Shown: in pieces, positions 1 to 40,939 of the stretch
Layout: the number at the start of each line of letters is the position of its first letter
Position numbering within the stretch: the first letter of the stretch is position 1
From: a virus
Taxonomy: Duplodnaviria; Caudoviricetes
Length of the DNA: 40,939 nt
Strand: one strand, 5' to 3'
Virus record (IMG/VR): IMGVR_UViG_3300030106_003405
Location: 1-40,939 of that record
Translations under genes and position numbers: made by a program
The notes under the pieces: generated by a model
Database searches by the model: none
What the model was told of the DNA's origin: nothing
Seen by the model: only the letters and a program-made list of their open reading frames with translations

Positions 1-360
1 AGGATCAGTAGTAGTACCGTCAGGCTTATAATCATGTACTGCTACAAGACCTCCACCTTTTTCTCTTGGTACCCACTCTACATATGTTTTTCTATATCCA
101 CAAGGTATAACTTCTAAACTGTCTTTATAAAGATCGTTTGTAACAGTATTAAATATCATACCCTCGTCTGCACCATCAATGTATTTTTCATCTTTCTTCT
201 TACGTTGTGGTGAACCCGATTGTATTATAGCTAGTCTAGGAATAGTAATATCATCATTACTAATATTTTGTAATCCTTTACCAGCATTTTGTAAAATCAA
301 ATCATCTGCTATTGTAGCAATCTCTGAATTTGATTTTTTTACTATTTGCTTTTCACTCAT
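1..360 (-). CDS. Conserved phage replication-module protein, putative ssDNA-binding protein (5' part, runs off the window)
   Basis: Not in the ORF track. ATG at 360 abuts the stop of 361..945. The frame is open to position 1: MSEKQIVKK...NAGKGLQNISNDDITIPRLAIIQSGSPQRKKKDEKYIDGADEGMIFNTVT...YVEWVPREKGGGLVAVH. SSB function is inferred from recalled family context. Confidence 0.6.
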   Translation of the reverse strand, partial: MSEKQIVKKSNSEIATIADDLILQNAGKGLQNISNDDITIPRLAIIQSGSPQRKKKDEKYIDGADEGMIFNTVTNDLYKDSLEVIPCGYRKTYVEWVPREKGGGLVAVHDYKPDGTTTDP

Positions 361-945
361 TTATTTCTCCTTTCCAAGTGTTACTTTTGCTATTGATGCT
401 TCATATACATTAAATAAATCCTCTGGTAAGGTCTCACCTAATTTATATTGATCTTTAGCAAAAGCTTTCAGCGTTTGAGAATGAACAGTGCTGTTTTCGT
501 CATAAGGAATATTCTTAAAATTTTTATTAAGAACCTTTATCAACTTATCAGCTTCGTCATACTCACCTTTTGCAAAACTAACTTTAACATCGTGTTTAAT
601 TAGTCCTGCATGTCCATTTTCTTCTAACCATTTTAAAGCTTGTGATTTCTTTTCTAATGGTATAGAACAAAATATATCGTCTTTGACTTTTATTTGACTA
701 CCGTCTTTTAAATCGAAACGTGTCATTCCATTACACGCTCTCATAGCATCTGGTAGTTCTCGTTCTTCTATTTCTCTAATCTCTGCTTTCAAAGTTTTTA
801 ATTTATCTTCTTCTTTAGCAAGATTTTTTTTCTTTTCTACCAACTTGTTTCCTATTTTAGTAACTACTTCTAGTCCTACATTTGGAAGTTTTTTCTTTTT
901 ACTATGTTTTTCAACTTCGTCAAATATCCAAGTTTCTTTAGACAT
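361..945 (-). CDS. Conserved hypothetical phage protein (replication operon)
   Basis: 194-aa ORF with N-terminal coiled coil and the motifs WLEENGHAGLIKHDV and STVHSQTLKAF. AGGAG-type RBS upstream; overlaps the upstream gene. Confidence 0.75.
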   Translation of the reverse strand: MSKETWIFDEVEKHSKKKKLPNVGLEVVTKIGNKLVEKKKNLAKEEDKLKTLKAEIREIEERELPDAMRACNGMTRFDLKDGSQIKVKDDIFCSIPLEKKSQALKWLEENGHAGLIKHDVKVSFAKGEYDEADKLIKVLNKNFKNIPYDENSTVHSQTLKAFAKDQYKLGETLPEDLFNVYEASIAKVTLGKEK

Positions 946-1267
946 TGCTTTCTCCTTTCTGATACATATCTATGTTTACATTATAATAGCAACTATTTTC
1001 TCTATCCCATTTAAGTATATTTACTTTTCCATTATTTACTTCTGAAGCAATTATACATGAGATACCAATAGCAACTGGATCACCCATAGCAAGAATAAAA
1101 TCATCGTCAGAATAATCTTTTAATTTCTGACGCATCAATCTTACTACAGGAGAAGATGACAATGTAATTTGTTTACCAGGATTTAATAGTGGTATCAATT
1201 CACCATAACGTCCTGCCGCAAGTATATTTACTCTCGGATTTTCTTGCACTACATAAACTTTCGCCAT
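938..1267 (-). CDS. Conserved hypothetical phage protein
   Basis: 109-aa ORF with AAAGGAG RBS (plus strand ctccttt at about 1272-1278); motif DDFILAMGDPVAIG...LKWDR. Confidence 0.75.
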   Translation of the reverse strand: MAKVYVVQENPRVNILAAGRYGELIPLLNPGKQITLSSSPVVRLMRQKLKDYSDDDFILAMGDPVAIGISCIIASEVNNGKVNILKWDRENSCYYNVNIDMYQKGESNV

Positions 1268-1290
1268 AGTTCTCCTTTCTTAGTTTAAGT

Positions 1291-1325
1291 ATTTACTTAT
1301 AAATTAAATTCTATATAAAGTAAAT
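1291..1325. promoter_or_regulatory. Overlapping divergent sigma70-like promoters within an 8-bp inverted repeat
   Basis: Inverted repeat ATTTACTT(1291-1298)...AAGTAAAT(1318-1325). Minus strand reads TTTACT-N17-TATAAG, plus strand reads TTTACT-N16-TATAAA. Lies between divergently oriented genes. Confidence 0.55.
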
Positions 1326-1351
1326 TATTAATTAGAAAACAGAAAGAATAA

Positions 1352-2827
1352 ATGCAAGTACAATTTGTTAACGAAAAAGATTTTATTAAGTATAAGTTTA
1401 AAACTAAACCTTATAAACATCAATATGATGCATTTTTAAAATGTAAAGATAGAGATAGTTATGCTTTGTTTATGGAACAAGGTACAGGTAAGTCAAAAGT
1501 AATTATAGATAATATCGCTTATTTATTTAGAAATGGTAAAATAAATACAGCAGTAATTGCTGCACCTAAAGGTGTGTATCGTAATTGGTTAAGTTCAGAA
1601 TATAAAGTCCACATGCCTGATGATGTAAAAGAATTTACAGATATTGTTGTATGGTCTCCTACTGAAACTAAAACTAACATTGAAAATTTAACTAATTTTT
1701 TAAAACCAAATAATAATTTAAAATTTTTTATTATTAACATTGAAGCTTTATCTACAGATAAAGGAAAAAATTATTTACATAGATTATTAAATTCAAGTAA
1801 AGCATTTTTTTGTATTGATGAAAGTACAAATATAAAAAATAGAACAGCTAGAAGAACCAAAGCATGTCTTAAATTAGGACGTCTTGCAAAATTTAGACGA
1901 ATACTTACTGGTACACCAGTGACCCAAGGTCCATTAGATTTATGGTCACAAGTTAATTTTCTTGATGAATATATTTTACAAAATAGTTTTTACGCATATC
2001 GAAATACTTTTTGTGTACTAAAGAGAAGAAGAATATCTACTCATAGTTTTGACGAAATAGTAGGTTATCAAAGATTAGATCAATTACAAGAAATATTAGA
2101 TAAACATAGTTTTAGAGTTACAAAAGAAGAATGTCTTGATTTACCACCTAAAATCAAGCAAATTAGACAAATAGACATGACAAGCCCACAGAAGCTCATG
2201 TACACTCAACTTAAAAAACGTGCTATATTAGAGCTAGAACAAGAGAAATTAGTGACTGCGCCTCTTATAATCACACGAATACTACGTTTACAACAGATAT
2301 TATGTGGCTTTGTAAAGTATGATGATGGTACAGAAGAAGTAATAAAAGGACCTAATCCAAGATTAGAGGAATTATTAAATGTCTTAGAAGAAACACAAGG
2401 TGGAGTAATTATATGGGCTACCTTCAGAAGAACTATACAAATGATTAAAGAAGCTCTATCTAAAAAATATGGAGCAAGTAAGGTTGCAACTTATTATGGA
2501 GAAACAGAATCAGAAGTTAGACAAGAAATTGTAGAAAAATTTCAAAGAGGAGAAATAAAATATTTTATAGGTCAACCAAGGACAGGTGGTTATGGACTTA
2601 CATTAACAAATGCTAAAACTGTTATTTATTTTAATAACACTTATGACATGGAAGTAAGATTACAATCAGAAGATAGAGCACATAGAATAGGTCAAAAAGA
2701 TAAAGTTTTGTATATAGACTTTGTATGTCCTAAAACTTTAGATGAAAAAATTATAGAAACTTTAAGTAACAAGAAAAAATTAGCTGATCAAATAACAGGC
2801 GATAATTGGAAAGAATTATTTAGTTAG
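1352..2827 (+). CDS. SNF2-family (SF2) helicase/ATPase
   Basis: Motif I FMEQGTGKS, motif II CIDES, motif III ILTGTP, motif V TGGYGLTL, motif VI QSEDRAHRIGQ. Confidence 0.93.
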   Translation: MQVQFVNEKDFIKYKFKTKPYKHQYDAFLKCKDRDSYALFMEQGTGKSKVIIDNIAYLFRNGKINTAVIAAPKGVYRNWLSSEYKVHMPDDVKEFTDIVVWSPTETKTNIENLTNFLKPNNNLKFFIINIEALSTDKGKNYLHRLLNSSKAFFCIDESTNIKNRTARRTKACLKLGRLAKFRRILTGTPVTQGPLDLWSQVNFLDEYILQNSFYAYRNTFCVLKRRRISTHSFDEIVGYQRLDQLQEILDKHSFRVTKEECLDLPPKIKQIRQIDMTSPQKLMYTQLKKRAILELEQEKLVTAPLIITRILRLQQILCGFVKYDDGTEEVIKGPNPRLEELLNVLEETQGGVIIWATFRRTIQMIKEALSKKYGASKVATYYGETESEVRQEIVEKFQRGEIKYFIGQPRTGGYGLTLTNAKTVIYFNNTYDMEVRLQSEDRAHRIGQKDKVLYIDFVCPKTLDEKIIETLSNKKKLADQITGDNWKELFS

Positions 2828-2900
2828 GCCATGCTGGATCAAGAAAAAATGCCATTGCACATAACAAGATAATAAGTATTGCTGTAAATCGGTAATCCAC
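2820..2900 (-). CDS. 26-aa hydrophobic peptide at the end of the lysis cassette
   Basis: Not in the ORF track. GTG start with GGAG 8 nt upstream; MDYRFTAILIILLCAMAFFLDPAWPN has one TM-like segment. Confidence 0.5.
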   Translation of the reverse strand: MDYRFTAILIILLCAMAFFLDPAWPN

Positions 2901-2915
2901 TTGGCGCACTCCATA

Positions 2916-3305
2916 TTATTTTTTCTTAATTATATCGGCCCCTTTCAATCCGTATATTGCAGATACTACACCAATAAACAATGCTTGATACCAGTAAGGC
3001 ATATTGTTAAATTGATCAAAAAATAATTTTAGCTTAGCATGAATTTCTGGATCGTCAGAAAAAATAGAATACACCAATATAAGAACAGGAGCGGACACCA
3101 AAATAAGTACAAACTCGTCCTTCCAGCCTTGATTATTATTCTTAATAATTTCCTTTTTATATTCCAATTCTCCACTTGCCATTCTCTCTGCATGTTTCAT
3201 TTCAGCAACAGATTCAAACTCTTTAGCTCGTCTTCTATTTGCTGCAATACTCATTCCAGTTTTTATCATTCCCGGGACAAGTTTGGATGCTATATTAAGC
3301 CACAT
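2916..3305 (-). CDS. Putative holin
   Basis: Two to three hydrophobic segments (WKDEFVLILVSAPVLILVYSIF; WYQALFIGVVSAIYGLKG) and a basic C-terminus; directly follows the endolysin. Confidence 0.7.
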   Translation of the reverse strand: MWLNIASKLVPGMIKTGMSIAANRRRAKEFESVAEMKHAERMASGELEYKKEIIKNNNQGWKDEFVLILVSAPVLILVYSIFSDDPEIHAKLKLFFDQFNNMPYWYQALFIGVVSAIYGLKGADIIKKK

Positions 3306-3738
3306 TTACTGCCTCCTTGTTTAACCACTCTTTAACATTAAAACCAGGACAATTAGGTTTATTATCTTGAACATCGCAATGACCTAGTATTTGAATAATA
3401 TCTGGATATTTGTCCATTATCATATTTACTAAATCTTTTAAAGTTAAAAATTGTTCTAAAGTAAAATTATTTTCTGGTGATCCGTCTTCTGCCATTCCAC
3501 CAACTAAACAAATTCCAATGCTTCTTGAATTATGAGAAGGTGCATGTGCGCCTGAATAACCTTCAGGTCTTGCTTTTTCTAATTTACCATCACGTCTTAT
3601 AATAAAATGATAACCAACATCATCCCAACCATTTTGATCCACGTGCCACTTTCTAATTTCCTCTATACCAATATCCATAGACGGCTTAGTAGCTGCACAG
3701 TGAATAATTATAGAATCAGTTTTTTTTCTCAAGTCCAT
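3295..3738 (-). CDS. N-acetylmuramoyl-L-alanine amidase (T7 lysozyme-like endolysin)
   Basis: IIIHCAAT, GWDDVGYHFIIRRDG, GAH, SIGICLVGG, GHCD...CPGF: Zn-amidase_2 motifs. Confidence 0.93.
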   Translation of the reverse strand: MDLRKKTDSIIIHCAATKPSMDIGIEEIRKWHVDQNGWDDVGYHFIIRRDGKLEKARPEGYSGAHAPSHNSRSIGICLVGGMAEDGSPENNFTLEQFLTLKDLVNMIMDKYPDIIQILGHCDVQDNKPNCPGFNVKEWLNKEAVNVA

Positions 3739-4025
3739 GTTGCACTCCTTCTTGGCACTATTCTACACTTTCTTTTTTGTAAGTCTACACTTAAAATGTT
3801 GATTCTATTATCTCTTATTCTAGGTGACCTAGATATTATACTACCATCTTTTCTACGACTTATGTGTTTAACATCATAATAAGCACACTCTAAAGTTTTA
3901 GGATCTACTGAAATTAAATCTATTGGAGATTGTACTTGAGAACCTTTAAAAACGTAAAAACCTTTTTCTTGTAACCAAACTGTAGCAAAGTTTTCACAAA
4001 TACAGCCTTTATTTTTTTTTATCAC
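3729..4025 (-). CDS. Small PD-(D/E)XK nuclease-like protein
   Basis: KGCICENFATVWLQEKGFYVF...SPIDLI...YYDVK matches the resolvase-like E...PxD...(D/E)xK pattern. Confidence 0.55.
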   Translation of the reverse strand: MIKKNKGCICENFATVWLQEKGFYVFKGSQVQSPIDLISVDPKTLECAYYDVKHISRRKDGSIISRSPRIRDNRINILSVDLQKRKCRIVPRRSATWT

Positions 4026-4246
4026 TTACTAATTAATTGAACTAATGCTGCGCCTAAACCTGAAATAATAAGACCAGCAGCTCCAATTAATATTTTCTCC
4101 AATCTAGCAATTTGATTTGCTAATGTATCTATTTTATCATGTGTTTCTTTTTGCATTATTCTACAAAGTTTTTCATGATTATCTATTCTTAAATGTGCAG
4201 TATCTGCGTTATTTAATTTTCTTGTTTTTCTTTTTTTATTCATCAT
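4022..4246 (-). CDS. Small coiled-coil protein with C-terminal TM segment
   Basis: HEKLCRIMQ...IARLEKILIGAAGLIISGLGAALVQL; coupled to both neighbours. Confidence 0.65.
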   Translation of the reverse strand: MMNKKRKTRKLNNADTAHLRIDNHEKLCRIMQKETHDKIDTLANQIARLEKILIGAAGLIISGLGAALVQLISK

Positions 4247-7200
4247 CTTTTTCTAATGTTTCGCTTTCGAAAATTTCAAATTCTCTACCTTTTTCTACTG
4301 CCCTTCTAAATGTTTGAGATTTTAAGAATCCATTTACTAATTTTTTGATAGTAGCATCGTATGCAACTCCTAAACCATCTGCAACTTTTTCAGCAACAAT
4401 ATCTACTGGTTCAAATACTGCTGGTTCTCCTATATCCGTACTTTGATCTAATTTTTCTTTTAAATATTCTTTAGCAATTAATGGGTTTATTTCTGGTATA
4501 AAAAATCTATCGTCTTTTGAAATTTTAGGAATAACACTAAATGTTTTTCTTTTACCAAAATTTTCACTAAAACCTAATGTAAAAAATTTATTTACTTTAT
4601 CTATTGCTCTATCTGCAAAGTTTCTTTCTGCTTTAGTACCAGCTAACATGTCATCAATTACTTTTGGATAATTACCAGCTAGAAAATTCTTTTTAGCACC
4701 ATTTAAAAATAAATTATAATCTCTTAAAAGATTTAAACTATCACCACCTAAATCGAAACCATCATAAATTCTTGCTATTCTGTTTATAACTAATCTTTTA
4801 TGGTTAAGAGGACCAGCAAATATATCTACAAAAAGACCTGCTTTGTTTGCAGCACCTGTTAGACCAGGACTATCTATACCTTTCATACCTTGCGGACTTT
4901 GAATAACTTCTAAAGCATTTGCTAATGATCTATGTACATCGAAAAATTTTTGATCAAATAATTGTGTAATAGCTCCTCTGTTTTGATTTAAAAAAATATT
5001 TAAAGCTTCTCCATTTAAACCTGTAACATTTACACCTAAATCTGCATTTTGTGTTCTTGTACTTTTTAACATAGTATTTAAAAATACTTGTCTTACATTA
5101 GTTAACATATCAGGTGATTGTTTATTTAAATTTTTAACCAACTCTTTTATATCTGCTTTATTACCTAATTTTAAAATAGAATTTACAATTGTACCAGGTG
5201 CACCTGAATCTAATACATTTACATCTATACCTGGTAGAGCTTTAGAAACTGTTGTTTGTACGTCAGCTGTATTTTTAATTATTTTATCATATTCATTAAT
5301 TACACTTTGTGGATTTTTAAAAAATTCTTTATAAGCTTTTTTACCTAAAATATTTTCGTATTGTTTTCCAAATGTATCTTTAAATTTAGTAAATTCCATT
5401 CTACCTTTTTTACCAATTTCTTGTGGAGCAACTTCAGATAAATATTTTTCGTATAGTGCTGCTTTAATTCTATTTTTAGACGGTGCATTAAAAACTTTTC
5501 TATTATTTATGAGTGTACCTAATATAGCTGAATTTTTTAAACCCTCTGGACCTGGTGCAATAAATTTATTGAATATATTAGGACCTTCATATTGTAATGC
5601 ACCTTTAACTCTTTTACTTGTACCATATCCAAAATTTTGTGCAAAATCTTGAAAAAAAGATTGTCTCTTTGAATTTAATAAATCATCAAATTCGATTACT
5701 TTAGCTGCAGTTTTAGGATTAGCACTTAATGCGCTATCTATAATTTCGTTTAATTCACCTTTAAGTTGTCGTGCAACATTTTTTAAAGGTCCATCTGGTG
5801 CTGTTTCGTCAATTGTTCTAACTAGGGTTCTTAATTGTACTGCATCTTTTAAAGATACATCTGTTTGTTTTAAAGATTTTAATCCTTTAGTAATGGTATT
5901 AAGTTTACCTTTTGTTGCAAAAACATTTACTTCAGCTCCTAAAGTATCAAATAAATTTTGTACATTTATGCTATTTATATATTTGTTTTGTGCTTCTGGT
6001 GATAGTTTAGCAAACTGTTTTTCGCTTAATTTTTTAACTTTTTTTCTTGAGAATGATTTAAGTAATTTATCAGCAGTTTTAATTGTATCTAAATTCATTG
6101 GTGCTAATCTTATTTTGTTTGTTAAAGCAAAATTATCTATTTGATTTGATAACACTCCTAATCTTGTTTCTATATTTTTTGTTGCTCCTGCAAAATCTAT
6201 ATTAATTTCATCCATTAATTTATCAACATCTGTTTTGTAAATACTATCTTTTGTTTTTTGTATATTTTTAAATGCTTCTGCAGCATCATCAGAAACATTA
6301 GCTAATTCAAGATTTCTAATTTGTTTTGCATCAGCTTCAATTAATCTAATCGCTTTATCTGCACTTACATTATCTAATTCATTTAGACCAGTAAGTTTTT
6401 TCATTATTTCAGTTTCGACTTTTTTTACATTCCCAGCATTTTCTGCTTTTGCTAATTGGTTTGCAAACGCTTTATCTGCTTTAGTACCTTTTTCAATAAT
6501 ACCTGATCTAGGTAATGCTTTAGCAACTTCTACTGCAAGATAATTATCAACAGATTTTGCTTCAACTCCTAATTCCATAATATCTTTTCTTGCTTTATCA
6601 AGTGGTTCTTTTATAGCTTTATCCATTCCACCTGAATCTAAAAACTTCTTAATGGTATCTTTAGAAAGTTTATCTTTAGGAGTTGTTAATACAATTGTTT
6701 TTACTGCAGCAGCTATTGGTAAAAAAGCTGTTGTTGCTACAGCATCAATTGCAGCGTATTTACCTGCTGAAGCTAAAGCAAATTTATTAAATTCTTCATC
6801 GTCCATATCTGGATTAAAGTTATGTAATTTTCTTCCTAGATATAATCTAGCATATTCTCCAATAAAACTTGCACCAGCTGATCCAGCAACTGTTCCAGCA
6901 GGTCCCGCAGCACTTCCAAAAGTACCACCAGCAATCGCCATTGATATTGGTAATAAATCACCTGATACAGCAAAAAAATCTCCAGTATCTAAACCAGGTT
7001 TATTAGCTGCATAAAATTTACCATCACCACCTAACTCTTTAGGTATTTTATAAATTAAGCCTTGAGTTTTATAACCTCGAAAATTTATATCTTGATTTCT
7101 TACTTCTACTTTTTTAGAAAATTTTTTAACTTTTTCTTCACCATATTGTTCTGTTAAATCAGATAGTATTAATTGTCTTGTATTATTAACTAAATCATTT

Positions 7201-7583
7201 AAGTTATTTGAACTTAAACTTAAAGCACCTCTAATACTGTTTGATAAATCTTGATCTGTTCTTATACCATTAGCTTGGAATAATAATTTATTTGAAGGTT
7301 TGTACTCGTTAAAAGCACCTTCTAAATCGAATTCACTATTTTTTTCGTCTGATTCAATATCCTTTTTAATTTTTTCAATAGAGGTTTTCATCAAATTGAC
7401 ATCATAACCACTACTCTCTAAAAATTTTGTTTGATCTGTTGTATCTTCAGGTTTAGCTAATTTAAGAAAAGCATCACTATCTATATTACCAGATAAATAT
7501 TCAATAATAGTTGCTTTATCTACTTTAGGATATTTACTTTGTATGTTTTCATAGATAGCAGTTTGATTTGCATTTAATTCCAT
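4236..7583 (-). CDS. Large putative internal virion / DNA ejection protein
   Basis: 1115 aa, helical, with a GA-rich hydrophobic hairpin (AIAGGTFGSAAGPAGTVAGSAG). Last of three genes behind the tail and GNAT genes, as in podovirus ejectosome order. Confidence 0.65.
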   Translation of the reverse strand: MELNANQTAIYENIQSKYPKVDKATIIEYLSGNIDSDAFLKLAKPEDTTDQTKFLESSGYDVNLMKTSIEKIKKDIESDEKNSEFDLEGAFNEYKPSNKLLFQANGIRTDQDLSNSIRGALSLSSNNLNDLVNNTRQLILSDLTEQYGEEKVKKFSKKVEVRNQDINFRGYKTQGLIYKIPKELGGDGKFYAANKPGLDTGDFFAVSGDLLPISMAIAGGTFGSAAGPAGTVAGSAGASFIGEYARLYLGRKLHNFNPDMDDEEFNKFALASAGKYAAIDAVATTAFLPIAAAVKTIVLTTPKDKLSKDTIKKFLDSGGMDKAIKEPLDKARKDIMELGVEAKSVDNYLAVEVAKALPRSGIIEKGTKADKAFANQLAKAENAGNVKKVETEIMKKLTGLNELDNVSADKAIRLIEADAKQIRNLELANVSDDAAEAFKNIQKTKDSIYKTDVDKLMDEINIDFAGATKNIETRLGVLSNQIDNFALTNKIRLAPMNLDTIKTADKLLKSFSRKKVKKLSEKQFAKLSPEAQNKYINSINVQNLFDTLGAEVNVFATKGKLNTITKGLKSLKQTDVSLKDAVQLRTLVRTIDETAPDGPLKNVARQLKGELNEIIDSALSANPKTAAKVIEFDDLLNSKRQSFFQDFAQNFGYGTSKRVKGALQYEGPNIFNKFIAPGPEGLKNSAILGTLINNRKVFNAPSKNRIKAALYEKYLSEVAPQEIGKKGRMEFTKFKDTFGKQYENILGKKAYKEFFKNPQSVINEYDKIIKNTADVQTTVSKALPGIDVNVLDSGAPGTIVNSILKLGNKADIKELVKNLNKQSPDMLTNVRQVFLNTMLKSTRTQNADLGVNVTGLNGEALNIFLNQNRGAITQLFDQKFFDVHRSLANALEVIQSPQGMKGIDSPGLTGAANKAGLFVDIFAGPLNHKRLVINRIARIYDGFDLGGDSLNLLRDYNLFLNGAKKNFLAGNYPKVIDDMLAGTKAERNFADRAIDKVNKFFTLGFSENFGKRKTFSVIPKISKDDRFFIPEINPLIAKEYLKEKLDQSTDIGEPAVFEPVDIVAEKVADGLGVAYDATIKKLVNGFLKSQTFRRAVEKGREFEIFESETLEKDDE

Positions 7584-7595
7584 AAGACATTTTAC

Positions 7596-8972
7596 CTAGT
7601 TTTTAATATCCATAAACTTTTTCTGTTGATCTTCTAAAAGTTTTTGTTCAGTCTTTATTTCTGATTCTGTTGTTTCTTGAAAAATTTCGAAATTAGTTTT
7701 AGTTCCCTCTTGAATTTGTGGTTTTAAAGTGGAATAGAAATAAGCTTGAGCAACTCTAAATGGACTACTTCTATCATTGCTTCCATAGAGTTCTACTAAT
7801 AATTCATCTGATACTTGATCATTATATTGTTCAGCAATTTTTGCCATTGAAATTTCTTTAGCATTAATAGCAAAATTAATATCTCCTTGCTTACCTTCTC
7901 CCGGGAAAGCTAATTGTTTTGCAATATTACCTTCTATTTTATATGCTTCTGATGCTGCTTTTTGAGCTGAGATTAATTTAATAAGAGCTTCTGGTGTAGT
8001 TGCAACATCACCAAGACCTTGTAATAATACTTGAATGTCTTTATCAGATGCTGGATATAAATCTTTTACTTGAGATACAATCGCTTGTTTACTAGCAGAA
8101 TTTAAAATTTCTTTAAAAGCAACATTATCCTCGTCTATTAATTTTGTATTTAATTTACCATCAGTATAAAATTTATTCAACTTATCTCCTATTTCTGTAC
8201 CAGCTAGTACTTTTTCTATTGGAAATAAAAAAGCTTCTAAAGTACCAGTAGGAATTTTTTTACCTTCTGATATCATTTTAAATGCTTCAAGGTATCTTGT
8301 ATCTAAAGCATCAAATTTATTTCTATCGCTACCATATTTTTCTATGTAAGGTGTATAATTTTTTAAAATTGCTTCGTCTTGAGTACCTCTAATTCTAGGT
8401 GGTTCTCCTTTTTGCGCTTTAACTAATGATGCTTGTGCCTTGATTAAATCTATCTCTGATTTTTTTCTTTTAGAACTAATTGCCTCTGATTCTAAAAATC
8501 CTTTTTTAGTACCTTTTGCTACCTTACCTAAAGGACTTGAAGCTTGTGTAATTGGTGTATATTGAGATGCTTCTATGAAAGTATTTAGACCACTTAAAAA
8601 TAAAGCTCTTTTTTCTCTATCATCATATACTGTTTCTAATCTTTTTTCTGCTCCATCAAAAAAACCTTTAAAAGCTTTACCTACATTTTCTTTAAAATTT
8701 TCAAATCTTTTACCTTTTTCTTTTTTACCTTCACCAGTAGTATCTATGTTAGCTAACTCAACAGCACTATCCATTTCTTGTTCTAAAGCTTTTCCAGTTA
8801 CTTCTATCTCTTTTTTGTCTGCATCCATTTTTTTTTGATTTTCAAATTGTGTTGCAACAAATTCTTGATAGTCTGTTACTTTCGGATATCGCATCTGTAA
8901 TGCTTCCGATTTTTCATATTTTTGTTCTAAAGCATTTAATTCTTCTTTATTTAATTTATCTATATTAGCCAT
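7596..8972 (-). CDS. Putative internal virion / ejection protein
   Basis: 458-aa helical charged protein; called by position. Confidence 0.55.
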   Translation of the reverse strand: MANIDKLNKEELNALEQKYEKSEALQMRYPKVTDYQEFVATQFENQKKMDADKKEIEVTGKALEQEMDSAVELANIDTTGEGKKEKGKRFENFKENVGKAFKGFFDGAEKRLETVYDDREKRALFLSGLNTFIEASQYTPITQASSPLGKVAKGTKKGFLESEAISSKRKKSEIDLIKAQASLVKAQKGEPPRIRGTQDEAILKNYTPYIEKYGSDRNKFDALDTRYLEAFKMISEGKKIPTGTLEAFLFPIEKVLAGTEIGDKLNKFYTDGKLNTKLIDEDNVAFKEILNSASKQAIVSQVKDLYPASDKDIQVLLQGLGDVATTPEALIKLISAQKAASEAYKIEGNIAKQLAFPGEGKQGDINFAINAKEISMAKIAEQYNDQVSDELLVELYGSNDRSSPFRVAQAYFYSTLKPQIQEGTKTNFEIFQETTESEIKTEQKLLEDQQKKFMDIKN

Positions 8973-9805
8973 TACATAAATCCACCGAGTGCTTGACCTG
9001 CTCCAACTATTTGAGCAAATGGACTAGGAGCACCAACTGGTGTACCTATCATTGCTGATCTTTCTTCTCCGTAAGTTCTTATTGGAGCACCTGCTAAAGC
9101 ACCAATCATTTGTCTTACTTGACCCGCTGGATATTCTCTTGCTTCAATAAAATCTCTATATGCTTCTGTTAAACCAGCTTGTTCTATACCTCTAGATAAA
9201 CTTCCAGCTTGGCCTAATCCCGCTGCAGCACCAGCAAGTCCAGATAATTGTGCTTGAGCTGCACCTAATTGCGCTGCTCTATCTGCAGCAAATCTTTGTG
9301 CGCCTGATTCAAATCCTGCTTGACGTAATCTTCCAGATGTATCTGCAACTTGATCTTGAAATCTTTCTCTTGAAATAGCTCTTTCAACACCTTCTCTAGT
9401 TCCACCGAATGCACCTGCTCCAACTGCTCTTGCAGATAAAGCTCTATCGCCCATTGCATATGCTTCTCCTAAATCAGATATGGTTGATTGAATAACATTG
9501 TTAGTAAATGGATTCATATACTGTTGTGCAGTTGCAGTATCGAAAGTTTGAGCACCTATTTGTGCTAATTGACCTGCTTGTGGTAAAATTTGATTACTAA
9601 ATACATTTGCAACTTGTTGCTCTTGTGGAGACAGTTGAGCTATACGTTGACCTTGATAACCAACATAAGGTTGTGTAAAAACATTTTCCGCAGTTCTTAA
9701 AGTTCGTTCTTGAATTTCTTTAAAATACTCTGGTATTTGCGAAGTTACTGTTTGTGTACTTGGCGCTTGTACTACTGTCGTTGATGGTTTGAAAATACTA
9801 CCCAT
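8972..9805 (-). CDS. Putative DNA ejection (pilot) protein
   Basis: Q/A/G-rich; YMNPFTNNVI and AVGAGAFGGTR motifs; C-terminal SPFAQIVGAG. Confidence 0.65.
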   Translation of the reverse strand: MGSIFKPSTTVVQAPSTQTVTSQIPEYFKEIQERTLRTAENVFTQPYVGYQGQRIAQLSPQEQQVANVFSNQILPQAGQLAQIGAQTFDTATAQQYMNPFTNNVIQSTISDLGEAYAMGDRALSARAVGAGAFGGTREGVERAISRERFQDQVADTSGRLRQAGFESGAQRFAADRAAQLGAAQAQLSGLAGAAAGLGQAGSLSRGIEQAGLTEAYRDFIEAREYPAGQVRQMIGALAGAPIRTYGEERSAMIGTPVGAPSPFAQIVGAGQALGGFM

Positions 9806-10253
9806 TGATTATAAATGTTCCTCCAATATTTTTAAATCCTAATTTAGAAAAGACATTATTTTTTCTTTCAACATCTTTTCCTTGAAATATTTCGCATATA
9901 GCAGTTACTTTACTTGCTAGTGCGTATTCTTTAAAAACTACCATTATTGATCTAAATATACTGAAATTTCGATGTTGTGGATGTACATGTAACCATAAAG
10001 TTCGCATAAACTTTTTATCACTATACCACGTTTCATCTACTGTTGCAGCTAATGTACCAACAATAATATTTTCATATTCTACTACTATAACAAAACTATT
10101 CTTAATGTAAAATACTATATTTTCTAAGGCTTTCTTGTTATTAGTATTTCCAAAGTTAAATGGCGCCTCTACTAACCACGTTTTAAGTAGTTCTCTGATA
10201 CGAACAGCGTCATCTATTCTTGCTTTTCTTATTTTATATTTATCTTTTTCCAT
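9798..10253 (-). CDS. GNAT-fold acetyltransferase-like protein
   Basis: IRKARIDD start, IVGTL, LWLHVHPQHRN (motif A-like), FSKLGFKNIG. Confidence 0.75.
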   Translation of the reverse strand: MEKDKYKIRKARIDDAVRIRELLKTWLVEAPFNFGNTNNKKALENIVFYIKNSFVIVVEYENIIVGTLAATVDETWYSDKKFMRTLWLHVHPQHRNFSIFRSIMVVFKEYALASKVTAICEIFQGKDVERKNNVFSKLGFKNIGGTFIING

Positions 10254-12087
10254 CGGGTCTTATATTTACTCTTATTGTACCAAATCTCCAACTATCTCCA
10301 ATTCCAGTATTTTCTATCTTTAAACTAGATTGTCTTCCTCTAATTCTAGTATTGTAAAATCTTGTTGCATTATTTACTGTTACAGCTTCTCCAGTAGTTC
10401 TAGTATCATTAGGATAATCTCTTGCTTGTAAAGTTATTATAGCGTTACCTTGCATATTTTGAAAATCTGGAATTACTTTATTGATAAAACTAAATGTTTC
10501 ACCATCAGCTAAATCTCCATCTCCAGATTGTATAAATGCTGACAAAGCAGTACCATCAGCATCAACTCCTTCCTCATGTCTATATATTAAACTTCTACCT
10601 TTTGTTAAACCATTTATTTGTACATATGTGTTAGCTGTAGAATTAGCTAAATATTCAGTAGCTAGAGGATTAAGCTCTACACCATTATCTTGATATGTAC
10701 TTCTAGGTAAATTACCAAAATACCAAGTATTTTCTAAGTAATTAAAAATAACATATCTATCTATTTGATCCGAGTTGCTAGAACAATAGTACCATATAAT
10801 CTCTGAAAAATTAGAAGTCTGTCCTGCATATACTTGAGCGTATTGTGTTTTATTTATATCGTCAAAAACGTAATTTAAAACACTACATGGTATCTCTTGT
10901 ACTGCACCAGCATATCTAAAGAATTGACCATCGGACATCCAGTATGCAACATCATCAACTACGATTGCACTGTTTAAACCAACAGATCCACAGTCATTAC
11001 CTAATTGTCTAAAACCAAATATAAAAGGCGGACCGATAAAAGACATCGAATGCATAGTAGTATCTGTCCATATAAGTATTGTACCTTTAGCAGGCAATGC
11101 ACATCTTATTTCACTTCCACCTGCAATTCTTTGTGAGCCTGCTGAGTTTGTAGTTGTAGGTGTAAAATCGTCAAAATTTTCTTGATCACTAAATCTTATA
11201 AACATTTTATCTTGTGTAGCTGGATTACCAATAGATGATTCAGTACCCATACAAATTAAATGCCTTGTTTCAGTAGATACAACAGACAATGTACTAGCGG
11301 TCGGTGCATTTGCAATTGCTGTCGCTGGATTGTTAGTCAATCCGTCTGATGTATTCCATAAAAAAGTTTTTCCATCTCTTTCTGTAAATATTAAATCTTC
11401 TCCCCAATTGTTCATAGACCATTGTCTTAAATCAATAGTAACATTAGATGTAGACCTAGGAGTTGACCATGTACTAAGATTCCAAGTACCAGTACTCCAA
11501 CCAAAACCAAAAGTTTGTTTATCCGGACCAGTAGATATTTGATATTCTATATCACAATTACCTGTAGTAGTTACATTGGATGCTGCAGTAGCGTTAGAAG
11601 AAATTATGTATGCATCTGCATTTGTAATCTCTATAATTTCATATTGAGCATCTAAACTTGAATTAGAAATTCCACCAATACTTGTCGGTGCTACGTTAGA
11701 TATTGTTATAAAATCTCCTAATTGAGCATTGTGAGTTGAATGATTTACAGTAACATTTGAACTTCCAGTAGAAGTATTAAATACATTAGTTAGAGTATTT
11801 GATTGTCTAATAGGAGTTATATCAGCATTATCCCCTGATCTATATACATAGACTTTTCTATCTGTACCTAAACCTTCGTACCTAGTACCAGAATTATCTA
11901 ACCATTGATGTAAAGAACGACCTACTCCTACATAATAATCTTGACTAAATTTTTGCCAACCACCAATTTTTTGTGGTAAACCTTTTCTAAATCTAACTTT
12001 ATCGCAGTTAGACCATCTACCTTCTGCACCTGTTTCGGTGTTTTCAGTATCAATTCCAGGTAAAAAATTCAATTGTGTTAAAGGCAT
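10240..12087 (-). CDS. Tail tubular / packaged-DNA stabilisation-type virion protein
   Basis: 615 aa, beta-rich; DKVRFRKGLPQKIGGW, FIRFSDQEN, AGSQRIAGGS, terminal RPDGKR; position upstream of GNAT and ejection genes. Confidence 0.7.
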   Translation of the reverse strand: MPLTQLNFLPGIDTENTETGAEGRWSNCDKVRFRKGLPQKIGGWQKFSQDYYVGVGRSLHQWLDNSGTRYEGLGTDRKVYVYRSGDNADITPIRQSNTLTNVFNTSTGSSNVTVNHSTHNAQLGDFITISNVAPTSIGGISNSSLDAQYEIIEITNADAYIISSNATAASNVTTTGNCDIEYQISTGPDKQTFGFGWSTGTWNLSTWSTPRSTSNVTIDLRQWSMNNWGEDLIFTERDGKTFLWNTSDGLTNNPATAIANAPTASTLSVVSTETRHLICMGTESSIGNPATQDKMFIRFSDQENFDDFTPTTTNSAGSQRIAGGSEIRCALPAKGTILIWTDTTMHSMSFIGPPFIFGFRQLGNDCGSVGLNSAIVVDDVAYWMSDGQFFRYAGAVQEIPCSVLNYVFDDINKTQYAQVYAGQTSNFSEIIWYYCSSNSDQIDRYVIFNYLENTWYFGNLPRSTYQDNGVELNPLATEYLANSTANTYVQINGLTKGRSLIYRHEEGVDADGTALSAFIQSGDGDLADGETFSFINKVIPDFQNMQGNAIITLQARDYPNDTRTTGEAVTVNNATRFYNTRIRGRQSSLKIENTGIGDSWRFGTIRVNIRPDGKR

Positions 12088-12135
12088 AATATATATTATA
12101 TACCAATAATAACAAAAAAATAGGATAAATAAAGT

Positions 12136-12648
12136 TTAATAATAAGAGAAATTAGAATTGAAAGCTATAACTGTTTTTCTTTTTTTATTTACAGATGGCG
12201 CACTATGTAGAATATGCGCTGGAAAAGTAATTACATCTCCTTCTTTTGCTTTATAATCTAATAACTTATCTCTTATTTTTATTTGAGTTACATCTTTAGA
12301 ACTAGGTAATTCTAAAAAGTAGACATTAGCCCAATTACATTTTTCGTGGTTATGAAATACATGGTGTGCTCCATCCCAATATTGTTGATACCAAGAATTG
12401 GCTATATGCCATTGATTTGCTTTAAAGTAATCTTGCATTCTATCCATAGTTTCGTCTATTACATGTCTATAAAAATAATCTAAATACTTTCTTTCTTGTT
12501 CCATTGGTAATAACCAATCTGATCTACTATTCTGTTGAGATTGACTAAAAGGCATTTCTTCAATTAAATCTAATAATATCTTTTTATGTTTTTTATGATT
12601 TTTTACTTTTGATATTATAAAATCTACTGTTATATCTTTTATCTCCAT
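12136..12648 (-). CDS. 2OG-Fe(II) oxygenase-like protein (HxH type, TIGR02466-like)
   Basis: SWYQQY...HNH...NVYFL...GDVITFPAHILH...KTVIAFN. Confidence 0.8.
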   Translation of the reverse strand: MEIKDITVDFIISKVKNHKKHKKILLDLIEEMPFSQSQQNSRSDWLLPMEQERKYLDYFYRHVIDETMDRMQDYFKANQWHIANSWYQQYWDGAHHVFHNHEKCNWANVYFLELPSSKDVTQIKIRDKLLDYKAKEGDVITFPAHILHSAPSVNKKRKTVIAFNSNFSYY

Positions 12649-13211
12649 TTTGGTCCTGTAATAAATATGGCTATTGTTTTTCTTGTACCTTTTAAAACTG
12701 GCGTTACTTCGTGACTCATAAAGCCATCAAATAATATCATAGAACCTGGTTTTTTAAAATCTTCTATTACTTCTGGCCCTTGATGAAATAATCTTAATTG
12801 TCCACCTTCGTAAGATGTATCAGACATATTAATAAGTAAAGTACCTTTAATATCAAAATTTTTACCTTCTGGACTTCTATCTACATGCCAATTATAGTAG
12901 TCTTTTTCTTTAGATGTATAAGTCGCAAAATTTATAAGTCTTTCGTCTGATATCTTATGTATTAAATAACCAAATTCGTGAGTAATTACTTCTTCTGCAA
13001 AACCATAGACTTTTTTAAAATATGGTTTTATTTTATGCCATTCTATTAATTTAGTATTTCTTTCTTGTTTTAATCTATTACCATTACTATTACTTGCTGC
13101 GCCATCTTTTGGTTCTAGTTTAGAATAATTATAATCTATAAATTTGTTGTAAGTTTTAATTTCTTTACTTGTAAATTGTGGTGGCCAAATCCAATATCTA
13201 AGAGCACTCAT
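12639..13211 (-). CDS. 2OG-Fe(II) oxygenase (prolyl-hydroxylase/PKHD-like)
   Basis: YNWHVD...YEGGQL...GSMILF...HEVTPVLKGTR. Confidence 0.9.
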   Translation of the reverse strand: MSALRYWIWPPQFTSKEIKTYNKFIDYNYSKLEPKDGAASNSNGNRLKQERNTKLIEWHKIKPYFKKVYGFAEEVITHEFGYLIHKISDERLINFATYTSKEKDYYNWHVDRSPEGKNFDIKGTLLINMSDTSYEGGQLRLFHQGPEVIEDFKKPGSMILFDGFMSHEVTPVLKGTRKTIAIFITGPKWR

Positions 13212-13852
13212 ATTTTTAAAAAAGAATCAGAATTTTCGTTATTTATGTTTCCAATAGGTATAAAATTAAAAGCTAAAGAAAACCTAGTTTTATTACTTCT
13301 ATTAGTTAATATTTTATGATGCATTTCGCTTGGAAAAAATAAAATTAAACCTGGCTCTATTCTAAAATAATATTCTATGCTGTTGTAAACATTGTAATCT
13401 TTTGGAATTAAATTAAACATACTATTATTTCTATAATCTGTAAAACTAATATTACCTGAATTTTTAAAAGCTTGTAAATATAATACGCCACTAAACATAG
13501 AATTTGTATGCGAATGATAATTAGATTGTTGATTTGGTTTACTTTTTGTAAACCAAGAAGTGGTCATTTTAAATCTATTAGTATAACGTAATATTTCTTC
13601 TGTATAAAATTTTAATTCTTTCTCTACAATATTTTTTATAAATTTAAGTTTTTTATTTTCTAAAACTTTTTTATTTACAGAAGCTGATGTTATATTTTCT
13701 ACATTACTATTTATATTATCTTTTACACCTGCTTGTTCAAAATTATTATCTATTAGTTTCAAAATTTTATGGCAATCTAAATCCAATTTTTTTACATATA
13801 CTGGTTTAGAAAACAATGGATAAATTTCGTAATTCAAATTTTTGTATACCAA
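13208..13852 (-). CDS. 2OG-Fe(II) oxygenase-like protein (TIGR02466-like)
   Basis: SWFT...HSHTNSMFSGVLYL...GLILFFPSEMHH...RFSLAFN. Confidence 0.88.
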   Translation of the reverse strand: MVYKNLNYEIYPLFSKPVYVKKLDLDCHKILKLIDNNFEQAGVKDNINSNVENITSASVNKKVLENKKLKFIKNIVEKELKFYTEEILRYTNRFKMTTSWFTKSKPNQQSNYHSHTNSMFSGVLYLQAFKNSGNISFTDYRNNSMFNLIPKDYNVYNSIEYYFRIEPGLILFFPSEMHHKILTNRSNKTRFSLAFNFIPIGNINNENSDSFLKI

Positions 13853-14301
13853 GATGCTACAGTAAATCTGGTCCCCTCTAAAATTTCTTTAACACCGTGA
13901 TAGCGTTCATTACCATTAAATAAAAGTATTCTACCTATTACTGGTTGTATAGAAGTTTCATCTTCAAAATGTGTTTGTCCACCTTGAAAATCATGATTTA
14001 AATATATTATAGAAGCTAATACTGTTTCTCTTACAGCGTAGTCTGTATGCATTCTATGCATTGCACCTTTTGGCCATTTGACTAAATTAGAATAATTAAC
14101 TTTTGAATTATTTATTTTTTTAGATAATAAATTCATTTTTTTTCTTAGAGATAGTACAACAGGTTCTTTAAGCTTGTCTAAACTTACACAAAAAGTATCT
14201 TCGTGTTGCCACATATTTTTTTCGTATTTTTTATGTAATTTAATTAATTGTTTACACTCTTTTTCTGTTATAAAATTATCTATAATATTAATTGTCGACA
14301 T
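13834..14301 (-). CDS. 2OG-Fe(II) oxygenase (prolyl-4-hydroxylase-like)
   Basis: HTD...SIIYLNHDFQGGQTHF...GRILLF...HGVKEILEGTRF. Confidence 0.9.
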   Translation of the reverse strand: MSTINIIDNFITEKECKQLIKLHKKYEKNMWQHEDTFCVSLDKLKEPVVLSLRKKMNLLSKKINNSKVNYSNLVKWPKGAMHRMHTDYAVRETVLASIIYLNHDFQGGQTHFEDETSIQPVIGRILLFNGNERYHGVKEILEGTRFTVASWYTKI

Positions 14302-14848
14302 CGCAATCTAAATCAAAAGAGATTACCCTTCTAACTTTATCTATTGTATTAGGATTTACATAATGTAAAAGATGACCAGGAAATATAATCAATGTTCCTT
14401 CTTCACATTCAACTTTACTTAATTTTGTTTGCCCACTCATTTCATCTGACCAAGGCGCAATATAAGTTGCTGATTCATGTTTCTTATCTAAGTCTAAGTA
14501 TAATATTCCTGTATACATTGATTTACCATGATGATGTGCAACTTGATAATCATGTTTTTTATAATTTACTACCCATGAATCTGTAATGTATAATTTTTTA
14601 AAATTACATTCAGTTCCAAATAAATGTAATTCATCAGCAAAAATTTCATATATTTTTTGAGTTAATAAAGACGGTCTACCAAATCTAGTAGTATAAAAAG
14701 ATGTTAAAGGTCTTCTGTGATATTCTAAATCTTTTATATATTGTTTAATTTTATTTTTTTTAGTCTTCCAGCTTTTTGTTTTAGTAATGAAAGCATCTAT
14801 CGAAAATATTGTATGTATCATTTTTCCTCCTCTATTGTGTATATACAA
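14288..14848 (-). CDS. 2OG-Fe(II) oxygenase-like protein (TIGR02466-like)
   Basis: SWVVNY...HHH...TGILYL...EGTLIIFPGHLLHYV...RRVISFD. The true start is probably the second Met (about 14821), behind a GGAGG. Confidence 0.85.
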   Translation of the reverse strand: MYIHNRGGKMIHTIFSIDAFITKTKSWKTKKNKIKQYIKDLEYHRRPLTSFYTTRFGRPSLLTQKIYEIFADELHLFGTECNFKKLYITDSWVVNYKKHDYQVAHHHGKSMYTGILYLDLDKKHESATYIAPWSDEMSGQTKLSKVECEEGTLIIFPGHLLHYVNPNTIDKVRRVISFDLDCDVDN

Positions 14849-15423
14849 ATAATTCTTACTTCGTCATCTTTACCTGGTGAACCTGCTGCGTGGTAATTTT
14901 CTCCTGGAAATATATTGTATTTACCTTCGCTTGCTTTCATTTCTTTCAAAATTGTTTTAGGTATAAAAGGTTCATATCTATCTTTATTACTTAGCGCAGG
15001 ATTAGTTTTAGATGTTTCTTTAAATAAAAAAGTAGATCCTTTACTAAATTTATTACAATATATTATTATATCCGTATGATCAAATGTATGATCAAAATGT
15101 GGATTTGAGTATGGCTCTTTAAAATAAGTTGTTAAATTCAATGCACCTCTAAGTATTCTTTTTATTTTAATATTATGTTTTTTACAAATTTTTTCTATGA
15201 TTCCTGTAAAGAAAGAATATAATTCTGAATTAATTTTAAAACCTATATTATTTTCGTAATCATATCTTGGTAATAAAATATGACTTAAACATGGATAATT
15301 TTTTTGAAAGCCATATACTGGTTCTGGATAGTAATACCAAGGAAAATTATTATTATCAACAACTTGTTGTTTAATAAATTTTAAATCTTTTTTAGATATG
15401 TAACCTTCTTTTACTTGAACCAT
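14818..15423 (-). CDS. 2OG-Fe(II) oxygenase-like protein
   Basis: NFPWYY...PHFDH...IIIY...GSTFLF...GKYNIFPGENYHA...RII. Confidence 0.75.
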   Translation of the reverse strand: MVQVKEGYISKKDLKFIKQQVVDNNNFPWYYYPEPVYGFQKNYPCLSHILLPRYDYENNIGFKINSELYSFFTGIIEKICKKHNIKIKRILRGALNLTTYFKEPYSNPHFDHTFDHTDIIIYCNKFSKGSTFLFKETSKTNPALSNKDRYEPFIPKTILKEMKASEGKYNIFPGENYHAAGSPGKDDEVRIICIYTIEEEK

Positions 15424-15959
15424 TGTTTGTATATTTCTTTTGGATATTTTAGATGATTTGTATCGTCATATGCAACATTAGTATTTGAACCATTAATATC
15501 TACATAATGCATAAATACTTGACAACAAGTTTCTCCTTTGTAAGGTTCTCTCCAATGTTCATATCTTGGTCCTTCATAAAATATACAATCGCCAGATTTA
15601 GCACTAAAAGGTTTACCGTCCATAAATATTGGCCATTCTTCGTCTTGCCATATATTTAATGTTAAAGATATTTCGCATGCTGGTCTATCTTTATGCTTAG
15701 GTAAAGCTTGATCTTTATAATACATTCTTGTATAACTATAAGTAGGTAATAATTTTTTATTAAATGCTTTCTCTACTATGTATTTTTTAGAACATAAAAA
15801 ATAATCAGCAACAGGATCACCATATATAACACGTGCGCCTTCTATCATAGGACATGGTCTAGGTCTTGTATCCTTTTTTTTAAAAAAACAATGTTCATAA
15901 TATTCTTTTATGTTTTCAAGTTCTTCTTTTGACAAAAAATTTTTATATACTTTTATCAT
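15411..15959 (-). CDS. 2OG-Fe(II) oxygenase-like protein
   Basis: LLPTYSYTRMY...HKDRPACEISLTL...GDCIFYEG...HWR...QVFMHY. Confidence 0.82.
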   Translation of the reverse strand: MIKVYKNFLSKEELENIKEYYEHCFFKKKDTRPRPCPMIEGARVIYGDPVADYFLCSKKYIVEKAFNKKLLPTYSYTRMYYKDQALPKHKDRPACEISLTLNIWQDEEWPIFMDGKPFSAKSGDCIFYEGPRYEHWREPYKGETCCQVFMHYVDINGSNTNVAYDDTNHLKYPKEIYKQWFK

Positions 15960-16543
15960 TTATACGGTGGTCCTAAAGACCAATTAACTAACGAGTATCT
16001 AGTACCTTTAGTTACAGGTGTTATTCTATGCCAAACAAAACTTGGAAAGACTAAAATACTTCCTTGTTTTTTAAATTCAGGTACTTTGGTTGGTCTTCTA
16101 TCTTTATCTGGTCCATGAAAAGCAAAATAAAAATCTCCTCCTTCGTATTTTTTATGATCTGTTAAACTCATAACCAAAGATAGTTTTCTAATTTTACCAG
16201 TATATTCTTTAAAAGTGTTTGTACCATAAGGTTTTTCTAAACTATCAGTGTGCCAATCATAGTATTGTTTTTTTGTATATTTAGTAAGTTGAACATGTTC
16301 GTTCCAATCTACATCTAAATTCCATTTAGATTGTTTATTTGCTGCATTTATCCAAGGTGTTATTAACTCATACAACCAAGGTTCATTACTAAAACAAATA
16401 TCTGAATCTCTTTTATTTTTATCTAATCTATTGTCTTTACCTATTTTACCAGCACTAGGTCTTTTAAAAAGTTTTATAATTCCATCGCAAGTAGATTTAT
16501 CTATAACAGATTCAAAAAGCCAATATTCAAAATTATTGATCAT
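15956..16543 (-). CDS. 2OG-Fe(II) oxygenase (PKHD-like)
   Basis: QLTKY...YDWHTD...RKLSLV...YEGGDF...GSILVFPSFVWHRITPVTKGTRYSLVNW. Confidence 0.92.
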   Translation of the reverse strand: MINNFEYWLFESVIDKSTCDGIIKLFKRPSAGKIGKDNRLDKNKRDSDICFSNEPWLYELITPWINAANKQSKWNLDVDWNEHVQLTKYTKKQYYDWHTDSLEKPYGTNTFKEYTGKIRKLSLVMSLTDHKKYEGGDFYFAFHGPDKDRRPTKVPEFKKQGSILVFPSFVWHRITPVTKGTRYSLVNWSLGPPYK

Positions 16544-17124
16544 ATGTTAAAACTATAAATTATTCTTTCAGAATTAGATTTGTTTGGTGTAACATAATGT
16601 TCTACCCATGCAGGCCAAATTAAAAGCTGTCCTACTTGAGGTTTTATATAAAAATCTTTTGAATTATATTTATTAAATTCTTTGTAATGTGTTGCATAAT
16701 TATTCATTTCTGCTTGTGTATTGAAAACTAAATCACCAGAATTATCATCACATTTTATATAGTAAACACCAGAAAAAACATATGGTGGATGTTTATGCGG
16801 TTTATTAAAATCTCCTTTTTTATTTATTATAAACCAACTGTTGTGAATTACTGTATCTCCTACAATATTAAAGTCTTTTCGTGCTGTTTTTTTTACAAAA
16901 CTATTAATCTTTTCATTCAAATCGTCAACACAACTAGGAAATGGTTCAAAGTAATAAGAGCTATGCCAACCACCGTAGTTAGATGCTGTTACATCAACTG
17001 CACTCTTATCAATTTTATTTAAATATTTTATTATTTTTTTATGATCTACATCTTTTAATTGTGTAGAATATAAATCCGTTTGAAATAATGTTGTTTGTTC
17101 AAAAGATTTTTTAGTTGTTTTCAT
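16540..17124 (-). CDS. 2OG-Fe(II) oxygenase-like protein (TIGR02466-like)
   Basis: SNYGGWHS...WFIIN...NKPHKHP...FSGVYY...GQLLIWPAWVEHYV...RIIYSFN. Confidence 0.9.
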   Translation of the reverse strand: MKTTKKSFEQTTLFQTDLYSTQLKDVDHKKIIKYLNKIDKSAVDVTASNYGGWHSSYYFEPFPSCVDDLNEKINSFVKKTARKDFNIVGDTVIHNSWFIINKKGDFNKPHKHPPYVFSGVYYIKCDDNSGDLVFNTQAEMNNYATHYKEFNKYNSKDFYIKPQVGQLLIWPAWVEHYVTPNKSNSERIIYSFNI

Positions 17125-17665
17125 AGCAATACCACCCTGTTATTATATATTTAATTTCTGTTTTTGATATTTGACCTTTGTGTGTATGTGTCCATGCAGC
17201 AGGCCAAATTAAAGTATCTCCCTGATTACACTTAAAAGTTTTGTTTTGATAAAAAAATTCAGTACCAGCTTTTTTACATGTATTCAAATAAGTCATAAAA
17301 ACTAAATGTCTTGTAATATTTACGCCATTATTTTCATAATGCCATTGTTTAAAGCCTTCGTTTGGTTTATATTTTTGTATATTACAACCTTCTATCATAT
17401 ATCCCTTTTGTAATTTGTCAGAATAAATATATTTCTTTTTATATTTTCCTAAACAAAAACCTAATTCTTCAAAATATTCTTTAAGTAAAGGAGAAAGTCC
17501 ATCTGCTCCATTTAAACCTATATCAGTAGATATTTTAAAATATGGATCAGTTCGGTTGTTACCAACAACCCCGGGACTTTGTCTTTTTTTATTTTGATTG
17601 AAAAATTTGATTACTTTATCGCAAACTTCTTTTTCTATTTTATATTTACCAATAAAATTATCCAT
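17111..17665 (-). CDS. 2OG-Fe(II) oxygenase (prolyl-hydroxylase-like, HxE type)
   Basis: NIQKY...WHYE...RHLVFMTYLN...GTEF...LIWPAAWTHTHKG...KYIITGW. Confidence 0.9.
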   Translation of the reverse strand: MDNFIGKYKIEKEVCDKVIKFFNQNKKRQSPGVVGNNRTDPYFKISTDIGLNGADGLSPLLKEYFEELGFCLGKYKKKYIYSDKLQKGYMIEGCNIQKYKPNEGFKQWHYENNGVNITRHLVFMTYLNTCKKAGTEFFYQNKTFKCNQGDTLIWPAAWTHTHKGQISKTEIKYIITGWYCYENN

Positions 17666-18189
17666 TAATTTATTTTCTCTATGTTGAAATTAAAAGAAAT
17701 TGCAATTCTTTTTTTATTACTATAATTACGTGTTACAAAATGAGAAATATTAGAAGGAAATAAAATAAATTTTCCTACCTCTGGTTTTATCTTCCATCTA
17801 GAATAATTAACATCGTCTTTTTTATATTGAAAACAAAAATATCCTGATTTTGCATCACATTGTAAATAATAAACTCCAGAATAATCAGGACTTAATGTCA
17901 TATTTTCTCTTACTAAATGATCATGTAAATTTGTACTTTGATTTGGTAAATGTATCTGAGACCAAAATCTAGTTACAACAAAACTTGCTTTTAATTGTTT
18001 ACTTATTTCATCAAAAACTTTTTTCAATTCATCATTCATAGGAAAATTTAAATCTTCATTTATAGAATCAGTTTCATCTTGAGAAGCTCTTTTTCCTTTT
18101 AAAGTTATATAATCAATTAACTTTTTATTATTTATTTTTTTTAAATATCCATAATAAAAAAATAATTCGTGTAATATAATTTTATCCAT
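17665..18189 (-). CDS. 2OG-Fe(II) oxygenase-like protein (TIGR02466-like)
   Basis: FWSQIH...HDH...YSGVYYL...GKFILFPSNISHFV...RIAISFN. Confidence 0.87.
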   Translation of the reverse strand: MDKIILHELFFYYGYLKKINNKKLIDYITLKGKRASQDETDSINEDLNFPMNDELKKVFDEISKQLKASFVVTRFWSQIHLPNQSTNLHDHLVRENMTLSPDYSGVYYLQCDAKSGYFCFQYKKDDVNYSRWKIKPEVGKFILFPSNISHFVTRNYSNKKRIAISFNFNIEKIN

Positions 18190-18667
18190 TATTTTCTCCA
18201 GGCCAAAAAGGAAAACTTATAGATAATCTTTTACTTAATGGAATGCATTCATGTTGTAACTTATAAGGAATATATAACATATCTCCGGGATGAAGTATTG
18301 ATTCTCCTAAATTTTCTACTATCCATTTAGATTTACCTTTTTGTTGTACAATTAAATTATGAGCTAAATCAAAATGTTTACCAAAAGAACATGCTTCTTT
18401 TTTAAAAGACGCATAAATATGTGCATCCCAATTAACGTAATCAAACAATTTATTATTATCAATATATTCTTTTATTATTTTACAATCTAAATATTTTAAG
18501 CAATTACTTATAATTATAGATTTATTTCTAAAATTCTTTTTTCCAAATCTCTTTGACTTGTTTTCTAATATTACTTCAAAATCTTTCTCATCACAATCTT
18601 TTATGATGTTATCTAATTTTTTCCAAGTCAAAAAATTTTTTACAAAATTTCTTTCTATAAAAGGCAT
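18182..18667 (-). CDS. JmjC/cupin-4-like oxygenase
   Basis: AHIYAS...SFGKHFD...NLIVQQKGKSKW...LHPGDMLYIP...HEC...RLSISF (RoxA/YcfD-like core). Confidence 0.85.
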   Translation of the reverse strand: MPFIERNFVKNFLTWKKLDNIIKDCDEKDFEVILENKSKRFGKKNFRNKSIIISNCLKYLDCKIIKEYIDNNKLFDYVNWDAHIYASFKKEACSFGKHFDLAHNLIVQQKGKSKWIVENLGESILHPGDMLYIPYKLQHECIPLSKRLSISFPFWPGENNG

Positions 18668-18708
18668 TAAATATACCTTTAACTAAAAAAATTGATTTTT
18701 ACTACAAT

Positions 18709-19140
18709 TTAAATTGATTCCCACTCAAGAGATGTCGGGTTCCATACATATTCCACTACATTATTAGTTGTATTTAAACCATTCCATTTTTGACCTGCTT
18801 CGTCCCATTCAGAAATTACATAAAGATCACCAACAAAATTTGTAGTAGGTTTAGCTATTGGTGCAACCCATTGAAAAGAACCATCTAAAGTCCAAGAGGG
18901 ATAATCTTGTGGATCAATAAAAGCAGAATTAGAAGAATCCCATGTTCCGCCTATTCTTGCATAATTATATCTTGTAGAAGCATCAGAAGCATTTTCAAAT
19001 GTTTCTTTAATATTTGCATTTTGATTACCAAGAGCATCTCGATATAATGCGATACCTTCTTCTTCTGTATCTACATCATACACACAAACATTTTGCACTA
19101 CGTTGCTATCATCTATGTATGCAAAGTATTTTTCAGCCAT
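18709..19140 (-). CDS. Conserved tail-associated protein (putative fibre/adhesin assembly partner)
   Basis: YFAYID...VV...RYNYARIGGTWD...AFIDPQDYPSWTL...WVAP; coupled to the Gly-rich gene. Confidence 0.65.
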   Translation of the reverse strand: MAEKYFAYIDDSNVVQNVCVYDVDTEEEGIALYRDALGNQNANIKETFENASDASTRYNYARIGGTWDSSNSAFIDPQDYPSWTLDGSFQWVAPIAKPTTNFVGDLYVISEWDEAGQKWNGLNTTNNVVEYVWNPTSLEWESI

Positions 19141-20030
19141 TATTGAAATTTAACCTTTATTACAGCAAATCCATTTCCTCCAGTAGAACCTGGGCCTTTA
19201 CCTTGGCCACCGCCTCCACCTCCGCCTCCAAGTGCGTTAGTTCCTGGTTGTCCTGTATGTGGGTTAGATGGTCCACTTCCACCTCCACCGTTTCCGCCTG
19301 AAGATGTTCCACCCCAAGATCCGCCGCCACCGCCGCCTGATCTTGTTGTTGATGTAATTTGATCTGATCTTCCATTTCCACCGTTTCCTCCGATACCACC
19401 TGGTCTTGAAGGTCCTGGTTGTCCACCACCTCCTGCTCCTCCACCGCCTGAGCCGTGGTGTGAATATTGTCCTGATCCTCCAGAATTTCCATGTCCATAA
19501 GTTCCAGAGTTTCCTGGTTGAGATGGTTGAGTACCACTACCGCCTCCAAAAGATTGTCCGCCGCCGGATCCTCCACCAGAACCGCCATCATCGGGTCCTT
19601 GGTTCCAACCAGCTCCTCCGCCACCGCCTTTAGCAGTTAACAAAGAACCCATAGTTGAATCTCCTCCAACGCCTCCGCCGTTTCCATTACCACTTCCAGA
19701 TCCTCCGCCAGATCCTACTCCAATAGGATAAGTAGTTTTTTCTACAGTAAGCATAGCGTTACCCATGTCGGCTTGACCTCCACCGCCGCCACCGCCGCCG
19801 TGTTCGCCTCCGCCGCCACCACCAGCGCCAATTAAAACAACATTGACAGCTTTACCGTAAGTACCGTCTGTTCCTAGTTTAGAAACTACGAAAGTTCCGC
19901 CTGAATTGAATGTGTGAATTTTAAAATCTCCAGAAGTAGATACACTACCTCCAGTTGCTTCCATGAAAGGTGGTCCGCCACCGATAAGACTTGGAAATGA
20001 ACCTCCTCCTCTTGATGCTCTAATTGGCAT
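19140..20030 (-). CDS. Glycine-rich (polyglycine-II bundle) tail adhesin / receptor-binding protein
   Basis: ATGG...KIHTFNSGGTF...VVLIGAGGGGG...YPIGVGSGG...TAKGGGGG...GGNGFAVIK: Gly-rich domain framework with short variable loops. Confidence 0.78.
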   Translation of the reverse strand: MPIRASRGGGSFPSLIGGGPPFMEATGGSVSTSGDFKIHTFNSGGTFVVSKLGTDGTYGKAVNVVLIGAGGGGGGEHGGGGGGGGQADMGNAMLTVEKTTYPIGVGSGGGSGSGNGNGGGVGGDSTMGSLLTAKGGGGGAGWNQGPDDGGSGGGSGGGQSFGGGSGTQPSQPGNSGTYGHGNSGGSGQYSHHGSGGGGAGGGGQPGPSRPGGIGGNGGNGRSDQITSTTRSGGGGGGSWGGTSSGGNGGGGSGPSNPHTGQPGTNALGGGGGGGGQGKGPGSTGGNGFAVIKVKFQ

Positions 20031-20038
20031 TTATCCTC

Positions 20039-21118
20039 CTACGCAAATTGTGTTTGAGCTGCAAATACTGTAAATGCAGCATCTCCAGTTTTAAAAACTG
20101 TATAAGTATAAACATCAACACTACTTGAATTTCCACCAGTAGGTGCAGAACCGCCTTGCCATTCTGGAGTTACTCCAGAACCATCTACTTGAACAGCAGA
20201 ATTATAATAAGCAGAACCACCATTAGTTACTAAGTGTACGATAGTTATTGACTCACCAGTATCCATAATTGCGTTTAAAGCATTTGATCCATCGCCTCTA
20301 ATATTTAATGTCCAGTTACCTGAAGCATTAGTTGTGTAATATAAAACAGCTTGTGTTGTTACATCAAAGTTAACAGTTCCTGTTGCTGCAGTTGCAGATA
20401 CAGTTGCTTTTTCAGCAATTTGTTGAATTTTACCACCGCCATTAAATGTTACTCTTCCAGCAACTCCATTTGTAGATAATAATAAATCCGCATTAGCGGT
20501 CGTTGCTGCAACATTTGGAGCAGAACCAGCAATTGACATAGTGTTTGCTGTCGCATTAATATTTGTTCCTGAAACATTTGCTGTTCCAGTAAATGAAGTT
20601 CCAGATACAGCTGCAGTTGCAACAACATTTGTTGCAGCCACGTTTCCAGATGAAGTTACAGATGTAACTGTTACATCACCTAAATCTGCCATAACGTCTG
20701 TAACAGATGATCCATCTGTATAGACAAGTGTTTTTGCACCTTGTTTAAGTACAACACCATTAGCAGCATGTCCTGTATTTGCGAATGTTAAATTGTAAGA
20801 ACCTGTTGTGTTATTGAATACTGTGTAATTTTGTTCGACAGCGTCTGTAAATACATGAATGGCTGCGCCTAACGCACCTGTAAATTCAAGTGTTGCATTG
20901 TGCACTTGATCGTCTGTTGTACTGTCGTCTGTATTACTTGTTGAATTATTTGATGTTAATGTTACGTTTGCAGAACCAGCCACGTTTACAGCTTGAAATC
21001 CTGAAACAGATGCATCAACTCTATTTAGAACATAATTAACTAGATTACCCCAAGTTCCCGAATTTTCTCCAGAAGCTTGTCTTTCTAATTTTAATCTCGA
21101 TGTAAAACTTGATGGCAT
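20039..21118 (-). CDS. Putative tail fibre/structural protein
   Basis: MPSSFTSRLKLE...GENSGTWG N-terminus, T/A/G/N-rich, C-terminal WQGGSAPTG...DVYTYTV...TVFAAQ domain. Confidence 0.7.
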   Translation of the reverse strand: MPSSFTSRLKLERQASGENSGTWGNLVNYVLNRVDASVSGFQAVNVAGSANVTLTSNNSTSNTDDSTTDDQVHNATLEFTGALGAAIHVFTDAVEQNYTVFNNTTGSYNLTFANTGHAANGVVLKQGAKTLVYTDGSSVTDVMADLGDVTVTSVTSSGNVAATNVVATAAVSGTSFTGTANVSGTNINATANTMSIAGSAPNVAATTANADLLLSTNGVAGRVTFNGGGKIQQIAEKATVSATAATGTVNFDVTTQAVLYYTTNASGNWTLNIRGDGSNALNAIMDTGESITIVHLVTNGGSAYYNSAVQVDGSGVTPEWQGGSAPTGGNSSSVDVYTYTVFKTGDAAFTVFAAQTQFA

Positions 21119-21123
21119 ATTGC

Positions 21124-21152
21124 TTTATACTCCATATTTATTTTTTTGTAAA
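21124..21152 (-). promoter_or_regulatory. Sigma70-like promoter immediately upstream of a start codon
   Basis: TTTACA(21147-21152)-N17-TATAAA(21124-21129), 5 nt before the ATG at 21118. Confidence 0.5.
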
Positions 21153-21185
21153 CTATGAAAATAATATATATTTGTAAACATTTGT

Positions 21186-22541
21186 CTAGTGAATATTACT
21201 CCAAGTTTCAGTATTTGTTGGTAAAATTGGATCCCAAAATTTAAGATTTGAAGCTGATATATTAGCTTGATTTCCTACTATTGATAAGAAGTTATTAGTA
21301 TCTAAAGTAATATCTCCTAAAGTAGTAGTAATCGGAATACCTGTTATAGTATGGAATCCTTCTGCTTTTATAGTTACATTATTTGCTGTTATAGTTAATG
21401 CTTCTCCTGTTAAAGCGATTATATTGTTTGTCCCTTGATTTACTATTCCTAAAGAAGTAGTTAAACCTTGACCATCAATATTTAAGAAAGAAGCTAAACC
21501 AACTTGAATATTGTTTACTTCTACATTTGCTTCAAATGTAGGTGTATTAATTGTAATAGAACCTCCAGCATTTACAGCAAATGTATCTACTGTTGCTAAT
21601 GCTAAAGGCTCACCACTAATTGTAATTCTAGCAATACCGTTAGCATCTAGATTATTTAATGTTGTTGTTAATTGTCTACCAGAAATTGTTATAGGAGCAT
21701 TTGCAGTAACACTTACATTGTTTAATGGTATATTTAATGCAGATAAAGCAGTAGTCGAAAATACATTACCATTACCAGTAAATATAAATCCAACAGCTTC
21801 ATTCCATTTACCAGAATTCCATTCTTCTCTACCCCAACCAGAACCAATAGTTAAATCTACATCTGTTTCTAATCCAGTTATATCAAAGAAAGTATCTGGA
21901 GCTTGATTCCATGCAGCAGAAGACCATGAACCTCTAGACCAACCAGTTCTTAATTCTGCTTCAACTGTTATATTACCTTGAGAAACATTTAATTGTTGAC
22001 CTGTTATATATCCTGTAGTTCCAGGATTATTCCAAGGACCTGCTCCCCATTCTGCGTGAGACCAACCAGCATTTATTTGTGCGCCTACTACTGTTGTACC
22101 TTGAGAAATAGTTGCACTTTGTCCTGTTACAGAAAATCCAGAATCATTTTGATTTTGCCAAGAACCGATGTTCCATTTTAATGCGCCCCACGAATCAGCA
22201 GTAACTGAAACACCAGCACCCATACCTGAGTGATTAGTACAATAATAATATAATTGTGATGGTGTGGATGATGTTACAGCTATTTCAGTGTAAGCTCCTG
22301 CATTACCAGGAATTCCATATGTAGTTACACCTGTGGTATATTCGCTTCCTCCTCCATGACCTCCATCTGCTTGTGTAGAAAATCTAAGCGGATGATTTGA
22401 ATTTGAGTTATCAGATTGATCGAAACGATATGTACCAGAAACACCTAAATATGCTGTTGCTTGTTGTACTGAATCTAAAGCGTATTTGTTTCCATATCCA
22501 GTACTTACAACCGTGACAGTAAATGTTCTTGCCAGGGACAT
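21186..22541 (-). CDS. Virion structural protein with N-terminal cupredoxin-like domain and Trp-rich repeats
   Basis: NHPLRF...LYYYCTNHSGMG; four W-x4-W-x4-W repeats; beta-rich C-terminal repeats ending in W..I. Confidence 0.65.
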   Translation of the reverse strand: MSLARTFTVTVVSTGYGNKYALDSVQQATAYLGVSGTYRFDQSDNSNSNHPLRFSTQADGGHGGGSEYTTGVTTYGIPGNAGAYTEIAVTSSTPSQLYYYCTNHSGMGAGVSVTADSWGALKWNIGSWQNQNDSGFSVTGQSATISQGTTVVGAQINAGWSHAEWGAGPWNNPGTTGYITGQQLNVSQGNITVEAELRTGWSRGSWSSAAWNQAPDTFFDITGLETDVDLTIGSGWGREEWNSGKWNEAVGFIFTGNGNVFSTTALSALNIPLNNVSVTANAPITISGRQLTTTLNNLDANGIARITISGEPLALATVDTFAVNAGGSITINTPTFEANVEVNNIQVGLASFLNIDGQGLTTSLGIVNQGTNNIIALTGEALTITANNVTIKAEGFHTITGIPITTTLGDITLDTNNFLSIVGNQANISASNLKFWDPILPTNTETWSNIH

Positions 22542-22555
22542 AAGGATTTACCTCC

Positions 22556-22981
22556 TTATGCTATTCTTATTAAGCCATTAGTTGCGTCAGCGTTTGGAAA
22601 CTGTAACTCAAATGTACCGTTAGTTGAAGTTTTTACACCACCAAAATCTAATACAGCAATAGATGAATTACTATTGTTAGCATTATAAATTAATGCAGCT
22701 TGTGCAGAAATTGTTGCATTTGAAAATGAAACATTATCAGCATCAAAAATTGCTGTTGTTCCATCTGTCGAGATAGCAACATTTGTTAGTGTAGCACCAC
22801 CAGTCGTATAATTTGTTCCACTTGCAGAAATTTCGTTTGCAGTAATATACGCTGTTGTGTTTTGGTTAAGAGTTGCAGTATTGTCGTAAAGTGCGCATTT
22901 TAACGTCTGAGCTTCTAAGTTTCCGCCAGGCGACATTAAATCTTGCTTAAACGACACTGTAATCGCTTGTGATATAGCCAT
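22556..22981 (-). CDS. Conserved virion structural protein
   Basis: SFKQDL...LKCALY...YTTGGATL...ALIYN...VLDFGGVKTSTNGTF; AAGGAGG RBS. Confidence 0.75.
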   Translation of the reverse strand: MAISQAITVSFKQDLMSPGGNLEAQTLKCALYDNTATLNQNTTAYITANEISASGTNYTTGGATLTNVAISTDGTTAIFDADNVSFSNATISAQAALIYNANNSNSSIAVLDFGGVKTSTNGTFELQFPNADATNGLIRIA

Positions 22982-22983
22982 AG

Positions 22984-23643
22984 TTATTGTCCTCCAGTTA
23001 ATGTATTTTCGCCTAGTGGACTACCTGGAAACTTGTAATCAGTTCTTCTTCTTCTACGAGCTTCATTATTTACAGCAGCCACACTCTCCGAATACTTTTG
23101 TTTATATATATTATAATCTTCTATGTTTTTTGTAAAGAGATTTGCTTCAGATAAACTGCCATATAAAAGAGCATCAGAAGCATTTTCAGTATACCAATTA
23201 GTAGTATTAGTATTGGATAATGGATTAATTCTACCTTGGTATCCTAATTCTATGGTATATTCAGCATCTGGAGTTGGAGCTATATACAAAGTATTATCAT
23301 CAAAATTAGAAAAATATCTAGGTGTAGACGTAATAGAGGCATTAGGCCAATATTCTTGAACGTATTCTAAAGGTTTAATTTCTAAAAATTGTCTTTCATT
23401 GTTAACTAAAATGTTAACATAATTTATTAACATTGGTTCAATTGCTGATGGTAAAGTAATAAATCTATCTCCTACACTTGTACTTGAATTTACATTTTGA
23501 TTAAAACCAACAGGGTCTATATCTCTCGATAATTTTTGTTGAGTATTATCTATAAATGTATCTAATTGATTTGTAAAATCAGTTCCAGTATTTTCAGCCC
23601 AAGTTTGTATATCAGTCTTTAGACTTGTGTATGTCATTACCAT
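22984..23643 (-). CDS. Putative head-tail adaptor protein
   Basis: MTYTSLKTDIQTW...PRYF...IAPTPD...DALLYGSL.EA. Confidence 0.7.
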   Translation of the reverse strand: MVMTYTSLKTDIQTWAENTGTDFTNQLDTFIDNTQQKLSRDIDPVGFNQNVNSSTSVGDRFITLPSAIEPMLINYVNILVNNERQFLEIKPLEYVQEYWPNASITSTPRYFSNFDDNTLYIAPTPDAEYTIELGYQGRINPLSNTNTTNWYTENASDALLYGSLSEANLFTKNIEDYNIYKQKYSESVAAVNNEARRRRRTDYKFPGSPLGENTLTGGQ

Positions 23644-24430
23644 TTTTCTTTGCTCCTTCTACTTCAAATTTATTCCATACATTTCCTGCAAATGGATAAG
23701 TTCCATAATGTGTTAGAGGGCTTATAACATCAGCGTATATTTTACCACCTAACTTTTGCCATAATCTGCAAAAAGCATAATCTTCTGATAAATATCTATT
23801 ACTTTTTTCATCAATAATACAGTCAAAAAATGCGTAACAATTATTACTAGAAAACCTTTCATTATTTATTATTTGATCACTTGTATATTTAAGGTTAGAA
23901 AATTCTTTTTTCATTTTATAAAATACTTCTTTTTTAATACACATAAAACCTGTTGCTGCATCTAAAACTTCGGTAAATCCATTTTTTACTTTAATATCTA
24001 ATGGTGTTGCAAAATTTAAATTATAACCTAAAGCTTTTTGTTCTAAATTTTCTTCTCCAGTTTCTTTTATAAATTTTGGTACAGATTTCCAATCTATTGA
24101 TTTTCTAGGATATATACCCGCACAAACATCATATCCAGATTCAATTAATCTAAATACATTTTCAGCTCTAAATCCTATATCGGAATCAATAAATAAAAGA
24201 TGTGTAAATTTTTCTGGTTCTTTTTCATCAAAATCTAAAAACTGAGTAACTAAAGTATTTCTTGCTCTTGTAATTAAGCTTTCATTACCCATAGTATTTA
24301 AATGAATTTGTATTCCTTGATTTGCTGCTTTGGCAGTTGTACTTAATAAACCGTGTAGATAGCCTTCAGTAAGTTGACCGCCATAACAAGGTGTTGCGAT
24401 CATAACACCATATTTTTTTTCTACATTCAT
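23612..24430 (-). CDS. GT-A fold glycosyltransferase-like protein
   Basis: IATPCYGG, ESLITRARN, THLLFIDSDI (DxD), ATGFMCI, YLSEDYAFC, LTHYG. Confidence 0.75.
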   Translation of the reverse strand: MNVEKKYGVMIATPCYGGQLTEGYLHGLLSTTAKAANQGIQIHLNTMGNESLITRARNTLVTQFLDFDEKEPEKFTHLLFIDSDIGFRAENVFRLIESGYDVCAGIYPRKSIDWKSVPKFIKETGEENLEQKALGYNLNFATPLDIKVKNGFTEVLDAATGFMCIKKEVFYKMKKEFSNLKYTSDQIINNERFSSNNCYAFFDCIIDEKSNRYLSEDYAFCRLWQKLGGKIYADVISPLTHYGTYPFAGNVWNKFEVEGAKKNGNDIHKSKD

Positions 24431-24813
24431 GTTGATACTGTAACACTTCCTACAGCAGTTGATAACAAATTTGTGCTTGCTTGTGCTATTCCTATAGCAA
24501 GAACATAACCAGCACTAGGTGGAAAAATTAATTCTATTTGATTTGGCACTCCACCAGTTGAAGATAAATTTGCTTGTGGTCTAGCATTTTCTAAGGATTG
24601 TGCATCAGTAAAATATGTTAAATCTAATTGTGGTTGTTTTGGTTCGAATTCAGATGTATGCACTAATGCACCATTCCATTCAAAAACCATTTCTTGATAG
24701 GGAAACTCTAAACCCGATCTATCAGATATAGCTCTTGCATATTGTCCACCGCTAAATTTATTATGTGGTGCTCTATGTGGTCTTCTTCCTCTATCACCCA
24801 ATTTATTTGACAT
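24427..24813 (-). CDS. Conserved hypothetical protein (head-tail region)
   Basis: AISDRSGLEFPYQEMVFEWNGALVH.SEFEPKQPQL motif. Confidence 0.7.
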   Translation of the reverse strand: MSNKLGDRGRRPHRAPHNKFSGGQYARAISDRSGLEFPYQEMVFEWNGALVHTSEFEPKQPQLDLTYFTDAQSLENARPQANLSSTGGVPNQIELIFPPSAGYVLAIGIAQASTNLLSTAVGSVTVST

Positions 24814-25502
24814 TATGTATAAAATCTATTTGTAGTTGAAGGTAAAATTCTTGTTGATGGAGTATCATCACCAGCAACTAATCTTGTATAAGCTTGTTCG
24901 TAATCTGTTTTTAATTCTAATCTTGTAGCTTGATCTATATTAACTCTTTTTTTAGATAAATAATATGCAAGACCTGCGCACATACATTCAAAAGCTCTAA
25001 ACGGTATATCAAAAGTTTGTTGAGTTCCACTTACTGTAGATGCAGTTACATCTTGTATTTTTCTCATTCTATAATATCTAAGAGTGTAAGCTTGATCTGG
25101 TGCGGGATAAATTTTAATTACAGGTGTACTTAATCTTTGTAAAAAAAATTGAGTTGGTCTTGATTGTAAAGTTTTATTAGAAATTGCTGCATAGTCATTA
25201 AGACCTAATCTAGTCATAGAATACTCTGTTCCATCACTATCTACAATGTTAGCATTTATTATATCTACTAAATCATAATCTAATGTATAAGAAGTTGTAC
25301 CTTGTGATACTGATACATCTTTTAATTCTACTGTCCATTGATTGTAACCTCTGTTAGCCCAATCACTAAACATAATATTTAAACTTCTACGTGCAGAACG
25401 CACGTCATAACCTAAAATAGGATCTCCTCCTATTCTATCGTAAGCTTCTTGTATACAGTCATTAACTGTAAGATTGAAAGTTGCTGTATTCGATGTAGCC
25501 AT
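24813..25502 (-). CDS. Putative head-tail connector/adaptor protein
   Basis: IQEAYDRIG...SARRSLNIMFSDWANRG...RPTQF...YPAPD...AGLAYYLS. Confidence 0.72.
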   Translation of the reverse strand: MATSNTATFNLTVNDCIQEAYDRIGGDPILGYDVRSARRSLNIMFSDWANRGYNQWTVELKDVSVSQGTTSYTLDYDLVDIINANIVDSDGTEYSMTRLGLNDYAAISNKTLQSRPTQFFLQRLSTPVIKIYPAPDQAYTLRYYRMRKIQDVTASTVSGTQQTFDIPFRAFECMCAGLAYYLSKKRVNIDQATRLELKTDYEQAYTRLVAGDDTPSTRILPSTTNRFYT

Positions 25503-25786
25503 TATGCATGAAATGCTGTTAATCCAGCAACGTTTGTTAAAGTTGCTTGAAGATTAGTCGTAAATTTTACACCTTCATCTGGTAAACCAATATTAACTGG
25601 TCCTGATGCTGCACTCGCAGATGTAGATACTGTAAATTTATTTGTACCGCCATCAGCAAAAACAACAGTTCCAGAATTAGCTGTTGGTGTAATAATGAAT
25701 GCTTTCAATCTTGTAGGTCCACCAAATAACTCTTGTGATCCCGAAGTATTAGAAGTAAAAGCTACATTTAAATCCGATCCTGCCAT
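25502..25786 (-). CDS. Small virion protein
   Basis: 94-aa beta-rich ORF with AGGAGG RBS. Confidence 0.7.
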   Translation of the reverse strand: MAGSDLNVAFTSNTSGSQELFGGPTRLKAFIITPTANSGTVVFADGGTNKFTVSTSASAASGPVNIGLPDEGVKFTTNLQATLTNVAGLTAFHA

Positions 25787-25795
25787 AATTTCCTC

Positions 25796-26281
25796 CTATA
25801 ATAAATTACTTTTTGTTAGGTTCTCTATTAATAACGCAATTCTATCTCTTTGGCTAGTAGGTTGTACAAGAAAAGGAGAAACAAAATCTTTTGCTACCAA
25901 TCCAGAAAAATCTTGTGCTTGATTTAATCTTATTTTATCTTTACCAAATACTTTATCAGGTCCTGAGCCACCAAGAGGTTTATTATCACCAAAAGCAGAT
26001 ATTACTTTTTCTATATCAGCTAATTTTTCATCTAATCTTTTTTCTTTGCCTTCTTCTTCTGTTTCTGCGTCTTTTTCTTTTTTTTCTTGTTCTTCAATAA
26101 CTTGGCTAATTTCTTTAGAAGCGTCTGTAGAAGCTTCTTGTTGATCTTTTTCATTTTTTTCAGTAAGTTCGATAAGTTTTTGTAATTCATCATTGCTATC
26201 ATCTTTCTCTTGTGTTGAAGATTCATCAGCTAGTGCATTAGCGTCTTTTTTCAAATTTTCATACATTTCACTTATATTCAT
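25796..26281 (-). CDS. Hypothetical acidic coiled-coil protein
   Basis: 161 aa, GGAGG RBS at about 26286-26290. Confidence 0.65.
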   Translation of the reverse strand: MNISEMYENLKKDANALADESSTQEKDDSNDELQKLIELTEKNEKDQQEASTDASKEISQVIEEQEKKEKDAETEEEGKEKRLDEKLADIEKVISAFGDNKPLGGSGPDKVFGKDKIRLNQAQDFSGLVAKDFVSPFLVQPTSQRDRIALLIENLTKSNLL

Positions 26282-26294
26282 AAAACCTCCAAAG

Positions 26295-26318
26295 AAAGAG
26301 GGCCCTGAGGCCCCCTTT
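26295..26318 (-). terminator. Probable intrinsic terminator after the capsid genes
   Basis: Minus strand AAAGGGGGCC-TCAG-GGCCCTCTTT followed by CTTT. Confidence 0.65.
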
Positions 26319-26327
26319 AATTATTTA

Positions 26328-26804
26328 TTATGATGGTATGTCTCCAGCATCTGCAATCGAATTGTTTTGCATATACATAACAGTAACAGTTGCATTACCA
26401 GTTGTTCCATCACCATCAGTACCAGTAAAGTCAGCTAAAACTTGAATATCGGTTGTACCAATATTTGTTGCTTCAGTGTCTAAAGTACCTCTAGTAGTTC
26501 CTAATGATTTTACACTTGTTGATGGAATAAAAGCATTACCATCGTCAGTTGTTCCAACAATAACTGTGGCAGCGTTTGTATCATTATTAACGGTTGTTAC
26601 ATTTAATATAACATCTACTATTTGTGAATTAGCAGGAATAGTCCCGCAAACTTGATTTAAATGTGAAGCACCAGTTATATCAATTTTAGCAGATTGTGCC
26701 ATTACGACAAAACCAGTGTTTACAACATTTGCACCAAGAGTAGTACCAGTTGTTTGGTTGATCGTTCCCGCTTTTATCGGTCCCGAAAATGTTGTTGTTC
26801 CCAT
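26328..26804 (-). CDS. Putative capsid decoration / minor structural protein
   Basis: MGTTTFSGPIKAG...IPANSQIVDV; directly behind the major capsid gene; AAGGAGG RBS. Confidence 0.7.
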   Translation of the reverse strand: MGTTTFSGPIKAGTINQTTGTTLGANVVNTGFVVMAQSAKIDITGASHLNQVCGTIPANSQIVDVILNVTTVNNDTNAATVIVGTTDDGNAFIPSTSVKSLGTTRGTLDTEATNIGTTDIQVLADFTGTDGDGTTGNATVTVMYMQNNSIADAGDIPS

Positions 26805-26847
26805 AAGTCTATCCTCCTTGATAGTCAGTTTTCACTGTCGTTTGGGT

Positions 26848-26873
26848 AACTAGGCGTATTGCTACGCCTAGTT
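26848..26873 (-). other. Perfect 11-bp hairpin with GCAA tetraloop after the major capsid gene
   Basis: Minus strand AACTAGGCGTA-GCAA-TACGCCTAGTT; no U-tract follows. Confidence 0.7.
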
Positions 26874-26883
26874 GCTTATTTTA

Positions 26884-27795
26884 TTATGCAGCTCCTTCTG
26901 AACCGAAAATAGCTCTCCAGTCTGTGAAACCGAAAGAGTATCTTTCTCTAACTTTGTATCTTAGATTACCAGTTTCAAAATCGCCTTCAACAGCTTTTTT
27001 GATTGGTGCTCTTACAAAGTGTTTCATTCCATCAGGGCAATCAGTCATAATGAAGTATTGATCAGTATCAGTTAGTCTTTGGTTAACGACTACTCCGCCT
27101 GGAATCATACCCATATTTCTCATTGCGTTAATGTCATTGTCTGCAGTTCCTGGTCTTAAATTAGACTTAAGGACTCTTTCAGCAATAAACACTAAGTTAG
27201 GTGGAACAATTAACTTTTGTCCAGTTAGTGCAATAGGTATACCTCTATCATCTTCGGCTTGTGCAATTTGAATTAAAAGTGTCTCTAAAGAAGTTTCACT
27301 TAAATCCGCTGCTGTGCCTAATTTGTTAGAAGCAGTACCACCGCCACCTAGAGGGTGAGAAGCAGACAATAAAGGTTGTCCGTCACCACCAACTTGAGTT
27401 GCGCTAGTTGCATTGTTTAAGATGTTTGCACCTTTTATTTCTTTAGTATGTTGCATTGATCTTGCTAAAGCTCTAGCATATTTTGCACCTAAAGATCCGT
27501 ATAAACCATCTTCTTCAGCTTCTTCTGTAATAGAAAATGCTAAAGCGATTGTTTCATGCACGTATCTAGATACAAATCCTTCTCTGCCAGATTCATAAGA
27601 TATTGCAGCACCTTCAGCTTTTGTTGGTGCAGCACCGAATCCGATCATTTGTACATCTTCTTCGAATGCTTTTTGTGATTGCTCTGTAGAGTAGATTTCT
27701 CTCCATTGTTCTGGATATCTGTCATACTCCATACCAAACACGGTATTTAAACCTAGATTGAGCTGTTTGGTAAATAACGCTCTATTTAAAGCCAT
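26884..27795 (-). CDS. Major capsid protein (Mu gpT-like family)
   Basis: LGLNTVFGMEY...AFEEDV...GFGAAPTKAEG...HETIALAFSITEEA.ED.LY...GDFETGNLRYKVRERYSFG; position after the scaffold; biased codon usage. Confidence 0.88.
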   Translation of the reverse strand: MALNRALFTKQLNLGLNTVFGMEYDRYPEQWREIYSTEQSQKAFEEDVQMIGFGAAPTKAEGAAISYESGREGFVSRYVHETIALAFSITEEAEEDGLYGSLGAKYARALARSMQHTKEIKGANILNNATSATQVGGDGQPLLSASHPLGGGGTASNKLGTAADLSETSLETLLIQIAQAEDDRGIPIALTGQKLIVPPNLVFIAERVLKSNLRPGTADNDINAMRNMGMIPGGVVVNQRLTDTDQYFIMTDCPDGMKHFVRAPIKKAVEGDFETGNLRYKVRERYSFGFTDWRAIFGSEGAA

Positions 27796-27807
27796 AGTTC
27801 AATCTCC

Positions 27808-28374
27808 TTATACTCCAGCTTGACGTGTACCGTATAAGTGTAAGTTGATAACAACTTCCACATCAGCATCAGCGCCTACTGCGTTGTTTGGTTCATCTAT
27901 CAATCTTAATATTCTTAAAACTTTTGCTGTAGTAGCTAGTGTGCTAATATCAAGCTCGTCTTTCGAATATCCGAATGTAGAGTCATATGTTCCGATAGTT
28001 ACATTAGCTAACTCACCTACGTTAGCTGCTGCAAATGTACCGTTACATTGAACTTTATATGTTATGTTTGGATCGTCATAGACTAAAGCTTTTACATCAG
28101 ATCCTGCTTTTACAGTAGTACCTGAATTCCAAACTTTAGAAAATTTAACGTCCCCGGTGCTGTTCTCAATGTATTCAACTCCGTAGAATACACCTAAAGC
28201 CACTCCTCCTGCTGTACCTCTAATTATAGTACCATCAGTTGTCATAGTTACTAAATCACCTGATGCCAAATTAGCAGCGTAAGAGTTTGCAATAGGATAT
28301 TCTTGAGGTCTGATAACGCCACCGGTTAAGTGTCTCAAAGGTATAAAACCTTGAGGTGCGTCAACGTTTGCCAT
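27808..28374 (-). CDS. Conserved capsid-associated protein
   Basis: MANVDAPQGFIP...GVFYGVEY...VYDDPN; immediately upstream of the major capsid gene. Confidence 0.72.
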   Translation of the reverse strand: MANVDAPQGFIPLRHLTGGVIRPQEYPIANSYAANLASGDLVTMTTDGTIIRGTAGGVALGVFYGVEYIENSTGDVKFSKVWNSGTTVKAGSDVKALVYDDPNITYKVQCNGTFAAANVGELANVTIGTYDSTFGYSKDELDISTLATTAKVLRILRLIDEPNNAVGADADVEVVINLHLYGTRQAGV

Positions 28375-28396
28375 ATTATAGTCTCCTATTTATTTG

Positions 28397-28867
28397 TTAC
28401 TCTTTAAAGCCTCCTCTAGTAACATCAGTTTTGAAAGACTTTTGAATAGGATTACCCGGCTGTTCTACTTTGTGGATATCTTGTTCGACTGATCTCATTA
28501 AGTTTTCAGTCATTCGTGCGTAATATAAATTACGTTCATTTACCATTTCTTCTGGCATTTCACAGAGTAGCATACCTTCTATACCTATATAACCAGCAAA
28601 CTTGCCATGTTCTATCGTTGGATAATGACCAGCATTCTTGACCGTTTTAGGGTCACGAGGTTGCCAACCTTCTCTCAATCGTTTAGCCACGTTTGTTGGT
28701 GTTTCCTGACCTAAAACCATAGTTGCAATCCATCTCTGTTTGTAACCTGCTCTAGGTTCAGGTGCCTCCAATAAATTACTAGGGCGCCATTGTGAAACTC
28801 TAGTTGATTCTTCAACTCTAGTTTCGTTTTTTATTTTATTACTCATGTCGTGCTCCTTTACCTTCAC
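28397..28867 (-). CDS. Conserved hypothetical head-module protein
   Basis: WRPSNLLEAP...GYKQRWI...RLREGW...IGIEGMLLCEMPEE. The true start is probably MSNK (about 28846), behind AAGGAG. Confidence 0.72.
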   Translation of the reverse strand: MKVKEHDMSNKIKNETRVEESTRVSQWRPSNLLEAPEPRAGYKQRWIATMVLGQETPTNVAKRLREGWQPRDPKTVKNAGHYPTIEHGKFAGYIGIEGMLLCEMPEEMVNERNLYYARMTENLMRSVEQDIHKVEQPGNPIQKSFKTDVTRGGFKE

Positions 28868-29808
28868 GTATTGTTGCTAAAAGTTTTTACTTCTTTTGCA
28901 AATCGCTTTAGTGCCGCTTCATCGTTAATATCAATACCAAAAGTTTTAGCGGTATTAATATCATCAGAGGTTAGCTTTACTCTATTACTATCATTTCCCT
29001 TCTTACGAGAAACGCCAGCAACAGGAGATTGCACTCTGTTGTTTTTTTGTACTACATTTTTATCTGTTTGAACAGCTTCTTCTGAAGATTTATCAAAATA
29101 CTTTAATCCAGAGGTTTTTAATCGTTTATCCATTTCGATATAATAGTCTGGATCATTAACATCCCAACCTTCTTCAGTTAATTCTGCATCAATACCATAA
29201 GCCATAGCAGTTTCTTTTCTAAAACCTGGTTTATTAAACCATTCTCTGTTTTCTTTAACCCAATCTGCTGCTAAAGGCGGAGTTGATTTTTCTTTTTTTT
29301 CAGTTTTAGGTACTTCTGCACTAAGTTCATCAGCTTTAGACATTTGACCTCTAATATCAGCCATTTTTTCATAAAGTTCTACTTGTTTATCAGTATTACC
29401 TTCTTCGATAGCTGATTTTAGTTCTGAAGATACAGTTGTATAGTTGTTTTTTAAGCTCTTACTTGCAATTTCAAAAGTTTTTTTCTCTAATTGTGCAAGT
29501 CTTTGCTCTAAATCAACAGCTTTCTGTTCTGCTTCTGCTCTTTTTGCCACTTCTTTTGCAATTCTTTTACGAACCTTTTCAGAATATGGCATTTCTTCTG
29601 AATACGGAGGTACTTTTTTCTGTTCTTCTAATTTTACTTCTCTCTCATTTTCAAAAGTTTTATCATTTTCTTTCTCTTTTTCTTCATTTTCAGCTTTTTC
29701 AACCAAAGCATCAATAGGGTTCGCAGGAACCTCTATTTCTTTTTCAGATGGTTGTTCATCAAGCTTAATTTCTATGTCTTTCTCGTTATTATTTTCTTCG
29801 TTTTGCAT
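28864..29808 (-). CDS. Putative scaffolding protein
   Basis: Acidic N-terminus, coiled coil, W..N.WF and YY.E.DKRL motifs; lies between portal and capsid genes. Confidence 0.68.
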   Translation of the reverse strand: MQNEENNNEKDIEIKLDEQPSEKEIEVPANPIDALVEKAENEEKEKENDKTFENEREVKLEEQKKVPPYSEEMPYSEKVRKRIAKEVAKRAEAEQKAVDLEQRLAQLEKKTFEIASKSLKNNYTTVSSELKSAIEEGNTDKQVELYEKMADIRGQMSKADELSAEVPKTEKKEKSTPPLAADWVKENREWFNKPGFRKETAMAYGIDAELTEEGWDVNDPDYYIEMDKRLKTSGLKYFDKSSEEAVQTDKNVVQKNNRVQSPVAGVSRKKGNDSNRVKLTSDDINTAKTFGIDINDEAALKRFAKEVKTFSNNT

Positions 29809-29846
29809 AGTTACTCCTATGTTGTCATTAGATAATCTAATGTTTA

Positions 29847-30215
29847 TTATACTTGTTGAGATACCACTTCTGGATTTTCTAGAGTAGCAAGTACCTCATC
29901 ATCATTTATTAACACCATTTTGACTTTTTGTACAGAGATTTTGGCTCCAGCGTATCTACCAAATACTACCCAATCTCCGACTTTACACCAAGGTTCTTTT
30001 CTGTCACTGTAACATTCTGGTCCTACAGCAATTACTTTACCAACAGAATTTAAATATGTTTGTTGTTCTTTATTTGTATCTGTTAAATAAATTCCACCTT
30101 TAGTTTTTTCCATTACACCTTTAGGTCTTATCAAAATTCTATAACCTACTGGTTGTGGTACTTTATCGGGTGTAGGTATACTTTCATCTGTTGCCCACAC
30201 ATCTTTACTGATCAT
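29847..30215 (-). CDS. groES: Co-chaperonin GroES (phage-encoded)
   Basis: PVGYRILI...KTKGGIYL...GKVIAVGP...KVGDWVVFGRYAG...INDDEVLA. Confidence 0.9.
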   Translation of the reverse strand: MISKDVWATDESIPTPDKVPQPVGYRILIRPKGVMEKTKGGIYLTDTNKEQQTYLNSVGKVIAVGPECYSDRKEPWCKVGDWVVFGRYAGAKISVQKVKMVLINDDEVLATLENPEVVSQQV

Positions 30216-30399
30216 CTAAATCTCCTTCCTTATATTTTTCAACTGTTTCATTTATTATCTCTAAACTTTTATCAAGACCTTGTGCAATACCTTGCACTCT
30301 ATCAAAATTTTCTTTTACTCCTTTTGATAAAAGGTTAGAACCTAAATCTGTTTTATGTTGATTAATTTTCTTTTTTATTGCTATTATTAATCTTTCCAC
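30205..30399 (-). CDS. Small hypothetical protein
   Basis: 64 aa, helical, coupled to groES. Confidence 0.6.
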   Translation of the reverse strand: MERLIIAIKKKINQHKTDLGSNLLSKGVKENFDRVQGIAQGLDKSLEIINETVEKYKEGDLDDQ

Positions 30400-30556
30400 T
30401 TATTCCCTCCACAATTGTATTTAATAATTTATCGAAAGGCACATTTGCTTTATTAGCAACTTGTGCAAACACTCTTGGTTTGATTGTTTTGATTGAAAGT
30501 TTTTTATTTTCTAAAAATTTCTTAGCTTTTCTAATTTCCTCAGGTTTTATTGCCAT
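30362..30556 (-). CDS. Small basic hypothetical protein
   Basis: 64 aa; start overlaps the portal stop. Confidence 0.55.
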   Translation of the reverse strand: MAIKPEEIRKAKKFLENKKLSIKTIKPRVFAQVANKANVPFDKLLNTIVEGISGKINNSNKKEN

Positions 30557-32865
30557 TAACTATCACGTTTCGCAACTCTAGAAGCTGTTTCAACTATCTT
30601 AGCTTTTGTTTCAGCATCTTTTCTTTGTTGTGTTCTCTCCTTATCTTTTACACCTTCTGCAAATCTAGCTTTTCTTATATTAAGCTCTTCTGCTTTCAAT
30701 TGTAAATTAGCTTGTTTCTCCATCATTTCAGCTTGTTCTTTTTGTTGCTCTGGTGATGGTGGCATACTACCCATTAAATTTTGTGCTGCTTGCGCTGCTG
30801 CAACAGCAATTCTATTTTCTTGTTCTATTGAAATATCATTTGTATCTTCATCTCTTAATTCTTTGTTTATTTCTCCAGTAGATGTTGGAACACCTTGTGG
30901 AGATTGAGATTGCATTTGTTGTTGATATAAATATGCCATATGTTGACCTAAGTGTGCCATCATTAATGGATATAAAACTTCTCTAGCTTGAGGATTGCCA
31001 CCAAATCTAGGATCCATCATAAATTGTTGGTGCACTGCAATATGTGCAGCATGATCTTGATCTTCAAATACTTTAATTGGTTTACCATTTAACAAAGCCA
31101 TGTTTTCAGAAACTGGATCACGTCTTGGTGTTTCTTCATCTTGAATCATTAAGTCATTATAATCTGGTATATTTAAAGATTGTAAAAATCTTCTGTAAGC
31201 TTCTTTAGTATCAATAATACTTGGTGCTTGTTGTGCTAGTTGTAAACCTGTTTGTGCTAATGCAATTCTTTGCGCTTGAGAAAAAATATTAGGATCACTT
31301 ACTGGTACGACATCTACTGCAAAATCAAAATCTTTTCTTCTAATTGTTTTTCTTTCTCCGATTACATCATAAGGATATTCATCATCTAAATACTCTCCAT
31401 TTAATTCATATATAAGTTTGAATTCTCTACCTTGTGCTTGATGCAATCTTTTATGTATTGCACTAAATACTTTACTTCCTTGTTCAATTAAAGCAATTGT
31501 AGTTCCGACTGGTCCAGAACCAGCAGATTGACCTACCATAGCATCAGCAATACTTGCAAATCTTCTACCTGATTCTGTTAATACTCCTAGCAATTGCAAT
31601 AGCGTAGGCGATGGCTCTTTAAATGGAAGAGGGATAAATGACTTTCGAAGATCATCGCCATACGCTTCTACATCAACCCATTCTCCAGGAGAGACAGTAA
31701 TATCACCGCCTTCTATTCGGGCACCTTTTGCTTTAAATCCTCCATTTAGATTTGCAAAAGCTGCTGAGTCAAGTAAAGCTCTTAATGCACCAGTACTTGC
31801 ATGTTGTAAACCACCGATCATCTGTATAAGACCGAATCCATAAAAGCCAAGGCCTGGTAAATATTTGTAATGTATAAAATAAGTTCTTTTTCTTTTTAAG
31901 GGATCATCTTCTTTCCAATTTCTTCTAATTGATAAAGTTTGTCCACTTGTATAATCTACTGTAACAATATAAGGTAAAGCTAATCCTGAATCATCTTCTC
32001 CTAAATCTATATCGGCATGTATTTCTAGAACAGTATGTATTTTATCTGCCATAGACGCTGACATACCTTCTAATTTTTGCATAGTTTGTTCAACTACATC
32101 GTTAGTGGTTTGAGCACCTTGATTTTGTGTAATTGTTACATCTTTATAAAAACCTTCAACTTGTTTTCTTTTAATTTCGTTTGTTGTTAATTTCATAACT
32201 TGAGTATATCTTTCTGCTGTTTCTAAATCTGTATTTTCATAAGATATAACAAATTGATCTGCTGGTACAAATTTTGAACAAATTCTATCTAAAGAATTAT
32301 CAAAGTATATTTTTTTAAAAGCAGATCCTGCAAGAGCTAAATAAAATAACATTTGATCTAGTTCATTAAAGTAATCAGTGATTTGATTAGTAACTTGATA
32401 ATTCATAAAATCTTGAACACGTTGAGCTTGTTCTATTTTTTGATCTGTTTGTTTTCCAATAATTTGTGTTTTTACAGGACCACCTGCTGGAAACATTTCT
32501 GATATTGCTCTAGCTTGAAACTGAGTTGCTGCCTCTGACATCAAAGGATGATGAACACCAGAAGCTCCCGGGAAAGGATCTTGTCTATCTTCTACAACTA
32601 CTCCTAACATTTTAAGACCTTTTGAATATTGGTCTTCCCAATCTTTTCTAGAAGCTTTATCGTCTTCAAAAGATTTAATAAGACTTTTACCAATATTCAA
32701 AACTTCTTGATCTGGTAATTCTTCTGCTAAATTAGAATAATGATTTGATTCAAAAGCTTCTTCTTCTTTTTCTGTTAAATCTGAATCTACATCTACTTTT
32801 ACTTTTTGACCTTTGTCATCAGTAAATTCTAATTTTTTTTTATCCAGTTCTACTTCTAATGCCAT
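30556..32865 (-). CDS. Portal protein
   Basis: 769 aa; SRKDWE...PFPGASGVHHP...QFQARA...GSAFKKIY...GLGFYGFGLI...PVGTTIAL; Q-rich C-terminal barrel; lies between terminase and scaffold. Confidence 0.85.
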   Translation of the reverse strand: MALEVELDKKKLEFTDDKGQKVKVDVDSDLTEKEEEAFESNHYSNLAEELPDQEVLNIGKSLIKSFEDDKASRKDWEDQYSKGLKMLGVVVEDRQDPFPGASGVHHPLMSEAATQFQARAISEMFPAGGPVKTQIIGKQTDQKIEQAQRVQDFMNYQVTNQITDYFNELDQMLFYLALAGSAFKKIYFDNSLDRICSKFVPADQFVISYENTDLETAERYTQVMKLTTNEIKRKQVEGFYKDVTITQNQGAQTTNDVVEQTMQKLEGMSASMADKIHTVLEIHADIDLGEDDSGLALPYIVTVDYTSGQTLSIRRNWKEDDPLKRKRTYFIHYKYLPGLGFYGFGLIQMIGGLQHASTGALRALLDSAAFANLNGGFKAKGARIEGGDITVSPGEWVDVEAYGDDLRKSFIPLPFKEPSPTLLQLLGVLTESGRRFASIADAMVGQSAGSGPVGTTIALIEQGSKVFSAIHKRLHQAQGREFKLIYELNGEYLDDEYPYDVIGERKTIRRKDFDFAVDVVPVSDPNIFSQAQRIALAQTGLQLAQQAPSIIDTKEAYRRFLQSLNIPDYNDLMIQDEETPRRDPVSENMALLNGKPIKVFEDQDHAAHIAVHQQFMMDPRFGGNPQAREVLYPLMMAHLGQHMAYLYQQQMQSQSPQGVPTSTGEINKELRDEDTNDISIEQENRIAVAAAQAAQNLMGSMPPSPEQQKEQAEMMEKQANLQLKAEELNIRKARFAEGVKDKERTQQRKDAETKAKIVETASRVAKRDS

Positions 32866-33149
32866 TATCTTTTCCTAGTCTTCGCTTTTTTTCTACCGTC
32901 TGGTCTTCTGTTTTTATCTCGTCTACCTTTTAAAATATCTTTATCTACTTTTGCAGCTTTTCCTCCAGTCAATGCTGAATTAACTCTAGCCATAGCCCAT
33001 GCTTGTGGACTTACACCTTTTCTATGACCACTTGTTCTATATGCAGCTAATCCTCTATTGTAAATAGCTCTTATCTTAGAAGCCGATACACCAGTTTTTT
33101 TTGCTTTATTTTTAATTGCTGTTGCAGTACTTGATTTCTTTTTAGCCAT
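32865..33149 (-). CDS. Small basic protein (DUF5824-like C-terminal half)
   Basis: IYNRGLAAYRTSGHRKGVSPQAWAMARVNS motif; family name from recall. Confidence 0.65.
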   Translation of the reverse strand: MAKKKSSTATAIKNKAKKTGVSASKIRAIYNRGLAAYRTSGHRKGVSPQAWAMARVNSALTGGKAAKVDKDILKGRRDKNRRPDGRKKAKTRKR

Positions 33150-33390
33150 ACATTCTCCTAAATCTTTTATTATGAATACTTTCTTTTTTAGACCCTACAA
33201 ATTTTCCACCTTTTTTATCTCCTGGTAGAACACCTGAACCCTTATTATCTTTATTCAATCTTTTAATTGCAGCTTTTCTTTTAGCTCTTAGTTTACCAGA
33301 TGTACCAGATAAATATTTTTTTGGTACTTTTTTTCCTTTTCTTTTTGTTGGTGTACTCATAGTTTTTCTAAAAGAAGGTCTTGCAATCAT
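33142..33390 (-). CDS. Small highly basic protein
   Basis: K/R-rich; VPKKYLSG...LPGD...KESIHNKRFRRMYG. Confidence 0.65.
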   Translation of the reverse strand: MIARPSFRKTMSTPTKRKGKKVPKKYLSGTSGKLRAKRKAAIKRLNKDNKGSGVLPGDKKGGKFVGSKKESIHNKRFRRMYG

Positions 33391-33488
33391 TTATTTACTC
33401 TTTTTAAAATTTGATAAGCGATTGTTCCACCTATTGCGATAGCTACAATTCCAAAAAATAACATAAGTAAGCCTTGTTCTAATGTCAT
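33387..33488 (-). CDS. 33-aa single-TM peptide
   Basis: Not in the ORF track. MTLEQGLLMLFFGIVAIAIGGTIAYQILKRVNK, with ATGA overlaps at both ends. Confidence 0.6.
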   Translation of the reverse strand: MTLEQGLLMLFFGIVAIAIGGTIAYQILKRVNK

Positions 33489-33607
33489 TTTTTAAATCCT
33501 TTTCGCATGTTTTTGTAAGCTTTTTTAGTAATAGTACTTTTAGATTTTGGTCTAGAAGTACCTGCACGTCTTCTTGCGTTTATGTTTGCGTATAATCCTT
33601 TTCTCAT
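33485..33607 (-). CDS. 40-aa basic peptide
   Basis: Not in the ORF track. MRKGLYANINARRRAGTSRPKSKSTITKKAYKNMRKGFKK, with AGGAGG upstream. Confidence 0.65.
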   Translation of the reverse strand: MRKGLYANINARRRAGTSRPKSKSTITKKAYKNMRKGFKK

Positions 33608-33672
33608 AAGTTCATAATACCTCCTGGTTCATACCATATAATCCTACTAGAGATATAAAACAAAAATAGTAA

Positions 33673-33882
33673 TTATTCTAGTATTAATTTCTTAATTGAT
33701 TTCTCACCCATGTATATCTCTGTTTCTGCCATAGATTTTATACATTTATATTGAACATTAGGTGTATATTGTCTTTCGGCATGTCTTTTACCACGCAAAC
33801 ATGCGGCCATATTTTCTTGTATTCTATGTTCTTTTATTTCTGCTCCAATAAACATAATAAGAGCTACAACACTTTCAATCAT
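33673..33882 (-). CDS. Small hypothetical protein
   Basis: 69 aa; ALIMF...IKEH...CLRGKR.AER...YKC. Confidence 0.65.
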   Translation of the reverse strand: MIESVVALIMFIGAEIKEHRIQENMAACLRGKRHAERQYTPNVQYKCIKSMAETEIYMGEKSIKKLILE

Positions 33883-34295
33883 TGAGAGTAACTCCCATTC
33901 TTGTAACCAATCTCTCGATTAGCATCTTTTAATTTTTCAATATCTTCTAGAACCTTATCCATTTGTTTTCTTAAAAATTCTATATTAACTTTATTTAGAG
34001 CCATTGATTCGATATGTGTATTCAACTTATCAGTAGTTTTATATAAATCTTCGATCATCATAAATTGTTCACTATCAGCTGGTAGTGAACCCATTTGACC
34101 TCTAGGCCATTTTATTCTAAACTCTGTATTATGTTCTAAATCTTTTACCATTAATTCTATCTGTGTACTGTGTCTATTAAGTTGTTCTACAATACCAAAA
34201 TAACTCCACACGCCTACTGCCACTACAACAATCAGTGACACTACGGTCTTCATAGGCATTTGTACCTTAGCTTCGTCTGATATCTTTAACGCCAT
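33879..34295 (-). CDS. Hypothetical membrane-anchored coiled-coil protein
   Basis: N-terminal TM segment; NTEFRIKWPRG.MGSLPAD.EQFM motif. Confidence 0.7.
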   Translation of the reverse strand: MALKISDEAKVQMPMKTVVSLIVVVAVGVWSYFGIVEQLNRHSTQIELMVKDLEHNTEFRIKWPRGQMGSLPADSEQFMMIEDLYKTTDKLNTHIESMALNKVNIEFLRKQMDKVLEDIEKLKDANREIGYKNGSYSQ

Positions 34296-34389
34296 ATTTT
34301 TCTCTCCAATAATTTTTTCTTTCTAACAATCTAATTTTAAATTCTAATTTATCTATTCCTAATAATTTTTTTATAAATTCTTTTAACAT
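34267..34389 (-). CDS. 40-aa hypothetical peptide
   Basis: Not in the ORF track. MLKEFIKKLLGIDKLEFKIRLLERKNYWREKYGVKDIRRS fills the gap between its neighbours with overlaps. Confidence 0.5.
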   Translation of the reverse strand: MLKEFIKKLLGIDKLEFKIRLLERKNYWREKYGVKDIRRS

Positions 34390-34697
34390 TTCCATCTTCT
34401 TCTAGCTTGTCTTATTCTTGAATTAGGATTATTTCTAGTTTTTGCAGATGATCGTTTTAATTGTCCTAGTGATCTTGCGCAATATGATTTTCTTCTCTTT
34501 GCTGCTTTACTTCCAGGTTTAACTTTACCAGTAACTGCAGTTTGTAATTTAGAACCTGGATTAGCTCGTCTATATGCCATAACACCTTTACGTGTCATTC
34601 CAGCTCCTTTTTTGGTCGGTCTGAAATTACCAGATTTAACAGATGTTTTAATTGGTCTTTCCCTTCTTCTTCTAGGTCTAATTCTTGTTCTAGCCAT
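34383..34697 (-). CDS. Highly basic conserved phage protein (DUF6321-like)
   Basis: GAGMTRKGV.AYRRANPGSKL...RRKSYCARS...NSRIRQARRRWKC; family name from recall. Confidence 0.7.
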   Translation of the reverse strand: MARTRIRPRRRRERPIKTSVKSGNFRPTKKGAGMTRKGVMAYRRANPGSKLQTAVTGKVKPGSKAAKRRKSYCARSLGQLKRSSAKTRNNPNSRIRQARRRWKC

Positions 34698-35544
34698 GTA
34701 ATGCTCTCCCTCTCTCTGATGAGCTAAATGCTGATCCTCTACGACTTTGACCTTGTTTAGTTGAAGATGTATCTACTTTACCACCAGAGCCCATATAGTC
34801 ATCTTTACTGGTAGGTTGAATATTCAAGCTTTTAACATCATACACTTTAATATCTCCTTGTGTATCTTGATCTGTAATTTTTTGTATTCTATCTATTTCT
34901 TTATTCTTCATTTGTCCACCTAATATAAAAGGTGCTGCAAATGGTAAGACTGCAGCTGCTATTTTACCTTGTGCTAAAGCCGAGAACGAAGATAAGGCTC
35001 TTAATTTTTCTTGCGTCTTAGTTTGTAAGCCAAGTTTTTTTTCTACAAATTCGTTATAATATTCTGTATTTGTTTTAATAATATTATCTGCTGTTTCCAT
35101 AGCTGATTCTGTAATTTTATCCATATCCCATTCGAATACTTTTTTTCCAACCATATCTGTTTTAGGACTTATAGTTTCTGAAATTTTATCTATCTCTTTC
35201 ATCTTAGATAATTCAGGAGCTTTATTACTAGATTTAAATTCATCTACAAATTTTTGTGTATCTATCATTTTTGGAGAGTCATTATTCATATCTGATTTAG
35301 GTGTAATGACATTCATATCTGATTTAGGCGTATTGCTCTTACCTAAAATTTTTTCTAGAAAAGAAATTTTATCTTGTTTTGGTGCTTCACCTGCAATGTC
35401 TGTTCTATCAGAATAGATTTCATCTTCGATTATAGTATCGTAAGTAGATTTTTTTAACGCTGGTTGATCTGGATCGTTACCAGAAAAGATTTCGCAAATA
35501 CCATTGACAGACATTTTACCATTAGGACATATAAACTCTTTCAT
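34690..35544 (-). CDS. Hypothetical protein with internal TPKSDMN repeat
   Basis: 284 aa; N-terminal CPNG...C; short tandem duplication. Confidence 0.65.
   Translation of the reverse strand: MKEFICPNGKMSVNGICEIFSGNDPDQPALKKSTYDTIIEDEIYSDRTDIAGEAPKQDKISFLEKILGKSNTPKSDMNVITPKSDMNNDSPKMIDTQKFVDEFKSSNKAPELSKMKEIDKISETISPKTDMVGKKVFEWDMDKITESAMETADNIIKTNTEYYNEFVEKKLGLQTKTQEKLRALSSFSALAQGKIAAAVLPFAAPFILGGQMKNKEIDRIQKITDQDTQGDIKVYDVKSLNIQPTSKDDYMGSGGKVDTSSTKQGQSRRGSAFSSSERGRALHG
35284..35328. repeat. 18-bp direct repeat with 27-bp period
   Basis: ATTCATATCTGATTTAGG at 35284-35301 and 35311-35328. Confidence 0.8.
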
Positions 35545-35669
35545 CTACCTTGCCTCGCATATTTTTTAAAATCTCTTTTTTCATCTTTATTCAAACTTTT
35601 TTTATGTCTTCGAGGTCTTTTCTTTGGTTTTGGTCTTGGTACAAAATGAACAAACTTTCGTTTGGCCAT
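35541..35669 (-). CDS. 42-aa basic peptide
   Basis: Not in the ORF track. MAKRKFVHFVPRPKPKKRPRRHKKSLNKDEKRDFKKYARQGR; abuts or overlaps both neighbours. Confidence 0.65.
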   Translation of the reverse strand: MAKRKFVHFVPRPKPKKRPRRHKKSLNKDEKRDFKKYARQGR

Positions 35670-35948
35670 CTATTTATTTTTTTTATTAAGATTTATTGGA
35701 ACTACTTTGGCTCTATTTCTTTTTATAATAGATGTAACTCCTGGATAATCTTTTGCTTTACCTTTATATAAAACTCCACCTTTACCAAAATTACCTTTTA
35801 CAGTATCGTCCTCTTTTTTAGCCATCAACTCTCTGTCTTTTGATTTACCTTCTTCGTATCCGTCATCATCAAAATCTTTTGATTTTGTAACATCTTCAAA
35901 GTCAACATCTAAAATATCTTTTGTAACTGATTTAGTTGTTTTAGCCAT
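35670..35948 (-). CDS. Small hypothetical protein
   Basis: 92 aa; acidic centre and basic ends. Confidence 0.6.
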   Translation of the reverse strand: MAKTTKSVTKDILDVDFEDVTKSKDFDDDGYEEGKSKDRELMAKKEDDTVKGNFGKGGVLYKGKAKDYPGVTSIIKRNRAKVVPINLNKKNK

Positions 35949-36139
35949 TATCTTTTTTTCCTTTTACCTTTTTTAATTACACCTCTTGCAATTAAAATAT
36001 CTTTTTTAGTTACTTTACCATCTCCAGACATATCTGGAAACTTGCCTTTCTTTTTCTTTTTTTTCTTCATCATCTTACCAGTGATCTTAGAGTTTTGCAT
36101 TCTTCCAACTCCTGATCCTGCGCCTGCTGTCATTTTCAT
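35948..36139 (-). CDS. Small basic protein with EF-hand/dockerin-like loop
   Basis: AGAGSGVGR, poly-K tract, FPDMSGDGKVTKKDIL. Confidence 0.65.
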   Translation of the reverse strand: MKMTAGAGSGVGRMQNSKITGKMMKKKKKKKGKFPDMSGDGKVTKKDILIARGVIKKGKRKKR

Positions 36140-36384
36140 TATGATATCTCCACTTCTATTTTCATTGCTTTCATCATTTTTGCATGTTCAGCTTTTCTAC
36201 TATCGTCAACTTTTACAACTTCATCACCAGGATTTTGCATAGCTTTTTTTAACATAGCTGCATCTTCTACTGCTCCAGGAAATTTATCATAAAATCTTTT
36301 ATCAGCAGCTTTGACATCTTCGACACTAAAACTTTTAACGCCTAGTCTAGGTTGCTTGCCTACTCTTTTAAATGGGTTACTCAT
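36139..36384 (-). CDS. Small hypothetical protein
   Basis: 81 aa; coupled to both neighbours. Confidence 0.6.
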   Translation of the reverse strand: MSNPFKRVGKQPRLGVKSFSVEDVKAADKRFYDKFPGAVEDAAMLKKAMQNPGDEVVKVDDSRKAEHAKMMKAMKIEVEIS

Positions 36385-36736
36385 CTTTTAAGTCCTCCGG
36401 TGTACTTAATTTTTTATTCAATATACCTTGAAATACTGATTGTGTAAAGGTCGGAAGCATCATTTCGCTTATAGGATTTTTATTATGGCCTGTAGACCAC
36501 GAAATACAAGGTACTCCTTTCTCGTCCCATGCTACCAAGGCATATCCTTTAATATCTACTTTATCTGAAATCTTTATACATGCATCATGAAAAGCACCTA
36601 CTACTTGATCATCTTGGATTTTATTAGCTTCTTCAGAGGTTTTTTTACGAGGTGTTACTCTCCACTTATCAAGAGTAATAATGTTTGTCTTTGCGCAATT
36701 GCTTTCGTTTTTCATAATCATCATCTTCGGGATCAT
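36377..36736 (-). CDS. Hypothetical protein
   Basis: 119-aa ORF; IKGYALVAWD; exact start uncertain because it overlaps the terL end. Confidence 0.6.
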   Translation of the reverse strand: MIPKMMIMKNESNCAKTNIITLDKWRVTPRKKTSEEANKIQDDQVVGAFHDACIKISDKVDIKGYALVAWDEKGVPCISWSTGHNKNPISEMMLPTFTQSVFQGILNKKLSTPEDLKDE

Positions 36737-38171
36737 CGGGGTGTGTTACTAAAAAACTCTCTCTGATCCTCATTAAAGCTTGTACTATTGTATCATGAAT
36801 ATCATCATGCTTTCCATATGGAAACTGAGCACATTCTTCGATTACACTCTTAGTCCAATCTTCATCCATTGTAAACACTAAACCGCCTTCGAACATTGAA
36901 GCTACGCCATGTGTTCTAGAAACTTTATCTCTTTCTGGAGTATAAGTAACAATAGGAACTCCTGATCTTCTCAAATCCTGTATAAGAGATTGACCTGAAG
37001 CTCTTTTTTCAATAAGAACTTGATCGGGCATCCACTCATAATAAGTATCTTGCGCACGTTGTCTTAAATCTGGATACTCTAATCTTTCTTTCCAAGCGTC
37101 TAATAATAAACAAGCTGCATAAGGAACATTGTTTTCATCTCTTGCTGTAAATACTCCCCATGTTGTACACGCAGAAAAGTCCGCAGATGATTTAGTACTG
37201 AATGCAGTATCATAAGATTGTACAACATAACCTAAAGTAGGAATTTTATCTCCTTCATAAATATTCCACCAATCTTTTTTAATAATAGAACCTTCTTCGT
37301 TACTAGGACGTTGTTGGTATAAAGCTTGCCATACACGTTCACCAACTGTATTTTGAATTTTTTCTAAATCTTCTTTATTGTAAGCTTCAGGCCATAAAGC
37401 ATTTCCTTTATCATCTATCGCAGGTAAATCTAAAACTTTCCAATCTTCTCCTGATTCATTTAAAATATATCCTGCAAGATCATCTTGATGCCATCTTGTT
37501 TGTATAACTATAATTTTTCCGCCAGGTTGTAATCTAGTATAAGCTACAGACTTATACCATTCTAAAAGATTTCTTCTTTGCACTTCTGATTCTGCGTCTT
37601 CTCTACCTTTTATCGGGTCATCAATAATTAATAAGTGTGCACCTCTACCAGTAATAGCACCACCTGCACCAACAGCTGAATAAGTACCACCATGTATAGT
37701 ATGAAATCTTTTAGCTGATGTACTGTCCGATCTTAAAGCAACTTGAGGAAAGACTTTATTGAAATCATCTCCTTGAACTTGGTTTCTTACTTTACGACCA
37801 AAGTCATCTGCTAATTCTTGAGCATAAGTAGATTGAATTACAAATTCGTTAGGATTGTTTCCTAAATACCACGCAGGAAAAAATTCTGAACATAACATAC
37901 TCTTACCATGTCTTGGTGGCATAAAGACTGCTAGTCTTTTAATATCACCTGATTCAAGCTTCTCTAGATTTTTTGCAATTAGTTTTATGTGCGCAGGATC
38001 CTGGTATCCCGGGTACATATGTTTTGCATATGATAATAAATTTTTACGAGCTTTAAAAGTACTTAGAAGATTGTTTAAGTGATTAATTACATCACCAGCT
38101 CTTTTATCCCTGGTCTTTTGGTAAATTTGAATAGCTGACTTTAATTTCTCTTTGATCTGTAACTCTTGCAT
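36669..38171 (-). CDS. terL: Terminase large subunit
   Basis: Walker A MPPRHGKS, GAGGAITGRGA, Walker B LLIIDDP, QTRWH.DDL, nuclease SYDTA...DFSA, IEKRASG, FPYGKHDDIHD. Confidence 0.95.
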   Translation of the reverse strand: MQELQIKEKLKSAIQIYQKTRDKRAGDVINHLNNLLSTFKARKNLLSYAKHMYPGYQDPAHIKLIAKNLEKLESGDIKRLAVFMPPRHGKSMLCSEFFPAWYLGNNPNEFVIQSTYAQELADDFGRKVRNQVQGDDFNKVFPQVALRSDSTSAKRFHTIHGGTYSAVGAGGAITGRGAHLLIIDDPIKGREDAESEVQRRNLLEWYKSVAYTRLQPGGKIIVIQTRWHQDDLAGYILNESGEDWKVLDLPAIDDKGNALWPEAYNKEDLEKIQNTVGERVWQALYQQRPSNEEGSIIKKDWWNIYEGDKIPTLGYVVQSYDTAFSTKSSADFSACTTWGVFTARDENNVPYAACLLLDAWKERLEYPDLRQRAQDTYYEWMPDQVLIEKRASGQSLIQDLRRSGVPIVTYTPERDKVSRTHGVASMFEGGLVFTMDEDWTKSVIEECAQFPYGKHDDIHDTIVQALMRIRESFLVTHPDDPEDDDYEKRKQLRKDKHYYS

Positions 38172-38961
38172 CTTGTTTCCCTGCGCCTAACCCGCCTTCC
38201 TTTTTATATATATCAAATTTTTCTTTAAGTAAAATGAAAGGGTCTGTTTTATTTGCAAGATGATCTGTAAGAAAAGTATTCTTTTGATTTATTAATCCTA
38301 GATACCAACTTATTTTCAAAGCATCTCTAAATCTAAGTTTGACCATCTGTTCGTGATGTAAGTCTCCTGGTTCTTTAGGATTACCTTCTTTGTAAATTCT
38401 AGCTCTAAAAGTATCATCATTATTATTGCCAGTAATATCTGCTCTATCGTGAATTACGTTTATATCTACATCTCTCATAATATTTAATAAGTAAGCTATC
38501 TCAGAGAGCCATGCATCATTCTGTCCATGTAAACTAATGTGATCTAATAAATAAAACCATGTTTGTGGAAAGCAGGGAAAGATACTATAAGGATGTCCTG
38601 TTTGTTCTTTGAATTTCAATAAACAAAATTCCTCTTCAAAATCTATAATTTTTTCATCCCAATTTTTTGTGCACATTAAAGCATCGTCATTGAAAAACAT
38701 TATCCATTTTCCATTTGCATATCCAGCCAAAGTATTATTATATTTATGTAAGTTTTGATAACCTATAGGATTAAATTGTAAAGCTAGTTGATTAGGATAC
38801 TTACTCTCTTTTAAAAAATTAAAAGTTTCTTCGTCATCTGTATCTACGCCAAATAAAAATTGTAACTTCTCTGGCTCTCTAGCATTATTGATTAATGAAC
38901 CTACAGCTTTTTTTAATAAAGGTATTCTTTTTCTCGTTGGTAATAATATTGATATGTTCAT
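38104..38961 (-). CDS. Glycosyltransferase family 2-like (GT-A fold)
   Basis: ISILLPTRKR, FGVDTDD, YNNTL, WIMFFNDD, QNDAWL...VIHDR. Confidence 0.8.
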   Translation of the reverse strand: MNISILLPTRKRIPLLKKAVGSLINNAREPEKLQFLFGVDTDDEETFNFLKESKYPNQLALQFNPIGYQNLHKYNNTLAGYANGKWIMFFNDDALMCTKNWDEKIIDFEEEFCLLKFKEQTGHPYSIFPCFPQTWFYLLDHISLHGQNDAWLSEIAYLLNIMRDVDINVIHDRADITGNNNDDTFRARIYKEGNPKEPGDLHHEQMVKLRFRDALKISWYLGLINQKNTFLTDHLANKTDPFILLKEKFDIYKKEGGLGAGKQDARVTDQREIKVSYSNLPKDQG

Positions 38962-39062
38962 GCTCTACCTATATACTTATAGATAGAACATAAAAACAAA
39001 AAAAGAACCCACCATCTCTCCCTGCTTGGCTACACAGAATGTGTACATCAAGCAACACCTAA

Positions 39063-39713
39063 TTACTTATCAAAATTTTTTTCTTCTATCTCGTAAAAAA
39101 ATTTATCAGTATCTTCAGTTATCCAGTCTTCGTTTTCGACATTCCAGTCGTTTGTCTGAACTTTGTAATCGGGAACTTCGTTTCTAACTGTGAACGAATT
39201 AACATTCCATAATATTCTGTTATTAGGCTGAGCAGCGAAATTACCGTTGTCAAGCTCCAATATATGAGCGCATTTATGCTCCTGAGGGATTTCAGAATGA
39301 TCTGTATCAAGTAGATTGGCATCAGGATGACACCAGTCCACAGTAAACAGATACTCACCACTATACAGTTTCTTATCTTTACCAAAATATTTTGCTCGTT
39401 GACCTTCTAGAAAAGCGTAATGAATAACGCTATGATAATAATCAAAACTATTCCACAACTCAAGTAAGTGGTTTGGCATATCTGGCACATCTTTTCTTTC
39501 CATACCTTTAGAGAAGAAGGCACAAATCGGCAGACGCCAAAACGCAGCACCATTTTCCAACATAATGTTAAATAGTATGCCACGACCTGAAATAGAGTTA
39601 AGACCAAAGATAACACAGTCTTCAGACTCTCCTTTATGTTTTTTAAGATCATATAAATACTCCTTGCGTATTTTACAATAAATTGGTGGAATGCTACTAC
39701 TTAAAAATGCCAT
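39063..39713 (-). CDS. Conserved hypothetical phage protein
   Basis: IRKEYLYD...GAAFWRLPI.AF...LELWN.F...GEYLFTVDW...EHKCAHI..LDNGNFAAQPNNR. Confidence 0.8.
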   Translation of the reverse strand: MAFLSSSIPPIYCKIRKEYLYDLKKHKGESEDCVIFGLNSISGRGILFNIMLENGAAFWRLPICAFFSKGMERKDVPDMPNHLLELWNSFDYYHSVIHYAFLEGQRAKYFGKDKKLYSGEYLFTVDWCHPDANLLDTDHSEIPQEHKCAHILELDNGNFAAQPNNRILWNVNSFTVRNEVPDYKVQTNDWNVENEDWITEDTDKFFYEIEEKNFDK

Positions 39714-39823
39714 TGTAAAGATATATTATAAAAAAAATTTTTTTTCTAGAGATATTTATACGCATGTACCTGATTTCACGCTATATCTATACCACTCTCT
39801 CTAACTAACTCTATTTACGCCAC

Positions 39824-39865
39824 AAACTTTATACGATTTTTTCTATTAAACTTAATACGATTTTT
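39824..39865. repeat. 18-bp imperfect direct repeat (24-bp period)
   Basis: AAACTTTATACGATTTTT (39824-39841) and AAACTTAATACGATTTTT (39848-39865). Confidence 0.6.
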
Positions 39866-39898
39866 AAAAAAAGAAAATTAGGAAAGTAAAAAAAGAAT

Positions 39899-39935
39899 AA
39901 AAAAAAAGCGTATCTAAATTAATAGATACGCTTTT
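39899..39935 (-). terminator. Intrinsic terminator (possibly bidirectional) closing the 128-aa gene
   Basis: AAAAGCGTATCTA-AATTAA-TAGATACGCTTTT perfect stem, with a long U-tract on the minus strand. Confidence 0.8.
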
Positions 39936-39952
39936 ATATTTTTTAAATAGTC

Positions 39953-40339
39953 TTATTTAAGATTATTTATTTTATCTTCGAAAAATTTAATATTCTCGAT
40001 TATCGAATTATCGACTTTATTATTTTTAATAAACTCTTTATTCGAGTTAATTAAATCTAAGTATAAATCTTTTTTAGATTTATCTAGATAAGAATTAATA
40101 TCTACTAATAGATTAACTTTTTTAAATCTATTATTTTTCGTAGTATCGTATTCTATATCGACTTTACGATAATCGTTATTAAAAGCTTTTTCTATCGTAT
40201 TAGAAAATTTAGCTTTTTCGTAAATATAAAAAGATTTCGTCTTATCTCTTTTATTATTTACTAATCTAAATAAAATTTTTTTATCTTTAAATTCTCTAAA
40301 AGATAAAGCGATTTTATTTTCTATTATTTTTTTACTCAT
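39953..40339 (-). CDS. 128-aa hypothetical protein with restricted dinucleotide and amino-acid alphabet (putative immediate-early gene)
   Basis: Intact ORF with its own promoter, AGAAAG RBS-like tract and terminator. No G, P, W, C, H, Q or internal M. Confidence 0.75.
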   Translation of the reverse strand: MSKKIIENKIALSFREFKDKKILFRLVNNKRDKTKSFYIYEKAKFSNTIEKAFNNDYRKVDIEYDTTKNNRFKKVNLLVDINSYLDKSKKDLYLDLINSNKEFIKNNKVDNSIIENIKFFEDKINNLK

Positions 40340-40355
40340 ATTATTTTCTACTTTC

Positions 40356-40404
40356 TAATTCTTAAAAGATTTCTATTTATTAGAAAATATAATTTTAAGA
40401 ATTA
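40356..40404 (-). other. 5'-UTR stem-loop
   Basis: 12-bp perfect arms TAATTCTTAAAA (40356-40367) and TTTTAAGAATTA (40393-40404), plus inner TTTCTA/TAGAAA. Confidence 0.6.
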
Positions 40405-40408
40405 ACGA

Positions 40409-40437
40409 ATATTAAAAAATTTTTTTATAAAAGTAAA
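40409..40437 (-). promoter_or_regulatory. Sigma70-like promoter of the 128-aa gene
   Basis: TTTACT(40432-40437)-N17-TAATAT(40409-40414) with an AT-rich upstream element. Confidence 0.6.
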
Positions 40438-40785
40438 TAAATAAATTTATGTTGTTTAGAATTATTCTAAACTGTATGTTCTTATTTTGTTCTAGGATAA
40501 AAAAACTAGATAATTTAATAATAATATTATTATCGAATAACTTATTAAACCTCTTAACATATATAAAATCATAATAACTCTTTTTTTAAATTAATAATAA
40601 TTTTATTAATATTTATTTTAAATCATTTAGATACGTTAAAATATATTTTTCTGTTTTTGAGGAAAAAGCTCTATCATCCTTTTTTTTATTTAACGTGATC
40701 CTTGCTGATCAGTGCTGAGCCCTAGCCTCAGGGATCAAGAAGGTTCAACTAGAGTCAATGATCAAGGACGGTTGCGGAATGTTGT

Positions 40786-40939
40786 TTAGTCAAGCTTGTG
40801 TTCGGTTTTGATTTGATCAAGGAACTTGCCAAGGTCTTCATCGGACATAGTGTCAAGGGTTGAGTGTTGCACTTCTTTCTTCTCCACCAAAAACCCCAAC
40901 AACTGAGATTTCAACCTTATCGCATTGACTGCTGCTGTA
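40786..40939 (-). CDS. terS: Probable terminase small subunit, C-terminal 50 aa (partial)
   Basis: Not in the ORF track. ...TAAVNAIRLKSQLLGFLVEKKEVQHSTLDTMSDEDLGKFLDQIKTEHKLD* resembles the TerS C-terminal pattern; upstream of terL on the same strand. Confidence 0.6.
   Translation of the reverse strand, partial: TAAVNAIRLKSQLLGFLVEKKEVQHSTLDTMSDEDLGKFLDQIKTEHKLD

Follow-up and report, generated by a model that had tools for sequence, protein, structure and literature searches.

In T4-like phages, whose genomes are fully glycosylated, the early genes are transcribed by the host polymerase. In T7 and T5 the first-entering genes are 0.3 (Ocr) and the pre-early genes A1 and A2, respectively. Fungal RIP combines the loss of CA/TG from a duplicated gene with a C5-methyltransferase-like protein, both copies being mutated and TA being left in excess. 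As to the modified base, all cytosine of phages RB69 and DLP3 is reported to occur in arabinosylated forms, and that report also names residues that tell the enzymes apart: in E. coli ThyA numbering, N177D stands for a cytosine substrate and L143D/E for a hydroxymethyl product, and D169N marks the 5-hydroxy-dCMP synthase of RB69/DLP3 (PMC13326640). C5-methyltransferase-fold enzymes are described as setting the dinucleotide context (GpC) of hypermodification in phage C5-MT/TET/GT clusters and CmoX (10.1101/2023.12.21.572611, PMC12783734). Furthermore, avoidance of RM sites is reported for relatives of T5 (PMC8594841), and a thymidine-type system for clades V, VIII and IX of the HTVC023P-type phages (PMC9599517).

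Our analysis revealed a locus at which a whole gene cassette is written under a two-base rule. The window, i.e. the complete stretch of 40,939 nt that was analysed (IMG/VR record IMGVR_UViG_3300030106_003405), covers 41 kb of a marine podovirus, with genes for helicase, lysis, ejection, capsid, portal and terminase and a series of small genes, most of which match 2OG-Fe oxygenases. At 39883..40449, an earlier note made by reading the letters had seen 567 nt without CC or GG in which the only CA/TG is the start codon of an ORF. Counting bore this out: CA occurs once (20.1 expected), and TG (18.3), CC (5.0) and GG (2.8) are absent, so that one site of the four banned words stands against 46 expected from composition. 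The single CA, at 40337, belongs to the start codon of the minus-strand ORF. Since the banned words form two reverse-complement pairs, the rule is that C never stands before A or C on either strand. The hand counts of about 53 C and 40 G were exact, all 40 G being preceded by A (23) or C (17), and the claimed enrichment of CG was found as well (17 observed, 3.7 expected). The rest of the window, which had been called CA/TG-rich, is not notably so (O/E just 1.06 and 1.12). Site-free runs in the zone measure 456 and 113 nt, and the next longest anywhere in the window measures 66 nt.

The zone has a GC content of 16% and no excess of TA (94 observed, 98 expected). The view that low GC alone is insufficient as a cause was upheld by four shuffle nulls, the observation falling outside the minima of all of them, and by paralogues of normal composition. 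Mononucleotide shuffles of the zone gave 46.0 +/- 4.9 sites (minimum 28 of 20000). For the ORF, with 0 sites observed, random synonymous codons at window usage gave 23.0 +/- 4.0 (minimum 8), codon-order shuffles 19.4 +/- 3.0 (minimum 8) and permutation of its own synonymous codons 12.1 +/- 2.5 (minimum 2). Low GC or amino-acid composition is thereby excluded as the cause. The protein indeed lacks G, P, W, C, H, Q and internal M, which 127 residues would do by chance with p = 3.5e-13 at window frequencies. The locus was seen in contigs of four out of four independent runs and is therefore no assembly artefact; an origin of the zone as pasted fungal RIP DNA was ruled out as well. The zone is a real, conserved and selected feature with a natural control; it is unexplained, and the mechanism considered below is plausible and unproven. 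Literature searches, including those on pelagiphages, found no description of such a zone, with most subscription papers outside their coverage.

The ORF in the zone (39953..40339, minus strand) encodes a basic protein of 128 amino acids (pI 9.7) that uses 13 amino acids after Met. It had no match in Pfam, PHROGs, NCBIfam, PDB sequences or GenBank phages, and in Atlas it matched unnamed viral clusters only. The model predicted from a 44-sequence alignment (pLDDT 93) shows a small alpha/beta core and a C-terminal helix pair. Structure searches with Foldseek PDB and VIA-align gave no match (best Z 3.8), which does not establish a new fold, and a search of Foldseek BFVD, likewise without a match, used an earlier poor model (pLDDT 65) as the query. 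A pairwise similarity to P0121 at an NPKR motif (E 0.026) was not accepted. P0121 (L081:15739-16104) is itself a basic protein of the early region of lineages A and B, with the NPKR motif and a faint likeness to the N-terminal half of the cassette protein. We infer the role given to the 128-aa protein below from its position alone.

A search for homologues of this protein yielded 1481 homologous clusters among 1516 candidates. The lineage of the window (lineage A) is represented by the best 80 of 115 confirmed viral stretches, and a second viral scan (alignment A2) returned the identical 80 contigs. Comparison of homologous cassettes, proposed in the earlier note, showed that the ban is kept in them, including those of a second lineage. 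Beyond the start codon, 43 of 62 distinct lineage-A ORFs are free of forbidden sites; one to four such sites occur in 14 and at least five in the other 5. In 55 distinct homologous zones, five relaxed zones being set aside and loci with too little flank dropped, C precedes A or C in 32 of 5362 cases, compared to 6723 of 12566 (53.5%) in the window; in the five relaxed zones the count is 66 of 481. A profile search found 41 representatives and led to lineage B, whose protein is about 45% identical to that of the window. Here 28 of 35 rows, two of which belong to lineage A by tree, lack any CA/TG and 7 have CA/TG sites, and the usual single CC encodes an invariant Pro. A third lineage (C) keeps most of the ban, with 4 CA/TG, 2 CC and 5 GG per gene. 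Among the codons of lineages B and C, CCT accounts for 30 of 31 Pro and GGA for 16 of 18 Gly, whereas the window favours GGT and CCA; a tolerated CC thus nearly always has T before it. Genomes G006 and G007 contain one such zone each. One relaxed allele (L003:4476-4862) has 13 sites and is 87% identical to the window ORF at 39953-40339 (13% differing), with neighbours, promoter and terminator nearly identical to those of the window and a backbone identity of 98-99.8%; this is an ORF-limited allele swap. An unrelated freshwater siphovirus (L119, MW202657) is depleted of CC/GG genome-wide (O/E 0.65) and has no clean zone.

A natural control is provided by a second copy of the gene, located 444-555 nt upstream in 13 of 80 loci, with a product 61-66% identical to the window protein. 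This tandem paralogue carries 34-41 forbidden sites, has normal composition and has Pro and Gln restored. Lineages B and C likewise carry a free copy, so that unconstrained tandem paralogues are found in three lineages. The protein itself therefore has no need for the ban; it is the DNA of one copy that needs it. In a quick-method tree the free copies of A and B each fall with their own lineage; long branches and composition bias keep the tree from fixing the order of events. The choice of codons is equally telling. In 58 ORFs, codons for Y, F, N, D and S that are followed by G have C as their third base in 359 of 370 cases, compared to 176 of 876 in the rest of the window's genes; ahead of A or C, these codons carry a third-position T in 1722 of 1724 cases. 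This pattern reflects selection and not loss or wear. Even the start codon is affected, since ATG, GTG and TTG are all missing from the cassette start in 16 of 80 homologues (L010, L013, L015, L020, L021, L030, L032, L038, L043, L044, L046, L048, L049, L054, L055 and L062). In all 16, two invariant in-frame codons follow the RBS, ATA at 8-9 nt and ACG at 17-18 nt, which suggests a candidate natural non-canonical start.

The edges of the ban were mapped on the homologous loci. Forbidden sites per G+C amount to 0.00-0.02 from -100 to the ATG and to 0.00 for 50 nt past the stop, as compared to 0.53 in the window; they rise to 0.12-0.28 at -125 to -300 and reach background level beyond a GATC cluster near -380. 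The DNA from the GATC cluster to the promoter is half depleted (697 sites per 2739 G+C, 0.25 vs 0.53), and none of 56 such regions is clean. In lineage A the last forbidden site lies most often 11-14 nt upstream of TTTACT, where this box was found, and sites reappear about 10-25 nt after the T tract of the terminator. With its edges at a promoter-like box and a terminator, the absolute ban therefore fits a transcription unit, the flanks of which are half depleted.

The signals of this unit had largely been proposed in the earlier note. A sigma70-like promoter candidate (TTTACT, 17 nt, TAATAT; 40409..40437, minus strand), 14 nt upstream of which the ban begins, is conserved in its box (exact TTTACT in 65 of 89 cassettes, two misassigned) but was not called by a promoter scanner. 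The TTTACT form was thought to be imposed by the ban; as the box also precedes some unconstrained paralogues, it is not forced by it. Other promoter-like sites in the genomes were checked and none of them was clean. The RBS AGAAAG (40351..40356, minus strand) is the GG-free part of AGAAAGGAG, which is seen in lineage B. The 5′ leader hairpin (40355..40405, minus strand) does fold, albeit weakly (z -2.0, 6 of 200 shuffles equally good), and the intrinsic terminator (39904..39935, minus strand) was confirmed by a terminator call and a folding z of -5.65. After the terminator follow two conserved copies of a 16-nt box (39848-39863 and 39824-39839, minus strand). At least one copy is present in 79 of 79 lineage-A loci, and the box is also found in G006 and G007, i.e. 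across lineages A and B; it is a candidate late promoter, operator or packaging/entry signal. On the other side, the GATC repeat cluster after terS (40697..40763) forms the outer edge of the depletion. The repeats have 10-nt spacing in lineage A, and TTGAGCA-type repeats occupy the same place in lineage B (upstream of L169:10001); both are candidate packaging or end signals. The proposal that the zone is first-ejected DNA found no support, the contig ends showing no sharp terminus and the DNA from the GATC cluster to the promoter being merely half depleted.

A GAAC-N7-GAAC site (40478..40492, minus strand), the only one in the window, is followed about 40 nt later by the TTTACT box. This is the form of the alphaproteobacterial LexA box (PMC3091678). 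The site occurs 120-194 nt upstream in 62 of 63 lineage-A cassettes, in 6 of 25 of lineage B and in none of 17 free copies, and spacers other than N7 were seen in 0-4 of 63 lineage-A cassettes. In roughly half of the cassettes each GAAC is followed by G, eliminating a CA. A Pelagibacter MAG has GAAC-N7-GAAC 4 nt before its own lexA; across this MAG the motif is not enriched (20 vs 23 for the reversed control), so only its place before lexA is informative. The phage carrying the box is apparently lytic. Ahead of the LexA-type box, in the half-depleted zone, lies a 26-codon hydrophobic ORF (40492..40572, minus strand) with a predicted single membrane helix. Similar ORFs of 18-26 codons were found in 66 of 88 cassettes, with ATG in 55; T-rich DNA readily yields hydrophobic frames, so position, RBS and the ATG in 55 are the better evidence for a peptide. 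Several of the 16 ATG-less loci lack an ATG in this upstream ORF, too. The conserved peptide could be a candidate exclusion or DNA-entry factor. The LexA-type box, the peptide ORF and the unconstrained tandem paralogue had all been missed in the earlier note.

From TerL (43% identical to HTVC023P-type phages) and gene order only, the phage is classified as an HTVC023P-like marine podovirus. The cassette ORF lies between terS, whose 3′ end is at 40786..40939 (minus strand), and the terL operon, a position kept in all lineages. The downstream genes, for a phrog_3704 protein, a GT2-like protein and the terminase large subunit (36669..39713, minus strand), have normal composition. No RNA polymerase or sigma factor was detected among the scanned proteins (59 window ORFs, 27 G007 ORFs). 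Complete relatives measure 61-64 kb, and the ends of G007 overlap. As to candidate hosts, one contig with the cassette falls in the bin of a Pelagibacter MAG and another in that of a Marinoscillum MAG, and the LexA-type box is suggestive of Alphaproteobacteria. Beside the tail genes, twelve small genes in tandem (12136-18667) nearly all encode 2OG-Fe(II) oxygenase or cupin-like proteins. In the relative G002, genes for a TonB-dependent receptor plug protein and for a B12-binding radical SAM protein are inserted between the lysis genes and the helicase (L082:12231-15696).

Following the suggestion in the earlier note that glycosyltransferase and methylase content be compared, we found a conserved predicted cytosine-hypermodification module in relatives, six genomes of which (G001, G003, G006, G007, G008 and G009) carry it together with the cassette on one contig. 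In G001 it is located 13-17 kb upstream of the cassette and comprises genes for a C5-methyltransferase-fold protein, a MazG-like dCTPase, a glycosyltransferase, a kinase and a thymidylate-synthase homologue, together with dCMP deaminase, PolA, UDP-glucose dehydrogenase and NAD synthetase. The gene order is kept in 32 loci that were fetched by the glycosyltransferase, which is thus present by construction, and the C5-like gene is found in 31 of them. Lineage B has the same core plus a sugar epimerase and a SAM methyltransferase, without UDP-glucose dehydrogenase and NAD synthetase, hinting at different sugars in the two lineages. In a lineage-A locus (L081:7377-9406) UDP-glucose dehydrogenase and NAD synthetase adjoin PolA. 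The contig of the window does not include the module. Its helicase and gp32-34-like genes (1..2827) lead on into the replication/cytosine-modification module in close relatives, and its first 4 kb are 86-88% identical to three module-bearing loci (L099, L100, L105), so the genome of the window phage very likely carries the module beyond its contig.

The thymidylate-synthase homologue has MilA as its best match and is a predicted dCMP hydroxymethylase of the T4 gp42/MilA type. The hydroxymethylase signature D143/D177 is present in 28 of 28 rows among the matches listed and also in G006 and G007. D169N is absent, every row listed reading RSND at 166-169; as D169 is kept, a hydroxymethyl and not a 5-hydroxy product is predicted. 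The glycosyltransferase is 24-28% identical to Straboviridae proteins. The C5-like protein matches Pfam PF00145 (E 1.9e-27) and has the Pro-Cys motif NPPC in 31 of 31 rows listed, but its glycine-rich SAM-binding motif I is aberrant, with the first Gly changed to Phe relative to M.HaeIII, and it scores below the NCBIfam dcm cut-off (59.6 of 100.65 bits). Only one match at E 1e-10 was found in GenBank phages, in the haloarchaeal virus HCTV-16. The altered SAM loop (C5-like genes L081:1198-2256 and G006 42437-43498) occurs in genomes where C5 is predicted to be already occupied. This divergent protein is a candidate for new DNA-modifying chemistry.

Our preferred explanation, held tentatively and at slightly less than an even chance, is that one unit transcribed by the host is kept clear, by selection, of a context-specific cytosine modification made by the phage itself. 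Cytosine would be replaced by 5-hydroxymethylcytosine, as the active-site signature indicates, and then glycosylated. A DNA-acting step would be specific for C[A/C]; our best guess for it is the divergent C5-methyltransferase-fold protein and our second guess the glycosyltransferase, and we infer the C[A/C] specificity from the ban alone. A bulky modification at C before A or C in virion DNA would hinder the host RNA polymerase, and the clean unit from promoter to terminator would be the one part of the incoming genome that the host can read at once. Each modified site might cost part of the read-through, which would explain the tolerance of one to three sites (ATG, essential Pro, RBS GG) and the intolerance of 35-40. 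The basic 128-aa product might then unlock the rest of the genome, with the unconstrained paralogue serving after unlocking and the host LexA tuning the unit. A bolder reading, which we consider doubtful, is that the phage locks its own genome in this way and carries the key in one recoded, LexA-tuned gene. On that reading, the C5-like protein would represent a novel enzyme type with hydroxymethylcytosine as its substrate, and the 128-aa protein would be a novel factor enabling RNA polymerase to transcribe modified DNA.

Hypermodified virion DNA was one of two options in the earlier note, and it stands in part. It gains from the module in relatives, from the same ban in homologues and from the fact that the ban follows the transcription unit, is symmetric across strands and also covers untranslated DNA. 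Four related records lack both the module genes and the zone: HTVC023P (whole), HTVC027P and 023Pt_psg01 (first 30 kb each) and DSL-LC04 (45 of 62 kb). On the other hand, no C[A/C]-specific enzyme was recognised, hydroxymethylation at the nucleotide pool has no sequence context, and the host polymerase reads fully glycosylated T4-like genomes. Together with the arabinosylated DNA of RB69 and DLP3, this means that sugar alone need not block transcription. The relaxed alleles, none of which is on a contig that also carries the module, count against the modification as well, as do MW202657, which has distant homologues of four module genes and no zone in the first 50 of 56 kb, and G009, in which the C5-like gene (L239:1130-2180) is split in two frames beside a strict cassette, although that stretch of the contig holds 10 N and an error is possible.

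The same modification might matter to another reader. A host modification-dependent defence, either a type IV nuclease or a base-excising glycosylase, would attack modified C in CA/CC, and the clean unit would survive, be expressed and encode an inhibitor or a second-step DNA-entry factor, as do T7 0.3 and the T5 pre-early genes. The ORF-limited swap of strict and relaxed alleles in near-identical phages suits such host-dependent selection, the LexA-type box would raise output upon DNA damage, the depletion spans about 850-900 nt beside terS, between the GATC cluster and the downstream boxes, and a small membrane peptide is co-located. A glycosylase would yield the same local edges as a block of transcription. 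However, the contig ends give no sharp terminus for a terminal position, half-depleted flanks with sites tolerated 11-14 nt from the promoter box would be risky with nucleases that cut at a distance, and the protein is basic and not an acidic DNA mimic. We also know of no modification-dependent defence enzyme that reads C[A/C]. While this variant taken singly is unlikely, we consider it probable that the phage's own context-specific cytosine modification lies behind the ban when the host-polymerase and host-defence variants are taken jointly.

Quite improbable, by comparison, is a structure for packaging, entry or replication, in which terminase or another phage protein would need unmodified pac or origin DNA by terS and the gene would merely lie inside. 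The terS-terL position in all lineages and the conserved GATC cluster and downstream boxes speak for it, as does the swapping of CA and CG in these boxes and in the LexA-type site between strict and relaxed lineages. However, the limits of the absolute ban are those of promoter and terminator, not of the repeats; CA/GG is plentiful within the GATC cluster, and the paralogue has its own GATC cluster yet no ban. Still further down, a very improbable local RIP-like mutation pressure would have the C5-methyltransferase-fold protein deaminate C in CA/CC of a duplicated or exposed gene. Tandem duplicates do exist, the SAM-binding loop of the enzyme is aberrant and the zone is AT-rich, but one copy only is affected and lineages without a visible duplicate are equally strict. 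Moreover, TA is not in excess, the T-to-C gains before G oppose AT bias, the reading frame is open in homologues, and divergence of the cassette is no higher than that of its neighbours in 12 of 13 pairs. A need at the level of RNA or translation, i.e. avoidance of a ribonuclease motif or of particular tRNAs, could draw on the seven lost amino acids and the extreme codon use, but is the most improbable of all, as the banned words are two reverse-complement pairs and the ban crosses codon junctions and covers DNA upstream of the presumed start site. Unforeseen causes take the remaining probability.

The locus represents a natural case in which selection acting on a two-base DNA word has reshaped a gene together with its promoter and, in some loci, the start codon, with a sister gene of normal composition serving as the control. 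The context of an undescribed DNA modification would be read from sequence alone, in an abundant and widespread uncultured group of marine phages, and the cost of genome hypermodification to a phage becomes directly testable. It also brings up a candidate for a new DNA-modifying enzyme, along with a small protein without family or fold match, and motif-free transcription units offer a simple screen for modification specificities in other viruses.

When compared to known systems, the cassette differs from fungal RIP in that one copy only is affected, TA is not in excess, the frame is open and compensating gains of C are seen. It shares with T5 and T7 a phage segment shaped by motif avoidance and a small stand-alone early-type unit with host-type signals, the early expression of the cassette being presumed. 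Here, however, the motif is a two-base word, the ban is near absolute and local, the amino-acid alphabet and start codon are rewritten, palindromes remain, the likely cause is the phage's own modification, and there is no link in sequence or fold. The order of terS, small genes, terL, GroES, 2OG-Fe oxygenases, helicase and PolA is that of HTVC023P-type phages, whereas neither the cassette protein nor the module or the zone was found in the isolates of this type that were examined. With the hypermodifying phages T4, RB69, DLP3 and RL38J1, for which no motif-free gene was found described in the literature searched, the module shares the trio of glycosyltransferase, kinase and thymidylate-synthase homologue as well as the dCTPase-like and dCMP deaminase genes; it differs by including a divergent C5-methyltransferase-fold gene and by a predicted hydroxymethyl product (D169 kept). 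No TET or CmoA was seen in the module, and in comparison to the C5-MT/TET/GT clusters and CmoX, the context here would be C[A/C] and not GpC, with the base predicted to be made at the nucleotide pool.
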